Under the pieces are notes generated by a model, which saw only the letters and a list, made by a program, of their open reading frames with translations, made no database searches and was not told the origin of the DNA. Shown here piece by piece: positions 1 through 64,000 of a stretch of DNA of 64,000 bases. Position numbers and translations under genes: made by a program. This stretch comes from Actinomycetes bacterium (GTDB lineage Bacteria > Actinomycetota > Acidimicrobiia > Acidimicrobiales > JAKAOS01), in contig JAJYWE010000001.1 of assembly GCA_021791675.1 (NCBI GenBank), forward strand, positions 79,526-143,525. The letters run 5' to 3'. Position 1 is the stretch's first letter, and every line of letters starts with the position of its first letter.

Positions 1-153
1 GGCCACTGGGCGCGAAGCGCAGCCGGCGCGCCCACGCGGCTGTTCGACGCAAAGGGCCACCAGATCCCGCTCGCCCGCGGACGCACCTGGATCGAGTTGG
101 TCCCACTGCACAGTGCCGTCTTCGCCCACGACACGCCGACCTACGCGGGCTGA
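1..153 (+). CDS. 3' end of an unidentified protein-coding gene, truncated by the window edge
   Basis: Frame 1 is open from base 1 to TGA 151-153 with strongly GC-biased third codon positions (...LFDAKGHQIPLARGRTWIELVPLHSAVFAHDTPTYAG*). Fifty aa is too little to name a family. Confidence 0.3.
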   Translation, partial: GHWARSAAGAPTRLFDAKGHQIPLARGRTWIELVPLHSAVFAHDTPTYAG

Positions 154-224
154 CGGCCCTTGCCGTCCCGCATGCCCGCACTACACTGCCGGAAGTTACT
201 ACTGAGTACGGACCTGGAGGCACC

Positions 225-1433
225 ATGCCCGATGCCGTGATCGTCGCCACCGCCCGCAGCCCGATCGGCCGCGCCTTCAAGGGCTCGCTGGTCGACCTGC
301 GCCCGGACGACCTCGTCGCGACGATCGTGCAGGCCGCGCTCGCGAAGATCCCGGCGCTCCCACCCGAGGAGGTCGAGGACCTCGTCGTGGGGTGCGGCCT
401 CCCAGGCGGCGAGCAGGGCTACAACCTGGCCCGCGTGGCGGCGATCCTCGCAGGGTTGCCCGGAGTGCCGGGCACGACGGTGAACCGGTACTGCTCCTCG
501 TCGCTCCAGGCCATCCGCATGGTGAGCCACGCCGTGCGCGCCGGCGAGGGCGACGTGTTCGTCGCGGCGGGCGTGGAGATGGTGAGCCGGTTCGTCAAGG
601 GCAGCTCCGACGGGCTCCCCGACACGAAGAACCCGCGTTTTGCCGAGGCAGAGCAGCGCTCGGCGCGTCGCGCGGAAGGCGGTGCCGACCCCTGGACGCC
701 CGCCGAGGGACTCCCGGACGTCTACATCGCGATGGGCCAGACCGCCGAGAACGTGGCGCAGCTGGAAGGCGTCTCCCGCGAGCTGATGGACGAGTTCGCT
801 GCGCGCTCGCAGAACCGCGCCGTCGCCGCACAGGAGGCCGGCTTCTTCGACGACGAGATCACGCCCGTCATCCTCCCGAACGGGACGGTGGTAGCGCGTG
901 ACGACGGCCCGCGGCCCGGTACGACGGTCGAGGTCCTGAGCGGCCTGAAGCCGGTCTTTCGCCCGGATGGCTCGGTGACGGCGGGCAACAGCTGCCCGCT
1001 GAACGACGGCGCGGCCGCGGTCGTGGTCATGAGCGACACTCGCGCCAGGGAGCTCGGGATCCGGCCTCTCGCCCGGGTCGTCGCGTCGGGCGTGAGCGCG
1101 CTGGACCCCGAGATCATGGGGCTCGGCCCCATCGACGCCTCCCGCCAGGCCCTGCGGCGAGCCGGCATGTCGATGGACGACGTCGACCTCGTCGAGATCA
1201 ACGAGGCCTTCGCCGCGCAGGTCATCCCCTCGGCGGCGCGCCTCGGGATCGAGTGGGACCGGCTGAACGTCCGCGGTGGTGCGATAGCGCTCGGCCACCC
1301 GTTCGGCATGACCGGCGCTCGGATCATGACCACGCTCCTGCACAACCTCGAGGCGGACGACAAGACGATCGGACTCGAGACCATGTGCGTCGGCGGTGGT
1401 CAGGGCATGGCGATGGTCGTGGAGCGCCTCTGA
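225..1433 (+). CDS. acetyl-CoA C-acetyltransferase (thiolase II family)
   Basis: 402-aa ORF starting MPDAVIVATARSPIGRAFKGSL, with NRYCSSSLQA (active-site Cys region), GNSCPLNDGAAA and a C-terminal CVGGGQGMAMVVE thiolase signature. GGAGG lies 5 nt upstream of the ATG. Confidence 0.95.
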   Translation: MPDAVIVATARSPIGRAFKGSLVDLRPDDLVATIVQAALAKIPALPPEEVEDLVVGCGLPGGEQGYNLARVAAILAGLPGVPGTTVNRYCSSSLQAIRMVSHAVRAGEGDVFVAAGVEMVSRFVKGSSDGLPDTKNPRFAEAEQRSARRAEGGADPWTPAEGLPDVYIAMGQTAENVAQLEGVSRELMDEFAARSQNRAVAAQEAGFFDDEITPVILPNGTVVARDDGPRPGTTVEVLSGLKPVFRPDGSVTAGNSCPLNDGAAAVVVMSDTRARELGIRPLARVVASGVSALDPEIMGLGPIDASRQALRRAGMSMDDVDLVEINEAFAAQVIPSAARLGIEWDRLNVRGGAIALGHPFGMTGARIMTTLLHNLEADDKTIGLETMCVGGGQGMAMVVERL

Positions 1434-1519
1434 CCCCGCCGCCCGAAGCTCGCTCCGGTCGGGGCCCTTCACGCCACGCCTCCCGACGCCAGACTCGCTC
1501 GTCCCGGCCAGCGACACCC

Positions 1520-1558
1520 CAGGTGGTTCTGGGCTCAGGTGGTTCTGGGCTCAGGTGG
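1520..1558. repeat. perfect 16-nt tandem duplication (CAGGTGGTTCTGGGCT x2 plus a 7-nt partial third copy) spanning the nrdR stop codon
   Basis: Read directly: copies at 1520-1535 and 1536-1551, partial copy 1552-1558. The nrdR TGA (1537-1535, minus strand) sits exactly on the copy1/copy2 junction. Confidence 0.9.
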
Positions 1559-2032
1559 GACTTCGGTCGTGCCGTTTCCTCCCGGCGGATCGCCGAACAG
1601 GACCACTTCCTCCTGGAACGCCCGCACGTCGGCAAAGTCCTTGTAGACGCTCGCAAACCGCACAGCTGCGACCGCGTCGAGCGAGCGGAGTCGCTCCAGG
1701 ACGAGCTGGCCGATCTCGGCCGAGGACACCTCAACTCCCCGCAGCCTGACGCAGTCCTCCACCTCCACCGCGAGTAGCTCGAGCTGTGCAGCCGCAACCG
1801 GTCGGTTCTTCGTCGCCGCGCGAGCACCCGCGACGATCTTGGCACGCTCGAACGGCTCCCGGCGGCCCGATCGCTTGCGCACGGCGAGCACGAGCTCCTC
1901 GAGTCGCTCGTAGGTCGTGAACCGGCGCCCACAGTGAAGGCACTCGCGGCGCCGCCGAATCGCTGCCCCCTCCTCGGCCACTCGGGAGTCCACGACCCGG
2001 TCCTCCGAGCCGAGGCAGGCCGGGCAACGCAC
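1535..2032 (-). CDS. nrdR: transcriptional repressor NrdR (zinc ribbon + ATP-cone)
   Basis: The N-terminus MRCPACLGSEDRVVDSRVAEEGAAIRRRRECLHCGRRFTTYERLEE is the NrdR zinc ribbon, followed by an ATP-cone. GTG start. Confidence 0.93.
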   Translation of the reverse strand: MRCPACLGSEDRVVDSRVAEEGAAIRRRRECLHCGRRFTTYERLEELVLAVRKRSGRREPFERAKIVAGARAATKNRPVAAAQLELLAVEVEDCVRLRGVEVSSAEIGQLVLERLRSLDAVAAVRFASVYKDFADVRAFQEEVVLFGDPPGGNGTTEVPPEPRTT

Positions 2033-2158
2033 GTCGCCGACACTACTGGGGCCTGAGCGGACGGCCAGTGCAGTCGGCGGGCTGCACGAGCGCGACCCTC
2101 AGGGCCGACCCCGGCGCGTCGGGGTCGAAAGGCCCGTCACCGAGGCGCGCCCCCCTCG

Positions 2159-2623
2159 CTACTCCGGCGCGGGACGGAGGTCCAGGGCGAGGCGCGCCGG
2201 CAGCGGGAGCGGGTGGCCGGCCTCTTCGATGGCGGTGGCCGCTCCTCCGAGCCGCCTCCCGCGTCCGGCTACCACGGCCTGCGCGCTCGAGTGCACGGTG
2301 GCGCGGCGGCCCGGTCCGGCCTGCGGCCCGCCCAGCCGCAGCGCGAGACCGGCCACCGCCAGCGCCACACCGAGCGTCATGGCGCGGCGCTGCTGCGCCG
2401 TCGCCGACCGCGCTCCCCCCCGCCGACCCCGACCCGACCCACCAACACCGCGGTCCACCGCGACACGATCGAACTGCGCCCCCGGTCGAGCCGGCGTCGC
2501 CGGGCGCACGAGATGCCCGGAGAACCACTCCACGTCAGCCGGCAGAGCTGGAGGCGGTCCTGCCTCACCCCGGCGAGGCTCCACCCACCAGGTCTCAGGC
2601 CGTATCGAACAGGTGTTCGCCAT
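2159..2623 (-). CDS. candidate SOS-regulated small membrane protein (positional analogue of DivS/ChiZ): Arg-rich N-terminus, one TM helix, ~55-aa tail
   Basis: ATG at 2623 is preceded by TTGACA-17 nt-AACCAT-6 nt (leaderless geometry), and LexA boxes overlap the spacer and codons 2-7. There are 13 Arg in the first 80 aa, then the hydrophobic segment MTLGVALAVAGLALRLGG. GC3 is high from there to the stop. I recognised no family, and other frames are also open, so this is tentative. Confidence 0.45.
   Translation of the reverse strand: MANTCSIRPETWWVEPRRGEAGPPPALPADVEWFSGHLVRPATPARPGAQFDRVAVDRGVGGSGRGRRGGARSATAQQRRAMTLGVALAVAGLALRLGGPQAGPGRRATVHSSAQAVVAGRGRRLGGAATAIEEAGHPLPLPARLALDLRPAPE
2605..2620. 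promoter_or_regulatory. LexA (SOS) box 1, TCGAACAGGTGTTCGC
   Basis: Matches the actinobacterial SOS consensus TCGAAC-N4-GTTCGA. It overlaps codons 2-7 of the minus-strand ORF that starts at 2623. Confidence 0.8.
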
Positions 2624-2629
2624 GAGCCC

Positions 2630-2658
2630 ATGGTTGCACGAACATCTGTTCGTGTCAA
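2630..2658 (-). promoter_or_regulatory. putative promoter of the 2159-2623 ORF: -35 TTGACA (2658-2653), 17-nt spacer, -10-like AACCAT (2635-2630)
   Basis: Read on the minus strand: cccTTGACcccTTGACA-CGAACAGATGTTCGTGC-AACCAT-GGGCTC-ATG. The spacer coincides with SOS box 2, and the -10 element ends 6 nt before the ATG. Confidence 0.5.
2638..2653. promoter_or_regulatory. LexA (SOS) box 2, ACGAACATCTGTTCGT
   Basis: CGAAC-N4-GTTCG core. It lies between the -35 and -10 elements of the minus-strand promoter candidate. Confidence 0.8.
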
Positions 2659-2781
2659 GGGGTCAAGGGAACGAGCACGGCACCCGGAGTCGATCCGGGC
2701 TCACCGGCCTTCCCTCGATCCGAGCTCACCGACCTTCGTCCGGACGCCGCTGCAGCCCTTGCGCCGCGACCACGTCACGCC

Positions 2782-2803
2782 TATGCTACGAACACCCGTT
2801 CGA
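2782..2803 (+). promoter_or_regulatory. lexA promoter -10 (TATGCT) followed directly by LexA box 3 (ACGAACACCCGTTCGA): autoregulation site
   Basis: TATGCT at 2782-2787 and the SOS box at 2788-2803, about 115 nt upstream of the lexA ATG. Confidence 0.75.
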
Positions 2804-2917
2804 CAGGGCGGCGTGCTGCCGGCCGAGGGCGCGCCTCGGGACGCGAGCCCCGAGGCGCGCTCGGTCTGACGGTGTATCGGCGCCCGATCCGAGCGTCAGG
2901 TCCACAAGGAGGCGAGA

Positions 2918-3592
2918 ATGGCTCGGCACGGGGCGGCAGGGAGCAGCGGGGCAGGGAGTCCGAACGAGGCACGGCTGACGGCGAAGCGTCGAGCCATCCT
3001 CGAGTTCATCGAGTCCGAGCTCCGGCGGCGCGGCTATCCACCCTCCGTACGAGAGATCGCGGATGCGGTCGGCCTCGCGTCACCGTCCACCGTCCACGCC
3101 CACCTGGCCACGCTCCAGCGGCAAGGGTACCTCCGACGAGACCCCGCCAAGCCCCGGGCGATCGAGGTTCGTCTCCCGAGCCACCAGGACGGCCCCGCCC
3201 CGGTCCGTCCGGTTGTGCAGGTACCGGTTGTCGGGCAGGTCGCGGCAGGCACTGACGTGCTGGCAGAGGAACTGGTCGAGGAGGTGCTCCCCCTCCCCGC
3301 AGACCTGACGGGTGGCGGACGGCTGTTCGCCCTTCGCGTCCGCGGCGACTCGATGCGCGATGCCGGCATCCTCGACGGTGACCTGCTCGTGGTGCGGTCC
3401 CAGGTCGAGGCGCCCCCAGGCTCGATCGTGGTCGCCGGCATCCCCGGCGAGGAGGCGACGGTGAAGCGCTACGAGCCCAAGGGCGCGACCATCGTCTTGC
3501 GCCCCGAGAACCCGGCGTACGAGCCCATCGTGCTCCCGGCGGACGAGGTTCGCCTCTACGGGCGTGTGGTGAGTGTGTTGCGCCGCCTCTGA
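2918..3592 (+). CDS. lexA: LexA repressor (SOS regulator, S24 peptidase)
   Basis: 224 aa with the winged-helix region LTAKRRAILEFIESELRRRGYPPSVREIADAVGLASPSTVHAHLATLQRQGYL and the C-terminal S24 domain (VRGDSMRDAGILDGDLLVV ... ATVKRY). AAGGAGG upstream of the ATG. Confidence 0.96.
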   Translation: MARHGAAGSSGAGSPNEARLTAKRRAILEFIESELRRRGYPPSVREIADAVGLASPSTVHAHLATLQRQGYLRRDPAKPRAIEVRLPSHQDGPAPVRPVVQVPVVGQVAAGTDVLAEELVEEVLPLPADLTGGGRLFALRVRGDSMRDAGILDGDLLVVRSQVEAPPGSIVVAGIPGEEATVKRYEPKGATIVLRPENPAYEPIVLPADEVRLYGRVVSVLRRL

Positions 3593-3732
3593 GCCCGCCG
3601 AGCTCCGGAGCCCGTGGGTGCACGGGTCTTCGAGACACCGCGCGTGGCCCGGATCCCCTGCGTCGCGGGCCGAGCCGCGGATCGTTGCTCGACGTCGCGC
3701 TGCCGGGGCCATCCGGCCCCGGGCGAAGGCGC

Positions 3733-4239
3733 TCAGCGGCGAGAACCGCCTGGCGGATCCGTCCGCCCCTCCGCGACCTCCAGCGTTGCGAGCGCCTCCT
3801 CGAGCTGCGCCATCGCGCGCGGCGTTCCGAGATCCGGCGCCGCGAGGTACGCGGCGATCACCCCTCGTGTGTCCACGACGAAGGTGGCACGGTTGGCGCA
3901 GCCGAGCACCTCGTTGAACACCCCGAATGCACGCGCGATCGCGCCATGGGGCCAGAAGTCGGAGAGCAGGGGGAAGGGGAGGCCACGCTCCTCGGCCCAG
4001 CGAGCCTGCGTGAACGGGCTGTCGCACGACACACCGACGACCGACGCGCCGAGCGCATCCAATGACGGCCAGAGCGCCTCGAGGGCCTCGAGCTCGTTGG
4101 CGCAGAGTCCGGCGAACGCGAACGGGAAGAAGACGACGGCGACGTGCCGCCGGCCCCGGAAGTCCGCCAGGCGGACCTGGTGACCGCGGGCGTCCGTCCC
4201 GGACAGGTCGGGCGCCAGCGTCCCGATGCTCAGCGGCAC
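3733..4239 (-). CDS. AhpE-like peroxiredoxin (AhpC/TSA family)
   Basis: VVFFPFAFAGLCANELEAL peroxidatic-Cys motif. I chose the GTG at 4239 because GAGGAGG lies 4 nt upstream. The longer ORF to 4377 adds an Arg/Gly-rich stretch. Confidence 0.85.
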   Translation of the reverse strand: MPLSIGTLAPDLSGTDARGHQVRLADFRGRRHVAVVFFPFAFAGLCANELEALEALWPSLDALGASVVGVSCDSPFTQARWAEERGLPFPLLSDFWPHGAIARAFGVFNEVLGCANRATFVVDTRGVIAAYLAAPDLGTPRAMAQLEEALATLEVAEGRTDPPGGSRR

Positions 4240-5495
4240 AGGCCCTCCTCGCCGCTGCCCCGCTCTTGCGACGCGGCCAGAGGCGATGCGGTCGGCGCGG
4301 GGACCTCGGACCAGCCACGTTCGAGCAGCGCCCGGAGGGTCGTCGCCGTCGAGACCAAGTCGTCCCGGCTGACCCACTCCCCCGCCGTGTGCGCGAGCGT
4401 CGGCTCACCCGGACCGAAGTTGGCCGCAGGGGTGCCCCACCCGGCAAAGCGGGCGACATCCGTCCAGCCGAGCTTCGCGCGTGCCGGGCTCCCCGAGGCC
4501 CGGACCAGCGCCGCAAGGGCGGGGTGTGACAGCTCAGGCCGTGCCGCCGGTGCGGTGGACCGCACGACGAGCTGGTCCTCGGGGCCGATGAGCTCGCCCA
4601 GCTCCCGCGCGAGGGCCTCGCTCGCTCCCTCCGCGTTGCGATCGGGAGCGAAGCGATGGTTGAGAGAGAGGCGCACCCGATCGGGGACGACGTTGCCGGC
4701 GATCCCACCCGAGACGTCGACGGCCTCGAGGGCTTCGCGATAGGTGCAGCCGTCGAGTGGCACCTCTCGCGTCGGCCGGTTCGAGATCGCGGCCAGTAGG
4801 GGCGCAAGCCGGTGAATGGCGTTCACCCCGGTCCAGGGGCGGGCCGTGTGCGCGCGCCTGCCCGCGAGCACGACCTCGAGGTGGAGCACCCCCTGGCAGC
4901 CGGCCTCGACGATCGCTGCCGTCGGCTCGAGCAGGAGCGCGACGTCCCCGGCGAGCAGCTCGGGGCGCGTGCGGTACACCTCCTCCAGGCCGCTTCGCTC
5001 GTGGGACACCTCCTCGCAGGTGTAGAAGACGAACGTGGCGTCCACCGACGGGGCCGTCGACACCGCGGCGAGCCACCACAGCACGGCAAGGCCACCCTTC
5101 ATGTCCGCAGCTCCCAGCCCAACGACCCGGTCCGGCTCACGACGGACGCCCTGTGCCCCAGGGACCGTATCGAGGTGACCGGCGAGGACGACTCGCTCGG
5201 GCCGGCCGAGCTCGGTCCGGGCTACGAGGTTGTCGCCGATGCGAAAGACGCGAAGGTGGCTCGCGGCCCGGAGCTCCCCCTCGAGCAGGTCTGCGAGCGT
5301 GGCCTCCTCCCCGCTCAGCGACGGCACCCCGACGAGGCGCTCCGTTCGGTCGAGCAGGTCCGAACCCAACCCTGCGTCAGCAGTCCGCTCCCGCACTGCG
5401 TGCTGCTCGGACGCGACTCGAACGCGAGCGCCATCCGGCAACTCGGGGTGTCCGGCGGGGCTCGCACCGAACACACCGCCCGTCGCCCTCGTCAC
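4230..5495 (-). CDS. dapE: succinyl-diaminopimelate desuccinylase (M20 peptidase)
   Basis: Colinear with actinobacterial DapE (VLAGHLDTVP, GLGAADMKGG, EAGCQGVL, DGCTYREALEAV, GWTDVARFA, GPGEPTLAH). Start uncertain: GTG 5495 gives a GTGA overlap with the dapD stop. GTG 5396 or TTG 5372 would give a more typical length. Confidence 0.88.
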   Translation of the reverse strand: MTRATGGVFGASPAGHPELPDGARVRVASEQHAVRERTADAGLGSDLLDRTERLVGVPSLSGEEATLADLLEGELRAASHLRVFRIGDNLVARTELGRPERVVLAGHLDTVPGAQGVRREPDRVVGLGAADMKGGLAVLWWLAAVSTAPSVDATFVFYTCEEVSHERSGLEEVYRTRPELLAGDVALLLEPTAAIVEAGCQGVLHLEVVLAGRRAHTARPWTGVNAIHRLAPLLAAISNRPTREVPLDGCTYREALEAVDVSGGIAGNVVPDRVRLSLNHRFAPDRNAEGASEALARELGELIGPEDQLVVRSTAPAARPELSHPALAALVRASGSPARAKLGWTDVARFAGWGTPAANFGPGEPTLAHTAGEWVSRDDLVSTATTLRALLERGWSEVPAPTASPLAASQERGSGEEGLCR

Positions 5496-6331
5496 ATCGC
5501 CACCCCGTGCAGCCGGAGGACCTCTGCGAGGGTGGTCTTGTCGTGGCGCTCGCCAGCGGGGAGTCGCCGGACGACGAGCGCACAGGGGAGGTAGAAGTCG
5601 CCGCCGGGGTAGGACCTGCGACGACTGGCGGGCACGGCGACGCACCAGCCCGGCACGACGCCGCGGGAGAGCTCTTCTCCTGACTCCGCGTCCACCACCG
5701 GGATCGAGGGGTTGAGGACCAACCCGGCACCGATCACGGCGCCCGATCCGACCCGCGCCCCCTCGGTGATCATGGCTCTGCTGCCGACGAACGCGTCGTC
5801 ACCGATCACGACCGGCGCGGCCTGCGGCGGTTCGAGGACACCTCCGATCCCGACTCCACCCGACAGGTGGACCCGCTCGCCGATCTGGGCGCCCGAGCCC
5901 ACCGTCGCCCAGGTGTCCACCATCGTGCCCGCGCCGACGTAGGCTCCGACGTTGACGTAGCTGGGCATGAGCACGACACCCCGTCCGAGGAAGGCGCCGA
6001 AGCGTGCCGACGCGCCGGGCACCACGCGTACCCCGGCCGCCATGAAGTCTCGCTTGAGCGGTAGGCGGTCGGCATAGACGAACGGCCCTGACTCCGACTC
6101 CTCCAGCCGGAACAACCGGAACGCGAGCAGGATCGCCTTCTGCAGCCATCCGTGCACGATGGGCGGATCCTCCCCCCTCGGCTCCGCCACGCGAACCTCC
6201 CCGGCGTCGAGGGCACCGAGCGCGGCCCGCACCGTGGTGACCGCCTCTTCACTGGCTCCCTCCAGCGAGTCTCGCGCCGCCCAGAGCTCGTCGACCCGGG
6301 CCTCGAGGCGCATCAGCTCGTCGTCAGTCAT
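5492..6331 (-). CDS. dapD: 2,3,4,5-tetrahydropyridine-2,6-dicarboxylate N-succinyltransferase
   Basis: Hexapeptide-repeat region (GAYVGAGTMVDTWATVGSGAQIGERVHLSGGVGIGGVLEP) with an actinobacterial DapD-type N-terminal domain. Start MTDDELMRLEARV at 6331 overlaps the TetR stop by 8 nt. Confidence 0.88.
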   Translation of the reverse strand: MTDDELMRLEARVDELWAARDSLEGASEEAVTTVRAALGALDAGEVRVAEPRGEDPPIVHGWLQKAILLAFRLFRLEESESGPFVYADRLPLKRDFMAAGVRVVPGASARFGAFLGRGVVLMPSYVNVGAYVGAGTMVDTWATVGSGAQIGERVHLSGGVGIGGVLEPPQAAPVVIGDDAFVGSRAMITEGARVGSGAVIGAGLVLNPSIPVVDAESGEELSRGVVPGWCVAVPASRRRSYPGGDFYLPCALVVRRLPAGERHDKTTLAEVLRLHGVAM

Positions 6332-7031
6332 CGACCGTCGCCCAGCTTCTCGGCCCGCCTGGCACCAAGCCACCCGTGGCTGCGTCGCCAGAGGGGCCAC
6401 GACCTCCGGAGTCGACGCCCTCTGGGCCCTCGCCCACGAGGCCGTGCGCGAGGAGCCCGGAGAGGAACTCGGAGACCTCCTCCGGCGCTGCGGTTCCTGC
6501 GAGCAGATGCGGCCGCAGCGCGCCGAGCAGGCTCACCACGGTGTCGACGGCCAGCGGGCTGCTCGCGAGTGGGCCGAAGCACCCTGCACGACGACCGTCC
6601 TCGAGCGCGTCTGCGACGAGCCCCCGCAGGCCCGAGAGGTGACGCCCGACCTCCTCGCGCACCTTGGGCGAGAGGGCGTCACTCTGGAGCAGGTCCGCTC
6701 CGAACCGGTGCTCGGCACCGGAGAAGGCGGTCACGTGGGCGTCGATGATCCGTCGGAGCCGCGCGACCGGGTCGTCGAGGCCCGAGAGCTCGAGGGCGAG
6801 CTCGGCGACGAACGCGTCGACCTCCTCGCCGACCCACGCAAGGAGCACCTGCTCGAGGTCGGGGAAGTAGTGGTAGAGCGTGGCTCGCGAGATCCCGGCC
6901 CGCTGAGCGAGCGCGGACATCGAGACACCCGCGAGGCCTCGCTCCGACACGAGCTCGAGCGCGACCGTCATGATCTGGCGCCGCTGCCGAGCGCGATGCT
7001 CGTCCAGGACTTCTGCCCACTGCTCGGCCAC
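6324..7031 (-). CDS. TetR/AcrR family transcriptional regulator
   Basis: N-terminal HTH RRQIMTVALELVSERGLAGVSMSALAQRAGISRATLYHYFPDLEQVL. Divergent from the MMPL gene. Confidence 0.9.
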   Translation of the reverse strand: MAEQWAEVLDEHRARQRRQIMTVALELVSERGLAGVSMSALAQRAGISRATLYHYFPDLEQVLLAWVGEEVDAFVAELALELSGLDDPVARLRRIIDAHVTAFSGAEHRFGADLLQSDALSPKVREEVGRHLSGLRGLVADALEDGRRAGCFGPLASSPLAVDTVVSLLGALRPHLLAGTAAPEEVSEFLSGLLAHGLVGEGPEGVDSGGRGPSGDAATGGLVPGGPRSWATVDD

Positions 7032-7104
7032 GCACCTACCCTAGCCCTGCCGCCAGACCCGGCCGGGCGTGGACCCGACGATGTGCATTCACACTAGACG
7101 TTGT

Positions 7105-7119
7105 GTCAGGAATCCTGAC
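7105..7119. promoter_or_regulatory. perfect 15-bp palindrome GTCAGGAaTCCTGAC in the TetR/MMPL divergent intergenic region: candidate TetR operator
   Basis: Read directly. It lies in one of the few AT-richer stretches, 21 nt upstream of the MMPL ATG and 74 nt from the TetR start. Confidence 0.45.
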
Positions 7120-7139
7120 GGTCCCGCTACCCTAGGCCC

Positions 7140-9347
7140 ATGCCTGCAACACCGGCCCAGCAGGGGGACGCGCTCCCCGGCGCCGAGCCTCCCGGAGGCG
7201 CCCAGTCGCCCCGATCCTCGCCGGCGGGCAACACCCCGGGCGCTGGCGCTCGTGGCGCACACCCGGTTGCGCGGGCACTCGTCGGGAGGGCCGGTGCCTG
7301 GTCGCTCCTCGTCCTCTGGGTGATCCTCGCCGGCGTCGGCGGGATGCTCGCCGGAAAGCTGACCGGTGCCGAACGCAACAACCAGGCGAGCTTCCTCCCG
7401 AAGAGCGCGCCCTCGACCCGGGCGGCAGTTCTCGACGCGCGCTTCCCTGGTGCCGAGGTCATCCCGGCGGTCGTGGTCTACGCGGCGCCCGGGTCGGCTG
7501 GGCCGGCAGACCGGGCACTGGTCGAGCACGCTCGCGGCGAGGTGGTCGCCCTGCCGCTCGCCGCGAGCGGGCACCCGAGCCCGGTTGTCGTGAGCCCGAA
7601 CGGTCGGGTCCTCACGTTCTCCGTCCCGATCTCGGCGACCGCAAGTTTCTCCACCATCAGCTCGGATGTCGGGGCGATCCGCGGGGTCGTCGGGAGTGGG
7701 TCAGGGGGGCTGACCGCGGCGGTCACTGGACCGGCAGCATCCGACACGGACCTGGTCAACGTGTTCGCGAACATCGATACGAAGCTGTTGCTCGCGACGG
7801 TGCTCCTCGTCGCGGTCCTGCTCGTCCTCATCTACCGGAGCCCCTTCCTCTGGCTGGTCCCCCTGGCCGTCGTCGGCATCGCGGCCGCGGTCTCCCAGGC
7901 AGCGGTCTACGCCCTCGCCCGTGCCGGGTTCACGGTCAACGGGGAGACCGTCGGCATCCTCACGGTCCTCGTGTTCGGTGCCGGGACGGACTACGCGCTC
8001 CTGCTGATCGCGCGCTACCGCGAGGAGCTGTCTCGCCACGCCGATCACCGCGACGCGCTTGCGTTCGCCCTGAGCAGAGCGGAGCCCTCGATCCTCACCT
8101 CGGCGGGTACGGTCATCGTGGCCCTGCTCTGCCTCAGCCTCGCAGAGCGTTCGGACGTTGCGGCGCTCGGGCCCGTCTCGGCTGCGGGCATCGCGTGTGC
8201 CCTCCTCGCGATGGTGAGTCTTCTTCCCGCCCTCCTGGCGGTCCTCGGGCGTCGGGTCTTCTGGCCGTTCGTCCCGGCACCCGACCGCCCCGCCCGAGAG
8301 CGCGAGAGCCCCTGGGCCCGCCTCGCCGGTTGGCTTCCGTCGCGGCGCCGTCTCGTCTGGGTGGCCGGCGTCGTCGTCCTCGCCGGCCTGGCCGTTGGTA
8401 CCGTCGATCTCCGGCCGGGCCAGGTCGCACACGGTGGACTGCTCGGCAACCCCGGCTCCGTCCAGGGCCAGACCCTGCTCGCCCTGGGGTTCCCGCCCGG
8501 GGCGACGGCACCCGCCTCCGTCGTGGGTCCCGCGTCCGAGGCCCGGGCGGCGCGGCTCGCGACCATCGGGCTCCCGGGCGTCGCCGCAGTGGGACCGGCC
8601 GAGCAGGCTGGCGACCTCGCTCGCTTCTCCGTGACCCTGGACGCCAGCCCGGCCTCCGGCCCGGCCCAGTCGACGGTCGTCGCGCTCCGGGACCGGCTCG
8701 CGCGCGCCGCACCGGCGATGCTCGTCGGCGGGGAGACCGCGACGAAGGTCGACCTCCGGGCGGCGTCGGATCATGATCTCCGACTGCTGGTGCCGCTGAT
8801 CCTGGTCGTCGTCCTCGTCGGGCTCGGGCTCCTGCTCCGCGCCGTCGTGGCCCCGCTGGTACTCACGGCGAGCGTCGTGCTGTCGTTCCTGGCGGCCCTC
8901 GGCGTCTCCTCGCTCGTGTTCGTGCACCTGCTCGGCTTCGGGGGGAGCAACTCCTCCCTCCCGATCCTCGGGTTCTTGTTCCTCGTCGCGCTCGGGGTCG
9001 ACTACACGGTGTTCCTGATGGCGCGCGTGCGCGAGGAGGCCGCTCGGGGGACCACGGCGCAGGCGGTCCAGGTCGGCCTCGCGGCCACCGGCGCAGTGAT
9101 CACCTCTGCCGGGGTCGTGCTCGCCGGGACCTTCGCCGTGCTCGGGATCCTGCCGCTCGTGGAGCTCGCGGAGCTGGGCTTCCTCGTCGCCTTCGGGGTC
9201 CTGCTCGACACCTTCGTGGTGCGCTCGCTCGTCGTGCCTGCGCTCGCGATGGACCTCGGTGACCGCCTCTGGTGGCCCAACCACCCCCGGTCGGACGGTG
9301 CACGCCGGGGCGCGAACCGAGCGCCAACCGCCCACGGGCGGGGGTGA
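7140..9347 (+). CDS. MMPL family RND-type membrane transporter
   Basis: 735 aa with two blocks of about 6 TM helices. VLVFGAGTDYALLLIARYREEL and LVALGVDYTVFLMARVREE are the typical duplicated MMPL motifs. Confidence 0.9.
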   Translation: MPATPAQQGDALPGAEPPGGAQSPRSSPAGNTPGAGARGAHPVARALVGRAGAWSLLVLWVILAGVGGMLAGKLTGAERNNQASFLPKSAPSTRAAVLDARFPGAEVIPAVVVYAAPGSAGPADRALVEHARGEVVALPLAASGHPSPVVVSPNGRVLTFSVPISATASFSTISSDVGAIRGVVGSGSGGLTAAVTGPAASDTDLVNVFANIDTKLLLATVLLVAVLLVLIYRSPFLWLVPLAVVGIAAAVSQAAVYALARAGFTVNGETVGILTVLVFGAGTDYALLLIARYREELSRHADHRDALAFALSRAEPSILTSAGTVIVALLCLSLAERSDVAALGPVSAAGIACALLAMVSLLPALLAVLGRRVFWPFVPAPDRPARERESPWARLAGWLPSRRRLVWVAGVVVLAGLAVGTVDLRPGQVAHGGLLGNPGSVQGQTLLALGFPPGATAPASVVGPASEARAARLATIGLPGVAAVGPAEQAGDLARFSVTLDASPASGPAQSTVVALRDRLARAAPAMLVGGETATKVDLRAASDHDLRLLVPLILVVVLVGLGLLLRAVVAPLVLTASVVLSFLAALGVSSLVFVHLLGFGGSNSSLPILGFLFLVALGVDYTVFLMARVREEAARGTTAQAVQVGLAATGAVITSAGVVLAGTFAVLGILPLVELAELGFLVAFGVLLDTFVVRSLVVPALAMDLGDRLWWPNHPRSDGARRGANRAPTAHGRG

Positions 9348-9374
9348 GCCTGGCCGCGCGGCCCCGCCTCGGGC

Positions 9375-10538
9375 TCAGACCACGGGAGGAACGCGAGCCG
9401 GGCGCTCGCCATCCATGCGCTCGCCCGCCAGGCGGAGGCGATCCATGGGCTGCACCGCGGCGAGCCTGACCCAGCCCGGTGCCGCCTCGTAGAGCTCACC
9501 CGGGCTCGCGAGGATCCCCGCCGAGCGCGCCAGCTCCTCGGCGAGGTCCCACCCCGTGACGCGAGCCGCTCGTTCGCCGTCCTTCGTCGCCCAGACGTAG
9601 AAAGCGCCGTCCGGGAGCGAGCAGCGGTAGCCGTGGGAAGCCAGGAGGGAGACGAGGAACTCGAGCCGCTCCAGATAGCGCGCACGCTGGAGCTCGACGT
9701 GCGCGTCGTCCTCGAGTGCAGCCACCATCGCCGCCTGTACCGGACCGGGAACCATGAAGCCCGCGTGCTTGCGGAGCTCGGAGAGGTAGGCGACCAGGTC
9801 TTCGTCCCCGGCATAGAACCCGGCCCGCAGCCCCGCCATGTTCGAGCGCTTCGAGAGCGAGTGGACCGCGAGCACGCCCCTCGTGCCGTCCCGGAGCGCC
9901 GTCGCCGGCTCGCCGGTCCAGACGAACTCGGCGTAGCACTCGTCGCTCGCCACGAGCACCCCCCGCGCCCGTGCCTCGGCGACCACCCGGTCGAGGTCGT
10001 CGAGCCTGCCGGTCGGGTTCGCCGGGCTGTTGACCCAGAGCACCAGCGCACGCGCCCAGAGCTCCTCCGGGAGAGCCGCCAGGTCCGACGTACCGTCGCT
10101 GCGGGCAGGAACCGGCACCGCCTGCGCGCCGGCGAGCGTCGCACCCATCGCATAGCTCGGGTAGGCGACCGCCGGGTGGAGCACGACGTCTCGCTGGGGC
10201 CAGCGCAGTCGCAGCCAGGTCGGCAGCCCCGCGACCAGCTCTTTGGTCCCGACGCAGGTGGCGACCGCACGCTCGTCGACCTCGACGCCGAACCGGCGCG
10301 CCATCCAGCCCGCCGCAGCCCGGCGCAGCGCGGGCGTGCCGACCGAAGGCGGGTACCCCCGCGCCGCTACGGGGTCCGCGAGCGCGGCCATCACCGCCTC
10401 GGGGGGGGAGTCACAGGGCGTTCCGACGGAGAGGTCCACGACGCCGCCGTCGTGGGCTGTTGCGAGTGCCCGCAGGCCATCCAGCCGGTCGAAGGGGTAC
10501 GGGGGCGGAACGAACCCACCCGGAGCGGGCGCGCTCAC
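9375..10538 (-). CDS. dapC: N-succinyldiaminopimelate aminotransferase (class I PLP aminotransferase, DapC type)
   Basis: PYPFDRLDGLRALATAHDGGVVDLSVGTPCDSPP and SLSKRSNMAGLRAG (PLP-Lys) match the actinobacterial DapC pattern. GTG 10538 follows GGTGGAGG and forms a GTGA overlap with the hflX stop. Confidence 0.8.
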   Translation of the reverse strand: MSAPAPGGFVPPPYPFDRLDGLRALATAHDGGVVDLSVGTPCDSPPEAVMAALADPVAARGYPPSVGTPALRRAAAGWMARRFGVEVDERAVATCVGTKELVAGLPTWLRLRWPQRDVVLHPAVAYPSYAMGATLAGAQAVPVPARSDGTSDLAALPEELWARALVLWVNSPANPTGRLDDLDRVVAEARARGVLVASDECYAEFVWTGEPATALRDGTRGVLAVHSLSKRSNMAGLRAGFYAGDEDLVAYLSELRKHAGFMVPGPVQAAMVAALEDDAHVELQRARYLERLEFLVSLLASHGYRCSLPDGAFYVWATKDGERAARVTGWDLAEELARSAGILASPGELYEAAPGWVRLAAVQPMDRLRLAGERMDGERPARVPPVV

Positions 10539-11806
10539 GCCTCCACCACCCATGGACCGAAGCGGGCGGCCGACGGGCCGTCGAGACGGGCCCGGACCCG
10601 GACGAGCTCCTCCTCGTAGGCCTCGGAGAGCACCTCGCCCTCTCGATGGAGCGCAGCGAGGACGTCACCCCGGTCGTAGGGGACACCGAGCTCGATCACC
10701 GCTGCGCGCGCCCTGAGCATGTCCGCCATCGCGACGAGCAGGCTGTCGACCCCCGCGCCCGTAGCGGCCGAGATCGCGACGGCGCCGGGGTGGACAGCGA
10801 GGAGCGCTGGCAGCGCGCCCGGTGCCCGGTCCACCTTGTTCAGGGCGATCAGCTCCGGAACCCGCTCCGCGCCGATCTCGGCAAGGACGTCACGCACGGC
10901 CCGCACCTGCCCCTCCGGGTCGGCTGCCGACGCATCGACGACGTGGACCAACAGGTCGGACTCCGCGACGACCTCGAGCGTCGAGGAGAAGGCCTCGACG
11001 AGCTGGTGGGGCAGCTTGCGGACGAAACCGACCGTGTCGGAGCAGAGGACCACCTCGCCACCCGGCAGGGCGAGGCGGCGGGTGCGGGGGTCCAGCGTGG
11101 CGAAGAGCCGGTTCTCGACGCCGACGCCGGCATCCGTGAGCCGGTTGAGCAGCGTCGACTTGCCGGCATTGGTGTAGCCGACCAGGGAGACCGTTGCCTG
11201 CCGGCTGCGCTGGCGGGCCCGTCGCTGCACGTGGCGTCGCTGGCGGAGCTGGCGGAGGTCGGCTTGGAGGCGCGTGATCCTGGCCTGGATCCGGCGGCGG
11301 TCCACTTCGAGCTGGGTCTCACCGGGACCTCGCGTGCCGATCTGGCCGGCTTGCTGGGAGAGCGAGCGGCCCCGACCACGAAGTCGCGGCAACCGGTACT
11401 GGAGGAGCGCGAGCTCGACCTGGGCACGGCCCTCCGGCGTCCGGGCGTTCTGGGCGAAGATGTCGAGGATCACCGCGGTGCGGTCGATCGCCGTGCGCCC
11501 GAGCAGCTTCTCGAGGTTGCGCTGCTGGGCGGGACTGAGCTCGTCGTCGAAGACCACGGTGTCGGCGTCCACGGACTCCGAGAGCTCGTGCAGCTCGGCC
11601 GCCTTGCCACGCCCGATGAAGGTGGCGGGGTCGGGGCGCTCGCGACGCTGGAGGACCCGAGCGGCCTCGTCGGCGCCGGCGGTGTCCACGAGCTGGCTGA
11701 GCTCGTCGAGCCCGGCCTCCGCCTCGTCCAGGCTCACCGGGGGGATCGCCACCCCGACGAGCACCAGACGCTCTCGGACCTGACGGTCGATCAGGCTCAC
11801 GCGCAC
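10535..11806 (-). CDS. hflX: GTPase HflX
   Basis: HflX N-domain (GRGKAAELHEL, LSPAQQRNLEKLLG) followed by G-domain motifs GYTNAGKSTLLNRL, DTVGF and NKVD. Confidence 0.93.
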   Translation of the reverse strand: MRVSLIDRQVRERLVLVGVAIPPVSLDEAEAGLDELSQLVDTAGADEAARVLQRRERPDPATFIGRGKAAELHELSESVDADTVVFDDELSPAQQRNLEKLLGRTAIDRTAVILDIFAQNARTPEGRAQVELALLQYRLPRLRGRGRSLSQQAGQIGTRGPGETQLEVDRRRIQARITRLQADLRQLRQRRHVQRRARQRSRQATVSLVGYTNAGKSTLLNRLTDAGVGVENRLFATLDPRTRRLALPGGEVVLCSDTVGFVRKLPHQLVEAFSSTLEVVAESDLLVHVVDASAADPEGQVRAVRDVLAEIGAERVPELIALNKVDRAPGALPALLAVHPGAVAISAATGAGVDSLLVAMADMLRARAAVIELGVPYDRGDVLAALHREGEVLSEAYEEELVRVRARLDGPSAARFGPWVVEA

Positions 11807-12708
11807 CCCCCGACTCGGGCCGTCTCGGCGTCCCCGAGGAGGGACCGGAGATCGTGCCCGGGCTCGAGGCGCCCGACGTAGTGGGCGTCGCCGACCAGGC
11901 GCGCCCCGGCCGGCGCGAGCGCAACCTCGAGCGGCCCGCCCGGGTTCCAGACGGTGAGCCGCTCGCCGACGACGCCCCAGGCGCGTGCCACGGCGGCGGC
12001 GGCGACCGAGCCAGTGCCACAGGCCGCCGTCTCACCCACCCCACGCTCCCACACGCGCAGCTGCAGCCCCCCGTCGGGGCGAGGGGCGATCCACTCGATG
12101 TTCTGCCCCCCCGGGCGCGCCGCCTCGAGTGGCGGGCCGAGCCGGGCAAGGTCGAGCGCTTCGAGCTCGCCAGCGTCCGGGACGAGCACGACGAGGTGCG
12201 GGTTCCCGACGAGCGCAGGCCGAGCTGGCCAGGCCCCGCCAAGGGCCGGCCCACCGGCACACTCGCCGAGCGGGAGTTCCAGCGTGACCGCCCCCATCTC
12301 CACCTCGACCCAGTCGACGTCGACGCCATCGGGCCGGCCGGCCTCGGCCGACCGGTTCTCGGTGGCCGGGAGGAGCCGGAGCGTGCGTGGCCCGGCCCCG
12401 GTCTCGACCACGAGAGCCCCGGGCTCGGCCCAGCCGGCACGCACCAGGGCTTGGGCGAAGCAGCGGATCCCGTTCCCGCTCATCTCGGCCCGCGACCCGT
12501 CGGCGTTCCAGAGCTCCATGCGCGCCACGAGGCCGGGACGCGGGCTCGGCGTCGCGCGGAGCAACCCGTCCGCCCCGAAGCCGCGGCGCCGGTCGCAGAG
12601 CAGGCGCGCGACGCGGGCGTCGAAGCTCCCGGCCGGCGAGTCATCACAGACGACCAGGAAGTCGTTGCCGGCACCGTGGTGCTTGGTGAGAAGCGGGGCG
12701 GAGCTCAC
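11797..12708 (-). CDS. dapF: diaminopimelate epimerase
   Basis: LTKHHGAGNDFLVV N-terminus plus the two catalytic Cys contexts (MSGNGIRCF, ETAACGTGS). GTG 12708 forms a GTGA overlap with the miaA stop. Confidence 0.9.
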   Translation of the reverse strand: MSSAPLLTKHHGAGNDFLVVCDDSPAGSFDARVARLLCDRRRGFGADGLLRATPSPRPGLVARMELWNADGSRAEMSGNGIRCFAQALVRAGWAEPGALVVETGAGPRTLRLLPATENRSAEAGRPDGVDVDWVEVEMGAVTLELPLGECAGGPALGGAWPARPALVGNPHLVVLVPDAGELEALDLARLGPPLEAARPGGQNIEWIAPRPDGGLQLRVWERGVGETAACGTGSVAAAAVARAWGVVGERLTVWNPGGPLEVALAPAGARLVGDAHYVGRLEPGHDLRSLLGDAETARVGGCA

Positions 12709-13775
12709 GTCGGGGAGTCTTCCAGGAACGCGAGCACCTCGGGTAGTGGATTTTCGGCTGCCACCCACCGGATCCGGGGATCTCGGCGAAACCAGCGGCG
12801 CTGGCGGCGAGCGAGTGCGAGCGTCCGCCGGACGATCTCGGCTCGTGCCTCCTCGAGCGAGCACGCACCCCGCAGGTGGGCGGCGAGCTCGGCGTAGCCG
12901 AGTGCCTGGCCGGCAGTCTGCGACAGGCCCGCCGGCCGGGCGAGCAGACGCGCCACCTCGTCGAGCCACCCCGCGTCGAGCTGCGCGGCGAGGCGGCTAC
13001 GCACGCGCCGTTCGAGCAGTTCGCCCGGGAGGTCCACGCCGACCAGGACCGTGGGCACCTCGGGGTAGGTCCCGAGCCCCGGTCCGTAGCTCGAGAACGG
13101 CCGCCCGCTCCCGATCGTCACCTCGAGCGCCCGGACGAGACGGCGGCGGTTGCCCGGCAGCATCCGCCCGGCGCTCACCGGGTCGAGCGCCAGGAGGCGC
13201 TCGTAGAGCGAGGCGAGCCCACCAGCGGCGTCCGCTTCCGCCTCGAGCGCCGCCGCGACCGCAGGGAAGCGCCCCGGGAGCGTCAGCCCATCCACCGCAG
13301 CGCGCACGTAGAGGCCGGTGCCTCCGACCACCACCGCGGCATGACCGGCTGCAGCGATCTCGTTGCGCGCGCGAACCACTCGGTGCTGGTAGTCCGCGAC
13401 GGAGAAGGCCACGTCTGGCTCGACGATGTCCAGGAGGTGGTAGGGCAGGACTGCCCGCTCCGTTGCGGTCGGCTTGGCCGTGCCGATGTCGAGACCGCGG
13501 TAGACGGCCATCGCGTCCGCCGAGATCGCCTCGAGCCCACCGAAGCGGGCTGGCCAGGCACTCGACGCGAGCTCGAGCACGAGCGCGGACTTCCCGACAC
13601 CCGTCGGTCCGACGACCGCGAGCACCGGGGGTGGCGGCGCGCCCTGCGGTGACCAGGCCCGCAGGGCGACCAGTTCGCCGCTCCGTCCCGGGTCGCCGCT
13701 CCCTCCGCGAGGGCGCAACCCGACGGGGCCGGCCTCCCCCGCACGGCGTCCCGGAGCGTGGGGCGGCGCCCTCAC
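12705..13775 (-). CDS. miaA: tRNA dimethylallyltransferase
   Basis: P-loop VVGPTGVGKSALVLELA, then DIGTAKP and HLLD motifs. The start is either GTG 13775 (GTGA overlap with miaB) or GTG 13625 just before the P-loop. Confidence 0.9.
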   Translation of the reverse strand: MRAPPHAPGRRAGEAGPVGLRPRGGSGDPGRSGELVALRAWSPQGAPPPPVLAVVGPTGVGKSALVLELASSAWPARFGGLEAISADAMAVYRGLDIGTAKPTATERAVLPYHLLDIVEPDVAFSVADYQHRVVRARNEIAAAGHAAVVVGGTGLYVRAAVDGLTLPGRFPAVAAALEAEADAAGGLASLYERLLALDPVSAGRMLPGNRRRLVRALEVTIGSGRPFSSYGPGLGTYPEVPTVLVGVDLPGELLERRVRSRLAAQLDAGWLDEVARLLARPAGLSQTAGQALGYAELAAHLRGACSLEEARAEIVRRTLALARRQRRWFRRDPRIRWVAAENPLPEVLAFLEDSPT

Positions 13776-15268
13776 CGCCCGGCCATGACGGTCGGCGCTC
13801 GCGCAGCCACGAGCTCCCCCGCGAGGTGGTGCGCACCGGCCGCAGTGATCTCGGCCTCGACGAAGTCCCCGGCGCGAAGTGCGCCGGCGGGGAGCTGGAC
13901 GAGCTTGCCCTGGCGGGTGCGCGCCGCGACCAGGCCCGGGTCCCGCGGGTGGGGACCCTCGACCAGCACCTCTTCTCGTCGCCCGACCCGCTCCCTGTGC
14001 CGGGCGAGCGCCGCCCGCTCGACGACCACCAGGAGCCGCTCGAAACGCTCCTGGATCACCTCACGAGGGACGAAGTCGGAGACGGCCGAGGCCGCCCGCG
14101 TGCCGGGACGAGGTGAGAACTGGAAGGTGTACGCGCTGTCGTAACCAACCTCCGCCACGACCGCGAGCGTCGCCTCGAAGTCGTCCTCGGTCTCCCCCGG
14201 GAAACCCACGATGATGTCGGTCGTGACCGCGAGGTCGGGGATCGCTCGCCGTGCCGCACCCAGTCGCTCGAGGTAGCGGTCGGCGGAGTAGCCGCGGCGC
14301 ATCGCCGAGAGGATCCGGTCACTGCCCGACTGCAACGGCAGGTGGAGCTGCTCACAGACGGCGCTCGTCTCCGCCATCGCCTCGATCACGTCACCGCGGA
14401 GGTCCTTCGGATGCGGGCTCGTGAAGCGAACCCGCCGGATGCCCTCGACGGCGCCGACCTCGCGGAGCAGGTCCCCGAAGAGCGGCCGAGCGCGACGCCT
14501 CGGCGCGGCCGCCCAGCGGGCGCCGGTGACCGCGACGTCGTCCGCTGCCACCCCGGCGCGGCGTGCGACGGTGAGGTCCCGCCCGTAGGAGTTCACGTTC
14601 TGTCCGAGGAGCGTCACCTCGACCACGCCGTTCGCTGCGAGCGCCCGGACCTCGCTCAGAATCTCTCCGAGCGGGCGGCTCACCTCGGGCCCCCGCACTG
14701 CGGGGACGATGCAGAACGCGCAGGCGTTGTCGCAGCCGATCTGGATCGTGACGAAGGCGCTGTGGGCGGGCCGGCGGCCCGGGACACGACCGAGGACCAC
14801 GCCGACTCCCTCGCCACTCCGGACACCGTGTGCCCCATCCGGGGTGGCGGCCAGCGTCCGGCCCGCCGGCTCGTCGTCGCCGGGCCTGCCCACCGCGACG
14901 AGGGGACCCTCGCGGCGAGCTCGGTCGAGCAGCTCGGCGATCCGAGCGACGTTGAACGTCCCGGCGACGAGATCCACGTGCGGCGCTCGCTGGCGCAGGG
15001 CCTCACCGTCCTTCTGGGCGAGGCAGCCCGTGACGGCAATCTGGACGTCCGGGCGGCGCTGGCGGAGCCGACGGAGGTGTCCGAGCTGGCCGTAGAGCTT
15101 GTTGTCCGCGTTCTCACGAATGCAACAGCCGTTCAGCACGACCACGTCTGCATCCTCGAGCTGCACTGCGGGCACCATCCCGGCTGCGAGCAGCTCCGCC
15201 GTCATCTGCTCCGAGTCGTGCTCGTTCATCTGGCAGCCATAGGTGCGGACGAAGAACGACCTGCTCAC
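13772..15268 (-). CDS. miaB: tRNA-2-methylthio-N6-dimethylallyladenosine synthase (radical SAM methylthiotransferase)
   Basis: FFVRTYGCQMNEHDSE (UPF0004 domain), radical-SAM CDNACAFC, and a C-terminal TRAM domain. Confidence 0.93.
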   Translation of the reverse strand: MSRSFFVRTYGCQMNEHDSEQMTAELLAAGMVPAVQLEDADVVVLNGCCIRENADNKLYGQLGHLRRLRQRRPDVQIAVTGCLAQKDGEALRQRAPHVDLVAGTFNVARIAELLDRARREGPLVAVGRPGDDEPAGRTLAATPDGAHGVRSGEGVGVVLGRVPGRRPAHSAFVTIQIGCDNACAFCIVPAVRGPEVSRPLGEILSEVRALAANGVVEVTLLGQNVNSYGRDLTVARRAGVAADDVAVTGARWAAAPRRRARPLFGDLLREVGAVEGIRRVRFTSPHPKDLRGDVIEAMAETSAVCEQLHLPLQSGSDRILSAMRRGYSADRYLERLGAARRAIPDLAVTTDIIVGFPGETEDDFEATLAVVAEVGYDSAYTFQFSPRPGTRAASAVSDFVPREVIQERFERLLVVVERAALARHRERVGRREEVLVEGPHPRDPGLVAARTRQGKLVQLPAGALRAGDFVEAEITAAGAHHLAGELVAARAPTVMAGR

Positions 15269-15316
15269 CTGCGTCAGTCTAGGGAGCTCGCTCGCGAGCC
15301 CCGGGCTCGACGGCGC

Positions 15317-16804
15317 TCAGCCATTCGTCGGGAAGGCCAGGGAGCCTCCCCCTACCGACGCACCGGTCCAACGCGCGGTCACGGCCTTCGCCCGGGTCGC
15401 GAAGTGCACGCCCTCCATGCCATGGACGTGGGTGTCCCCGAAGAGCGACTGCTTCCAGCCGCCGAAGGAGTAGTACGCCATCGGCACCGGGATCGGGACG
15501 TTGATCCCGATCATCCCGACCTGGACCTCGTGCTGGAAGCGTCGCGCCGCGGCACCCGAGGAGGTGAAGATCGCGGTCCCGTTCCCGTAGGGGTTGGCGT
15601 TCACGAGCGCGATCGCCTCGTCGAGGTCCGCGGTACGCACGACGGAGAGCACCGGGCCGAAGATCTCCTCGTCGTAGACCGACATCCCGGGACGGACACG
15701 GTCGAGGAGGCTGGGCCGGAGCCAGAAGCCCCCGCCGGCCGGGAGATCCCGGCGACCGTCCACGACCACCGAAGCGCCCTCGGCCGAGGCGGCGTCGAGG
15801 AACCCGGCCACACGGTCCCGATGCGCCCCGGTCACGAGCGGACCCATCTCGGACGCCGGGTCCTCCCCGGGGCCGACACGGAGCGCTCGGGCCCTGTCCG
15901 CAACCTCGTCGACCAGCGCGTCGCCGACGCCTCCCACCGCGACCACGGCCGAGATCGCCATGCAGCGCTCTCCGGCAGAGCCGTACCCGGCGTTCACGGC
16001 CGCGGCGGCCGCTGCATCCGGGTCGGCGTCGGGCAGCACGACCATGTGGTTCTTCGCGCCACCGAGCGCCTGGGTCCGCTTGCCCGCCGACGTCGCGCGG
16101 GCGTAGACCGCCCGGGCCACCGGGGTCGAACCCACGAAGCTCACGGCGGCGACGTCGGGGTGGACCAGGAGGGCCTCCACTGCGACCCGGCTCCCGTGCA
16201 GGACGTTGAAGACCCCGGCAGGGAGGCCCGCTTCCTCCCAGAGCGACGCGAGCAGCATCGAGGCAGACGGATCCTTCTCCGACGGCTTGAGGACGAAGGT
16301 GTTGCCGCAGGCGATCGCGATCGGGAACATCCAGCAGGGCACCATCGCAGGGAAGTTGAACGGTGTGATCCCGACCATGACCCCGAGCGGCTGGCGAAGG
16401 GAGTAGGCGTCCACCCCGGTCGACACGTCCTCGGAGAACGAGCCCTTCAGCAGGTGCGGGATGCCGCACGCGAACTCGACCACCTCGAGCCCGCGCTCGA
16501 CCTCGCCGAGCGCATCGGCGAGCACCTTGCCGTGCTCTGCCGTGATCAGCCGGGCCAGCTCGAGCTTGCGCCGGGACAACAGCTCTCGGAAGGCGAACAG
16601 GATCCCGGTGCGCCGGGTGAGGGAGGTGCCCGCCCAACCCGGAAAGGCGCCAACCGCTGCGGCCACCGCCGCCTCCACCTCTGCGGCGCCACCGAGCGGG
16701 ACCTCGCGACGCTGCTCCCCGGTCGCCGGATCGAAGACCGGACCGACGCCTTCCGACGCGCCGTCGACCGCCTTGCCGTCGATCCAATGGGACAGACGCT
16801 CCAT
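15317..16804 (-). CDS. mmsA: CoA-acylating methylmalonate-semialdehyde dehydrogenase
   Basis: MERLSHWIDGKAV..., ITPFNFPAMVPCWMFPIAIACGNTFVLKPSEKDP and GERCMA catalytic Cys are the MmsA subfamily of aldehyde dehydrogenases. Its ATG overlaps the upstream stop (TGATG). Confidence 0.9.
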   Translation of the reverse strand: MERLSHWIDGKAVDGASEGVGPVFDPATGEQRREVPLGGAAEVEAAVAAAVGAFPGWAGTSLTRRTGILFAFRELLSRRKLELARLITAEHGKVLADALGEVERGLEVVEFACGIPHLLKGSFSEDVSTGVDAYSLRQPLGVMVGITPFNFPAMVPCWMFPIAIACGNTFVLKPSEKDPSASMLLASLWEEAGLPAGVFNVLHGSRVAVEALLVHPDVAAVSFVGSTPVARAVYARATSAGKRTQALGGAKNHMVVLPDADPDAAAAAAVNAGYGSAGERCMAISAVVAVGGVGDALVDEVADRARALRVGPGEDPASEMGPLVTGAHRDRVAGFLDAASAEGASVVVDGRRDLPAGGGFWLRPSLLDRVRPGMSVYDEEIFGPVLSVVRTADLDEAIALVNANPYGNGTAIFTSSGAAARRFQHEVQVGMIGINVPIPVPMAYYSFGGWKQSLFGDTHVHGMEGVHFATRAKAVTARWTGASVGGGSLAFPTNG

Positions 16805-18138
16805 CAGTTCTCCTTCCCGCCGCAGCGCCGTAGCGCGGCGATCAACGCGTCCGCCCCCTCGTCTGCCTCGGCACCCGTGAGCGAGAGGGGTGGCGCGATC
16901 CGGAGCACGTTCCCGTACAGGCCCCCCTTGCCGATCAACAGCCCGTTGCGCCGGGCGGCCTCGAGCGCGGCGCCGGCGAGCACCGGGGAGGGTCGACCAG
17001 TCGCCGGGTCCACGAGCTCGACGGCGATCATGAGCCCTCGCCCCCGCACCTCGGCGACGATGTCGAGCTCGGCCTCGAGCGGGCGCAGCCGGGCCAGGAG
17101 CCGAGCCCCGACCGTCTCGGCGTTTGCCTGGAGGTGGTGGTCGAGCAGGTAGTTGAGCGTGGCGAGCGCCCCCGCCGTCGACAGCGGGTTGCCGCCGAAG
17201 GTCGAGATCGAGTTCACGCTGACGGCGTCCATCAGCTCGGCCCGCCCCGCGACCCCGCCAATGGCCAGGCCGTTGCCGAGCCCCTTGGCGAAGGTCATGA
17301 GGTCCGGGACCACCCCGTCGGCCTGCCAGCCCCAGAAGTGCGACCCCGTCCTTCCCCAGCCGGTCTGCACCTCGTCGCTGATGAAGGGAATCCCGTGTGC
17401 GCGGACGGCCCCGACGACCGTCGAGAGGAAGCCGGCCGGCGGGATCACGAAGCCCCCCACCCCCTGGATCGGCTCGGCGATGAGGCAGGCCACCTCCCCT
17501 GCCGTCGTCGTCGCAAGGACCTCTTCGACGTCGGCGGCGCAGGCCGCGAGGAAGGCCGAGTCGTCCATCCCGGCGAGCGCCCCGTGGCGTCGGTCCCCGT
17601 TGTGGAGGTAGCTCACCGAGAGCGGCGAGAACCCGGACGCCGACCACGAGCGGTTCCCGGTCACCGCTGTCGCGGCAAAGGAGCGGCCGTGGTAGCTGTT
17701 GCGGAGCGCGAGCACCTGGTTCGAACGCCGCGCCACCGCCGTCAGCAGGAGGGCTGCCTCGTTCGCCTCCGTGCCCGACGAGACGAAGAAGACCTTCGCC
17801 CCCTCGATCCCCGACAGCGCTGCGATGCGCTCGGCGAGCTCGATCATCGGCCGAATGAGGTACAGCGTCGAGGAGTGCAGGATCCGCCCGGCCTGCTCCT
17901 GCACCGCCGCGACTACTTCGGGGACGGCGTGACCGACCATCGTGGTGAGGATCCCGCCGAAGAAGTCGAGGTACTCCCGACCCTCGCCGTCAACGACCCG
18001 CCGCCCTGATCCCTGCACCAGCTCGATCGGTTCGTCGTAGTAGAGCGAGAGCCAGCTCGGCAGCACCGCGCGGTGGCGCTCGACCAGCGCAGCATGCACG
18101 CCCCGCGCGGTGGCTCCGCGCGCCTCGGTCACGGCCAT
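16804..18138 (-). CDS. class-III PLP aminotransferase (omega-amino acid/beta-alanine-pyruvate type)
   Basis: FFGGILTTMVGHA, SGTEANEAAL, DEVQTGWGRTG and the TFAKGLGNG PLP-Lys motif. GGAAGGAGAGG upstream of the ATG. Paired with mmsA. Confidence 0.88.
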   Translation of the reverse strand: MAVTEARGATARGVHAALVERHRAVLPSWLSLYYDEPIELVQGSGRRVVDGEGREYLDFFGGILTTMVGHAVPEVVAAVQEQAGRILHSSTLYLIRPMIELAERIAALSGIEGAKVFFVSSGTEANEAALLLTAVARRSNQVLALRNSYHGRSFAATAVTGNRSWSASGFSPLSVSYLHNGDRRHGALAGMDDSAFLAACAADVEEVLATTTAGEVACLIAEPIQGVGGFVIPPAGFLSTVVGAVRAHGIPFISDEVQTGWGRTGSHFWGWQADGVVPDLMTFAKGLGNGLAIGGVAGRAELMDAVSVNSISTFGGNPLSTAGALATLNYLLDHHLQANAETVGARLLARLRPLEAELDIVAEVRGRGLMIAVELVDPATGRPSPVLAGAALEAARRNGLLIGKGGLYGNVLRIAPPLSLTGAEADEGADALIAALRRCGGKEN

Positions 18139-18286
18139 GTCCTCTCCTTCCCGGCGCGGCCCCTCACCCCGGCGCCACGCAGATCACCTCGGCCCAGTGT
18201 CGCCGGTGGCGTTCCGGGTGGCAACCGCCGGCCGTCCAGAAGGGTGGGTCGCCGGATGGGGCTCTCGGTCCTCGAGGGCGATGCGC

Positions 18287-19360
18287 TCAGTCTTCGAGCG
18301 TGATGGGCGCGCCCTCGTCCGTCGGTGCCACACCAGCCGTTACGACGGGCGCCACGACCTGACGCACGCGCTCGTAGAGCTCGACCATCAGCTCCGGGCT
18401 CTCGGAGAGGAACGACTTGGCGTTCTCCCGCCCCTGACCGAGCTGCTCTCCCTCGTAGGTGTACCAGGCTCCCGACTTCTTCACGATGCCCGCGTCCACA
18501 GCCACGTCGAGCAACGAGCCCTCGCGGGAGATTCCTCGCCCGTACATGATGTCGAACTCACAGGTGCGGAAGGGCGGGGAGACCTTGTTCTTCACCACCT
18601 TCACCCGGGTCCGGTTCCCGACGATCTCGGCCCCGTCCTTGATCGACTCGATGCGACGGATGTCGAGACGGACGGAGGAGTAGAACTTGAGCGCCCTTCC
18701 CCCCGGCGTCACCTCCGGCGAGCCGTACATGACGCCGATCTTCTCGCGGAGCTGGTTGATGAAGATGGCGATGGTCGAGGACTTCGACAACGTCGCGGTC
18801 AACTTCCGCAGCGCCTGGGACATCAGGCGAGCCTGGAGCCCGACGTGTGAGTCGCCCATCTCGCCCTCGATCTCGGCGCGAGGCGTCAACGCAGCCACGG
18901 AGTCGATCACGACGACGTCGAGCGCACCCGACCTGATCAGCATGTCTGCGATCTCGAGGGCCTGCTCTCCAGTATCGGGTTGGGAGATCAGCAGCTCGTC
19001 GATGTCCACGCCGATGGCCTTGGCGTAGACCGGGTCCATGGCGTGCTCGGCGTCGATGTACGCGGCGATCCCGCCGGTGCGCTGCGCCTCGGCGACGACG
19101 TGCATCGCGAGGGTCGACTTCCCGGATGACTCGGGCCCGTAGATCTCCACCACTCTTCCGCGGGGGAGCCCGCCGACCCCGAGCGCGACGTCCAGTGCCA
19201 TCGCACCCGTCGAGATCGCCTCGATCACCATGTGGGTGTTCTCGCCCATCCGCATCACCGAGCCCTTGCCGAACTGCTTCTCGATCTGGCTGAGCGCCAT
19301 CTCGAGCGCCTTGTCTCGCTCCACCGCACTCCCTTTCTGCTCGTCAGTCCTTCTGGCCAT
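18287..19360 (-). CDS. recA: recombinase RecA (no intein)
   Basis: 357 aa with [22 protein letters not shown], Walker [12 protein letters not shown] and the rest of the protein colinear with RecA. The 520-aa track ORF is an upstream artefact. Confidence 0.97.
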
Positions 19361-19440
19361 CGGTTCTTCCCACTCGTCGCCTTCTCGCCGAGCGCTGCCG
19401 CTACACGGCCACCTGCACCACGGCCTCCAGCTCCCACAGG

Positions 19441-19462
19441 ACCCTACGAAAGGGGTACGACA
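19441..19462 (-). promoter_or_regulatory. RecA-NDp-like element, TGTCgtac-N8-TAGGGT, about 80 nt upstream of recA
   Basis: The minus strand reads TGTCGTAC CCCTTTCG TAGGGT. TGTC, the 8-nt spacing and TAnnnT fit the published tgtCagtg-N8-TAnnnT pattern, but only 4 of 8 upstream bases match. Confidence 0.3.
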
Positions 19463-19522
19463 CACTCGCTCCAGGCACTGCCCCGGCGCGAGCAAGAGAC
19501 GCGGGCCCCTTCGACTTCCACG

Positions 19523-19547
19523 AGTGTACTTCCGAACGTGCGTTCGG
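19523..19547 (-). promoter_or_regulatory. recA SOS box CCGAACGCACGTTCGG followed 3 nt later by -10 TACACT
   Basis: CGAAC-N4-GTTCG at 19533-19546, read on the minus strand, about 175 nt upstream of the recA ATG. It is also 88 nt upstream of the divergent CDF gene. Confidence 0.8.
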
Positions 19548-19634
19548 GTGGGGAGTGCAGCCGGCGCTCCCCACCTAGCGTGTTCTGCCTGTGGGAGCCC
19601 TGCCGTCTGCTCGCCCGCACCGCTCCCCACGCCG

Positions 19635-20615
19635 ATGACCCATCCGGACCGTCTCAGTCCCCTGACGGGCACCCGCCAGGCCCGTGTCGCGCTCCGGCAC
19701 ACGCTCTGGCTCAACGCGTGCGCAGCCGTGGTGAAGCTCGGTGCCTTTGCCCTCACCGGCGCCCCCGTCCTCGCCGCTGAGGGGTTGCACTCCCTGGCCG
19801 ACTGCGGCAACGAGCTCGTGCTGCTGCGCGGGATCGATGCGGCAGACACCGGGCCCTCTCCTCGCTACCCGCTCGGAAGGGAGCGGGTCCGCTTCGTCCG
19901 GGCCTTCGCCCTCGCCATCGTCGTGTTCGGGGCGGGAGCCGCAGGCACCTTTGCCGAAGCCACATACCGCATCCTCAACCCGAGCCACGTGCCGAACGTG
20001 ACACTGACCCTCGTCGCGCTGGCGGTCACGCTCGGGCTGGAGGGCTACTCGCTCGCCCACGCCGCCCGCCTGGCTCGCCCCGCGAAGGGAGACCGGAGCT
20101 GGCGGAGCTACCTCCGGGTTGCCTCGGAGCTCGAACTGCCGGTCGTCCTCCTCGAGGATGGTGCCAACGTCGTCGGGCTCACCCTCGCGATCCTCGGGGT
20201 GGTCGCCGCCTCGGCGACCGGGAGCCTGTTCCCCGAGACGGTTGCGAGCTACCTGGTCGGTGGACTGATCGCCGGGAACGCGCTCTTCCTCGGCATCGAG
20301 GCCAGCTCTCTCCTGGTCGGTGAGTCGGCCGAGGAGCAGATCGTCCGAGCCGTCACCGAAGCGGTGCGCGAGGCGGACGACCCCGGCGTTCCCGCCGCGG
20401 TCTCGGTCGTGCACCTCAACCCCTCGGAGCTCCTCGTGCTCGTGGAGCTCGACCTTCCCCAAGCCGGTGGGACTCCCTCCGTCGGACGGTGGTTCGCCGA
20501 GGTGACCGCTCGGGTGCAGGACGCCACGCCGCTCCGCGCGCGCACCGTTCTCCAGTTCCACACCCCGCCGGTCGCCCCCCTACCGCCGGCCCCTCAGGCC
20601 CCCTCGCCCGACTGA
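19635..20615 (+). CDS. cation diffusion facilitator (CDF) family metal efflux transporter
   Basis: TM-rich N-domain with [13 protein letters not shown] and [10 protein letters not shown] motifs and a C-terminal cytoplasmic domain. Start MTHPDRL at 19635. Confidence 0.8.
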
Positions 20616-21919
20616 GCCCCCGCCGCAGCGGGCTCGCGGGGCGAGGCCGTGGAGCCTGCGAGGCGCTCGAGGTGACGGCGGAGCCAGTCGAGAGCGGAGA
20701 GCGCGGCCAGCTGCCGGACGGTCTCCCGGTCGCCGGGGAGCCGGAGCGCCCGCGAGGCAGGACGGTCGAGCCCGGTGCCCGCCATGCCGAGGAAGACCGT
20801 GCCGACCGGCTGACCCTCCTCGGTCTTCGGACCTGCGACCCCCGTGAGGGCCAGGCCGAGGTCCGCGTGGAGCGCGCGGACGGCGCCGGCAGCCATGTGC
20901 GCTGCGGCGGACGCCGACACGACCGGCCCGGGCGGGACACCCAGCAGGTCCCGCTTGACCGCGGCATCGTAGGCCACGACCCCTCCTGCGAAGAACCTGC
21001 TCGCACCGGGTACGCCGACGAGGCGTGCGGCGACCAGGCCCCCGGTGAGCGACTCCGCCAGCGCGAGCCGGAGGGCGAGCTGCGAGAGCCGGCCCGCGAC
21101 GACCGACTCGACCGTCTCGTCTCCCGAGCCGAAGACCGCGCGACCGAGCGCCGCGCGCACCGTCGCCTCGGCGGCATCGAGCTCCTCCGACACCGCTGCC
21201 GCCGTCACGCCCCGGGCACGGAGGCGGACCTGGACCCCTCGCTGCTCGCTCGCGAGGAAGCCGATCTCGACCCCGGGGCGGGCGGTCCCCTGGTCCGGGC
21301 GGTCCCCCAGGTGGCGCAGGACACGCTCGGCGACCTCGGCCTCCGAGATGCCCCAGGTCGACAGGGTACGCGTGCCAACTGCCGAGGGCCCGTCCAGCGA
21401 GCCGGACGTCGAGACCAGCTCGGGGAGGACCGCCCGGGTGAAGACCTCGCGGCACTCCCGGGGGACGCCCGGAACGGCGTAGACGACCCGCTCGCCCACC
21501 GGGCAGCGCAGGCCGGGTGCGGTGCCGAACGGGTTCTCGAGCGGGCGAGCACCCCCGGGAACCTCGGCCTGGCGGGCGTTGCTCGGGGGCATCGGCTGCC
21601 CTCGGCCGGCGAAGGCCGCCTCGAGGGCCGCCAGCAACGCCGGATCGCGCCGGAGCGCTGTCCCCATGACACCGGCGAGCGCCTCGCGGGTCACGTCGTC
21701 CGCCGTCGGCCCGAGGCCGCCGCACACGACGACGGCGTCGCTGCGCTCGAGCGCGACGCGCAACGCCGCCGCAATTCGGTGCGCGTCGTCGTCCACGTGG
21801 GCGTGGAAGCGGCACTCGATGCCCGCGGCCGCGAGCTGGCGCGAGAGCCAGGCGGAGTTGGTGTCGACGACGTCACCGAGCACGAGCTCGGAGCCGACCG
21901 CGACGACCTCGACCCGCAT
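20594..21919 (-). CDS. cinA: competence/damage-inducible protein CinA (MoCF-like domain + nicotinamide-nucleotide amidohydrolase PncC domain)
   Basis: MRVEVVAVGSELVLGDVVDTNSAWLSRQLAAAGIE...VVVCGGLGPTADDVTREALA, plus a C-terminal AESLTGGLVAARL PncC motif. Confidence 0.9.
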   Translation of the reverse strand: MRVEVVAVGSELVLGDVVDTNSAWLSRQLAAAGIECRFHAHVDDDAHRIAAALRVALERSDAVVVCGGLGPTADDVTREALAGVMGTALRRDPALLAALEAAFAGRGQPMPPSNARQAEVPGGARPLENPFGTAPGLRCPVGERVVYAVPGVPRECREVFTRAVLPELVSTSGSLDGPSAVGTRTLSTWGISEAEVAERVLRHLGDRPDQGTARPGVEIGFLASEQRGVQVRLRARGVTAAAVSEELDAAEATVRAALGRAVFGSGDETVESVVAGRLSQLALRLALAESLTGGLVAARLVGVPGASRFFAGGVVAYDAAVKRDLLGVPPGPVVSASAAAHMAAGAVRALHADLGLALTGVAGPKTEEGQPVGTVFLGMAGTGLDRPASRALRLPGDRETVRQLAALSALDWLRRHLERLAGSTASPREPAAAGAQSGEGA

Positions 21920-21928
21920 GGGCGTTCC

Positions 21929-22474
21929 TCAGGCAGCCGGGCGGAGCGCGTAACCCAGCCCGCTCGCCAGGGTGAGCGCCACGGCAGCCCAGACGAGCAC
22001 GAGCACCACCCCGTGGTGGAAGGCGACCACACCAGGGATGAGCGCCACGGTCACGGTGACATCCTGCGCGAGCGTCTTCAGCTTCGCGAGCGGCCGAGCT
22101 GGCAGCGAGCGCCCGCGCCGCCCCGCGTAGGAGCGGTACACGCTCACCCCCACCTCGCGTGCCGCGATCAGCCCGACCGGGAGCCACGGCAGCACATGCC
22201 GGGCAGCAAGTGCCGCAAGCGCCCCGAGAACCAGCAGCTTGTCGGCAAGAGGGTCGAGAAAGGCTCCTGACCGGGTCGTACCCTGACGCCGGGCGATCCA
22301 GCCGTCCAGCCCGTCACTGCCCGCCAGGGCAACCCACGCCGCTGCGATCCCCCACCCGTCACCACGCGCGGCGATCCACACCATGAGCAGCGGCGCCAGG
22401 AGCAGCCGGAGGAGGGTGAGGGCGTTCGCCGGGGTCGCGAGTGCGCTCGGCCCGAACGTGCGGGTCTCCGCCAC
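21929..22474 (-). CDS. pgsA: CDP-diacylglycerol--glycerol-3-phosphate 3-phosphatidyltransferase
   Basis: CDP-alcohol phosphotransferase motif DGLDGWIARRQGTTRSGAFLDPLADK. GTG 22474 overlaps the rimO TAG by 1 nt. Confidence 0.88.
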   Translation of the reverse strand: MAETRTFGPSALATPANALTLLRLLLAPLLMVWIAARGDGWGIAAAWVALAGSDGLDGWIARRQGTTRSGAFLDPLADKLLVLGALAALAARHVLPWLPVGLIAAREVGVSVYRSYAGRRGRSLPARPLAKLKTLAQDVTVTVALIPGVVAFHHGVVLVLVWAAVALTLASGLGYALRPAA

Positions 22475-23820
22475 TACCCGACGGCCCCGACCGGGACGGC
22501 CTCGAGATCCGGGCCGGCGCTCCCCACCACCCGCACGTGGTGTCGCGTCCCGACGGCCAGGTGGGCCGGGACCTCGACCACGCCATCGATCTCGGGTGCC
22601 TCGCGAAACGATCGCGCGATGCCAGGCTCGTCCACGAGGACCTCGATCGTGGAGCCGACCAGGGCGCGACGTCGGTCCTCCGTCACCGACTCCTGCAGCG
22701 CGGCACACTCGGCGAGCCGCTCTGCCACGAGCTCTGGCGGCGGTGCGCCGGGGAGCCCGGCCGCATGGGTCCCCGGTTCTCGCGACCACGCGAAGAACCC
22801 CGCCCAGTCCAGCTCGGCAGCCTGCAGGAACTCGAGCAGGCCGTCGTGGTCCGCTTCCGTCTCACCTGGGTAGCCGACGATGAAGGACGAGCGCAGCGCC
22901 GCACCCGGTGCCCGCTCCCGTATGGCGGCGATCCGCTCCAGGAACTTCTCGGCGTCGCCGAACCTGCGCATCGCCCGCAGGAGCGGTCGCGACGCGTGCT
23001 GGAGCGAGAGGTCGAAGTACGGGATCGGGCTCGCCGCGACCGCGTCGAGCAGCCGGTCCGTGAGGGCCGAGGGGTAGAGGTAGAGCAGCCGGACCCAGGG
23101 AACCCGTTCGGAGACGGCTTCGTAGAGCGCGACGAGGTCCGGAGCACCCGCTCCTCGCGCTGCCCGCCGGTCGCGCCCCCAGGAGGCGATGTCCTGGGCG
23201 ACCAGCACCACCTCGGAAACCCCTTGGGAGCCGGCGCCCTCGTCGGGCTCGGCGAGCCGGTTGACCTCCTCGAGGATCACCTCGAGGCGCCGCGAGCGTT
23301 GCGGACCGCGAAAGGACGGGATCGCGCAGAACCCGCACGCCCGGTCGCAGCCCTCTGCCACCTTGACGTAGGCCCACGGAGCCGACGCGGGCGGGCGGGG
23401 CAGTTCGAGCAGGTCGAGCGCCGGGCGCTCTCGGAGCACGACGGGCGAGGAAGCCGACGCCTCGGCCTGCCCGCTCGGCGGTCCTGCGAACCAGGAGGGA
23501 TCGAGGAGCGGCCCCCCGAAGGGGACGACCCGATCGACCTCGGGTAGGGCGGACACGAGCTCTGCACCGGAACGCGTCGCGAGGCAGCCGGTCACCACGA
23601 GGTGGGCGCCGGGTCGCCTCGCGCCAGCGAGAGCCAGGATGGTCTCGATCGACTCCGCCCGCGCCGCCTCGATGAAGGCACAGGTGTTCACCACGACGAC
23701 GTCGGCCTCCTCCGGGGTGGGGGCCGCCACGAGGCCGTCGGCGGCGAGCACCCCCTCGAGCTTGTCCGAGTCGACCTGGTTCTTCGGGCAGCCGAGCGTC
23801 TCCATCCAGTAGGCGCTCAC
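22474..23820 (-). CDS. rimO: ribosomal protein S12 methylthiotransferase RimO
   Basis: METLGCPKNQVDSDKL, radical-SAM CDRACGFC and a C-terminal TRAM domain. The start (GTG 23820 or ATG 23805) is uncertain. Confidence 0.9.
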   Translation of the reverse strand: MSAYWMETLGCPKNQVDSDKLEGVLAADGLVAAPTPEEADVVVVNTCAFIEAARAESIETILALAGARRPGAHLVVTGCLATRSGAELVSALPEVDRVVPFGGPLLDPSWFAGPPSGQAEASASSPVVLRERPALDLLELPRPPASAPWAYVKVAEGCDRACGFCAIPSFRGPQRSRRLEVILEEVNRLAEPDEGAGSQGVSEVVLVAQDIASWGRDRRAARGAGAPDLVALYEAVSERVPWVRLLYLYPSALTDRLLDAVAASPIPYFDLSLQHASRPLLRAMRRFGDAEKFLERIAAIRERAPGAALRSSFIVGYPGETEADHDGLLEFLQAAELDWAGFFAWSREPGTHAAGLPGAPPPELVAERLAECAALQESVTEDRRRALVGSTIEVLVDEPGIARSFREAPEIDGVVEVPAHLAVGTRHHVRVVGSAGPDLEAVPVGAVG

Positions 23821-23854
23821 CTCGGAAAGCGTAGCCCCGGCGCTCCCCCGCGCC

Positions 23855-24739
23855 CTATGCCTCCCGGTCCGGATGGCGCACCACGAGTCCGGCGTGGTCG
23901 GGGTCGAGCTCCCGAACTGTGCCGGGGAGCCCCAGGCGCGCGAGCGCCGCCGTCGCTCCGGCGACGACGGCGTCTCGGGTTGACTCGGTGGTGACGGCAA
24001 GCACGCTCGGGCCCGCCCCGGACCAGCACGCGCCGAGTGCGCCCGCGCTCGTCATCGCCGAGATGAGCGGCGCTGCCTCCGGGTAGAGCCCGGCCCGCGC
24101 GTCCTGGTGGAGGCGGTCCTGGAAGGCGGTCGGATCGAGCTGGGAGGCGTCGCCGAGCCCGGCGAGCAACGCAGCCATCCGGCCGAGGTTGAACGTGGCA
24201 ACGGCGCGGTCGACCACCGGGGGCAGGACGGCCCGGGCCGCCTCGGTCTCGAGCTCCCGGTCCGGCACGACGACGAGGAAGCGGAGTGCGGGGTCGAGCG
24301 GATGTCGCGCGACGCGGATCCTCCCGCCGTCGAGCGTCGCGCTCACGAGTCCACCGGCAGCGGAGGCTGCGACGTTCTCCACGTGCCCCTCGACCCCCGC
24401 AGCAACCGCGAGCGGATCGCTCGCGCCCGCGGCCGCGGCGGCCGCGAGCGCGAGTGCTCCGGAGGATCCGAGCCCCCGCGCCGGCGGGATGTCACTTCGG
24501 ACCGTGATCGCGAGCCGATCGTGGCCGGCCACGGCACAGGCGACCCGAGCGGCGAGATGCGTCGCGCCGGCCGCGAGAGCGGACCCCTCGCCGGTGCACC
24601 GGACCGAGAGCGACGCTGCCGGTTCGACGCCGACCTCGACGTAGAGGGACCACGCGAGCGCGAGCACGTCGAAGCCCGGACCGAGGTTCGCCGACGATGC
24701 CGGAGCACGAGCCCAGCGCAGCCCCGACCCGTCGCTCAC
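23855..24739 (-). CDS. thrB: homoserine kinase (GHMP kinase)
   Basis: ASSANLGPGFDVLALA and the GHMP motif PPARGLGSSGALALAAA. GTG 24739 forms a GTGA overlap with the upstream carboxypeptidase stop. Confidence 0.85.
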   Translation of the reverse strand: MSDGSGLRWARAPASSANLGPGFDVLALAWSLYVEVGVEPAASLSVRCTGEGSALAAGATHLAARVACAVAGHDRLAITVRSDIPPARGLGSSGALALAAAAAAGASDPLAVAAGVEGHVENVAASAAGGLVSATLDGGRIRVARHPLDPALRFLVVVPDRELETEAARAVLPPVVDRAVATFNLGRMAALLAGLGDASQLDPTAFQDRLHQDARAGLYPEAAPLISAMTSAGALGACWSGAGPSVLAVTTESTRDAVVAGATAALARLGLPGTVRELDPDHAGLVVRHPDREA

Positions 24740-26214
24740 CTGAGCAGCCGCCACCGGAGCGTCGGGGGGTCCAGACGGGCAGCCGTGACCAGGGGTACCC
24801 GCCGGGTCAGCGTCCCGAGTGTCGCGAGCAGCGTCCCGACTCGGGTGCCCGCTGCGACTGGCGCCTTCGGCAGTGCGGCGGGCAGGACCCGGATGTCGAC
24901 CGCCTCGCCCGGGAAGCCCACGAAGGTCGCCGAGGCCGTCGCCCGCACGGGCACCGTCACTCCCCACGCCGAGCTCACCGCACCGACGACGGTGCCGGCG
25001 TGGACCACGGTCGCGCTGCGGGCGAGCCCCCTCGCGGCGGTGATGAGAGCTGAGCCGTCGTCGAGCGCCGCCTGCACGATGCTCGTGTGGCTCTGGGCCC
25101 CGAAGACCGCCGCGTAGACGAGCTCCTTGCGTCCGTCGACCCGGGCGTCCGCAGCGGCGACGAAACACCCCCCCGCCGGTCCGTCGGAGCCTGTCTTCAC
25201 ACCGACGATTCCGTTCCGGCCCAGGTCGTAGTTGTAGTTGTACAGGACCTTCTTGTTGTCGGGGAGTGTGACACCGCCGAAGCCGACGATCGCGGCGAAG
25301 ATCGGGTTGCGCATCGCCAGCTCGGCGAGACGGATCTGGTCGGCGGGCGTGCTGACCGTCGTGGCATCCAACCCGCTCACGTCGGCGTAGTGGGTGTGGT
25401 GGAGCCCGAGCTTCGCTGCCTCGGCGTTCATCTTCGCGACGAACGCCGCCTCGCTGCCCGCGTCCCAGTCCGCCAGCAGGACCGCGATGTTGTCCGCCGA
25501 CGGCACGAGCAGAGCCTCGAGTGCCTGGACCTCGGTGAGGGTCTCCCTGGGCACCACTGCGACGACCGAGTCGTTGACGGCCTTCTCCGCCTGGTAGAGC
25601 GACACCGCTGCGGTGGTCACAGGGATCGAGGGACCCGGCTGGTACGGCTGCAGCGGGTGGTCCTGGAGGATGACGTAGGCGACCATGACCTTCGTGACGC
25701 TCGCGATCGGGACCGGCCGCGAGGCGCCAGGGCTCTCGAGCATCCCGACGCCGGGGACGTCCAGCGCGGCAACACCCGTCTTCGGCCAGGGGATCGCCGG
25801 GACCGTGCCCGGCAGGTGGGCGCTGCCCGCCACGTGGAGCGTCAGGACAGGGCGTGGCACGGGCCTGCTCAGCTGGACGCCAGCGGCTATCCCCGCCGCG
25901 ACCGCCAGCACCACGACCACGATCAAGAGCCGCACGACGACCCGTCCGGCGGTCGCCAGGGGGGAGCGGTGCGTGCGGCCGCGCCGGCGAGAGCGACGCC
26001 CCGCCGAGAGCGCCTCGAGCCCGCCGAGCGCGCTCGGTGACGGACCCGCAGTCGACACCGGCGCGCTGCGACGGGGCGGCCCCTCGACGCGCTGCCGGTT
26101 GGCCCCGTCCGGCGCTCCTGGCTGGTGCCGGCGGCGGCTCGCCTCCTCGGGGTCCACCCGACGGACGCCCCCGGGGCCCGGCCGCGACTGCTGCTCGTCA
26201 TCCATTCCCGTCAC
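24736..26214 (-). CDS. D-alanyl-D-alanine carboxypeptidase (serine peptidase S11, low-MW PBP) with a disordered cytoplasmic N-terminus and a TM anchor
   Basis: SxxK motif IASVTKVM, an SAD (SxN-like) motif and a KTG motif (VGVKTGS). TM segment VVVRLLIVVVVLAVAAGIAAGV. Confidence 0.85.
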   Translation of the reverse strand: MTGMDDEQQSRPGPGGVRRVDPEEASRRRHQPGAPDGANRQRVEGPPRRSAPVSTAGPSPSALGGLEALSAGRRSRRRGRTHRSPLATAGRVVVRLLIVVVVLAVAAGIAAGVQLSRPVPRPVLTLHVAGSAHLPGTVPAIPWPKTGVAALDVPGVGMLESPGASRPVPIASVTKVMVAYVILQDHPLQPYQPGPSIPVTTAAVSLYQAEKAVNDSVVAVVPRETLTEVQALEALLVPSADNIAVLLADWDAGSEAAFVAKMNAEAAKLGLHHTHYADVSGLDATTVSTPADQIRLAELAMRNPIFAAIVGFGGVTLPDNKKVLYNYNYDLGRNGIVGVKTGSDGPAGGCFVAAADARVDGRKELVYAAVFGAQSHTSIVQAALDDGSALITAARGLARSATVVHAGTVVGAVSSAWGVTVPVRATASATFVGFPGEAVDIRVLPAALPKAPVAAGTRVGTLLATLGTLTRRVPLVTAARLDPPTLRWRLLR

Positions 26215-26301
26215 GAACTCCCTACCTCGCTACGCCAACGACCTTCGTCGCGCCCATCCCTCACGCCATGCGCCCCCCGGGTCGCGCCCCGCCAACCCGT
26301 C

Positions 26302-28935
26302 TCACCGCTCCGACGACCCGAGCGCCTCGAGCTCCTCCACGGTCATCAGCACCGCGCGCGCCTTCGAGCCCTCGGAGGGCCCGACGACCCCGCGCCGCTC
26401 GAGCAGGTCCATCAGGCGCCCAGCGCGTGAGAAACCGACCCGGAGCTTGCGCTGCAGCATCGAGGTGGACCCGAGCTGCGAACGGACGACCAGTTCCATT
26501 GCCTCGGCGAGGTACTCGTCGTCGTCGAGCTCTCCAGACTGTTCCGCCACCTCGCCGCCGTCCACGCCCTCGAGGTAGCTCGGCTGGCTCTGGCGGCGCC
26601 AGTGCCCGACCACTGCCGCCACCTCGGCCTCGGTCACCCACGGACCCTGGATCCGTCGAGCGTGGCTGGACGACGCCGTGAGCAGCAGCATGTCTCCCTT
26701 CCCGACCAACCGCTCGGCACCGGGTTGGTCGAGGATGACCCGGCTGTCGGCGAGCGAGGAGACGGCGAACGCGAGGCGAGAGGGGATGTTGGCCTTGATG
26801 ACACCCGTGATCACGTCGACCGAGGGCCGCTGCGTCGCGATGACGAGGTGGATCCCGACCGCGCGGGCCATCTGCGCGATCCGCATGACCGAGTCCTCGA
26901 CGTCACGAGCCGCCACCATCATCAGGTCGTTCAGCTCGTCCACCACCACGAGCACGAACGGGAGTGGCACGGGCCCCGCCGCCTCGCCCGCTGCGACGGC
27001 CGCCTCGTCCGCCTCTGGTGTTGGGAGCGGCCGGAGGGAGGGGAGCGCTCGGCCGGCGGTTCCGCTGTCGAGCTCACCCCGGGCCAGCGCGGCGTTGTAC
27101 CCCGCGATGTCGCGCACCCCCGCCTCGGCCAGGAGGTCGTAGCGACGCTCCATCTCCTTCACCGCCCAGCCCAGCGCGTTCGCCGCCTTCTTCGGGTTCA
27201 CCACGACCGGGGTCAGCAGGTGCGGGAGACCGTTGTACTGCCCGAGCTCCACCCGCTTCGGGTCGACGAGGATCAGGCGAACCTGGTCCGGCGTCGCCCT
27301 GAGGAGGATCGAGGTGAGGAGCGAGTTGAGGCAGGACGACTTCCCAGCGCCCGTGGCACCCGCGATGAGCAGGTGGGGCATCTCCGCGAGGTTGACCACG
27401 ACCGCCCGCCCGGCGATGTCCCGACCGACGGCGATCTCCAACGGGTGGCGACTTGCGCGCGCCTCCTCCGACGCGAGCAGGTCCCCGAGCGCGACCAGCT
27501 GGCGGCGCTGGTTGGGGACCTCGACGCCGATCGCGGATCGCCCCGGTATGGGCGCGAGGATCCGGACGTCGGCCGAGGCGAGTGCGTAGGCGATGTCCTT
27601 CGCGAGGGCGGTGACGCGCGCGACCTTCACCCCTGGCCCGAGCTCGAGCTCGTACCGGGTGACGGTGGGGCCGGGAGTCATCCCCACGAGGTGCGTCGCG
27701 ACGCCATGGCCCGCGAGCGCGTCCTCGAGCACGCGGCCGCGCGCCTCGAGCCCCTTGCGGTCGACCGCCTGCGGGCGGCCGCGGGTGAGCAGCGTCGCCG
27801 GGGGAAGCTGCCACGGCCCGGCAGCAGCGTCGAGCCGGAGAGCCAACTGCTCCGCACTCCTGCCCCCGTGCCCTCGCTCGGGGTCCTCGGCTCGCCCGCC
27901 CGCCGAGCGGGAGAGCGGACCCGGTCGAGCCGGGCCCGGCTCGGCATCCTCCTCGCCATCGACCGTCCGCTCTCGGTGCCTCGGGGCCGGACGGCCGGTC
28001 CCGGTGTCCCCACCGCGCCGCGCCTCCGCGGCCCCGCGCTCGCCGGCATCCTCCCCGTCGAGGTCCCCGAGGCCGTCCTCGATCACCGCTGCGATCCCTC
28101 CATGCCGAGCGCCCCGGGGCCGACCGAAGCGGCGCAGCCGCCCCGACCGCCCCTGCGCCGGGCCCGCGGCCCGGGTGACGCCCGCGCCGTGCTCGCCTGC
28201 GTGGTCGAGCACGCCCGTCGCGCCGGACCCGCCCTCGGGAACTGCAACCCGTGCCTGGGCGACGTCCCCGCGCTCCGCACGGCGCGCGCGTCGGGCCCCG
28301 GCGGCACGCGAGAAGAGCTCCCCGCTCACGGCAAACGCCTGGCGCGGGGACAGGCCCGCGAGCGCCCAGCAGGCGAACACCCCGACCACGATCACCATGA
28401 GCGCCGCACCGGCCGCCCCGAGGAAGTGGTGCAGCGACGCGCCAACGACAGCTCCGACCGAGCCACCTGCCCGACCGAGGCGCTGCCCGGTCGCAGCGAG
28501 CCCAGGTGCGCCGACCACGAGGTCTGCGAGTGCCGCCAGCGTCACGAGCACCAACAGGGCGCCCACGACACTCCTGCGGAGGATCGCACCCCACCTGCCG
28601 GCAACCATCATCCCCCCGATCACGAGCACCACCACCGGGAGCGCGAGCCGGGCGGTGCCGAGCAGCGCTGCGCCAGCACGTTCGAGCCAATGGCCTGCGA
28701 CACCGAGCACGGACAGCCAGATCCCGAGCGCGCTCAGCAGTCCGACGAGCACGACGAGGACGCCCCAGGTCTCCACCTCGACGGCGGAGAGCGCGCGCCC
28801 GGCCCGGCCCCAGAGGCGCTGCGCGCGCCCGGGCTCCGCCGTCCTGGCCGGGGTCTGGGTCGAAGTTCGCCCCCGCCGAGACTTGGACCCGGCGGGAGTA
28901 CGCGTCGCCACTGCCGAACGTCGCGAGCCGTCCAC
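26302..28935 (-). CDS. ftsK: DNA translocase FtsK
   Basis: N-terminal TM helices, a long Arg/Gly/Ala linker, the motor domain with Walker A IAGATGAGKSSCLN, and the C-terminal gamma domain (ELVVRSQLGSTSMLQRKLRVGFSRAGRLMDLLE). The start is uncertain (GTG 28935, GTG 28911 or 29076). Confidence 0.92.
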   Translation of the reverse strand: MDGSRRSAVATRTPAGSKSRRGRTSTQTPARTAEPGRAQRLWGRAGRALSAVEVETWGVLVVLVGLLSALGIWLSVLGVAGHWLERAGAALLGTARLALPVVVLVIGGMMVAGRWGAILRRSVVGALLVLVTLAALADLVVGAPGLAATGQRLGRAGGSVGAVVGASLHHFLGAAGAALMVIVVGVFACWALAGLSPRQAFAVSGELFSRAAGARRARRAERGDVAQARVAVPEGGSGATGVLDHAGEHGAGVTRAAGPAQGRSGRLRRFGRPRGARHGGIAAVIEDGLGDLDGEDAGERGAAEARRGGDTGTGRPAPRHRERTVDGEEDAEPGPARPGPLSRSAGGRAEDPERGHGGRSAEQLALRLDAAAGPWQLPPATLLTRGRPQAVDRKGLEARGRVLEDALAGHGVATHLVGMTPGPTVTRYELELGPGVKVARVTALAKDIAYALASADVRILAPIPGRSAIGVEVPNQRRQLVALGDLLASEEARASRHPLEIAVGRDIAGRAVVVNLAEMPHLLIAGATGAGKSSCLNSLLTSILLRATPDQVRLILVDPKRVELGQYNGLPHLLTPVVVNPKKAANALGWAVKEMERRYDLLAEAGVRDIAGYNAALARGELDSGTAGRALPSLRPLPTPEADEAAVAAGEAAGPVPLPFVLVVVDELNDLMMVAARDVEDSVMRIAQMARAVGIHLVIATQRPSVDVITGVIKANIPSRLAFAVSSLADSRVILDQPGAERLVGKGDMLLLTASSSHARRIQGPWVTEAEVAAVVGHWRRQSQPSYLEGVDGGEVAEQSGELDDDEYLAEAMELVVRSQLGSTSMLQRKLRVGFSRAGRLMDLLERRGVVGPSEGSKARAVLMTVEELEALGSSER

Positions 28936-29131
28936 GGAGTCACGGTAACACTCACCCTGGAACGCGTCGGTGCAGGCAGGCTGTGCTCGCCCCCTGTCTC
29001 CGGCAGCCCCGACCGGCGCAAGCCGAGCGGCTCCGGCGAGACCGAGCCCGCACGGCTGACCGGCGTCCGCTCCCACGGGTGACCAGCACCGAGCCCCGAG
29101 GGGCGACCAGCGCCAGCCCGGCGGCGCCGGC

Positions 29132-30847
29132 TCAGGCCTCGAGGACGACCGGGACGATCATCGGGCGCCGGCGCGTGCGCTCGCTCACGACGCGGCCAAC
29201 CGCCTGGCGGACCACCCGCCGGAAGCTCTCGATGTCCGCCACACCCTTGCCTGCGGCCTCCCCCACGGCGCGCCGTACCGCGGTCACGATGTCCTCGAGC
29301 ACCGGCTCGGCCTCACCCGCGAGCAACCAGCCACGGGTGATGAGCTCCGGACCGGAGACCACCTCCCCAGAGCGGACGTCGAGACCGACGACGGCCACGA
29401 CCACGCCCTCCTCGGCGAGCACCCGACGGTCGCGGAGCACCCCGTGACCGACGCCCCCGACGATCCCGTCGACATAGACGTACGCCGCCGGTACCTCGCC
29501 GTCGAAGTCGAGTCCCGACTCGGAGAGGGCGACCACGTCCCCGTCCTCGCACAGCAGCACCGACGACGCGGGAACGCCCATCTGGATCGCGAGGCGCGCA
29601 TGCGCCTGGAGGTGGCGGAACTCGCCGTGCACCGGCACGAAACCGGCCGGGCGCGCCACCGCGAGCAGTGTGCGCAGCTCGCCCGCCTTGGCGTGGCCGG
29701 TCGTGTGGACGTCCGCGACGCCCGCATGGACGACTTCTGCGCCGCGCCGGCACAGCCCGTCGATGACCTTCGCGACCGCGGACTCGTTCCCGGGGATGGC
29801 GTGGGAGGAGAGCACGACCACGTCGCCCTCGCCGACCTGGAGCCATTTGTTCTCGCCCGCCGCCATGAGCGCGAGCGCCGACATCGCCTCGCCCTGCGAA
29901 CCGGTCGAGATCACGCAGGTCGAGGCCGCGGGGAGCCCGGCGATCGCCTCGATGTCGACCAGGGACGCGTCGGGGATGCGCAACAGGCCGAGCTGCCGGG
30001 CCAGTGCGACGTTCTTGGCCATCGAGCGCCCGAGCGTGGCGAGCGTCCTACCGTTGGCGATTGCCGCGTCGGCGATCTGCTGGATGCGGTGCACGTGGCT
30101 CGCGAAGCAGCTGGTGATGATCCGCTTGTCGGGATGGGCCGCGAAGATCGACCGGAGTACCGCTCCGACCTCGGACTCACTCGACGCGTGTCCGGCCTCC
30201 TCGGCGTTGGTCGAGTCCGCGAGCAAGAGGCGGATGCCCGGGCCGTCGGCGAGCGCCCCGATGCGGGCGAGATCCGTGAGCCGTCCGTCGACCGGCGTGA
30301 GATCGAGCTTGAAGTCGCCGGAGTGGAGGATCACGCCCTGGTCGCTGTGGAGCGCGATCGCATAACCGTGCGGGACCGAGTGGGTGACCGGGATGAACTC
30401 CGCCTCGAAGGGCCCGACCGCGACTCGCTCACCGTCGGTCACCGTCACGAGGCGGACACGTCCGGTGAGCCCCGCCTCGTCGAGCCGGTTTCGCGCGAGG
30501 CCGAGGGTGAGGGCCGAGCCGTAGACCGGGAGCGGATCGAGCGACTCCGGGAGCTCGGCAACCAGGTAGGCAAGCGCCCCGACGTGGTCCTCGTGGCCGT
30601 GGGTCAGCACGCACGCACGAAGCGATGCCGCACGCTCTCGCACCCAGGTGAAGTCCGGGAGGACGAGGTCGACGCCCGGCATCTCCGCGTCGGGGAACAT
30701 GAGGCCGCAGTCGATCATGACCAGCTCGCCACCCTGGTCGACCACGGCACAGTTCCGTCCGATCTCGCCGAGCCCCCCGAGGAAAACGACCCGGACCGGC
30801 TCCCCGCCGGATGTCGGGCCTCGACGGTTCGCCACTGGGGAGCTCAT
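29132..30847 (-). CDS. rnj: ribonuclease J (metallo-beta-lactamase/beta-CASP)
   Basis: VVFLGGLGEIGRNCAVV, the THGHEDHVGAL zinc motif and a beta-CASP domain. ATGA overlap with the dapA stop. Confidence 0.93.
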   Translation of the reverse strand: MSSPVANRRGPTSGGEPVRVVFLGGLGEIGRNCAVVDQGGELVMIDCGLMFPDAEMPGVDLVLPDFTWVRERAASLRACVLTHGHEDHVGALAYLVAELPESLDPLPVYGSALTLGLARNRLDEAGLTGRVRLVTVTDGERVAVGPFEAEFIPVTHSVPHGYAIALHSDQGVILHSGDFKLDLTPVDGRLTDLARIGALADGPGIRLLLADSTNAEEAGHASSESEVGAVLRSIFAAHPDKRIITSCFASHVHRIQQIADAAIANGRTLATLGRSMAKNVALARQLGLLRIPDASLVDIEAIAGLPAASTCVISTGSQGEAMSALALMAAGENKWLQVGEGDVVVLSSHAIPGNESAVAKVIDGLCRRGAEVVHAGVADVHTTGHAKAGELRTLLAVARPAGFVPVHGEFRHLQAHARLAIQMGVPASSVLLCEDGDVVALSESGLDFDGEVPAAYVYVDGIVGGVGHGVLRDRRVLAEEGVVVAVVGLDVRSGEVVSGPELITRGWLLAGEAEPVLEDIVTAVRRAVGEAAGKGVADIESFRRVVRQAVGRVVSERTRRRPMIVPVVLEA

Positions 30848-31800
30848 GCCCCGACGGGACGAGCACGGGAGCCGGCGTGGGCCATCGCCGGGTCCGAGCC
30901 GTCCGCGAGCGCACCCGCTCGTTCGGGAACGCCAGCGAGGATGCGGCGCGCCTCGTCGACGAGTCCGGGGGGAACGGGGCCCATCGGCAGGCGGGTCCGC
31001 TCGCTGCAGAGCCCGAGCAGAGCGAGCGCCACCTTGGTCGGCACGGGGTTCGGCGCCGCCTCCGACGTCTCGAACGAGCAGCTCGGGAGGAGTGCTCGGT
31101 TGATCGAGCGAGCGAGCGGGAGGTCCCCTGCGCCGACCGCAGCGAGCAGGCGGCCGAAAGCCTCACCCGCCCAGTGCGTGGCGACGCCCACCACACCGAC
31201 GGCACCGAGCGACGCAAGGGGGAGCGTCAGCGCGTCGTCCCCGCTGTAGACCTCGATGCGCCCGGCGAGCGACCCGAGCACTCGGGCGGCACCCGCCACG
31301 TCGCCCGTCGCGTCCTTCAGGGCCACGACGTTGGGGGCTCGAGCAACGAGGGCTTCGAGCGTCTCGAGGGCCACCCGCCGCCCCGTCCGCACGGGGATGT
31401 CGTAGACCATGACCGCCAGGTCGGTCGCCGCGGCGAGCGCGGCGAAGTGGGCCAGGAGCCCGGCCTGGCTCGGGCGGCTGTAGTAGGGGGTCACCGCGAG
31501 GATGCCGGCGACGCCGAGACGCGACGCCTCCCTCGTGAGCGCGATCGAGTGCGCCGTGTCGGGGGTGGAGGTCCCGGCGAGCACCGGCACCGTGACCGCC
31601 GCCGCGACCGCCTCGAAGAGCGAGAGCTTCTCGTCGTCCGAGAGCGTCGGTGACTCCCCCGTCGTGCCCGCGAGGACCAAACCCTCACTCCCGTGGTCCG
31701 TGAGCCAACGACCGAGGCGAACAGCGGCGTCGACGTCGACGCGGAGCTCCTCGTCGAAGGGGGTCGCCATTGCCGTCACCACGCCACCGAACCGAGCCAT
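30844..31800 (-). CDS. dapA: 4-hydroxy-tetrahydrodipicolinate synthase
   Basis: GVVTAMATPFDEE, GLVLAGTTGESPTLS, VTPYYSRP and the catalytic-Lys context VVALKDATGD. GAAGGGG upstream of the ATG at 31800. Confidence 0.93.
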   Translation of the reverse strand: MARFGGVVTAMATPFDEELRVDVDAAVRLGRWLTDHGSEGLVLAGTTGESPTLSDDEKLSLFEAVAAAVTVPVLAGTSTPDTAHSIALTREASRLGVAGILAVTPYYSRPSQAGLLAHFAALAAATDLAVMVYDIPVRTGRRVALETLEALVARAPNVVALKDATGDVAGAARVLGSLAGRIEVYSGDDALTLPLASLGAVGVVGVATHWAGEAFGRLLAAVGAGDLPLARSINRALLPSCSFETSEAAPNPVPTKVALALLGLCSERTRLPMGPVPPGLVDEARRILAGVPERAGALADGSDPAMAHAGSRARPVGA

Positions 31801-31981
31801 GGACACCCCTTCTCCGCCTTCTCGGCCTTCTCCGCCCGCTCTCGCGTTCCCCGCCCCGAAGGCTAGCGCAGGCGTGTTCCGGCCCCAGGCCCCTGGCAGG
31901 ACCGAGGGCCGGATCCCGAGGAACGAAGGCGCCGGCGGGGAAGGCTGCGTCACGGCACAGCTTGTGCGACAATGGGAGGGC

Positions 31982-33103
31982 ATGCCCCCGATCACACCTT
32001 CGTCGTCTTCGCCCGCGCCCCGCGCGCCGGCTGCCGAACAGCGCCGCTGGCAGCGAGCCCGGCGGCACCTCCGGGTTCCCCACCTCCCCAAGCGCGTCCG
32101 CATGGTCGCGCGGGTGGTGGGGGCGCTCGGCTCCCTCGGCCTCGTGGGCTGGATCCTCGTCGGCGCGGCGAAAGGGATCCACCCGTCGCGACTGGACCCC
32201 GGGCTCCTCGCTGCTGCGCTCGCGTGCGCCCTCGTCGCCTGGCCGGCCCTCGCCGCAGGCTGGGCCTGTCTCTCCCCGAACCCGACCCCCTCACGGGCAG
32301 TGGGGATCTGGTCCCAGAGCCAGGTGCTGCGGTACCTCCCGGGCAAGGTGTGGGCACAGGCCGCCCGCGCCGGCTCCGTGCCCCAGAAGACGACGGGCAA
32401 GGTCCAGGTCGTCGTCGTCGAGGCGGCAGCAACGGTGTCGATGGCGGTTGCCATCGGTGGGTTCCTCTACGCGCCGGGCCACAACCCGATCTTCGCCCTC
32501 GGGCTCGTCCTGCCGGTCGGGTTGCTGCTCGTCGCCTGGAGGCTCCCCCGCCTCGTCGGTGTGCCCGCGAGGCGCATCGCGATGGCCCTCGGCTGCTACG
32601 CCGTGAGCTGGACGGCCTACGGCCTCGCTGCGGTGTTCGCCCAGGCTGCGATCGGCCCCTCGATCCTGCCCTGGACGGTGGCCGGCGCGGCGGTGCTCGG
32701 CTGGGCCTTCGGCTTCGTCACGCTCGTGGCGCCGGGAGGGCTCGGGCTGCGGGAGGCGGCGTTCGTGTTCCTCCTCGCAGCCGCGCTGCCGTCGCACCGC
32801 CTCGAGGCCGGCGCGCTCGTCACCCGCGTCGCGATCACGGTCGCCGAGCTCACCCTGCTCACTGTCGTGCTGGTCGCTGCGGCTCTCCGCCGGCGACGCG
32901 AGGCGCACGAGCCTCCCGCGGCGGAGCGCCTGGCCGCGAGCGCTCCCCGTACCACGGGAGCCCGTGACCAAGTCGGAGGCGGACCGGGCGTTCCGGGCAA
33001 CGTCCTCTTGGCCGCGGACTGGTCGGGCGAAGCCGACCTCGAGGGCGCGTGGCGCGCTGCGGCCCTCGCCTCGCCGCCGGTACTCGATGTCGAGCCCGAC
33101 TGA
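31982..33103 (+). CDS. lysylphosphatidylglycerol-synthase-TM-region-like (UPF0104, flippase-like) membrane protein
   Basis: About 8 TM segments, with QVLRYLPGKVWAQAAR and LVAPGGLGLREAAFVFLL typical of the LPG_synthase_TM family. GGGAGGG upstream of the ATG at 31982. The family call is from motif memory only. Confidence 0.6.
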   Translation: MPPITPSSSSPAPRAPAAEQRRWQRARRHLRVPHLPKRVRMVARVVGALGSLGLVGWILVGAAKGIHPSRLDPGLLAAALACALVAWPALAAGWACLSPNPTPSRAVGIWSQSQVLRYLPGKVWAQAARAGSVPQKTTGKVQVVVVEAAATVSMAVAIGGFLYAPGHNPIFALGLVLPVGLLLVAWRLPRLVGVPARRIAMALGCYAVSWTAYGLAAVFAQAAIGPSILPWTVAGAAVLGWAFGFVTLVAPGGLGLREAAFVFLLAAALPSHRLEAGALVTRVAITVAELTLLTVVLVAAALRRRREAHEPPAAERLAASAPRTTGARDQVGGGPGVPGNVLLAADWSGEADLEGAWRAAALASPPVLDVEPD

Positions 33104-33140
33104 ACCGGGACCTCACGGACCGAGCCGGGCCAACCCGGTG

Positions 33141-33971
33141 ATGCCCGAGGCCGCGGGTGGGCCGAGGAGCCCCCGAGACGCCCCACGCAACCTCGACCCC
33201 GACGGTCGATCCGGCGGGGAGCGGGGGTCCTCGGGCGTCCGCACTGCGGTGGTCACGGGGGGGTCCTCGGGCATCGGCGCTGCCACCGGCCAGCGACTCC
33301 GGGCGGAAGGCTTCGAGGTCGTCCTCGGCGCTCGGCGCCTCGGCCGGCTGCGCGAGGTGGCTCGCGCGATCGGCGCTCGCGCGATCGAGCTCGACGTCAC
33401 CGACCCAGCCTCCGTCGACGCGTTCGCCGAGGCGGCCGGACCTGTTGACGTGCTCGTCAACAACGCCGGGGGGGCGCTCGGCCTCGAGGAGGTCTCCGCC
33501 TTCGACGAGGCGAAGTGGCGCTGGATGTGGGAGGCCAACGTGGCCGGCGTCGCTCGCGTGACCCGTGCCCTCCTCCCGGCCCTCGAGGCGCGCGGGAACG
33601 GCCACATCGTCGTCATCGGGTCGATCGCCGGCGAGCACACCTACCCGGGGGGCGGCGGCTACACCGCCGCCAAGCACGCCGCCCGAGCCGTGACCGAGAC
33701 CCTCCGCCTCGAGCTGCTCGGCCGACCGGTCCGCGTGACCGAGGTGGATCCCGGCATGGTCGAGACCGAGTTCTCGCTAGTCCGTTTCGACGGCGACCAG
33801 GCCCGGGCCGCCGCGGTCTACGAGGGCATGACCCCCCTCGAAGCAGCCGACGTCGCGGACTGCGTGGCCTGGGCGGTGACGAGGCCCGCCCACGTCAACG
33901 TCGACCGGATCGTGGTCATGCCGCGAGACCAAGCCGGGCCGGGCCTCGTCGCGAGGCGCCCGCCGAGCTGA
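33141..33971 (+). CDS. short-chain dehydrogenase/reductase (SDR)
   Basis: TGGSSGIGAA cofactor motif, NNAG, catalytic YTAAKHA. The start ATG 33141 is the first canonical start upstream of the Rossmann fold. Confidence 0.85.
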   Translation: MPEAAGGPRSPRDAPRNLDPDGRSGGERGSSGVRTAVVTGGSSGIGAATGQRLRAEGFEVVLGARRLGRLREVARAIGARAIELDVTDPASVDAFAEAAGPVDVLVNNAGGALGLEEVSAFDEAKWRWMWEANVAGVARVTRALLPALEARGNGHIVVIGSIAGEHTYPGGGGYTAAKHAARAVTETLRLELLGRPVRVTEVDPGMVETEFSLVRFDGDQARAAAVYEGMTPLEAADVADCVAWAVTRPAHVNVDRIVVMPRDQAGPGLVARRPPS

Positions 33972-33995
33972 GCGGGCCACCCCTCCGGTCTCGCC

Positions 33996-34856
33996 TCAGC
34001 CCGGGGCGCCTCGGAGCCCGAGCAGGTCCTCGAGTCCCTCGGTCGTCCCCGGCGGGCTGCCGGCGCGCCGCAGCGCCAGGAGCATGCCCGGAACGAAGCT
34101 CGAACGGTCCAGCGAATCGTGCGAGATGGTGAGGATCTGGCCCGGGAGGCCGAGTCGGATCTCCTGGTGCGCGACGGCACCTGCCAGCCGGATGCTGTGC
34201 AGACGGATACCGCCCGGGCCCCGGCTGCCCCGCGAGGGTGCGGCCGGGCTCGCGTCCGGCTCCTCCGGGAGCAGCGGCGGGGAGCCGGCAGCCGCGCGCG
34301 CCACGGCCATCGAGGTGGCGGCGGCACGTGCCGTACCCGACGGCGCATCCCGTTTCGCCGCGTGGTGCATCTCCACCACTTCGATCGAGCTCGCAAAGGG
34401 GGCCGCCAGGGCAGCCAAGTGGTTGGCGAGCACGGCGCCCACGGCGAAGTTCGGGACCAATCGGCAGCCCAGCCCGGTTCCCGCGAAGAGTCGCTCGAGG
34501 GCCTCTCGGAGCTCGGGGTCGATCCCGCTCACCCCGACGACCAGGTGGATGCCGGCCCGGGCACACAGCGTCGCGTGCTCGAGGAGGGCGTCGGCGGCGC
34601 TCACGTCGAGAGCCACCTCTGCACCGGCAGCCGGGAGCGCACCGATGTCCGCGACGGCCTCGAGCTCACCGCCGTCTGGGCGCGCCACGGTCCAGGGCAG
34701 GCGCGCCGGGCGAACGACCGCAGCCACGAGCTCCAGGTCCGGCGCCGCAGCCACCGCCGCACAGGCGGTCGTCCCGAGCCGGCCAGCCGCGCCGAGGACG
34801 GCCACCCTGCGCCGCGCGGACACCGCGCCCCGCTCGGTCGTTGCGCCGGCCGTCAT
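33996..34856 (-). CDS. dapB: 4-hydroxy-tetrahydrodipicolinate reductase
   Basis: VAVLGAAGRLG, the EVVEMHHAAKRDAPSGTA catalytic motif and HSIRLAGAVAHQEI. ATGA overlap with the upstream peptidase stop. Confidence 0.92.
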   Translation of the reverse strand: MTAGATTERGAVSARRRVAVLGAAGRLGTTACAAVAAAPDLELVAAVVRPARLPWTVARPDGGELEAVADIGALPAAGAEVALDVSAADALLEHATLCARAGIHLVVGVSGIDPELREALERLFAGTGLGCRLVPNFAVGAVLANHLAALAAPFASSIEVVEMHHAAKRDAPSGTARAAATSMAVARAAAGSPPLLPEEPDASPAAPSRGSRGPGGIRLHSIRLAGAVAHQEIRLGLPGQILTISHDSLDRSSFVPGMLLALRRAGSPPGTTEGLEDLLGLRGAPG

Positions 34857-36112
34857 GACGACTCCTCGCCGAAGGGGAGGCTCGGTCGCCGGCGGGAGAA
34901 CGGCCCCACGAGGACCGCCGAGCGCGGCGCGCCGAGCACCTCGGCGGCCAACGCCGCCGCGTCGTCGAGACCCACCGCCTCGGTCCGTCCGAGGAGCTCC
35001 TCCACGGGGAGGACCTCGCCGTGGAGGAGCTGGCTCCTCCCGATCCGGCTCATGCGCGCCCCGGTATCCTCGAGCGAGAGCAGGAGCGACGCTCGCAGGT
35101 GCCCCTTCGCGACGGCCAGCTCCTCCTCCGTCGGCCCTGTCCTCGCCATCCGGTCCAACTCGGCGGCCAGGACCTCCGCCACCTCGCCGATCCGGCGTGG
35201 CGCGGCGGCCGCGTAGACGACGATCGCGCCGGCGTCGTCGTAGGCCACACGGTCGGAGTACACCGAGTAGGCGAGCCCTCGCCGCTCCCGCACCTCCTGG
35301 AAGAGGCGGGAGGAGAGCCCCCCGCCGAGTGCGTGGTCGACGACGTCCAGGGCCGCTCTCCTCGGGTCGTGGCGATCCGGGGCCCGCATCGCGACGACGA
35401 GGTGCGCCTGCTCGGTGCGACGCGGATGCACCACAACCGAGGCGGGCGCTCGCCCGGGCCCGACCCGCGTCGGGCGGGCGCCCCCGCTGCGCTCGGAGAG
35501 CCGCTCGGCCACACCTTCCACGACCCGATCGTGATCCAGCGCGCCGGCAGCCGCGAACACCATGTTGGCCGGCCGGTAGTGCATGTCGAAGAACGCACGG
35601 AGGCGCCCCGCGTCCATCCCCCCCACGCTCTCGGACGTGCCGAGCACGTCACGCCCCAGCCCGTGGCCCGGAAAGAGCGCCGAGGAAGCCAGCTCGTGGG
35701 ACAGGTCCGCAGGGTCGTCCGTGTGCATCAGGATCTCCTCGAGGATCACCCCCCGCTCGGCCGCCAGCTGCTCTTCGGCGAGCGTCGCCCGCCAGAGGAC
35801 GTCCGAGAGCAGCTCGAGGGCGAGGTCGAGCTGCTCGCCGAGCAGGCGCAGGTAGAACGCCGTGTACTCCCGCGCCGTGAAGGCGTTCATGTCGCCCCCG
35901 ACCGCGTCCACGATCCGGTCGATCTCCGTGCCCGAGCGATGCTCGGTGCCCTTGAAGAGCAGGTGTTCGAGGAAGTGAGAGGCGCCCTCGTCTCCGGGCG
36001 CCTCGTCTCGGGCGCCGGTACCGACCCAGAAGCCTGCAGTGACGGAGTCTGCCCCCGGCATCGCCTCGGTCACCACCTCGAGCCCCCCCGGGAGCTGGGT
36101 GTGACGGAGCAC
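34853..36112 (-). CDS. M16 family zinc peptidase (insulinase-like, PepR type)
   Basis: Inverted zinc motif GASHFLEHLLFKGT plus two M16 domains. Conserved position between pnp and dapB. Confidence 0.88.
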   Translation of the reverse strand: MLRHTQLPGGLEVVTEAMPGADSVTAGFWVGTGARDEAPGDEGASHFLEHLLFKGTEHRSGTEIDRIVDAVGGDMNAFTAREYTAFYLRLLGEQLDLALELLSDVLWRATLAEEQLAAERGVILEEILMHTDDPADLSHELASSALFPGHGLGRDVLGTSESVGGMDAGRLRAFFDMHYRPANMVFAAAGALDHDRVVEGVAERLSERSGGARPTRVGPGRAPASVVVHPRRTEQAHLVVAMRAPDRHDPRRAALDVVDHALGGGLSSRLFQEVRERRGLAYSVYSDRVAYDDAGAIVVYAAAAPRRIGEVAEVLAAELDRMARTGPTEEELAVAKGHLRASLLLSLEDTGARMSRIGRSQLLHGEVLPVEELLGRTEAVGLDDAAALAAEVLGAPRSAVLVGPFSRRRPSLPFGEESS

Positions 36113-36117
36113 GCCGG

Positions 36118-38505
36118 CTAGCGACGCCGGCGGTTCCGGCGCGGGCCTCCCCCGGCCGTACGCTCGGGGCCCGGGGACCCGGCAACACTCGGTCCGAGGT
36201 CACCGTAGGCCTCCTCGAGCTCCGCCGCGAACTCTGCCTCGAACGAGGCGAACTCGCTCGGCTCGCCGGCCGAGGCCTCGGCCGGGCGAGCCCGGCCGTC
36301 GGACGCCGGCCGTTCGCGCCCACCCGCGGCGTCGCCGTCGGCGGCCGGCTGCCCGGCGAGTGAGAGCGACACCTTGCCCTGGGGGTCGATGTCGTCGACG
36401 CGCACGTCGACCGGCTGGCCGAGCGAGAGGACGTCCTCGACTCGCTCCACCCGCTTGCCCTGCCCGAGCTTGGAGATGTGCAGGAGTCCGTCGCGCCCAG
36501 GAAGGATGTTGACGAAGGCGCCGAACTTCGTGATGTTGACGACCTTGCCGGGATAGGTCGCGCCGACCTCCGCCTTCGGCGGGTCGAGGATCGAGAGCAC
36601 CCGCCGACGGGCCTCTTCGACCGCCTCGCCGCGCTTCGCGCCGATCGTCACGACACCGAACATCTCGTGGTCGTCGACGGTGATGTCGGCTCCGGTCTCC
36701 GCCTGGATGGTGTTGATGGTCTTGCCCTTCGGGCCGATGACCTCGCCGATCTTGTCGAGCGGGATCTCGAGGGAGACGATCTTCGGGGCCGTGTCACGCA
36801 CCTCGGGCCGCGGCTCGGAGATGGCAGCGGCCATCACCGCGAGGATCGTGAGCCGTGCCGCCCGGGCCTGGTCGAGCGCCTGTGCGAGCACTTCGGCGGG
36901 GAGGCCGTCGATCTTGGTGTCGAGTTGCAGCGCCGTGACGAAGTCCGCGGTGCCGGCGACCTTGAAGTCCATGTCGCCGAACGCGTCCTCGGCACCGAGG
37001 ATGTCCGTGAGGGTGACGTAACGCCCCTCGGCGTACACGAGGCCCATCGCGATGCCCGCAACCGGCGCCTTGATCGGCACACCGGCGTCCATCAGTGACA
37101 GTGTCGAGCCGCACACCGAAGCCATCGAGGTCGACCCGTTCGACGAGAGCACCTCGGAAACCAGGCGGAGGGTGTAGGGGAACTCCTCCTGCGCCGGCAC
37201 GACGGGGAGCAGCGCGCGCTCCGCGAGGAGACCGTGGCCGATCTCGCGCCGCTTGGGACTGCCCATGCGTCCGGTCTCGCCGGACGCGAACGGCGGCATG
37301 TTGTAGTGGTGGAGGTACCGCTTCGTGTCGTCGATCCCGATGGTGTCGAGGAGCTGGTTCATCCGGGGCATCCCGAGCGTGGCGACGTTCAGCACCTGGG
37401 TCTCACCCCGCTGGAACAGGGCCGAGCCGTGCGCGGTCGGGATGACCCCGACCTCGGCCGAGAGCGGGCGGATGTCGCTCGGCCCTCGACCATCGATGCG
37501 CGTGCCCTCCTCGACGATGCGGCGGCGGACGACCTTCTTGGTGAGCGCCCGGATGGCGGCCTTCACTTCGCCGTCGCGACCGGGGAGCTCCGCCTGGAGC
37601 TGGGCGCGGATGGCCGCCCCGGCTGCGTCGAGCGCTGCGGCCCGCTCCGCCTTCCCAGGGGTCGCGTTCGCAGCGGCGATGGACGCGGCGCCGATCGCCT
37701 CGACCCGTGCTGCGACGTCCTCGCCGTAGTCGAGCTGGACCTCGTAGGCGATGAGGGGCTTCTTCCCGCCGGCTCGCGCCACGAGCTCGCGTTGCAGCTC
37801 GATCGACTCCCGGATCCACGTCTTGGCCGCCTCGAGCCCTTCGGCCAGCACGGCCTCGGTCACCTTCGGCGCGCCCGACTGGTAGTTCTGCCAGGCCGAC
37901 TCGGTGCCACCCGCTTCCACCATCATGATCGCGACGTCGTCACCGACGGCACGCCCGGCCACGACGAGCTCGAAGCTCGACCGGTCACCCTCCTGGTAGG
38001 TGGGGTGCGGGACCCAGTCGCCCTCCGGACTGTACGCGATGCGGACGGCACCGATCGGACCGTCGAAGGGGATACCCGAGATCGACAACGCGGCCGAGGC
38101 GGCGTTGATCGCCAGGACGTCGTGGGGGTTCTCCTGGTCCGCACCGAGAATCGTGCCGACGACATGGACCTCGTTGCGGAACCCCGCCGGGAAGCTCGGG
38201 CGGAGTGGCCGGTCGATCAGGCGGGCAGTGAGCACGGCCTGGTCCGTCGCTCGCCCCTCGCGCCGGAAGAACGACCCGGGAATCTTGCCCGCCGCGTACA
38301 TCCGCTCCTCGATGTCGACGGTGAGGGGGAAGAAGTCGATGCCCTCACGCACGGTCTTGGCCGCCGTCGCGGTCACGAGGACGACCGTGTCCCCGATCCG
38401 GGCAACGACCGCCCCGTCGGCCTGGCCGGCGAGCTTGCCGGTCTCGAAGCTGAGGGTTGCGTCGGTGCCCCGGATGGGGGTGGTCACGGATATGGCGTCC
38501 GCCAT
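36118..38505 (-). CDS. pnp: polyribonucleotide nucleotidyltransferase (PNPase/GpsI)
   Basis: Two RNase PH domains, KH and S1 domains (GKVVNITKFGAFVNILPGRDGLLHISKL) and a basic C-terminal tail. AAAGGAG lies 4 nt upstream of the ATG. Confidence 0.96.
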   Translation of the reverse strand: MADAISVTTPIRGTDATLSFETGKLAGQADGAVVARIGDTVVLVTATAAKTVREGIDFFPLTVDIEERMYAAGKIPGSFFRREGRATDQAVLTARLIDRPLRPSFPAGFRNEVHVVGTILGADQENPHDVLAINAASAALSISGIPFDGPIGAVRIAYSPEGDWVPHPTYQEGDRSSFELVVAGRAVGDDVAIMMVEAGGTESAWQNYQSGAPKVTEAVLAEGLEAAKTWIRESIELQRELVARAGGKKPLIAYEVQLDYGEDVAARVEAIGAASIAAANATPGKAERAAALDAAGAAIRAQLQAELPGRDGEVKAAIRALTKKVVRRRIVEEGTRIDGRGPSDIRPLSAEVGVIPTAHGSALFQRGETQVLNVATLGMPRMNQLLDTIGIDDTKRYLHHYNMPPFASGETGRMGSPKRREIGHGLLAERALLPVVPAQEEFPYTLRLVSEVLSSNGSTSMASVCGSTLSLMDAGVPIKAPVAGIAMGLVYAEGRYVTLTDILGAEDAFGDMDFKVAGTADFVTALQLDTKIDGLPAEVLAQALDQARAARLTILAVMAAAISEPRPEVRDTAPKIVSLEIPLDKIGEVIGPKGKTINTIQAETGADITVDDHEMFGVVTIGAKRGEAVEEARRRVLSILDPPKAEVGATYPGKVVNITKFGAFVNILPGRDGLLHISKLGQGKRVERVEDVLSLGQPVDVRVDDIDPQGKVSLSLAGQPAADGDAAGGRERPASDGRARPAEASAGEPSEFASFEAEFAAELEEAYGDLGPSVAGSPGPERTAGGGPRRNRRRR

Positions 38506-38539
38506 GGTGCTCCTTTTGCTCTGGGCGGCAGACCAGTTC

Positions 38540-38659
38540 CCAGTCGTCGGTCACCAGATCCTGGTGAGGGGCGACTGGCAGCTGATCGTCGTGCCGCCGG
38601 TTCCGTTGTGTCCATCGGGGCCTTCCCCGGATGGACGACGGGCGGCCCGAGGGCCGCCC
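38540..38659 (-). promoter_or_regulatory. three stem-loops in the rpsO-pnp spacer (pnp leader; candidate Actino-pnp-type element and/or rpsO terminator)
   Basis: GGGCGGCCC/GGGCCGCCC at 38640-38659. TCCATCGGGG..CCCCgGATGGA at 38611-38635 (10 bp, 1 bulge). Nested CCAGTCG..CACCAG-atc-CTGGTG..CGACTGG at 38540-38578. None is followed by a U tract. Confidence 0.5.
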
Positions 38660-38671
38660 GAAGTGCTTCGC

Positions 38672-38926
38672 TCAGCGCCGGATCCCGAGCTTCGAGATGA
38701 GCTCCCGGTAGCGCTCGACGTCGTTCGCTCGCACGTAGTCGAGCAACCGCCGGCGCCGGCCGATCATCTTCATGAGCCCACGGCGAGTGTGGTGGTCGTG
38801 CCCGTGCACCTTCAGGTGCTCCGTGAGGTGGCTGATCCGCTCGGAGAGGATCGCAACCTGCACCTCCGGGGAGCCGGTGTCCGTCTCGTGCAAGCGGTAC
38901 TGCTGGATCGTCGCGGCCTTGTCCAC
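38672..38926 (-). CDS. rpsO: 30S ribosomal protein S15
   Basis: [49 protein letters not shown]...[14 protein letters not shown] chose the GTG at 38926 (84 aa); upstream in-frame residues are Arg-rich and atypical. Confidence 0.93.
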
Positions 38927-39060
38927 CCGTCGTCTCTCTCGCCTCACCGGCACGACTGCGCCGGACCACACCCAACGTTGATTACCCCGTCAGTCCCAGG
39001 CGTCTCCCGGGCACATCCACCGGCGAGCCGCAGGCAGCCGAACCTCTGGGCAAGGTCATG

Positions 39061-40032
39061 CTAGCAGCTCCCCCTCCGCCGCTCCGGCTCGGCGAGCACG
39101 CCGGCGGCCAGTACGTCCGCCGCCCTCCCCGCGTCCCGACGCATCTGGGCCACGAGCTCGCCCTCGCCGACAAAGGTCTCCTGGTCGCGGAGCTTCGCGA
39201 CGAAGCGGAGCGAGGTCGACTGCCCGTAGAGATCGCCTGCGAAGTCGAGGACGTGCGCCTCGACAGCGAGTGACGCCGAGGGCGAGTCGTAGAAGGTCGG
39301 CCGCCGGCCGACGGAGACGACCGTGCGCAAACCGGCGCCCCTGGCGAGCGCGAGCTCGCCGGCGTACACCCCGTCACCCGGCACGAGGTAGTCCGCCTGG
39401 ACGTCGATGTTGGCCGTGGGGAAGCCGAGCAGCCGACCTCGCCCGTCGCCGTGGACGACCGTTCCACGCACCTCGTGCGGCCTCCCGAGCAGCTCGGCCG
39501 CCTCTTCGACCCCGCCGCCGGCGAGCAGACGCCGCACTCGGGTCGAGCTCACCGGACCCCGCCGGTCGACCAGCGGCACTCCGCCGACCTCGAAGCCCGA
39601 CTGCCGCCCGAGCGTCCGGAGCAGCGCCACGTCCCCGAGGCGTCGATGCCCGAAGCGGAAGTCCGCCCCTACGAGGACGAGCCTGGCTCGGAGCTGGCGC
39701 ACGAGCACCTCGTCCACGAAGTCCTCCGCCCGCTCTTCGGCCCGAGCCTTGTCGAAACGGACGACGAGCACGGCACCCACGCCGGCGCGCTCGAGCAGTT
39801 CCAGGCGGAAGGCGAGCGGGGCGAGCAGCGGGGGGGCCGTCCCGGGGTGGAGCACCGAGGCGGGGTGCGGGTCGAAGGTGACGACAGCGGGGACGAGAGC
39901 TCCTGCAGCCGCGCGCGCCGAGAGGTCCTCGAGGAGCGCCTGGTGGCCGAGGTGGACACCGTCGAAGTTGCCGATCGTGACCGCTCCGGCCGCGCCCGGG
40001 CGGAGCTTCGCGTCCCCCACGAGCACGTCCAT
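39061..40032 (-). CDS. ribF: bifunctional riboflavin kinase/FMN adenylyltransferase
   Basis: TIGNFDGVHLGHQAL, the FDPHP motif, and a C-terminal riboflavin kinase domain (GFPTANI). Confidence 0.93.
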   Translation of the reverse strand: MDVLVGDAKLRPGAAGAVTIGNFDGVHLGHQALLEDLSARAAAGALVPAVVTFDPHPASVLHPGTAPPLLAPLAFRLELLERAGVGAVLVVRFDKARAEERAEDFVDEVLVRQLRARLVLVGADFRFGHRRLGDVALLRTLGRQSGFEVGGVPLVDRRGPVSSTRVRRLLAGGGVEEAAELLGRPHEVRGTVVHGDGRGRLLGFPTANIDVQADYLVPGDGVYAGELALARGAGLRTVVSVGRRPTFYDSPSASLAVEAHVLDFAGDLYGQSTSLRFVAKLRDQETFVGEGELVAQMRRDAGRAADVLAAGVLAEPERRRGSC

Positions 40033-40044
40033 CGCGCCCTCAAG

Positions 40045-40974
40045 CTACCCGGCCAGCACCACCGCAGCTCGCGGTGCTCCCGCCCCTGCCCGCTCCCAGA
40101 CCGCGACCAGCGTGCCGTCCGGCGCGAAGACCGCCCACGGCCCGTCCCCGGCGAGGCCGAGCTCGAGCGAGCTCGGCTGGTACCCGAGGCGCACCCGGGC
40201 CGCCAGCGCGTCCTCGATCTCGACGCGATCGAGGCCGACGACCGCTGCGGCTGGTGGCTCGACCAGGTCACGCCCGGCCTCGGCGAGGACCGCCAAGGGA
40301 TGCGCTCGCTCGACCCCGAACGGACCGACCGCCAGGCGTCGGAGGTTCCGGAGGTGAGCCACCCCGCCGAGGTGACGGCCGATGTCGGCGGCGAGGGTGC
40401 GCACATAGGTCCCCGGTGAGCACTCGACCTCGAGGGAGAGCACGCCTGGCTCGCCGCCGGGCGCGAGCTCGAGGCGGTAGATCTCGACACGTCGGGCAGC
40501 GCGGGCAACCTCGACCCCCTCGCGCGCCAGCGCGTACAGCCGTCGACCGTCGACCTTGACCGCCGAGACCATCGGGGGGACCTGCTCGATCCGGCCGGAG
40601 AACACCGGGATGAGCGCCTCGAGCTCGGCGTCACTGACCGGCCCCATCGAGACCCGTTCGACCGGGGTCCCGGTGTCGTCGAGGGTCGTCGTCCCGACAC
40701 CGAGGACGATCTCGCCGGCATACCGCTTGGGCGCGGCCTCGACGAAGCGCAGCAGCCTCGTCGCCCTCCCGAGCCCGAGACAGAGCACCCCGGTGGCCGG
40801 CGGATCGAGCGTCCCCGCATGCCCGATCCGTCGTTGTCCGAAGATCCGACGGCATGTGGCGACGACGTCGTGGGACGTCAGACCGGACGGCTTGTCGACG
40901 ACGACGAAGCCGTCGACCGGTTCGGCGCTCCCGACCGTCGGTGAACCGGCCGGACCGCCTACCGGCTCACCCAC
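40045..40974 (-). CDS. truB: tRNA pseudouridine(55) synthase TruB
   Basis: GFVVVDKPSGLTSHDVV and the catalytic-Asp motif GHAGTLDPPATG. GTG 40974 overlaps the rbfA end by 8 nt. Confidence 0.92.
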   Translation of the reverse strand: MGEPVGGPAGSPTVGSAEPVDGFVVVDKPSGLTSHDVVATCRRIFGQRRIGHAGTLDPPATGVLCLGLGRATRLLRFVEAAPKRYAGEIVLGVGTTTLDDTGTPVERVSMGPVSDAELEALIPVFSGRIEQVPPMVSAVKVDGRRLYALAREGVEVARAARRVEIYRLELAPGGEPGVLSLEVECSPGTYVRTLAADIGRHLGGVAHLRNLRRLAVGPFGVERAHPLAVLAEAGRDLVEPPAAAVVGLDRVEIEDALAARVRLGYQPSSLELGLAGDGPWAVFAPDGTLVAVWERAGAGAPRAAVVLAG

Positions 40975-41422
40975 GCGCCGTGCCCTCCGGTCCCGGGACC
41001 GACCCCGGGTCGGACTCCCGTGCATCTCCAGCCGGACCCCCCTGCTGGCGCAGGCGCGCCAGCGTGTCCTCGAGGCGGCGCGCCTCGGCGACTGCCGGGT
41101 CCGCAACGAAGGACAACAGCGGCGTCCGCTTGAGCCTGACCTGCTCTGCGACCGCTCGCTGAAGGCGCGGACGCAGCTCGGACAGCCGTGTCGATCCCAC
41201 CTCGCTCAGCGCGTCGAGGTAGACGACCGCCGCGCCCAGGTCGGGGCGACACGACACGCCCGTCACCGTGAAGGGGTGGCCCCCGAAGTCGCCCTCTTCT
41301 CCGTCACCGATGCGCTCGAGCTCCTCGGCGAGCACCTCACGCAAGAGCTCGTTCACCCGTGCGAGGCGCGCACCCTCCGTCGGCTCCGAACGACGCCGCC
41401 GGGCGTGCGAGCGGCTGCTCAC
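40967..41422 (-). CDS. rbfA: ribosome-binding factor A
   Basis: RLARVNELLREVLAEELERI ... VTGVSCRPDLGAAVVYL ... RTPLLSFVADPA. GTGA overlap with the DUF503 stop. Confidence 0.9.
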   Translation of the reverse strand: MSSRSHARRRRSEPTEGARLARVNELLREVLAEELERIGDGEEGDFGGHPFTVTGVSCRPDLGAAVVYLDALSEVGSTRLSELRPRLQRAVAEQVRLKRTPLLSFVADPAVAEARRLEDTLARLRQQGGPAGDARESDPGSVPGPEGTARG

Positions 41423-41694
41423 TGTTCCACCTCCATCCACTGGCGCGCCGTCGTGACCACCTCCACGTCGGGTCGGGACCACACGAGGCGTTCCAGCGCG
41501 TCGAAGGTCGCCGCCACGCCGCCAGGCTCACGATCCACAGCGGCAGCGGCAATCGTGGCGCGCTGGTGGGCATCGAGGTGGCGAACCTCGGTGATGCTCA
41601 CCCCGAGCCGCCGCCGGCCGCCCTCGAGGATCGGTCGGATGGCCGATCGCTTGTCCTTGAGCGACTGTGCCATCGGAACCCGCAGCTCGAGCAC
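41419..41694 (-). CDS. DUF503 (YlxP-like) protein
   Basis: LELRVPMAQSLKDKRSAIRPILEG... matches the DUF503 pattern (..lp.a.SLKeKR). Conserved position between infB and rbfA. The first canonical start is GTG 41694; the family N-terminus seems to begin a few codons earlier (see findings). Confidence 0.75.
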   Translation of the reverse strand: MLELRVPMAQSLKDKRSAIRPILEGGRRRLGVSITEVRHLDAHQRATIAAAAVDREPGGVAATFDALERLVWSRPDVEVVTTARQWMEVEQ

Positions 41695-41702
41695 GAGCAG
41701 CC

Positions 41703-44700
41703 CTACGTGCGTGGGACCTCCCGGTCCTCGAAGGTCTCGATGACGTCGCCTGCGCGCAGGTCCTGGAAGTCGGAGAGGCCGACACCGCACTCGAAGCCCG
41801 TTGCGACCTCACGGACATCGTCCTTGAAGCGCCGCAGCGAGGAGATCGTCCCCTTCCAGATGACGGCACCGTCACGCAGGAAACGCACCTTCGACCCACG
41901 CGTCAGCGCGCCGTGACGGACGTAGCACCCCGCGACCGCGCCCACCCGAGGAACCCGGAAGATCTCTCGCACCTCGGCCTCGCCCGTGACGACCTCCTCC
42001 GTCTCGGGCGCGAGCATCCCGACCATCGCCGCCTGCATGTCCTCGATGACCTTGTAGATGATCTCGTAGGTACGGATCTCGACATCCGATGCCTCGGCCA
42101 GCTCTCGGGCTCGCCGATCCGGACGGACGTTGAACCCGATGATCGTCGCGTTCGAGGCCGCGGCCAGCGTGACGTCGTTCTCGGTGACGCCGCCGACCGC
42201 GCGGTGGACGAACGTCAGCTTGACGTCCTCCCGCTCGAGCCGGCGCAGGCTCTCCGTGAGCGCCTCCAGAGACCCCTGCACGTCGGCCTTCAGGATGAGG
42301 TTGAGGGTCGCGGTCTCGCCCCGACGGATCTGGTCGATCAGGTCCTCGAGCTTCGCCCCCGGGGTCGGCGCAGGCGTCGCCGCGTGACCGGCGAGCCGTT
42401 GGCGCTGGGCGCGGGCCTCACCGATCGTCCGCGCGCTGCCCTGGTCCGGCGTCACCCGGAGCTCGTCACCCGCAGCCGGCACGTCGGAGAACCCGAGCAC
42501 CTGCACGGGCGTCGAGGGGCCCGCGCCCTTCACCGCCTTTCCCCGCTCGTCGAGCAGGGCCTTCACCCTGCCCCAGGCAGCTCCCGCGACGACCCAGTCC
42601 CCGACCTCGAGGGTCCCCCGCTCCACGATGACGGTCGCGACGGGACCGCGGCCGGGATCGAGGTTGGCTTCCAGGACGACACCCCGAGCCCGGCCGGTCG
42701 GGTTCGCGCGGAGTTCGAGGACCTCGGCGAGCACGAGCAGCTGCTCGAGGAGGTCGTCGATACCCAGGTTCTGGAGCGCCGAGATCTCGACCGTGATGGT
42801 GTCACCGCCCCAGCCCTCGGGGACGAGGCCGTGCTCCGAGAGCTGCTGCATGACCCGGTTGGGGTCGGCGTCGGCGCGGTCGATCTTGTTGAGCGCGACC
42901 ACGATCGGGACGTCGGCGGCCCGCGCGTGGTTGATGGCCTCGACGGTCTGGGGCATGACCCCGTCGTCCGCCGCCACGACGAGCACGACGATGTCCGTGA
43001 CCTCCGCCCCTCGGGCCCGCATCGCCGTGAAGGCCTCGTGCCCAGGGGTGTCGATGAAGGTGATGCGCTGTCCGGCGACGTCGACCTGGTACGCGCCGAT
43101 GTGCTGGGTGATGCCCCCCGCCTCGCCCGCAACCACGTTCGCCGAGCGGATCCGGTCGAGGAGCAGCGTCTTGCCGTGGTCTACGTGGCCCATGACGGTG
43201 ACCACGGGGGGGCGCACGACGAGCGCGGACTCGTCCTCCTCCTCGTCGTCCTCCTCGAAGAAGCGTGCCTGGAGCTGCGCCTCCTGTTCCTCGCCCGGGT
43301 CGACCAGGCGGACCTTCGCGCCGACCTCGGCGGCGAAGAGCTCGATCATCTCCTCGGAGAGGGACTGGGTGGCGGTCACCATCTCGCCCTGCAACAGCAG
43401 GAAGCGCACGACGTCCCCGGCTGACCGGTTGAGCTTCGGCCCGACGTCCTGGGCCGTCGATCCCCGTTCGATGATGACCTCGCCCTCGGGAACAGGCGCG
43501 TTCGACGGGCTGTAGACGGTGAGCTGCGTCGGCTCGAGCTCCTCACGGTTGCGCCGCGGGCGTCGCCTACCGGATCGCTGGGGCGGCCGGCCCCGCGCGG
43601 GCGCACCTCGCCCACCGAAGCCGCCCGGGGCGCCAGCCGGGGCACCCGGGCGCGCGAGGGAGCTCGTGCGACCCGCGCCGAAGCCGCCGGCGGGACGCGC
43701 GCCGCCAGGTCCCGGCCGCGGGGCGCCGGGGAAGACGCGACCAGCCCCACCCGGTGCCGGGCGAGCGCCTGCCGGACCCCGCGACGGTGGGCCGGACCTT
43801 CCCGACATCGCACCGGCACGGTCCATTGGCACCCGGGGACCTGGTGGGGGCGGGATGGGCCTACCGGAGCGCGAAAGGGGCGGTCCGCCCGGAGGGGGCG
43901 GGATGGGCCTACCGGAGCGCGAGAGGGGCGGTCCGCCCGGGGGGGGCGGGATGCGCCGGGGCGCGGTGGGAGCTGCTGCGCCCGACGAGGCAGCGGGGGC
44001 CGGTGCAGGTGGTGCAGGTGGTGCAGGTGCGCTACCAGCGCCCGGTGGGGCGACTGGAGCAGCGGCAGGCGCAGCCGTTGCCGAGGCCGTTGCTGCGGCC
44101 TGAACGGCACTGGCGGGTCCCGTCACCGGCTCGGGGAGGGTGGCTGGCGGGCGGTCGAGAGGGGGTGAGGCCGGCACTGCGACGCCGCTCCCTCCGACCG
44201 GCGGCCGGGGCGAGCCGGCGCGCTCGGCGCCCGGCGTCCCCGGTCGTTCGGTTCTCGGTCGTTCGGATGCGGTTCGTTCGGGTGCGGTTCGTTCGGCCCC
44301 AGGGACTGGCGCCGGAGGGTGCGGGGAGGTCGGCGCGCCGGGAGGGCCACCCGCGGGGGTGGCGATCGGACGGACCTCGCCCGGGCCCCGCCCGAGCTCG
44401 GCGGCCGGGCGGCTCGTCACGAGCCGCCGCGGTGGCGCAGTGCCACCGGTGTCGTCCGCTCCGCCGCTGAGTCCTCGCGCGCCCACCTCGACGGCCCGCT
44501 GCCCCCGACCGAGCGCCGCATCGCCAGTTGGCGAGACACCGCTGTGCGGTCCGCCCGGGGTGCTCGCTGCCGGCCTGCTCGACACGGCCGGCTCGGGCTC
44601 CGGGGGCTGCTGGGCTCGGCGCAGTCCGAGCTGGTCGGCCTTGCGGCGGACGCGGTCGGCCTGCGCATCCTCGATGCTCGACGAGTGGCTGCGCACGCCG

Positions 44701-44789
44701 ATGCCGAGCGTGAGGCTGAGGTCGAGTGCTTCCTTGTTCGTGAGCCCGAGCTCTCGGGCCAGCTCATAGACGCGGATCTTCTTCGCCAA
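41703..44789 (-). CDS. infB: translation initiation factor IF-2
   Basis: TTG start giving (M)[22 protein letters not shown], a long Pro/Gly/Ala linker, G-domain motifs ([21 protein letters not shown]) and C-terminal domains. Confidence 0.96.
43846..43953. repeat. 48-nt tandem repeat (2.25 copies, 2 mismatches) inside the IF-2 linker, encoding [16 protein letters not shown] x2
   Basis: Copies at 43846-43893 and 43894-43941, partial copy 43942-43953. A nearby 9-nt triplet, GGTGCAGGT x3, is at 44002-44028. Confidence 0.9.
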
Positions 44790-44860
44790 CTGCCGTCTCA
44801 GTCCTCTCGTTGCGGCCGGCCCGGTCGCGACCAGCGGGGCCTGCGCCCACCCGCCGTAGC

Positions 44861-45193
44861 CTAGGGTGCCAGCTGCCTGCACCCCTCCGGGGCGTGCGGC
44901 TGGACACCCGCTCCCGGCGCGCCCTGCCGGGGCGTGTCGAGCAGCGCACCCGCTGCACCTGGTCGGAGCGGGCGCCGCAGGGTACGGGAGAACGATCCCG
45001 TCCGCTCCGCGCGCGACACGCACGACGAGCTCGGAGCCCGAAGGTCAGCGGGATCCCTGCAGACCCAGGCCCCGCGCCCCGGGAGGGTGCGCGAGAGGAC
45101 GAGTCCACCGGTTGGATCGCCAACCACGCGCACGAGGGCCGACACGGGCCGGCGTGCCCTACATCCGACGCAGGTGCGCTCCGGCTCGGTCAG
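44861..45193 (-). CDS. ylxR: YlxR/DUF448 family RNA-binding protein
   Basis: ERTCVGCRARRPVSALVRVV...LPGRGAWVCRD...CVSRAERTGSFSRTLRRPL matches actinobacterial YlxR. The first ATG/GTG/TTG is the GTG at 45145, downstream of the RTCVGCR motif. The extent to CTG 45193 (CTGA overlap with nusA) is my inference. Confidence 0.7.
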   Translation of the reverse strand: MTEPERTCVGCRARRPVSALVRVVGDPTGGLVLSRTLPGRGAWVCRDPADLRAPSSSCVSRAERTGSFSRTLRRPLRPGAAGALLDTPRQGAPGAGVQPHAPEGCRQLAP

Positions 45194-46485
45194 CGCGGCT
45201 CTCCTCCGATGTCCTGCGACTCTGGCGTCGCCTCCGCCACGGCCGGACCCAGGTCGGATCGACCCGTCGTCGACGACACCTCGGGGGTGATGTCCGCCGG
45301 CGGGCCTCCGGTTGCGGCGCCGTCACCCTCCGCAGCGCCGTGGCCCGGCTCTGCCTCCTCGCCGGTGCGCTCCTCGCTCGAGCCGCCACCCTCCAACCAC
45401 TGGCTGGCCGGCACGACCTCGCCACCCTCGGCCGGCTGCCACACCATCTCACCGCCCTCGGTCTCCACCCACTCACCCTCGGCCCACTCCTCGGCAGCCG
45501 CTGCCTCCTCGGCCTCTTGGGTCTCACTCTTGATGTCGATACGCCACCCGGTGAGCCTGGCCGCGAGCCGAGCGTTCTGACCCTCCCGACCGATCGCCAG
45601 CGAGAGCTGGTAGTCGTTGACGATCACCGTCGCCGTCCCCGACTCGTCGTCGAGGCGTACTTCCTTCACCCGGGCCGGCTGGAGGGCACGCTGGACGAAC
45701 TCCGCGGGGTCTTCCGAGAACGGGACGATGTCCACGCGCTCGCCACGCAGCTCGCTCGTGACCATCCGAACCCGGGCCCCCCTCGCGCCGACGCACGCAC
45801 CGACGGGGTCGACGTTCGCGTCGTTGGACCAGACGGCGATCTTGGTGCGGTGTCCGGGCTCGCGGGCACAGGCCTTGATCTCGACGACCCCCGAGGCGAT
45901 CTCCGGCACCTCCAGTTCGAACAGCCTCTTGATGAGGCCAGGGTGCGTCCTGCTCACCACGATCTGTGGCCCCTTCGCCGTCTTGCGGACCTCGACGATG
46001 TAGGCCTTGACGCGGGCGCCGTGCTCGTAGCGCTCGTAGGGGACCTGCTCCGCCTGCGGCATCAGCGCCTCGACCTTGCCGAGGTCGAGGAGGGTGTAGC
46101 GGTTGTCGCTCTGCTGGATGAGCCCCGTGACGACGTCGCCCTCCCGGCCGGCGTACTCCTCGTACTTGAGGTCCCGCTCGGCCTCCCGCACGCGCTGGAG
46201 GATCACCTGCTTCGCCGTCTGTGCGGCGATTCGCCCGAAGTCGGCGGGGGTGTCGTCCCACTCTCGGACGACGTTCCCGTCGGCGTCGAGTTCCTGACCG
46301 TAGACCCGGAACTCGCCGGAGTCGGGATCGATCGTGACGACTGCTTCCTCGGCTGCGTCGGGGCGTCGCTTGTACGCCGCCATCAGGGCGTTCGCCAGCG
46401 CTTCGAGCAGCACGTCCACGCTGATCCCGCGGTCCCTCGCGATCTGGGAGAGGGCATCCATCAACTCGATGTTCTCGGTGCTCAT
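45190..46485 (-). CDS. nusA: transcription termination/antitermination factor NusA
   Basis: MSTENIELMDALSQIARDRGISVDVLLEALANALMAAYKR, then S1 and two KH domains and an acidic C-terminal tail. GGAAGGTGG upstream of the ATG at 46485. Confidence 0.96.
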   Translation of the reverse strand: MSTENIELMDALSQIARDRGISVDVLLEALANALMAAYKRRPDAAEEAVVTIDPDSGEFRVYGQELDADGNVVREWDDTPADFGRIAAQTAKQVILQRVREAERDLKYEEYAGREGDVVTGLIQQSDNRYTLLDLGKVEALMPQAEQVPYERYEHGARVKAYIVEVRKTAKGPQIVVSRTHPGLIKRLFELEVPEIASGVVEIKACAREPGHRTKIAVWSNDANVDPVGACVGARGARVRMVTSELRGERVDIVPFSEDPAEFVQRALQPARVKEVRLDDESGTATVIVNDYQLSLAIGREGQNARLAARLTGWRIDIKSETQEAEEAAAAEEWAEGEWVETEGGEMVWQPAEGGEVVPASQWLEGGGSSEERTGEEAEPGHGAAEGDGAATGGPPADITPEVSSTTGRSDLGPAVAEATPESQDIGGEPR

Positions 46486-47135
46486 GCGCGCGCCACCTTC
46501 CTGGCCTGGGATCTCGGCGGCTCGGCCACGCCGGACGCCGGTGTTCGGCGCGGGGCGGCGCTCGCCCACTCGAAGATCGTGCGAGCGCTCGAGATCTGTT
46601 CGTAGGAGAGCCTCGCCGTAGGTCCCCCAGCAACCCCGCCTGATCCGCCCGCAGCGACCACCGATCGGCCGGCAGTTCCCGTCGATCCGACCGGCGCGTC
46701 CGCGGGTGTCCTGGCCGTTTCGGAGGCGCCGGTCGCCTCGGCGAGGCGGACTTCGATCCCCTCTTCGTCCGCCACCAGGAGGACTCCCTCCAGGCGACGC
46801 GGGAGGTCGCCCCCAGGGCGAGTCTTCACGGCGACCCGCGAGCCCACCGCCCGTTGGAAGTGCACCGGACGACGGAGTGGACGCTCGAGCCCGGGGCTCG
46901 ACACCTCGAGCCCGTAGGGCCCTCGGGGCGCGAGGTCGGGCCGCTCGTCGAGGACGTCGGAGACGGCGTGGTTCGCGCGTGCGAGCACGTCCAGGTCCAC
47001 CCCCTCCGGCCGATCGACGGTCACGAGAACCCGGTGCGGGGCGACCTCGACGTCGACCAACTCCAGGCCGAGTCCAGCGAGCGCGGGGCCGAGGAGCCCC
47101 TCCAGCACCTCTCCGCCCCGGTCGCCCACGCACAT
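46482..47135 (-). CDS. rimP: ribosome maturation factor RimP
   Basis: LELVDVEV...VLVTVDRPEGVDLDVLARANHAVSDVLD...YGLEVSSPGLERPLRRPVHFQRAVG is the RimP pattern. ATGA overlap with nusA. Confidence 0.88.
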   Translation of the reverse strand: MCVGDRGGEVLEGLLGPALAGLGLELVDVEVAPHRVLVTVDRPEGVDLDVLARANHAVSDVLDERPDLAPRGPYGLEVSSPGLERPLRRPVHFQRAVGSRVAVKTRPGGDLPRRLEGVLLVADEEGIEVRLAEATGASETARTPADAPVGSTGTAGRSVVAAGGSGGVAGGPTARLSYEQISSARTIFEWASAAPRRTPASGVAEPPRSQARKVARA

Positions 47136-47230
47136 CCTCGTCTCTCTCGTCACCGCCCGCTCCGGACGCGCCACCACCGGGCGGACCCGCTGGTCCGTCC
47201 TGCGCCAACCTGCGAGACCGAGCCCCGGCG

Positions 47231-47259
47231 AAACAAAAGCGTGGGCGGCTGCCCACGCT
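47231..47259 (-). terminator. rho-independent terminator: AGCGTGGGC-agcc-GCCCACGCT followed by TTTTGTTT
   Basis: Perfect 9-bp stem, 4-nt loop and a U-rich tract, read on the minus strand. It lies 115 nt downstream of the GNAT stop and 96 nt upstream of the rimP ATG. Confidence 0.7.
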
Positions 47260-47373
47260 TCTCCCCGGCCGATCCGGGAGCTGCCGCAGTATCGGTCACC
47301 TGTTGGCCTCCCGAGTATACCGGTGGCGGCAGCCCCCTTTTCGGGTCGCCCGGCTCGGGCATGCCGGCTGTGC

Positions 47374-48630
47374 TCAGAACGTCGTGGTGAGCCAGGGTGT
47401 GCGCTCGGCACGGAGGAGCTCTGCCGTCCGCGCGACGCCACCCGGCACAACCTCCTCCACGAGCCCCGCGCGAGCGAGGTGCCCGAGGTCGGTCCCGCCG
47501 AGGTAGGCCGCGCCGAGCGCATCGATGCCGAGCCGGACCGCCGGCTGGGCATCGCGCACCCGCTCGCAGTGGCCCCTTCCCGCTCGCACCTCGAGCGACC
47601 AGCAGCCGCGGTTCGCCGGGAGAAGCGGGTCCACGACCTCGAGCACCGCGCCCCCGTCCACGCCGTAACCTCGCGCCGCGAGGGCCCCGCGGACGTCGAG
47701 GATCCGCAGCCACGCACCGTCTCGCACCGCGAGCGTCTCGACGGCCCGAGGGTCGGGGAAGAGCAGCCGGAGCGGCTCGTCGAGGGACCGCAGGGGCGCC
47801 AGGACCTCGTCGGCGAGGTCCATCCGGGCAAGGTGGCGCCAGAGGAGGCTCGCCGCCCCGGGTTCCGGTGCCTGGAGGTCGACGACGTCGACGCGATGGG
47901 CCGAGGAGGGCCCCTGGCCGACGTCGTGCAGCCGGTACAGCGCATAACCGGCCATCTCCGCCCGAGCGTCGACCGCGACCAGAGCGTTCAGCGCGCTGGA
48001 GCCTTCGCGTTGGCGCGGCGGATCCGCAAGGTAGTCGTGCCACTCGAGCTCAGGGCGTGTGGCTCCGCCGGGCACGGTTGTGCACGCCGCCCGGTAGACC
48101 GCCCTCAGCCCTTCCGCCACCTCCTCGGGCCACGCATGCTCGAGGCGCCAGGCCGAGCTGGTCTCCCGCGGCGCCTCGCCGACCCGGTCCCGGCGAACCC
48201 GGTAGGTGGCCCACCAGGTCGTCACTCCGAAGCCAAAACGCCCGTAGATCCCTCCCTCGCTGGCCGTGAGCAAGGCGAAGGGGAAGCCCTCCGCGCCGAG
48301 CGCCTGGAGCTGGTGGACGAGGAGCAACCGGAGCAGCCCCCGGCGCCGGTGCACCGGGTGGACCCCGACGAAGCTGATCCCCGCCACCTCGGCGGCCTTG
48401 CCCCACGGGAGCGTGCAGCGGAGGCGGTAGGAGCCAGCGGTCGCCACGATCGCTCCCCCCTCTCGGACGACCAGGCAACGCTCGCTGTCCAGGAGTGTCC
48501 CGACCGTTCGGAGCTCGTCCGGGGGAAGACGGCCCGCGTAGGCGAGCTCGACAGCGGCGAGGAACGCCTCGACTTCCTCGGGTGCGATGGTCGAGATGCC
48601 CGGGGTTCCGCCGAGCGGTGCGGGCCTCAT
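47374..48630 (-). CDS. Eis/UPF0256-like GNAT N-acetyltransferase with a C-terminal SCP2-like domain
   Basis: The GNAT core VGVHPVHRRRGLLRLLLVHQL and the 418-aa three-domain layout are typical of the Eis family. Same position (downstream of ispG) as the GNAT gene in mycobacteria. Confidence 0.8.
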   Translation of the reverse strand: MRPAPLGGTPGISTIAPEEVEAFLAAVELAYAGRLPPDELRTVGTLLDSERCLVVREGGAIVATAGSYRLRCTLPWGKAAEVAGISFVGVHPVHRRRGLLRLLLVHQLQALGAEGFPFALLTASEGGIYGRFGFGVTTWWATYRVRRDRVGEAPRETSSAWRLEHAWPEEVAEGLRAVYRAACTTVPGGATRPELEWHDYLADPPRQREGSSALNALVAVDARAEMAGYALYRLHDVGQGPSSAHRVDVVDLQAPEPGAASLLWRHLARMDLADEVLAPLRSLDEPLRLLFPDPRAVETLAVRDGAWLRILDVRGALAARGYGVDGGAVLEVVDPLLPANRGCWSLEVRAGRGHCERVRDAQPAVRLGIDALGAAYLGGTDLGHLARAGLVEEVVPGGVARTAELLRAERTPWLTTTF

Positions 48631-48680
48631 CGCGGCGCCCGTCCCGGCGCGCTCGCGGCTCCCCGTGCGCCGAGCACGCC

Positions 48681-50015
48681 TCAGGAGCCGTCCTCGCGCT
48701 CGCGTCCCGGCGCAGGCGAGCCCGGCGCGCCCGACTGCCCCGGCTCGACCGAAGGTGACGCCGAGCTCGCCGGCGCTCCGTCACCGGGCGCTCGGAGGTG
48801 CTTCCGGATGAGCTCGACACGCGCCTCGCTGCCGTTCGCGTCTGGCCCCTTTGCACCGAGCAGAGTTGCCCGGTCGGAGGCCGCCTCACCCTCCGCACTC
48901 GGGTCGGCAGCCGCGAGGCGCGCCTCGATCCCCTGTTCCACGATCTTCTCGGCCTCGTCGACGAGCGCCGCGACCATCTCCGCCTCCGGGACCACGCGCA
49001 CGATCTTGCCCTTGATGAACAGGTGCCCCTTCTGGCGCCCCGCGGCGATACCGAGGTCCGCCTCGCGGGCCTCGCCCGGCCCGTTCACCACGCAGCCCAT
49101 CACCGCGACCTGGATCGGCAGCTTGCGGTCCTCGAGAGCCTCCTGGGCCTCCTTGGCGACGCGGATCACGTCGATCTCCGCGCGCCCGCACGAGGGGCAG
49201 GCGATGAGGTCGAGACCCTTGCGCTCACGCAGGCCGAGCGCCTCGAGGAGCTGGCGGCCCGCACGGGCTTCTTCGACGGGGTCAGCGGTGAGCGAGTAGC
49301 GGATGGTGTCGCCGATTCCCTCCGCGAGGAGCGTCGCGATCCCGGCGGTGGCCTTGACCAGGCCGGCCGGGGGCGGCCCGGCCTCGGTCACCCCGAGGTG
49401 GAGCGGGTGATCGGTCACCTCGGCGAGCTGGCGGTACGCCTCGATCATGAGCGGGACGTTCGATGCCTTCACCGAGATCTTCACGTCCTCGAAGCCGACC
49501 TCGGCGAAGTAGGAGAGCTCGAGGAGCGCGGACTCGACGAGCGCCTCGGGGGTCGCCCCACCGTGCTTGCGGTAGAGCTCTGGGTGCAGCGAACCGGCGT
49601 TCACCCCGATGCGGATCGGGACCCCGCGGTCCTTTGCCTTGGCGGCGATGTTCCGGATCTCGCCAGGCTTGCGGAGGTTGCCCGGGTTCAGACGCAGGCA
49701 GGCAACGCCGGCGTCGAGCGCTGCGAGCGCCATCTCGTGGTGGAAGTGGACGTCGGCCACGATCGGGACGGGCGCCCGGGGCACGATCCTCGCCAGCCCC
49801 TCCGCGGCTTCGGCCTCGTTGCAGGTGCAGCGCACGATATCCGCCCCGGCCGCCGCGAGTGCGTAGATCTGGGCGAGCGTGCCGTCGACGTCAGCCGTCT
49901 TCGTGGTGGTCATCGACTGGACGCTGATCGGTGCTCCCCCACCGACGGGCACCGAGCCCACCATGATCTGGCGCGTCGTGCGCCGCCGTGCCATCGCTAC
50001 CGTCGGTCGGGCCAT
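48681..50015 (-). CDS. ispG: 4-hydroxy-3-methylbut-2-en-1-yl diphosphate synthase
   Basis: RRTTRQIMVGSVPVGGGAPISVQSMTTT, RIGVNAGSL and ACPSCGR plus MGCVVNGPGE Fe-S ligand motifs. GAGAGGGG upstream of the ATG at 50015. About 55 aa of low-complexity C-terminal tail. Confidence 0.94.
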   Translation of the reverse strand: MARPTVAMARRRTTRQIMVGSVPVGGGAPISVQSMTTTKTADVDGTLAQIYALAAAGADIVRCTCNEAEAAEGLARIVPRAPVPIVADVHFHHEMALAALDAGVACLRLNPGNLRKPGEIRNIAAKAKDRGVPIRIGVNAGSLHPELYRKHGGATPEALVESALLELSYFAEVGFEDVKISVKASNVPLMIEAYRQLAEVTDHPLHLGVTEAGPPPAGLVKATAGIATLLAEGIGDTIRYSLTADPVEEARAGRQLLEALGLRERKGLDLIACPSCGRAEIDVIRVAKEAQEALEDRKLPIQVAVMGCVVNGPGEAREADLGIAAGRQKGHLFIKGKIVRVVPEAEMVAALVDEAEKIVEQGIEARLAAADPSAEGEAASDRATLLGAKGPDANGSEARVELIRKHLRAPGDGAPASSASPSVEPGQSGAPGSPAPGREREDGS

Positions 50016-50200
50016 TCGTTGCCCCTCTCTCGCTGCCTTCACGCGTGCACCTGGGTCCCATCCGCGACTCGCACCGCCCACCCGGCGACCCGCAGGTCCT
50101 CCGCGCCACATCCGCTGGCACCAGCGACGCACCGCCGGAGCGGAGCGCCACGCGCACCCCGGGCGACTGCTGCCACGAGCCGACCTCCCGGGCTCGCTCC

Positions 50201-51586
50201 CTACCGGAACGGGTTCGGGAGCGGATGGACGATGTCGAGGTAGGCCGCAGAGATCCCGAGCACCAGGATAAGGAGGAACACGACGTAGGTGAGCGGCAGG
50301 AGCTTCTCGTCGTCGGCGAGGTAGTGCCGACCTCGGAAGGAGCGGAGGCGCTCGTAGACCACGACCGCCACCCTGCCCCCGTCGAGCGGGAGCAACGGGA
50401 CCATGTTGAACAGGCCCACGAAGATGTTGATGCTGATGAGGAGATCGAGCACGTCCGCACCGCCACCCTGGGCCGCCTGCGACGCGAGGCGGGCGACGCC
50501 GATCGGGGACTCCAGGCGTACCTGGGACGCAGCCGCGCTCGCTGGCTGCTTCCCCTCGAGCTGGCCGAGGTAGAGCGAGATGCCGTGCGGCGAGAACAGG
50601 TTGCCGAGCGCCTCGACGTTGCGAACGAGGGTGGTCCCGAAGCCCTGGGCCGCCGTCGCGACGCCACCGAGTGGGCTCGAGCGAACGACGGCGACGGGGC
50701 TCTGGATCAGGACACCGATCACCCCGACCGGGGGTCCCTCCGGCGCGAGCGCCGGAGCACCCTCGAGGTGGTGGACCCGACCGTTGACCGGATGGACCAC
50801 CAGGTGCTCGAGGTGGGTGCCCTGGCGTACCTCGAGGGAGACGGGGCGCGTCCCGTCCTTCGCGAGCACGTCGCCCAGCTGCGCGATGTTCCCGATGCGC
50901 GCTCCGCCGGCACCCACGATGACGTCGCCGAGCCGGAGCCCCGCCGCCTCCGCCGGGTTCGCGACGCCCGCCACCTTCGGGAAGCCCACGACCTCCGCTC
51001 CCGGCTGGAGGCTCGCCTGGCCGTAGAAGACGACCAGGCCCCACAGCAGGACCAGGGCGAGCAGGAAGTGCACGGTGGAGCCGGCCACCGCCACGCCGAG
51101 CTTGCGGGGAAAGGTCGACTGCCGGAAGGTTCTCGCCTCGTCCTCGGGCGCGACCTCCTCGAGGTTGGACATCCCGAGGATCCGCACGTAGCCCCCCGCC
51201 GGGATGGCCTTGACCCCATAAGTCGTCTCACCTCGGGTGATGGACCAGAGCCGCGGCCCGAAGCCGAGGTAGTACTCCGTCACCTTCATCCCGCTCCACT
51301 TGGCAACGAGGAGGTGCCCGAGCTCGTGCAGCATGATGAGCGCCACGATTGCGAGGATCACGCCGACCGCACCGAGGACGTGGAAGGCCCCCGCGAGGAC
51401 GAGTCCCGCGGCGACGACGAGGACCAGGCGGGCGAGCGCGGCCCTCGAGCCAGGCGCGAACGCCTGCGTGCCGGCCGAGTCCGCGGGCCCATCGGGGCTC
51501 GTGCCGGGTGGCTCGGCGCTCGTGGTCGAGTCGGGACCCGCACTCGAGCGAGGGCCAGGCTGGTCGCGCGAGGGCTGCGTGCTCAC
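50201..51586 (-). CDS. site-2 (M50) membrane metalloprotease RseP/Rip1 with a PDZ domain
   Basis: HELGHLLVAKWSGMKV zinc motif, a PDZ region (GLRLGDVIVGAGG) and the C-terminal NMVPLLPLDGG motif. The start is uncertain (GTG 51586 chosen). Confidence 0.88.
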   Translation of the reverse strand: MSTQPSRDQPGPRSSAGPDSTTSAEPPGTSPDGPADSAGTQAFAPGSRAALARLVLVVAAGLVLAGAFHVLGAVGVILAIVALIMLHELGHLLVAKWSGMKVTEYYLGFGPRLWSITRGETTYGVKAIPAGGYVRILGMSNLEEVAPEDEARTFRQSTFPRKLGVAVAGSTVHFLLALVLLWGLVVFYGQASLQPGAEVVGFPKVAGVANPAEAAGLRLGDVIVGAGGARIGNIAQLGDVLAKDGTRPVSLEVRQGTHLEHLVVHPVNGRVHHLEGAPALAPEGPPVGVIGVLIQSPVAVVRSSPLGGVATAAQGFGTTLVRNVEALGNLFSPHGISLYLGQLEGKQPASAAASQVRLESPIGVARLASQAAQGGGADVLDLLISINIFVGLFNMVPLLPLDGGRVAVVVYERLRSFRGRHYLADDEKLLPLTYVVFLLILVLGISAAYLDIVHPLPNPFR

Positions 51587-51620
51587 AGGAGGGCCGGGCT
51601 GGTCGTGGAGGGACTGCGGT

Positions 51621-52799
51621 TCACGCGAGGACCCGCTCGATGGCACGGGTGGCTGCGCGGCGCGCCCGCCCGTCGGCCTCGACGACGTCCGCGACTTCGT
51701 CGAGCGGTGCACGGTCCCAGGAGGCGAGCACGTCCTCGGCGACCTCGGCGATCCCGAGCCACGGGAGCGCACCCCCGAGGAAGGCCGCCACGGCCACTTC
51801 GTTCGCCGCGTTGAGCCAGGCCGGTGCCCCACCACCCTCGCGACCGGCGGCGAAGGCGAGACCGAGACAGCGGAAGGTGTCCAAGTCGGGCGGCTCGAAC
51901 TCGAGGGTCTCGGCCGCCGCCCAATCGAGCGCACCGAAGGCCACCTCGGTCCGTACGGGCCACCCGAGCGCGTACCCAACAGGAAGACGCATGTCCGGCC
52001 GGGAGAGCTGGGCAAGTGTCGAGCCGTCCCGGAACGTGACCATCGAGTGGACGATCGACTGGGGGTGGATCACGACCTCGATGCGGTCGTAGTCGACGTC
52101 GAACAACTCGTGCGCCTCGATCACCTCCAGACCCTTGTTCATGAGCGTCGACGAGTCCACCGTGATCTTCGGGCCCATGCGCCAGGTCGGATGCGCGAGC
52201 GCCTCGTCCACCGTCACGGACGCGAGCGAGGAGCGGCTCCGGCCCCGGAACGGGCCGCCGCTCCCCGTGAGCACGAGCGTGGCGACCTCACCGCGCTCGC
52301 CGGCGCGAAGGCACTGATGGAGCGCACAGTGCTCCGAGTCCACCGGCACGAGCTCGGCACCGGGGGTTCGGCGCGCGCGCTGGACCACGGGCGCTCCGGC
52401 CACGAGGGACTCCTTGTTCGCCAGCGCGAGCCTGCGACCCGCCGACAGGGTCGCCATCGTCACCCCGAGACCGGCGAACCCGACCACGGCGTTCAGGGTG
52501 ACATCCGCCATGGCTGCGAGCTCCGCCAGCGCGTCCGGGCCAGCCAGCACCTCGATGCCCTCGGGCACCACGGCGGCGAGCGCCGCCGCACCCCCGGGGT
52601 CCGAGACGGCGAGGAAACGGGGCCGCGAGCGAGCTGCCTGGGCGGCGAGCGCGTCGAGAGAGGCCTGGCTCGAGCCACTCGCCGCGAGCGCGAGGAGCGA
52701 CCATCGACCGGGGCTGGACTCGATCACCTCCAAGGCTTGCCGACCGACCGATCCCGTCGAGCCGGCGACGAAGACCGAGACAGCCTGCTCAGTGGACAT
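51621..52799 (-). CDS. dxr: 1-deoxy-D-xylulose 5-phosphate reductoisomerase
   Basis: VAGSTGSVGRQALEV, LANKESLV, PVDSEHCALHQCL and the HPTWRMGPKITVDSSTLMNKGLEVIEAH motif. Confidence 0.95.
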   Translation of the reverse strand: MSTEQAVSVFVAGSTGSVGRQALEVIESSPGRWSLLALAASGSSQASLDALAAQAARSRPRFLAVSDPGGAAALAAVVPEGIEVLAGPDALAELAAMADVTLNAVVGFAGLGVTMATLSAGRRLALANKESLVAGAPVVQRARRTPGAELVPVDSEHCALHQCLRAGERGEVATLVLTGSGGPFRGRSRSSLASVTVDEALAHPTWRMGPKITVDSSTLMNKGLEVIEAHELFDVDYDRIEVVIHPQSIVHSMVTFRDGSTLAQLSRPDMRLPVGYALGWPVRTEVAFGALDWAAAETLEFEPPDLDTFRCLGLAFAAGREGGGAPAWLNAANEVAVAAFLGGALPWLGIAEVAEDVLASWDRAPLDEVADVVEADGRARRAATRAIERVLA

Positions 52800-54504
52800 G
52801 GAGGATCTCCAGGACGTAGTAGGCGACGGGCAGGACGAAGAGGATGGCATCGATGCGGTCGAGGACCCCGCCGTGCCCAGGGAGGAGCGTGCCCATGTCC
52901 TTCACCTGGAGGTCGCGCTTCAGGAGCGACTCGGCGAGATCCCCGAGCGGCGCGACGACCATGACGACCACCGCCACGACGACGGCGTGGAGGAGCGTCC
53001 AGGGATGCACGTGGGCGAGCACGACGGCAGCGACGATGGCCCCGAGCACACCGCCGACCAGACCCTCCACCGTCTTGTTGGGGCTCACCGAGCGGAGCAG
53101 CGCGTGGCGCCCCACCTGCCGGCCGACCAGGTACGCCCCGACGTCGTAACCGATGGTGAGCAGCACCACGCCAGAAAGGTCGGCCACGCCGTGGCGGTGC
53201 GGGAACGTCGTCGGGTCGAGGAGTGCGGCCGCGTACGCCCCGAACACCCCGACCCACCCGAAGGCGAGGATGGTGACCGCGAGGTTGGCCGTCGCCCGCT
53301 GTCGACGGCCGTCGCCGAGGAACCAGGTGAAGCTCGCCGCCAGGGCAACCACCCAGGCGACCGGGAGGGCGGCGGTACCGAAGTGGTAGGCGGCGGGGAT
53401 CATGACCAGGGTCACCGCCAGCCCGACCAAGGTCGCCGGCCGGTACCCCGAGCGGCGGAGCACGGCGTACGCCTCGGCCAGCGCGAGGACGATGACGACC
53501 ATCACCAACGCGAGCGAGGACACCGGCCCGCCGAGGAAGGCCGCGATGGCAACGACCCCGAACGCCACCCCCGTGGCGACCCTGCGACCGAGCTCGCTCG
53601 CGGGACTCCCCTGCGCGGCCCGAGCGCGCTCCGGTCGAGCGAGCGAGCCCCCTCCCGGGAGCCCTGCAGCCGGCGCCACGGGGGACGGGGCTCCCACGAG
53701 CGGAAGGTCCTCGGGCCGCGGTTCCTCGGGCGCCGACCCCTCGGGCGACGGTGCCCTCGACGCCGCCTCCTGTTCGCCAGCCCCCCCTTCGGCCGGCTCG
53801 GGCGCAGGCGGCGCAGAGGTCGCCCCGCGACGAAGCGCGTGGCGCAGCCGCCCAGCGAGCCCACGCCGAGGAGCGGGAACCACCGTCGCAGGCGCGGAAG
53901 TCGTCGCCACTGACGCAGCCACCCCACCCTCGTCCAGCGCAACATCCTCTCCGCCGGAACCGGTCCATCCGTCGAGCGCCACAGGGCGAGCCGTCGTGAA
54001 CGCCGCACCCCGGAGGATCTCGGAGCTGGGTGCCGTTCCAGCCCCTGGGGCCTCACCGACCCCCGATGCCGTGACGTTCCCCGAGGCCCCGCCCGTCGTA
54101 TCGCTGCCGAGCACCGCTCCACCCTCGCGCTGCCCGGCCTCGTCCTCCCCGACGTCGACCGCTCCGGCCTCGTCCTCCCCGACGTCGACCGCTCCGGTCT
54201 GGAGCAACCCTCCCTCGCCCCCGGCGAAGACCAACTCGAAGGGCACGGCACCGTCGAGCGCGAGGCCGAGAGCGAGCATCCCCTCTGGTCGGAGCACCGG
54301 TTTCTCCTGGTCGAACAGCATCGGCGCGCTGTCGGAACGCGAGCCGGGCACGACGGGAGCTCCCGCTGACGCATCCCGGGCCAGCCCTTCGTCCGCGTCA
54401 GTCGACCCAGCCGGTTGCAGCAACTCCGGGGCCTCCGCCACGGCGTCGTCGCCCGACGGCGGCAACACCGGATCTCCGCGCTCGGTGCCCTCCTGCCGAT
54501 CCAC
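52789..54504 (-). CDS. cdsA: phosphatidate cytidylyltransferase with a ~300-aa acidic low-complexity N-terminal extension
   Basis: C-terminal 268 aa are CdsA (SPNKTVEG, GDLAESLLKRDLQVKDMGTLLPGHGGVLDRID). The ORF is continuous up to GTG 54504, which follows GGGAGG plus 4 nt. GC3 stays high through the extension. Confidence 0.85.
   Translation of the reverse strand: MDRQEGTERGDPVLPPSGDDAVAEAPELLQPAGSTDADEGLARDASAGAPVVPGSRSDSAPMLFDQEKPVLRPEGMLALGLALDGAVPFELVFAGGEGGLLQTGAVDVGEDEAGAVDVGEDEAGQREGGAVLGSDTTGGASGNVTASGVGEAPGAGTAPSSEILRGAAFTTARPVALDGWTGSGGEDVALDEGGVAASVATTSAPATVVPAPRRGLAGRLRHALRRGATSAPPAPEPAEGGAGEQEAASRAPSPEGSAPEEPRPEDLPLVGAPSPVAPAAGLPGGGSLARPERARAAQGSPASELGRRVATGVAFGVVAIAAFLGGPVSSLALVMVVIVLALAEAYAVLRRSGYRPATLVGLAVTLVMIPAAYHFGTAALPVAWVVALAASFTWFLGDGRRQRATANLAVTILAFGWVGVFGAYAAALLDPTTFPHRHGVADLSGVVLLTIGYDVGAYLVGRQVGRHALLRSVSPNKTVEGLVGGVLGAIVAAVVLAHVHPWTLLHAVVVAVVVMVVAPLGDLAESLLKRDLQVKDMGTLLPGHGGVLDRIDAILFVLPVAYYVLEILHVH
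54134..54196. repeat. perfect 30-nt tandem duplication inside the cdsA N-terminal extension (encodes GAVDVGEDEA x2)
   Basis: 54134-54163 is identical to 54164-54193, and the next 3 nt continue the unit. Confidence 0.9.
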
Positions 54505-54537
54505 TACACCTCCCGGCGCCCCGACCGCACGGCGCGC

Positions 54538-55107
54538 TCAGATCTCGAGGAGCTCGCGCTCCTTGTGCGCCAGGATCCCGTCGATCTCCTGAACGTGCTC
54601 CTGGGTGACGCGGTCGAGCTCTTTCTCTGCCCGGTCGATCTCGTCCGTGGAGAGGTCTCCGTCGTGTGCGAAGCCCTCCAGCTCGTGGCGAGCCGTACGG
54701 CGCAGGTTCCGGACGGCGACACGACCGTCCTCGGCTCGGGCCCGCACGACGCGGACGAGCTCCTTGCGGCGCTCCGCAGTGAGGGGCGGGAAGGCAAGAC
54801 GGATGACCTGCCCGTCGTTCGAAGGCGTGATCCCGAGGTCCGAGTGCTGGAGTGCCTTCTCGATGGCCTTGATGGACGCCTTGTCGAAAGGGGCGATCAC
54901 GAGGAGGCGCGCTTCCGGCACGTTGAGCGACGCGAGCTGTTGCAGCGGGACCTCGGCGCCGTAGTAGTCGACCCGGAGCCGCTCGACCAGCGCCGGCGAT
55001 GCCCGTCCGGTCCGGACCGAGGCAAGCTCGCCCTGGGTGTGCTGGACCGCCTTGGCCATCTTCTGACGAGTCTCTGCGAGGACCTCGTCGACCAGGGAGT
55101 CCTCCAT
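54538..55107 (-). CDS. frr: ribosome recycling factor
   Basis: KMAKAVQHTQGELASVRTGRASPALVERLRVDYYGAEVPLQQLASL... is full-length Frr. TGATG junction with pyrH. Confidence 0.95.
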   Translation of the reverse strand: MEDSLVDEVLAETRQKMAKAVQHTQGELASVRTGRASPALVERLRVDYYGAEVPLQQLASLNVPEARLLVIAPFDKASIKAIEKALQHSDLGITPSNDGQVIRLAFPPLTAERRKELVRVVRARAEDGRVAVRNLRRTARHELEGFAHDGDLSTDEIDRAEKELDRVTQEHVQEIDGILAHKERELLEI

Positions 55108-55880
55108 CACCGGACCAGCGTACCGATCCGTTCGCCGAGGAGCGCTGCCCGCACGTTCCCCGGCCGCATGAGGTCGAACACGAGGATCGGGAGCCGGTTG
55201 TCCTTGCAGAAGGTGATGGCAGTCAGATCCATCACCCGCAGGTCGCGCGCGAGCACCTCGTCGTAGGAGATCTCCTCGAACCGGGTTGCCTGCGGCTCCA
55301 CCCGGGGATCGGCAGAGTAGACACCGTCGACACCCGAGTGCGTCCCCTTGAGAACGGTGTCGGCACCGATCTCCGCTGCGCGAAGCGCCGCTGGGGTGTC
55401 GGTCGTGAAGTACGGGTTCCCCATGCCGGCCGCGAAGATCACGACCCGGCCCTTCTCGAGATGGCGCATCGCCCGGCGGCGGATGTAGGGCTCTGCCACC
55501 TCGGCCATCTGGATCGCCGATTGGACCCGGGTGGGCTGGCCGTGTCGCTCCAGGGCGTCCTGGAGCGCCAGTGCATTGATCACCGTCGCGAGCATCCCCA
55601 TGTGGTCCGAGGTCGCGCGGTCGAGCCCACTCGCCTGGCCGTCCCTTCCCCGCCAGATGTTCCCGCCGCCGACCACCATCGCGATCTCGACGTCCGACTC
55701 CCTGCGCGTGGCGGCGACCTCTTCTGCGAGGCGCTCCACCACGGCGGCGTCGATCGTCTCGTCCGAGGCCGAGCTGGCAAGCGCCTCGCCCGAGAGCTTC
55801 AGCACCACCCGGTGCCACCGCCGCCTGCCGTCCACGGGCGTGGGCGCCGTCGCCTCCGACGGGGCTCCCGGGAGCGACAA
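55107..55880 (-). CDS. pyrH: UMP kinase
   Basis: [34 protein letters not shown] and [14 protein letters not shown] motifs. TTG start at 55880. Confidence 0.94.
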
Positions 55881-55883
55881 CGC

Positions 55884-56687
55884 TCAGGCCCCGATCTCGA
55901 CCTGCGCGAAGCGCACCACGGTCGCATTGCCGAGGTGCCCGGCTACCGTCTGCTTCTCGTCACGGACGTAAGGCTGCTCGAGCAGGCAACGCTCCTTGAT
56001 CCACCCGGTGAGCCGTCCGTCGACGACCTTCTCGAGCGCCGCCTCCGGCTTGCCCTCGTTGCGAGCAGCGGCGAGCAGCGTCGCCCGCTCCTCCTCCACC
56101 TCGGCCGCCGGGAGCTCGTCGCGGCGGAGCACGACGGGACGGGCGAAGGCAATGTGCACGGCGAGCTCGTGAGCGAGGCTCCGGCTTCCCCCGGCGAGCT
56201 CGACCAGGACCGCGTTGACCCCTCGCCCGTTCTGCTCGTGCAGGTAGCCGTCGATCACGTTCCCACTCGCGCCAGCAGCGAAACGGACGGTGCGCCCGAG
56301 CTCGATGTGCTCCTTCAGGACCACGCCGAGCTTCTCGATGTCCTCCCCGCGAGCGGTGAGCGCATCGGGGCCGTCGGCGGCGAGGCCGCCGGCAAGCTCC
56401 TCGACGAGCTGGACGAACTCCGCGGACTTGGCGACGAAGTCGGTCTCGCAACGCAGTTCGACGATCGCACCGACATCGCTCTCCACGACCAGCGAGAGTG
56501 CGCCCTGGCTGCTCTCGCGCTCGGCGCGCTTCACCGCGCTCGCCTTTCCGAGCTCACGAAGCCGCCGCGCAGCCGCCTCGAAGTCGCCGCCGCTCTCCTC
56601 CAGCGCGCGCTTCGCATCGAGCATGCCCGCGCCGGTCGCCCGGCGGAGGGACTGGACGTCTTGCGCGCTGAACGTTCTCTCGCTCAT
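55884..56687 (-). CDS. tsf: elongation factor Ts
   Basis: VQSLRRATGAGMLDAKRALEESGGDFEAAARRLRELG (UBA-like N-domain) followed by ELRCETDFVAKS. GAGGAG upstream of the ATG at 56687. Confidence 0.95.
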   Translation of the reverse strand: MSERTFSAQDVQSLRRATGAGMLDAKRALEESGGDFEAAARRLRELGKASAVKRAERESSQGALSLVVESDVGAIVELRCETDFVAKSAEFVQLVEELAGGLAADGPDALTARGEDIEKLGVVLKEHIELGRTVRFAAGASGNVIDGYLHEQNGRGVNAVLVELAGGSRSLAHELAVHIAFARPVVLRRDELPAAEVEEERATLLAAARNEGKPEAALEKVVDGRLTGWIKERCLLEQPYVRDEKQTVAGHLGNATVVRFAQVEIGA

Positions 56688-57093
56688 CGAACTCCTCGCT
56701 CCCATCGCGATCGCACCGGCACTGCCACCGGCGCCTGCTCTCACTTCGCCCCCCGAACAGCCCTTCCCCCCTCCCTACCGTGCCCCCGCACTGGCGAACA
56801 CCCCGACCCGCCGGTCCTCCCGGCCGATCGGGTCCCCGAGCCCACTCGCCCATGCCGTCGCCGGCCGCGGGCTCCGCGCCCGTGTGCCCGCCCGCCCCGG
56901 AGCGGGCTGGCCCGCCGGCCACCGGGCCGCCCGGCAGGGCCCCGGGGCAGCGTCACGGGACCGACCCGTCCCTGCGCGGCCCGCCGGTGCCGACGGCTCG
57001 GCTCGGATCACCTCGACCGACAGGGAGCGCCCTGCCAGCGCCGTACACGAACCCGTCGCCGACGCTCGGGGGGCCTCCTCGATCCTCGACCCC

Positions 57094-58113
57094 CTACTCG
57101 ACGGCCCCCGGTTGCGCGGCCCCGCCGGCATCGGCCTCGCCACCCGAGGACGACTCCACGGTCTCGCCCACTCCGGCGGTTTCCGCAGGCCGCGCTTCGG
57201 CACCGAGGCGCACGTCCGGTGTCTCGCGGATCCCCGTCATACCGTCCGACCGCGGCGCTCCGCCGGCCTGGCGCGAGGCCATCCGGGCCGCCCGCTCGGC
57301 CGCCTCGAGGGCTGCCTGACGCCGGGCTTCCGCCTGCGCTGCCGCGCGGCGCGCTTCCGCCTCGGGATCCGGGGGCGCAGCTTCGGGCCCGGCGGCCGCC
57401 GCAGTCCCGGGGGGAGCGTGGCGCGATGCGATGAAGCGACCCTCGATCACGGCATCGGAGATGACCCTGCACATCAGGGCTCCTGCCCGGATCGCGTCGT
57501 CGTTGCCTGGGATGACGTAGTCGATGACATCGGGATCGCAGTTGGTGTCCACCACCGCGATGACAGGGAGCCCGAGCCGGTTCGCCTCGGTGACCGCGAT
57601 GTGCTCCTTCTTGGTGTCGATGACGAACACTGCGTCGGGCAGCTTGGTCATGTTCCTGATGCCGCCCAGGTTCCGCTCGAGCTTCTCGAGCTCGCGAGTC
57701 AGGATCAACGCCTCCTTCTTCGGCATTGCCTCGAAGTCACCGGCGTCGCGCATCCGCTCGTACTCCTGCATCTTCTTCACCCTCTGGGAGATGGTGGAGA
57801 AGTTCGTGAGCATCCCACCCAGCCAGCGCTCGTTCACGAAGGGCATCCCGCAGCGCTGGGCGTAGCTGGCGATGGGGTCCTGGGTCTGCTTCTTGGTCCC
57901 GACGAAGAGCACCACGCCTCCCCGTTGGGCGAGATCTCTCGTGAAGCTGTACGCCGTCTCGATCCGGTGGAGGGTCTGGTTCAGGTCGATGATGTAGATG
58001 CCGTTGCGCTCACCGAAGATGAAGCGCTTCATCTTCGGGTTCCACCGCCGAGTCTGGTGCCCGAAGTGGACCCCGGCCTCGAGCAACTGCTTCATCGTCA
58101 CGACTGCGCTCAT
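57094..58113 (-). CDS. rpsB: 30S ribosomal protein S2 with an ~85-aa Ala/Glu/Pro-rich C-terminal tail
   Basis: [43 protein letters not shown] lies 6 nt upstream of the ATG at 58113. Confidence 0.95.
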
Positions 58114-58232
58114 CGGAACTCCCATCGGTTCGCACGGCCCTGGCCCACGCCGAGACGGCGACCGTGGACGGGACAGGGCAGATCAGAGCCGCCGGAACCT
58201 CCGGCGGACGGCCACAGCATAGCGGCGAGGCC

Positions 58233-58260
58233 CGGCGGGCTCTGGCGCCAGAGACCGCCG
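58233..58260 (-). terminator. GC-rich hairpin directly after xerC (CGGCGG-g-CTCTGGC/GCCAGAG-a-CCGCCG), no U tract
   Basis: 14-bp perfect palindrome flanked by 6-bp complementary arms, 8 nt downstream of the xerC TAG. A second hairpin, CCGCCGGA-acc-TCCGGCGG, is at 58189-58207. Confidence 0.35.
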
Positions 58261-58267
58261 CCGAGCG

Positions 58268-59296
58268 CTAGCCCCGCGGGTGCGCAGCGCGGTGCGCCTC
58301 GGCGAGGCGCTCCTTGCTCACATGGGTGTAGCGCTGCGTCGACCGCAGGCTGGCGTGGCCGAGCAGCTCCTGGACGACCCGCAGGTCTGCGCCGCCGTCG
58401 AGGAGGTGCGTCGCGAAGGTGTGCCGGAGCACGTGGGGGTGTGCGCCAACCGGGCCGCGAGCGGCGACGACTCTCGCCACGTCCCGAGATCCCATCGGGC
58501 CACCCCGCAGGTTGAGGAACAGCGCCTCCTCGGCCCGCCCCGCTCCCCGAGACTCGCCCGCTCGGCCCCCTCGGCCCGGGGCTGCGGACGGACGACGCAG
58601 GAGGTCTCGAACGGCCAGCCACGCAGCGAGCGTCGCACGGGCACGATCGTGCAGTGGCACCAGGCGCTGCGTACCGCCCTTACCCCAGACCGGGAGCACG
58701 TCGGCCGCGGCCGTCACCTCGCCGACTCGCAGCCCGCACAGCTCCGAGACCCGCACACCGGTCGCATAGAGCAGTTCGAGCACGGCGTCATCCCGGACCT
58801 CGAGGGCGTGACGACGGCGGTCCTCGGGATCGCTTCGCCGCGCCGCACCCCCGCCCGCCGTCCCGGCGGTCGGTCTCGACCCGCCATCGAGCATCTCCTC
58901 GACCTCCCGGGGGCGCAGCACAGCCGGCAGGCGTGAGCGTGGGCGCGGAGAGAGCAGCCCCGCCGAAGGGTCAGTCGTCACCACACCCGCCTCGAGCGCG
59001 AAACGGAAGTACCGCCGCACGGCGGCCGCACGGCGAGCGATGGTGGCGGAGGCGAGGCCTCGTGTCGCGAGAAAGGCGAGGTAGCGGCGGAGCAGGAGGC
59101 GGTCGACCTCGCTCGGGCGGGTCCGGCCGCTGCGAACGACCCAGGCTGCCAACTCGGTCACGTCACGGCGATACGCGACGAGCGTGCTCGGCGACGCCCC
59201 AGCGAGACTCCGTGCGAACGCGTCGAGCGCCCAGGGATCCTCGTCGCCGCCCGGCGAGGAGGGGCCGGGCGCCGCCGCACCGCCAGGTCGCTTCAC
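58268..59296 (-). CDS. xerC: tyrosine recombinase XerC (chromosome dimer resolution)
   Basis: N-terminal SAM-like domain ([16 protein letters not shown]) and catalytic residues ([36 protein letters not shown]). Housekeeping position upstream of rpsB. GTG 59296 follows GGAGG. XerC versus XerD cannot be decided from sequence alone. Confidence 0.85.
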
Positions 59297-59407
59297 CGAC
59301 ACCTCCGCGTGCTCGCGAGACGGCGCCCAGGCTAGCGATCGCCGACCTGCGTCGAGGGGACATCCGACGCGGGGGCGCGCCGGGGACCTGACGACTACCC
59401 TCCCAAC

Positions 59408-60361
59408 GTGTCGGCACCAGACGGCGATCCATCGGTACGGACGAGCCTCCCGGGGGAACCCACGGCTCCGAGCCCGCAAGCTGCGCCGTCACCGGACCCC
59501 GGCTCCGTCTCCGGGACGTCGAGCTCCGCCCCCTTGGCGCGCGGCGCAACGAACGGACCGGAAGCGTCTTCGTCCGGACGAGACAGATCCCCCGCTGGTC
59601 GGGACGTGGTTGCAGCGCTCCACGCGAGTCTCGCCGAGGGAGCAGCGGTCGTCCTCGTCACCGCCGTCGAGACGCGCGGGACGCCACCCTGCCGAACCGG
59701 CCAGAAGCTGCTCCTCGGCACCGGCGGCGCACTCGCCGGCACGCTTGGCTGCTCCGAGCTCGACGCGGCCGCTGCGAACCATGCCGGCGTGGCACTCGAC
59801 TCGGGTGCGGACGGGCTGTTCTGGCTCCCCCACCCCGACGGGGACGTCCACGTCTACGTCGAGCCGTTCGTCACCCCGGCGTGCCTCGTCGTGCTCTCGG
59901 CCACGCCGGTTGCGGCGCACCTCGTGCGCTGGGCGGGGGAGCTCGGGTGGGAGACGGTCCTGGTCGAGCCCGACCCGGGGCGGGTGACCGACGCGGTCCG
60001 GGCCAGCGCTGGCTCCGTGGTGGCGGCGCTCCCGCCACGCCAGCTCGGCGCACGAGACGCCATCGTGGCGACCGACCACGATGCGCCGAGCCTCGCAGAC
60101 CTGCTCTCCCGCGGGCTCGACTCGGGAGCCGGCTACGTCGGGCTCATGGGTAGCCGGCGCCACGTCGCGGCACACCTCGCGGCACTCGAGGCGAGTGGGC
60201 TCGACGATGATGCGCTCGCTCGTCTCGAGACCCCCGTCGGGCTCGACCTCGGGGGCCAGAGCGCCCCGGAGATCGCTCTTGCGATCCTCGCCGGGCTCGT
60301 CGCCTGGAGGCACGGCCGCGCCGGCGGTCGTCTCGCCGGGCAGGCGCGCACGCGCCCATGA
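59408..60361 (+). CDS. XdhC/CoxI family accessory protein (XdhC_CoxI + Rossmann-like XdhC_C domains)
   Basis: [23 protein letters not shown], then [30 protein letters not shown] and [35 protein letters not shown]. The first 66 aa have lower GC3; GTG 59606 is an alternative start. Confidence 0.75.
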
Positions 60362-60404
60362 GCACCGCGTCCCCTCGACACGCCTGGGGGGCGGGACGGC
60401 CTGC

Positions 60405-60917
60405 TCACTCTGCGCCGGGACCCCGAGTGGCCCAGCGAGCGAGGATCGCCGCCTCCGCCACGAGCTGCTCTCGGAGCCCACTCAAGATCGCCCGTTCGAC
60501 CACCGGACCGACGAGGGGGTACCGCACGCTCAGCTCCCCGCTCATCTCCTGGGTACAGCGGCCGGGGCCGGCGCCGACGAACCGGTACCGGCCCTCGCAG
60601 CGGAACCGGCTCTGGTAGTGGTCGGGCACCATCTCGAACCGGACGGTCCTCGCGGTCAGGTCCACCTCCGAGTGGTCGACCCAGGTGAGCTTGGCAGGAT
60701 CGACCACGGCCCGCACCGCCGGGGAGAGGTCCCCAGCGAACGCGTACGCGACCGCGATGTGCGCGAGCTGCCGCACGTCGTCGCGATCGCAGGAGACGAC
60801 GCGCGGTGGTGAGATCGCCCGAAGCTCACCGAGCGCGGCGTAGAAGGCGGGCGTGGCGAAGGCCGCAACCGCCGCGTCCGGATCCGCTTGCACCGTCTGC
60901 TCGAGCCGGAACCGCAC
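60405..60917 (-). CDS. DUF2505/SRPBCC-superfamily protein
   Basis: 170 aa, MRFRLEQTVQADPDAAVAAFATPAFYAALGEL... The pattern and length fit actinobacterial DUF2505. Family assigned from memory, not from a search. Confidence 0.6.
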   Translation of the reverse strand: MRFRLEQTVQADPDAAVAAFATPAFYAALGELRAISPPRVVSCDRDDVRQLAHIAVAYAFAGDLSPAVRAVVDPAKLTWVDHSEVDLTARTVRFEMVPDHYQSRFRCEGRYRFVGAGPGRCTQEMSGELSVRYPLVGPVVERAILSGLREQLVAEAAILARWATRGPGAE

Positions 60918-61018
60918 CGGCGAAGGGTAGCCCGGCAGGGGCGTCGTCCGCCGTCGGCATCCGGCGGGACCGCAGCGGGCTTGTCAGCGACCCGAGCGGC
61001 TCGCGAAGCTGGGCGGGA

Positions 61019-61675
61019 ATGCAGCGGTTGCACGTTCCGGCGCCCGTGGTCGTGGCGGTGTCCTGGCTGGCCGGAACGCTCCCCGTCTCCAATCTGGCTG
61101 CCAAGCGCGTCGCCGGTGTCGACCTGCGTGACGTCGGAGGAGGAACGGTCTCGGGCTCGGGGCTCTACCAGGTCGGGGGCTTCCGGCCCCTCGTCGTCGC
61201 CGGCTGCTTCGAGCTCGTCAAGGGTGCGATCGGGCCACTGCTCGCCGGCGAACGCGCCGGTGTCGGAGCGCTCGCAGCGGGCGCGGCGATCGTCGGCCAC
61301 GACTGGTCACCCTGGCTCGGCGGTGCGGGTGGGCGCGGCATCTCCCTCGCCATGGGGGCCGGACTCGTGGCCGGGCCGGAGGCCACGGCGCTCCTCGCCG
61401 CCGGCCTTGCCATCGGGAAGGCGAGTCACCAGGCTGGACTGGCATCGGCCATCGCCCTCGCGGCAATCGTGCCGGCCCTCGGGCTCCGGCACGGCACGCG
61501 AGGGGCGCTGCTCGGCACCGCGCTCGTGGTGCCGATCACCGCCAAGCGTCTCGCCGGCAACCGCCGTCCGCCGGCCGGCTGGAGCTGGTCGACCCTCGGC
61601 CACCGCCTCCTCTTCGACACCGACCCACCGACCCACGCACCGTGCTCGGCTGGCGAGACCGAGCGCTGCGGATGA
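61019..61675 (+). CDS. PlsY-family (glycerol-3-phosphate acyltransferase-like) membrane protein, with divergent catalytic motifs
   Basis: Colinear with PlsY: WLAGTLPVSNLAAKRVAGVDLRDVGGGTVSGSG versus YLIGSIPSG..GIDIREHGSGNLGATN, and VGHDWSPWLGGAGGRGISL versus LGHVFPIF.KFKGGKAVAT. The canonical GSGNxGATN and KGGK residues are substituted. Confidence 0.6.
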   Translation: MQRLHVPAPVVVAVSWLAGTLPVSNLAAKRVAGVDLRDVGGGTVSGSGLYQVGGFRPLVVAGCFELVKGAIGPLLAGERAGVGALAAGAAIVGHDWSPWLGGAGGRGISLAMGAGLVAGPEATALLAAGLAIGKASHQAGLASAIALAAIVPALGLRHGTRGALLGTALVVPITAKRLAGNRRPPAGWSWSTLGHRLLFDTDPPTHAPCSAGETERCG

Positions 61676-62700
61676 TGCCGAGCGGCGCAACGCCTGCACA
61701 CGCCGCCGGTCGAGCGCGATCCGATCGTTCGGGCCAGGTGGGCATCGTGACGGACTCCGCTGCGTCGATCGCCCCCGAGCTGGCGGACGCACTCGGGGTC
61801 GTGGTCGTCCCGATGCAGATCAGCTTCGGGAGCAGCCCGAGCGCCGGTCGCCCCGCCGATCTCGCGCCCGTCGAGGCTCCGCTCCGCCCGAGCGGGGACG
61901 AGCGCGGCATCTCCCTCGACGAGGTGCTCGCACACCTGGCCCAGGGCGTGCACACCGCCGGACCGACCCCTGCCGCCTTCCTCGACGCCTACGAGCGAGC
62001 AGACCACGGAAGTGGCGTGCTTGCGGTGACGGTGGCCTCGGGGCTCTCGTCGACGTTCGCGACGGCACGCCTCGCGAGCACGCTCCGAGGAGGCGGTTCG
62101 GTGGAGGTCCTCGACTCGGGCACGGCGGCCGGAGCGGAGGGCCTCGTCGTCACCGCGGCCGCAGTCGCAGCGAGTTCCGGTGCGTCACTCGAAGCCGTGG
62201 CTGCCCGTGCGGGTGCGGTCGCTCGCGCCGTCCGGCTCGTGGCCGTCGTCGACAGCCTCGACCAGCTGGCGAGGACGGGGCGCATCCCCGACCTGGCGGG
62301 CCGAGCGGGACGTCGTCTCGGCCTCCGTCCACTGTTCGAACTGCGCGCGGGCCGACCCCGCCTGCTCCGCCCCTCGCTCGGGGAGCGCGGTGCGACCGAG
62401 GCGGTGCTCGGTCAGTGGCGCCGAAGCGTCCCGACGCCGCCCGGGCGACTGCACGTGGTCGCACTCCACGCGCTCGACGAGCTCGCAGCGAAGCGTCTCC
62501 TCGAAGGAGTGCGCGCGGAGCACGAACCCGAGGAGGCGTTCGTCGGGCGGTTCGGCCCGGTCATGGTGGCCCACACCGGGCCGGGCGTGCGGGGACTCGC
62601 CTGGTGGTGGGAGGCAGAGGACGGCACCCCGCTCCCGCTCCCCCAGCGCAGGGCCTCCCGGAGCGAGGCCGAGCTCGTGCCGCCGGCCGAAGGCCGCTGA
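61672..62700 (+). CDS. DegV family fatty-acid-binding protein (FakB-like)
   Basis: VGIVTDSAASIAPELADALGVVVVPMQISFG is the DegV N-terminal signature. ATG 61672 forms an ATGA overlap with the plsY-like stop. GTG 61738 (VGIVTDS) is the alternative start. Confidence 0.8.
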   Translation: MMPSGATPAHAAGRARSDRSGQVGIVTDSAASIAPELADALGVVVVPMQISFGSSPSAGRPADLAPVEAPLRPSGDERGISLDEVLAHLAQGVHTAGPTPAAFLDAYERADHGSGVLAVTVASGLSSTFATARLASTLRGGGSVEVLDSGTAAGAEGLVVTAAAVAASSGASLEAVAARAGAVARAVRLVAVVDSLDQLARTGRIPDLAGRAGRRLGLRPLFELRAGRPRLLRPSLGERGATEAVLGQWRRSVPTPPGRLHVVALHALDELAAKRLLEGVRAEHEPEEAFVGRFGPVMVAHTGPGVRGLAWWWEAEDGTPLPLPQRRASRSEAELVPPAEGR

Positions 62701-62736
62701 CCTTCACCTCGCGAACGCGGCCGCATCGGTCGGCCG

Positions 62737-62760
62737 CCGCACGTCGCCCGCGACGTGCGG
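62737..62760. terminator. perfect 11-bp inverted repeat CCGCACGTCGC-cc-GCGACGTGCGG between convergent degV and hydrolase genes (bidirectional terminator candidate)
   Basis: Read directly. It is 37 nt after the degV stop and 87 nt after the hydrolase stop. No U tract on either side. Confidence 0.4.
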
Positions 62761-62762
62761 CC

Positions 62763-62873
62763 GTCAGCGGCAGAACGCCGCCACTGCGGCTCCCCGCGGT
62801 CAGCCGGAAGACGTCAGCCGCGGCGGGACGCGATCGCTCGCGGCGGTCAGCCGGAGAACGCAGGCGCTGCGGC
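62763..62873. repeat. degenerate direct copies of the hydrolase gene's last ~30 nt (GTCAGC(C)GG(A/C)AGAACG... units)
   Basis: GTCAGC-containing units start at 62763, 62799, 62813 and 62846. 62846-62873 (the gene's 3' end including the stop) and 62763-62790 align at about 80% identity. Confidence 0.6.
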
Positions 62874-63614
62874 AAGCGCCCACTCGACGGCCTCGAGGAT
62901 CGCCGAGATCCCCGAGCGAACCAGGCCATGCCCCATGTCGGTCACGAGCCAGAGGCGTCGGGGCGCGGGGGCGTCGCGGAGGAGCAGCGGGGCGTCGCGA
63001 GCCGGGAGGAGCCGGTCCCGCGTGCCGTGCACGACGGCGAGCGGTTGACGGATCTGACGAACCAGGGACGCAGGAGCCGGCGCGAGGCGGAAGCGACGGT
63101 CGACGCGAGCTCCGCTCAGCCGGCCGAGCACCGCGACCCCGAGCGACGTGCGTGTGAGCAGGCCAAGTGCGAGAAACGCGGGGCGGAGCCGCCACCTTGC
63201 CGGGGCGCTCACCACGACGACCCCGTCGCAGGCCGGGGACGCCCCGGCCGCCGCCCAACGCAGCGCGGCGACAGCCCCCATCGAGACACCCACCACGACC
63301 AGCGGTCCCGTCGCAAGCGGGGTGACGGCCGCCACGTCGAGCTGTTCTCGGTCGATGAGCGTGCTCAGCCCCCCCGACTCGCCATGTCCTCGAGCGTCGT
63401 AGCTCAGCACCTCGAAACCACGCTCGACCAGCGCCTGTGCCACGCTCGCGACGCTGGGGTGCAGCCCACCCGCGCCGAAGCCGTGGACGAGAACCACCGT
63501 GGCACGCTGAGGAACCGCCCGCCATCGCCAGACCCGCAGTTGGACCCCGTCCGCCGTCTGGACGGGGGGAAGGGCGACTGGGGTGGTCGAGGTGTTGCGC
63601 CCGTCGGTGCGCAC
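62847..63614 (-). CDS. alpha/beta hydrolase
   Basis: VVLVHGFGAGG, YDARGHGESGG, and the nucleophile elbow GVSMGA. 255 aa. Confidence 0.8.
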   Translation of the reverse strand: MRTDGRNTSTTPVALPPVQTADGVQLRVWRWRAVPQRATVVLVHGFGAGGLHPSVASVAQALVERGFEVLSYDARGHGESGGLSTLIDREQLDVAAVTPLATGPLVVVGVSMGAVAALRWAAAGASPACDGVVVVSAPARWRLRPAFLALGLLTRTSLGVAVLGRLSGARVDRRFRLAPAPASLVRQIRQPLAVVHGTRDRLLPARDAPLLLRDAPAPRRLWLVTDMGHGLVRSGISAILEAVEWALAAAPAFSG

Positions 63615-63629
63615 AGTGCCGAACCTAGC

Positions 63630-63977
63630 TCAACCCCCGCCAACCAACTGGTCGGCCCCGCTGGCGGCATCCACAGCCGGCCGTTGCACGCCGTCGGAAC
63701 CGCCGTGCACCGTTCCGAGCAGTCGACCGAACCATCGGCGAAGCCCCTTCTCGGCGCGGGGTCCCCCTGGAGCGGCCCCTCCGCGCGCTCGCTCCAGCTG
63801 TCGCTCGACCAGGGCCAACGTGACCTGCGCAGCCCGCAGCTCTGCCTCGGCCGCGGCTGCCCGAGTCTCTGCCTCGCCGAGCGCGCGCAGTGCGTCAGGG
63901 AGTTCGCCCGCCTGCGCGACCAGCCGGGCGAAGGACTCCCGGGGCACGAGCACCGAGGCGAGCCACAGCTCGGGCAT
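63630..63977 (-). CDS. hypothetical protein with an Ala/Glu-rich coiled-coil segment
   Basis: 115-aa ORF ending 15 nt upstream of the hydrolase start, with reasonably high GC3. No recognisable motif. The upstream context is cut by the window edge. Confidence 0.35.
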   Translation of the reverse strand: MPELWLASVLVPRESFARLVAQAGELPDALRALGEAETRAAAAEAELRAAQVTLALVERQLERARGGAAPGGPRAEKGLRRWFGRLLGTVHGGSDGVQRPAVDAASGADQLVGGG

Positions 63978-64000
63978 CGACGCGAGGACCGGCGCCGGCG

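Follow-up and report, generated by a model that had tools for sequence, protein, structure and literature searches.

Organization of the nrdR-lexA region

The window, meaning the whole stretch of 64,000 nucleotides that was analysed, belongs to an uncultured high-GC actinobacterium. Between its divergent genes nrdR and lexA lies an ORF, called here the slot gene. The features of the region are:

1535-2032, minus strand: nrdR (Pfam Zn_ribbon_NrdR, 2.2e-20; ATP-cone, 3e-15)
2159-2623, minus strand: slot ORF, 154 codons with stop; predicted to encode a small bitopic membrane protein, and by position a homologue of ChiZ-like genes encoding a transmembrane (TM) helix and LysM
2162-2323, minus strand: predicted extracytoplasmic tail of 54 aa, Ala/Gly/Arg/Pro-rich, without LysM
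2324-2380, minus strand: predicted transmembrane helix MTLGVALAVAGLALRLGGP, about residues 82-100; single hydrophobic 19-mer, scored at residues 81-99, with a Kyte-Doolittle maximum of 1.66
2381-2440, minus strand: juxtamembrane segment rich in Arg (residues 62-81), with a net charge of +6
2605-2620: SOS box 1, TCGAACAGGTGTTCGC, which takes in codons 2-6 and one base, the first, of codon 7; relative to the proposed transcript, about +4 to +19
2621-2623, minus strand: proposed leaderless start ATG, 6 nt after the -10-like hexamer
2630-2635, minus strand: -10-like hexamer AACCAT, weak, with only A2 and T6 kept among species
2638-2653: SOS box 2, ACGAACATCTGTTCGT, which takes up the spacer between -35 and -10 in the minus-strand promoter
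2653-2658, minus strand: -35 hexamer TTGACA of the slot gene, identical in L089 and L175
2759-2787, plus strand: lexA promoter, TTGCGC (2759-2764), 17 nt, TATGCT (2782-2787)
2782-2787, plus strand: TATGCT, abutting box 3 on its 5' side
2788-2803: SOS box 3, ACGAACACCCGTTCGA, putative lexA operator
2918-3592, plus strand: lexA (Pfam LexA_DNA_bind, 2.7e-24; Peptidase_S24, 3.4e-30)

A Shine-Dalgarno sequence (AAGGAG) is found 6 nt upstream of lexA. The nrdR gene is on the same strand as the slot gene and 126 nt downstream of it, no terminator-like site was found between the two, and TAGTGT is conserved 7 nt before the nrdR GTG. LexA and NrdR of the window are 89 and 90% identical, respectively, to those of its sister species, L089 and L175. 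At the place aligned with the lexA promoter, L089 has TTGCAC-17-TACGAT.

An nrdR-based scan of metagenome contigs, with no close relatives among the matches listed, served as a panel of slot genes. The order nrdR (minus), slot ORF (minus), lexA (plus) is common to 60 other loci, and this is the adjacency to lexA expected of inhibitors of the ChiZ/YneA type. Of the 60 non-conspecific loci in which nrdR and lexA diverge, 59 hold in the gap, on the nrdR strand, an ORF with a TM helix and LysM. These data support the proposal of the first-pass annotation that the ORF occupies the slot of ChiZ and DivS.

SOS boxes and promoter of the slot gene

The three SOS boxes that had been proposed in this gap were all found when the sequence was checked, box 1 indeed lying inside the start of the ORF. 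Allowing up to two mismatches, TCGAAC-N4-GTTCGA was matched 11 times in the 64-kb window, versus 2.9 expected. The perfect core CGAAC-N4-GTTCG occurred four times (0.14 expected), a number that was reached in 0 of 100 shuffles. Three of these copies are those of the nrdR-lexA gap and the fourth, at 19533-19546, is about 176 nt upstream of recA. Judged by the genes beside them, all four perfect core sites lie at SOS loci, and the motif that accompanies the slot gene likewise marks recA and lexA. L089/L090 and L175 keep the CGAAC and GTTCG arms of box 1 and differ at a few spacer and flanking bases; box 2 is conserved in L089 and L175, and box 3 is identical in L087, L089 and L175.

The minus strand reads TTGACCCCTTGACA at 2666-2653, followed by the 17-nt spacer CGAACAGATGTTCGTGC, which is box 2 without its first base, and then by AACCAT (2635-2630), GGGCTC and ATG (2623-2621). 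The geometry TTGACA-17-AACCAT-6-ATG claimed for this promoter is thus present. An E. coli-type promoter scan called no promoter at the slot gene because AACCAT matches TATAAT at just 3 of 6 positions; the hexamers aligned with it are GAGCGT in L089 and GATCTT in L175. When conservation of the box and promoter geometry was checked, the leaderless dual-operator layout proved to be kept in both sister species: boxes 1 and 2 are retained, as are the -35 and the start codon, although the DNA around them diverges, and the start position is occupied by ATG in the window, ATG in L089 and GTG in L175. By motif match, the two perfect cores, one in the spacer and one at +4 to +19, are putative LexA operators of the kind expected for an inhibitor of the ChiZ/YneA type.

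In the panel, TTGACn abuts an SOS box at 45 of 61 loci, and 14 of the 61 have a second box right after the start codon. The spacing of boxes 1 and 2 is 33 bp, and 33-34 bp is the commonest spacing in the panel. The complete layout (-35, box, -10, RTG, box), with the start in frame with the LysM ORF, was found at 12 more distant loci, for example as TTGACA-17-CACCAT-gggccc-ATG-box in L171. In L095, L097, L103 and L104 the LysM ORF is in another frame than the RTG found at the leaderless position, so an RTG at this position is not by itself proof of a start.

The predicted protein

The earlier description of the ORF (154 codons, an Arg-rich N-terminus, one hydrophobic helix and a tail of about 55 aa) was confirmed in all its parts, the tail being of 54 aa. 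Residues 1-81 include 13 Arg, 9 Pro and 11 Gly. The 20 residues before the helix carry a charge of +6 and the 12 after it of +2. The stretch RRGGARSAxAxQRRA is conserved in L089 and L175, and the helix region shows about 95% DNA identity to L175. Single-sequence AlphaFold2 modelling placed a helix at residues 76-97 with a pLDDT of about 60-70; the mean pLDDT was 48.5, and the confidence of the model was too low for a fold search. The tail is homologous within the clade (z = 9.6 and 2.8), with the stop codon displaced by 8 codons in L175.

In a phmmer search of 1.84 billion representatives, the slot protein matched its own cluster and two low-complexity giants and nothing else, so no sequence homologue outside its own species was found among them. 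A word-indexed homologue search with the ORF was empty and missed even the identical 73-aa entry, and it was discounted in favour of the full HMMER scan. Rfam and PDB searches gave no match. That 73-aa entry is the form in which public MAG annotations carry the gene, as a "hypothetical protein" starting from the internal ATG 2380.

Coding evidence and start codon

In each of the window, L089 and L175, the slot frame is the sole one without a stop between the promoter-proximal start and the end of the helix. Conservation of the reading frame was borne out, as the seven conspecific copies and the three species showed no frameshift; a 42-nt duplication in L175, the one indel seen, is in frame. 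The dN/dS of the slot frame versus L175 is 0.49 overall. Versus the sister species, it is 0.24 for the juxtamembrane segment and helix (43 codons) and 0.51 for the tail. Three of the five other frames gave values of 1.3-2.3. The antisense partner frame also gave 0.51, but it has a stop codon in L175. Three antisense ORFs on the plus strand (2213-2869, 2229-2978 and 2068-2625) were rejected, with no Pfam match and the partner frame stopped in L175. An overlapping minus-strand frame from TTG 2658 or ATG 2631 (93 aa) was also discarded; its N-terminal GC3 is higher, yet it stops in L089 and L175.

The N-terminal part of about 60 codons is hypervariable and unalignable between the sister species, with a GC3 of 0.69-0.79 versus 0.81-0.93 in neighbouring genes. 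The coding signal, with a GC3 of 0.89 and low dN/dS, is strongest from about codon 66 on. Within the species, the slot ORF has 7 non-synonymous and 2 synonymous changes, at about 2% of sites, a density several times that of the flanking genes (1 non-synonymous and 6 synonymous). A dN/dS near 1, which the first-pass annotation had named as evidence against the gene, was half borne out: the juxtamembrane segment and helix are constrained, whereas the N-terminus cannot be aligned and polymorphism stands at 7:2.

No Shine-Dalgarno sequence was found before the in-frame internal starts of the slot ORF, whereas lexA and the thiolase gene have one. In mycobacteria, a 5'-terminal ATG or GTG on the mRNA is necessary and sufficient for leaderless translation (PMC4633059). 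Because the internal starts lack a Shine-Dalgarno sequence and the conserved Arg cluster is located upstream of Met82, the long leaderless form appears better supported than the 73-aa gene call.

Absence of LysM

The suspicion that the C-terminus has no LysM signature was right. Pfam gave no match to the slot protein at E<=1, and no NCBIfam match to the tail was obtained. An HMM of LysM built from nine positional homologues detected nothing above noise in any frame of the window; the same HMM finds 59 of 60 other slots. The LysM-bearing relatives, which show sub-threshold NCBIfam matches to the YneA model, all have an Arg cluster before the helix, and as far as the helix the slot ORF is collinear with them, with a variable N-terminus followed by the Arg cluster and the transmembrane helix. 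Comparison of the clade with the family by hhalign gave a probability of 12.9%, the collinearity extending over Arg cluster, helix and linker and ending before the LysM core. In shuffle tests of the tail versus LysM, z ranged from -0.4 to 2.4 and 10 of 12 comparisons were not significant; the other two, nominally significant at p = 0.044 and 0.017, would fall away on correction. The tail may be either a diverged LysM or unrelated sequence; neither hhalign nor the shuffles gave convincing similarity of the tail to LysM. A LysM remnant in the +1 frame was also considered, as PGSALRVALV past the stop looks like a last LysM strand; it was rejected, the HMM being at noise and the sisters lacking it.

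From their sequences, the window species and its two sisters make up a clade, of at least three species, that lacks LysM. All three keep the promoter, both operators, the start, the Arg-rich stretch and the helix, and LysM was matched in no frame.

Comparison with known SOS division inhibitors

The gene of ChiZ (Rv2719c) of Mycobacterium tuberculosis is located between nrdR and lexA, divergent from the latter. The 64 N-terminal residues of ChiZ are disordered and include 13 Arg; a transmembrane helix, a linker and LysM follow, and the N-terminus together with the helix is enough for filamentation (PMC7355643). The slot gene resembles it in its position between nrdR and lexA, in the SOS box of its promoter and in an Arg/Pro/Gly-rich N-terminus followed by one helix, with 13 Arg in 64 residues in ChiZ and in 81 in the slot protein (PMC7355643). 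It differs in lacking LysM and in having no detectable sequence similarity outside its own species. The leaderless dual-operator promoter geometry may be a further difference.

YneA of Bacillus subtilis is likewise a small bitopic SOS-induced inhibitor whose gene adjoins lexA and is divergent from it. It reaches FtsW via its transmembrane domain and needs peptidoglycan binding by LysM to inhibit division (PMC13396833). The domain required there is missing in the slot protein, and YneA in turn has no long Arg-rich N-terminus.

DivS and SosA are without LysM (PMC6851548). DivS (Cg2113 / CgR_1759) of Corynebacterium glutamicum resembles the slot gene in being an actinobacterial, lexA-adjacent, SOS-induced division suppressor without LysM (PMC6851548, PMC3989709), but it gave no match to the slot protein in the phmmer search of 1.84 billion representatives. 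SosA of Staphylococcus aureus is also encoded next to lexA and divergent from it, with one helix and an extracellular C-terminal segment without LysM (PMC6851548). However, SosA has 77 aa, with the helix close to the N-terminus and an extracellular part that it needs for activity, whereas the slot protein has a less conserved tail, a long N-terminus predicted to be cytoplasmic and no sequence similarity to SosA. SosA orthologues of different species share only 25-60% identity (PMC6851548).

As read from its sequence, the slot gene has the features of this LysM-less class, being lexA-adjacent, LexA-box-bearing, small, single-pass and without LysM. No homology of its product to DivS or SosA was found at E<=0.001 in the library-wide phmmer search; since what unites the class is function rather than a common sequence family, this is still compatible with functional membership. 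The LysM-less state of the slot protein would be a separate and recent loss because its relatives are LysM proteins. LysM-less SOS inhibitors are already known and the slot gene would add another, which is unsurprising.

Interpretation and alternatives

What was observed comprises the sequence elements and how they are conserved, together with synteny, a coding signature and the lack of LysM. Our preferred reading, to which we give a probability of about 0.6, is that the slot gene encodes a LexA-repressed, probably leaderless, 154-aa bitopic protein that descends by position from a ChiZ/YneA-type inhibitor and has lost LysM.

Since YneA requires LysM, loss of this domain could mean loss of function, and the slot gene could be a decaying remnant, that is, a ChiZ-like gene drifting to a pseudogene whose operators and promoter persist only for lexA or nrdR. 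Consistent with decay, LysM is missing where 59 of 60 relatives retain it and is needed for YneA activity (PMC13396833), the changes within the species (7:2) are denser than in the flanking genes, the tail has a dN/dS of 0.51 and a stop moved by 8 codons, and the N-terminus is hypervariable with low GC3. However, a drifting gene would hardly show a dN/dS of 0.24 over the 43 juxtamembrane and helix codons, a frame unbroken in seven conspecific copies and three species with a lone in-frame indel, or a start retained as ATG/ATG/GTG. Moreover, box 1 lies within the ORF, 168 bp from the lexA operator, and is hard to read as an operator of lexA because lexA owns box 3. The N-terminus and helix of ChiZ are, in addition, enough for activity (PMC7355643). 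We consider decay unlikely.

The two other explanations keep the promoter and change what it serves. One takes the 73-aa product from ATG 2380 as real, the upstream part being a 240-nt SOS-regulated leader. It is the product called in all MAG annotations, its start Met is kept in L089 and L175, and the coding signal, with GC3 of 0.89 and low dN/dS, is strongest from about codon 66. Nevertheless, ATG 2380 has no Shine-Dalgarno sequence, the conserved RRGGARSAxAxQRRA lies upstream of it and is constrained in the slot frame, and the RTG 6 nt past the -10 is conserved. A helix starting from residue 2 would also be deprived of a positive cytoplasmic anchor, and the LysM-bearing homologues all have the pre-helix Arg cluster; the short product is thus regarded as improbable. 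In Corynebacterium glutamicum, divS and nrdR form one LexA-controlled operon, and the promoter could here serve mainly for SOS control of nrdR through a long untranslated leader, with the ORF incidental. The position of nrdR 126 nt downstream on the same strand, with no terminator-like site between, would fit. But such a leader would be constrained in one particular frame and encode a conserved membrane helix, a conserved TAGTGT of nrdR itself stands 7 nt ahead of the GTG, and a bona fide protein gene fills the slot in 59 of 60 relatives, all of which makes this explanation very improbable. Co-transcription of nrdR fits the preferred reading and does not replace it.

Under the preferred reading of a LexA-repressed bitopic protein, the gene would work within the SOS response, in which RecA stimulates LexA self-cleavage after DNA damage. 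In undamaged cells, LexA dimers would occupy box 2 and box 1, whose distance of 33 bp is about three helical turns, and box 3, right after the lexA -10, would autoregulate lexA. After damage, LexA self-cleavage would free both divergent promoters. The slot transcript would begin at or next to ATG 2623 and be translated without a leader. Its product would be inserted N-in/C-out, with the disordered Arg-rich N-terminus in the cytoplasm, one helix and the short low-complexity tail outside. By analogy with the known inhibitors, the juxtamembrane/helix module may delay septation by acting on the late divisome (FtsW/FtsI/FtsQ), and the slot protein may be a division inhibitor. Judging by its context, its most likely role in this lineage is that of SOS checkpoint effector.

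Significance of the slot gene

The panel reveals a stereotyped nrdR-[TM-LysM]-lexA module across uncultured Actinomycetota, with the promoter order -35, box, -10, RTG, box. This layout could serve to find fast-evolving SOS division inhibitors beyond the reach of homology searches, and in public MAGs the slot gene is carried as a shortened 73-aa "hypothetical protein" without homologues. One possibility is that its fast-evolving N-terminus and tail are under diversifying instead of relaxed selection.

Tentatively, and with less confidence than the preferred reading itself, the locus may be seen as a natural LysM-deletion experiment, in which a ChiZ-type inhibitor without the peptidoglycan-binding domain has retained the dual LexA operators and the leaderless start and is still under purifying selection in its Arg-rich juxtamembrane and helix module. 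If the slot protein still arrests division, this module would be the smallest inhibitory part of actinobacterial ChiZ-like proteins and LysM would be accessory, unlike in YneA, where it is required. On the question of which part of ChiZ-like inhibitors is the active one, the comparison offers a natural data point: one clade has dispensed with LysM in the course of evolution, and the juxtamembrane and transmembrane module has stayed under constraint, in line with the truncations of ChiZ and unlike YneA.

Organization of the nrdR-lexA gap

The gap between nrdR and lexA, the place of ChiZ and DivS, holds an ORF of 154 codons (the slot ORF) with candidate SOS (LexA) boxes around its promoter and that of lexA. 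ORFs come from the ORF listing, gene names from Pfam, and boxes and promoter elements were read from the sequence.

1535-2032, minus strand, nrdR
2159-2623, minus strand, slot ORF, 154 codons
2605-2620, SOS box 1, over slot-ORF codons 2-7, TCGAACAGGTGTTCGC
2635-2630, minus strand, -10-like hexamer AACCAT, followed by six bases and the ATG at 2623
2638-2653, SOS box 2, in the -35/-10 spacer of the slot promoter, ACGAACATCTGTTCGT
2666-2653, minus strand, -35 stretch of the slot promoter, TTGACCCCTTGACA
2788-2803, SOS box 3, directly 3' of TATGCT (2782-2787), lexA side, ACGAACACCCGTTCGA
2918-3592, plus strand, lexA

Re-reading of positions 1-4200 reproduced all coordinates of the first-pass annotation for the three boxes and for the succession TTGACA, 17-nt spacer, AACCAT, 6 nt and ATG 2623. 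The spacer is box 2 minus one base, and the ATG lies 29 nt past the -35 and 6 nt past the -10-like hexamer. The SOS-box 16-mer, allowing up to two mismatches, had 11 matches in the 64-kb window vs. 2.9 expected, and the core CGAAC-N4-GTTCG had four perfect ones vs. 0.14 expected. The fourth (19533-19546) precedes recA (18287-19357, minus strand; Pfam RecA, 1.8e-141) by about 176 nt. The SOS boxes of the slot are not due to chance, and all perfect core copies mark classical SOS loci. For the LexA motif of this organism, the recA-upstream box provides a built-in positive control. An E. coli-type promoter scan over the slot region called no promoter, because AACCAT agrees with TATAAT at just three positions.

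The slot-ORF product has the layout described at first pass, with 13 Arg within residues 1-81, a single hydrophobic 19-mer at residues 81-99 (Kyte-Doolittle 1.66) and a tail of 54 residues, given then as about 55. It carries +6 net charge ahead of the helix and +2 directly behind it. The G+C content of the window is 72.8%. Several assemblies of uncultured organisms, among them GCA_027410865.1, GCA_041825655.1 and GCA_027458845.1, have contigs that encode an identical LexA, and the nearest named relatives by LexA (65-68% identity) are Acidimicrobiales or "Actinobacteria bacterium" MAGs. On all contigs with the identical LexA the gene call is only a 73-aa "hypothetical protein" from the internal ATG 2380 (Met82), and no record of the 154-aa form was found. 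Pfam gave no match to the slot ORF. A word-indexed homologue search returned nothing, a negative that is unreliable because the identical 73-aa entry was missed too; phmmer against 1.84 billion cluster representatives recovered the 73-aa cluster and two giant low-complexity proteins, and nothing else. Judged by its sequence, the product is an orphan.

Conservation in sister species

Contigs of sister species were found through LexA and NrdR homologues at 84-91% identity.

L089 and L090: partial contigs, from lexA to just beyond the helix
L175: 29-kb contig with the full slot; NrdR 90% identical to that of the window; 240-aa LexA matching P0003, itself 89% identical
L176: C-terminal part of the slot only; NrdR 84% identical

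The ORF and its box and promoter geometry, whose conservation in related genomes had been proposed as a check, were conserved in L089 and L175. Box 3, the lexA -10, TTGACA, box 2 and the arms of box 1 were kept, with a few bases changed in the spacer or flanks of box 1. The exception was the -10-like hexamer (AACCAT, GAGCGT and GATCTT in the window, L089 and L175, respectively), of which A2 and T6 alone are conserved. A start codon is found at the same position, ATG in the window and L089 and GTG in L175, and the frame is open from it in all three species. The 25-nt tandem repeat TCGATCCGAGCTCACCGACCTTCCC (1.9 copies, 2690-2737) between the divergent promoters is absent from L089 and L175, where the alignment has gaps.

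The first eight residues of the product are fixed because box 1 overlaps them, and the next ~60 are unalignable between sister species; an in-frame 42-nt tandem duplication in L175 (2930-3010; PRASSRRVG twice) indicates that this segment changes quickly. The following stretch, RRGGARSAxAxQRRAMxLGVALAVAGLALRLGGPQAGPGRRAT, is near-identical across the window, L089 and L175. Shuffle tests mark the tails of the clade as homologous (z = 9.6 between window and L175, 2.8 between window and L176), yet they are poorly conserved, and the stop codon is displaced by eight codons. LysM is missing from all three species, so its loss is older than their split. For a decayed LysM in the tail, hhalign gave a probability of 12.9% and shuffling z values from -0.4 to 2.4, 2 of 12 comparisons being nominally p < 0.05.

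Nei-Gojobori dN/dS over the 88 gap-free codons common to the window and L175 was 0.49 in the slot-ORF frame, being 0.24 for the 43 juxtamembrane and helix codons and 0.51 for the 45 tail codons, and 1.3-2.3 in three of the five other frames. The antisense partner frame gave 0.51, as expected for a partner, and contains a stop codon in L175. As for other minus-strand frames, that of TTG 2658/ATG 2631 has stops in L089 and L175, and in the window the third is interrupted upstream of 2528.

At such G+C content, an open frame as long as the slot-ORF N-terminus is not rare. The N-terminal ~60 codons have a GC3 of 0.69-0.79 vs. 0.81-0.93 in neighbouring genes. Within the species, 7 of the 9 variant codons of the slot ORF are non-synonymous; the four flanking genes showed 1 non-synonymous and 6 synonymous changes. 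Support for a coding status of the N-terminal ~60 codons is accordingly weak. The first-pass annotation had held that frameshifts or a dN/dS near 1 would speak against the ORF: the frame open in three species and the constraint on the helix module favour it, but the unalignable N-terminus and the polymorphism do not.

The start of nrdR is most likely GTG 2032, because the Zn-ribbon profile fully matches residues 1-42; MAG gene callers use GTG 1993 (152 aa). L175 and L176 keep the TAGTGT found 7 nt ahead of GTG 2032 (2032-2050, minus strand), which makes nrdR look leaderless too, with a promoter of its own. The nrdR 3' end is overlapped by a perfect tandem repeat of 16 nt, CAGGTGGTTCTGGGCT (2.4 copies, 1520-1558), which encodes a non-conserved C-terminal extension of NrdR.

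Content of the slot in relatives

Loci were gathered via LexA in a genome collection and via NrdR in a metagenome collection, here among the matches listed. Both genes occurred together in 60 other-species loci, divergent in every one and 430-1860 bp apart. The seven gaps viewed by eye held an nrdR-strand ORF whose N-terminus varies and is followed by an Arg cluster, often YRRRR, a hydrophobic helix and a C-terminal GDTLWxIA...PGQxIxIP, which is LysM by Pfam (5/7 above the curated threshold). An HMM built from nine positional-homologue domains identified a LysM ORF on the nrdR strand of the gap in 59 of the 60 loci. The remaining one, in a MAG of a 40%-GC actinomycete (L026), has a 139-aa Lys/Ser-rich ORF (2388-2807, minus strand) with a hydrophobic stretch at its end and no Pfam match, which may be an independent replacement. 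The same HMM gave no match above noise in the six frames of the 64-kb window at maximum sensitivity, nor any on conspecific contigs. On this profile evidence, a ChiZ-like gene occupies the slot almost universally, and the window species stands apart in lacking LysM. The slot argument made at first pass was thus right, and so was its suspicion, from the C-terminus, that LysM is absent.

In a panel of 61 loci, TTGACn adjoins an SOS box in 45; 17 of these have an in-frame ATG/GTG 28-36 nt past the -35, and in 14, the window and L175 among them, a second box follows that codon immediately. The distant, LysM-bearing L171 reads TTGACA-17-CACCAT-gggccc-ATG-AAC-CGAACACTTGTTCG, almost the arrangement of the window. 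Box-to-box spacing is most frequently 33-34 bp, as in the window. In mycobacteria, ATG or GTG placed 5'-terminally on the mRNA is both required and enough for leaderless translation (PMC4633059). Four LysM-bearing loci (L095, L097, L103 and L104) have the same -35/box/-10/RTG/box layout, but the RTG is in another frame than the LysM ORF, which has its first in-frame start 64-73 nt past the -35. The RTG position by itself is therefore no proof of a start codon; in these loci it could represent a very short leaderless upstream ORF or mere transcription-start context. Exactly two SOS boxes, most frequently 33-34 bp apart, occur in 42 of 62 gaps (other species, window and L175; L007-L175), and the pair apparently serves both lexA and the slot gene. 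In the window clade the gap is wider (886 bp) and contains a separate candidate lexA operator 150 bp from box 2.

Alternative explanations

It is improbable that the true product is the annotated 73-aa protein. No Shine-Dalgarno sequence precedes any of the eight in-frame ATG/GTG candidates of the slot ORF, ATG 2380 included; elsewhere in the window AAGGAG (lexA) and GGAGG (thiolase gene) are present. The conserved, constrained Arg cluster is upstream of Met82, and such a cluster precedes the helix in every LysM-bearing homologue. A product begun at Met82 would start with the helix and lack a cytoplasmic anchor. ATG 2623, in turn, lies next to the -10-like hexamer in a box/RTG/box layout that recurs in the panel. 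Somewhat less doubtful, though still unlikely, is a decaying remnant of the ancestral slot gene. Loss of LysM, seven non-synonymous to two synonymous within-species changes, drift of the tail and stop codon and a hypervariable N-terminus are all compatible with decay; the constrained helix module, the frame intact in three species, the conserved start codon and the conserved predicted operator inside the ORF are not. Least probable of all is that the slot transcript is an SOS-controlled leader for nrdR: no terminator separates the two and co-transcription is plausible, but the frame-specific constraint would be left unexplained and nrdR has its own conserved TAGTGT.

Proposed function

What the analysis establishes is the sequence elements and their conservation, the synteny, a constraint specific to the frame, and the LysM loss. 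On the likeliest reading, LexA at box 2, in the spacer, and at box 1 (+4 to +19) would repress the slot promoter, and at box 3 the lexA promoter; DNA damage would lift both repressions. A leaderless mRNA would give a bitopic N-in/C-out protein whose juxtamembrane and helix module may, by analogy, interfere with the late divisome.

In ChiZ, a disordered N-terminus of 64 residues, 13 of them Arg, is followed by a helix, a linker and LysM (PMC7355643), and according to a statement in that article citing Vadrevu et al. 2011 its N-terminus and helix are enough for filamentation. YneA locates FtsW via its transmembrane domain, and the FtsW helix concerned is also where AF3 models put ChiZ and SosA (PMC13396833). 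YneA requires its LysM domain (PMC13396833), a point against the analogy. The slot-ORF product, tested for this hallmark of the ChiZ/YneA family, lacks it. DivS and SosA function without LysM (PMC6851548, PMC3989709), and the product fits the functional class that includes them. The product showed no sequence similarity to any known SOS inhibitor in the phmmer search. By analogy, the slot feature resembles the small, SOS-induced membrane proteins that inhibit division and are encoded next to lexA in Gram-positive bacteria. Of the first-pass interpretation as the local SOS division inhibitor, position, regulation as read from sequence and architecture hold; the N-terminus as coding sequence is the weak part.

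The truncated 73-aa "hypothetical protein" annotation is corrected by this analysis. Two further points stand out: a stereotyped, predicted leaderless dual-operator promoter in 14 of 61 surveyed loci, the window clade among them, and the loss of LysM by a whole clade in which constraint on the transmembrane module and its regulation persists.
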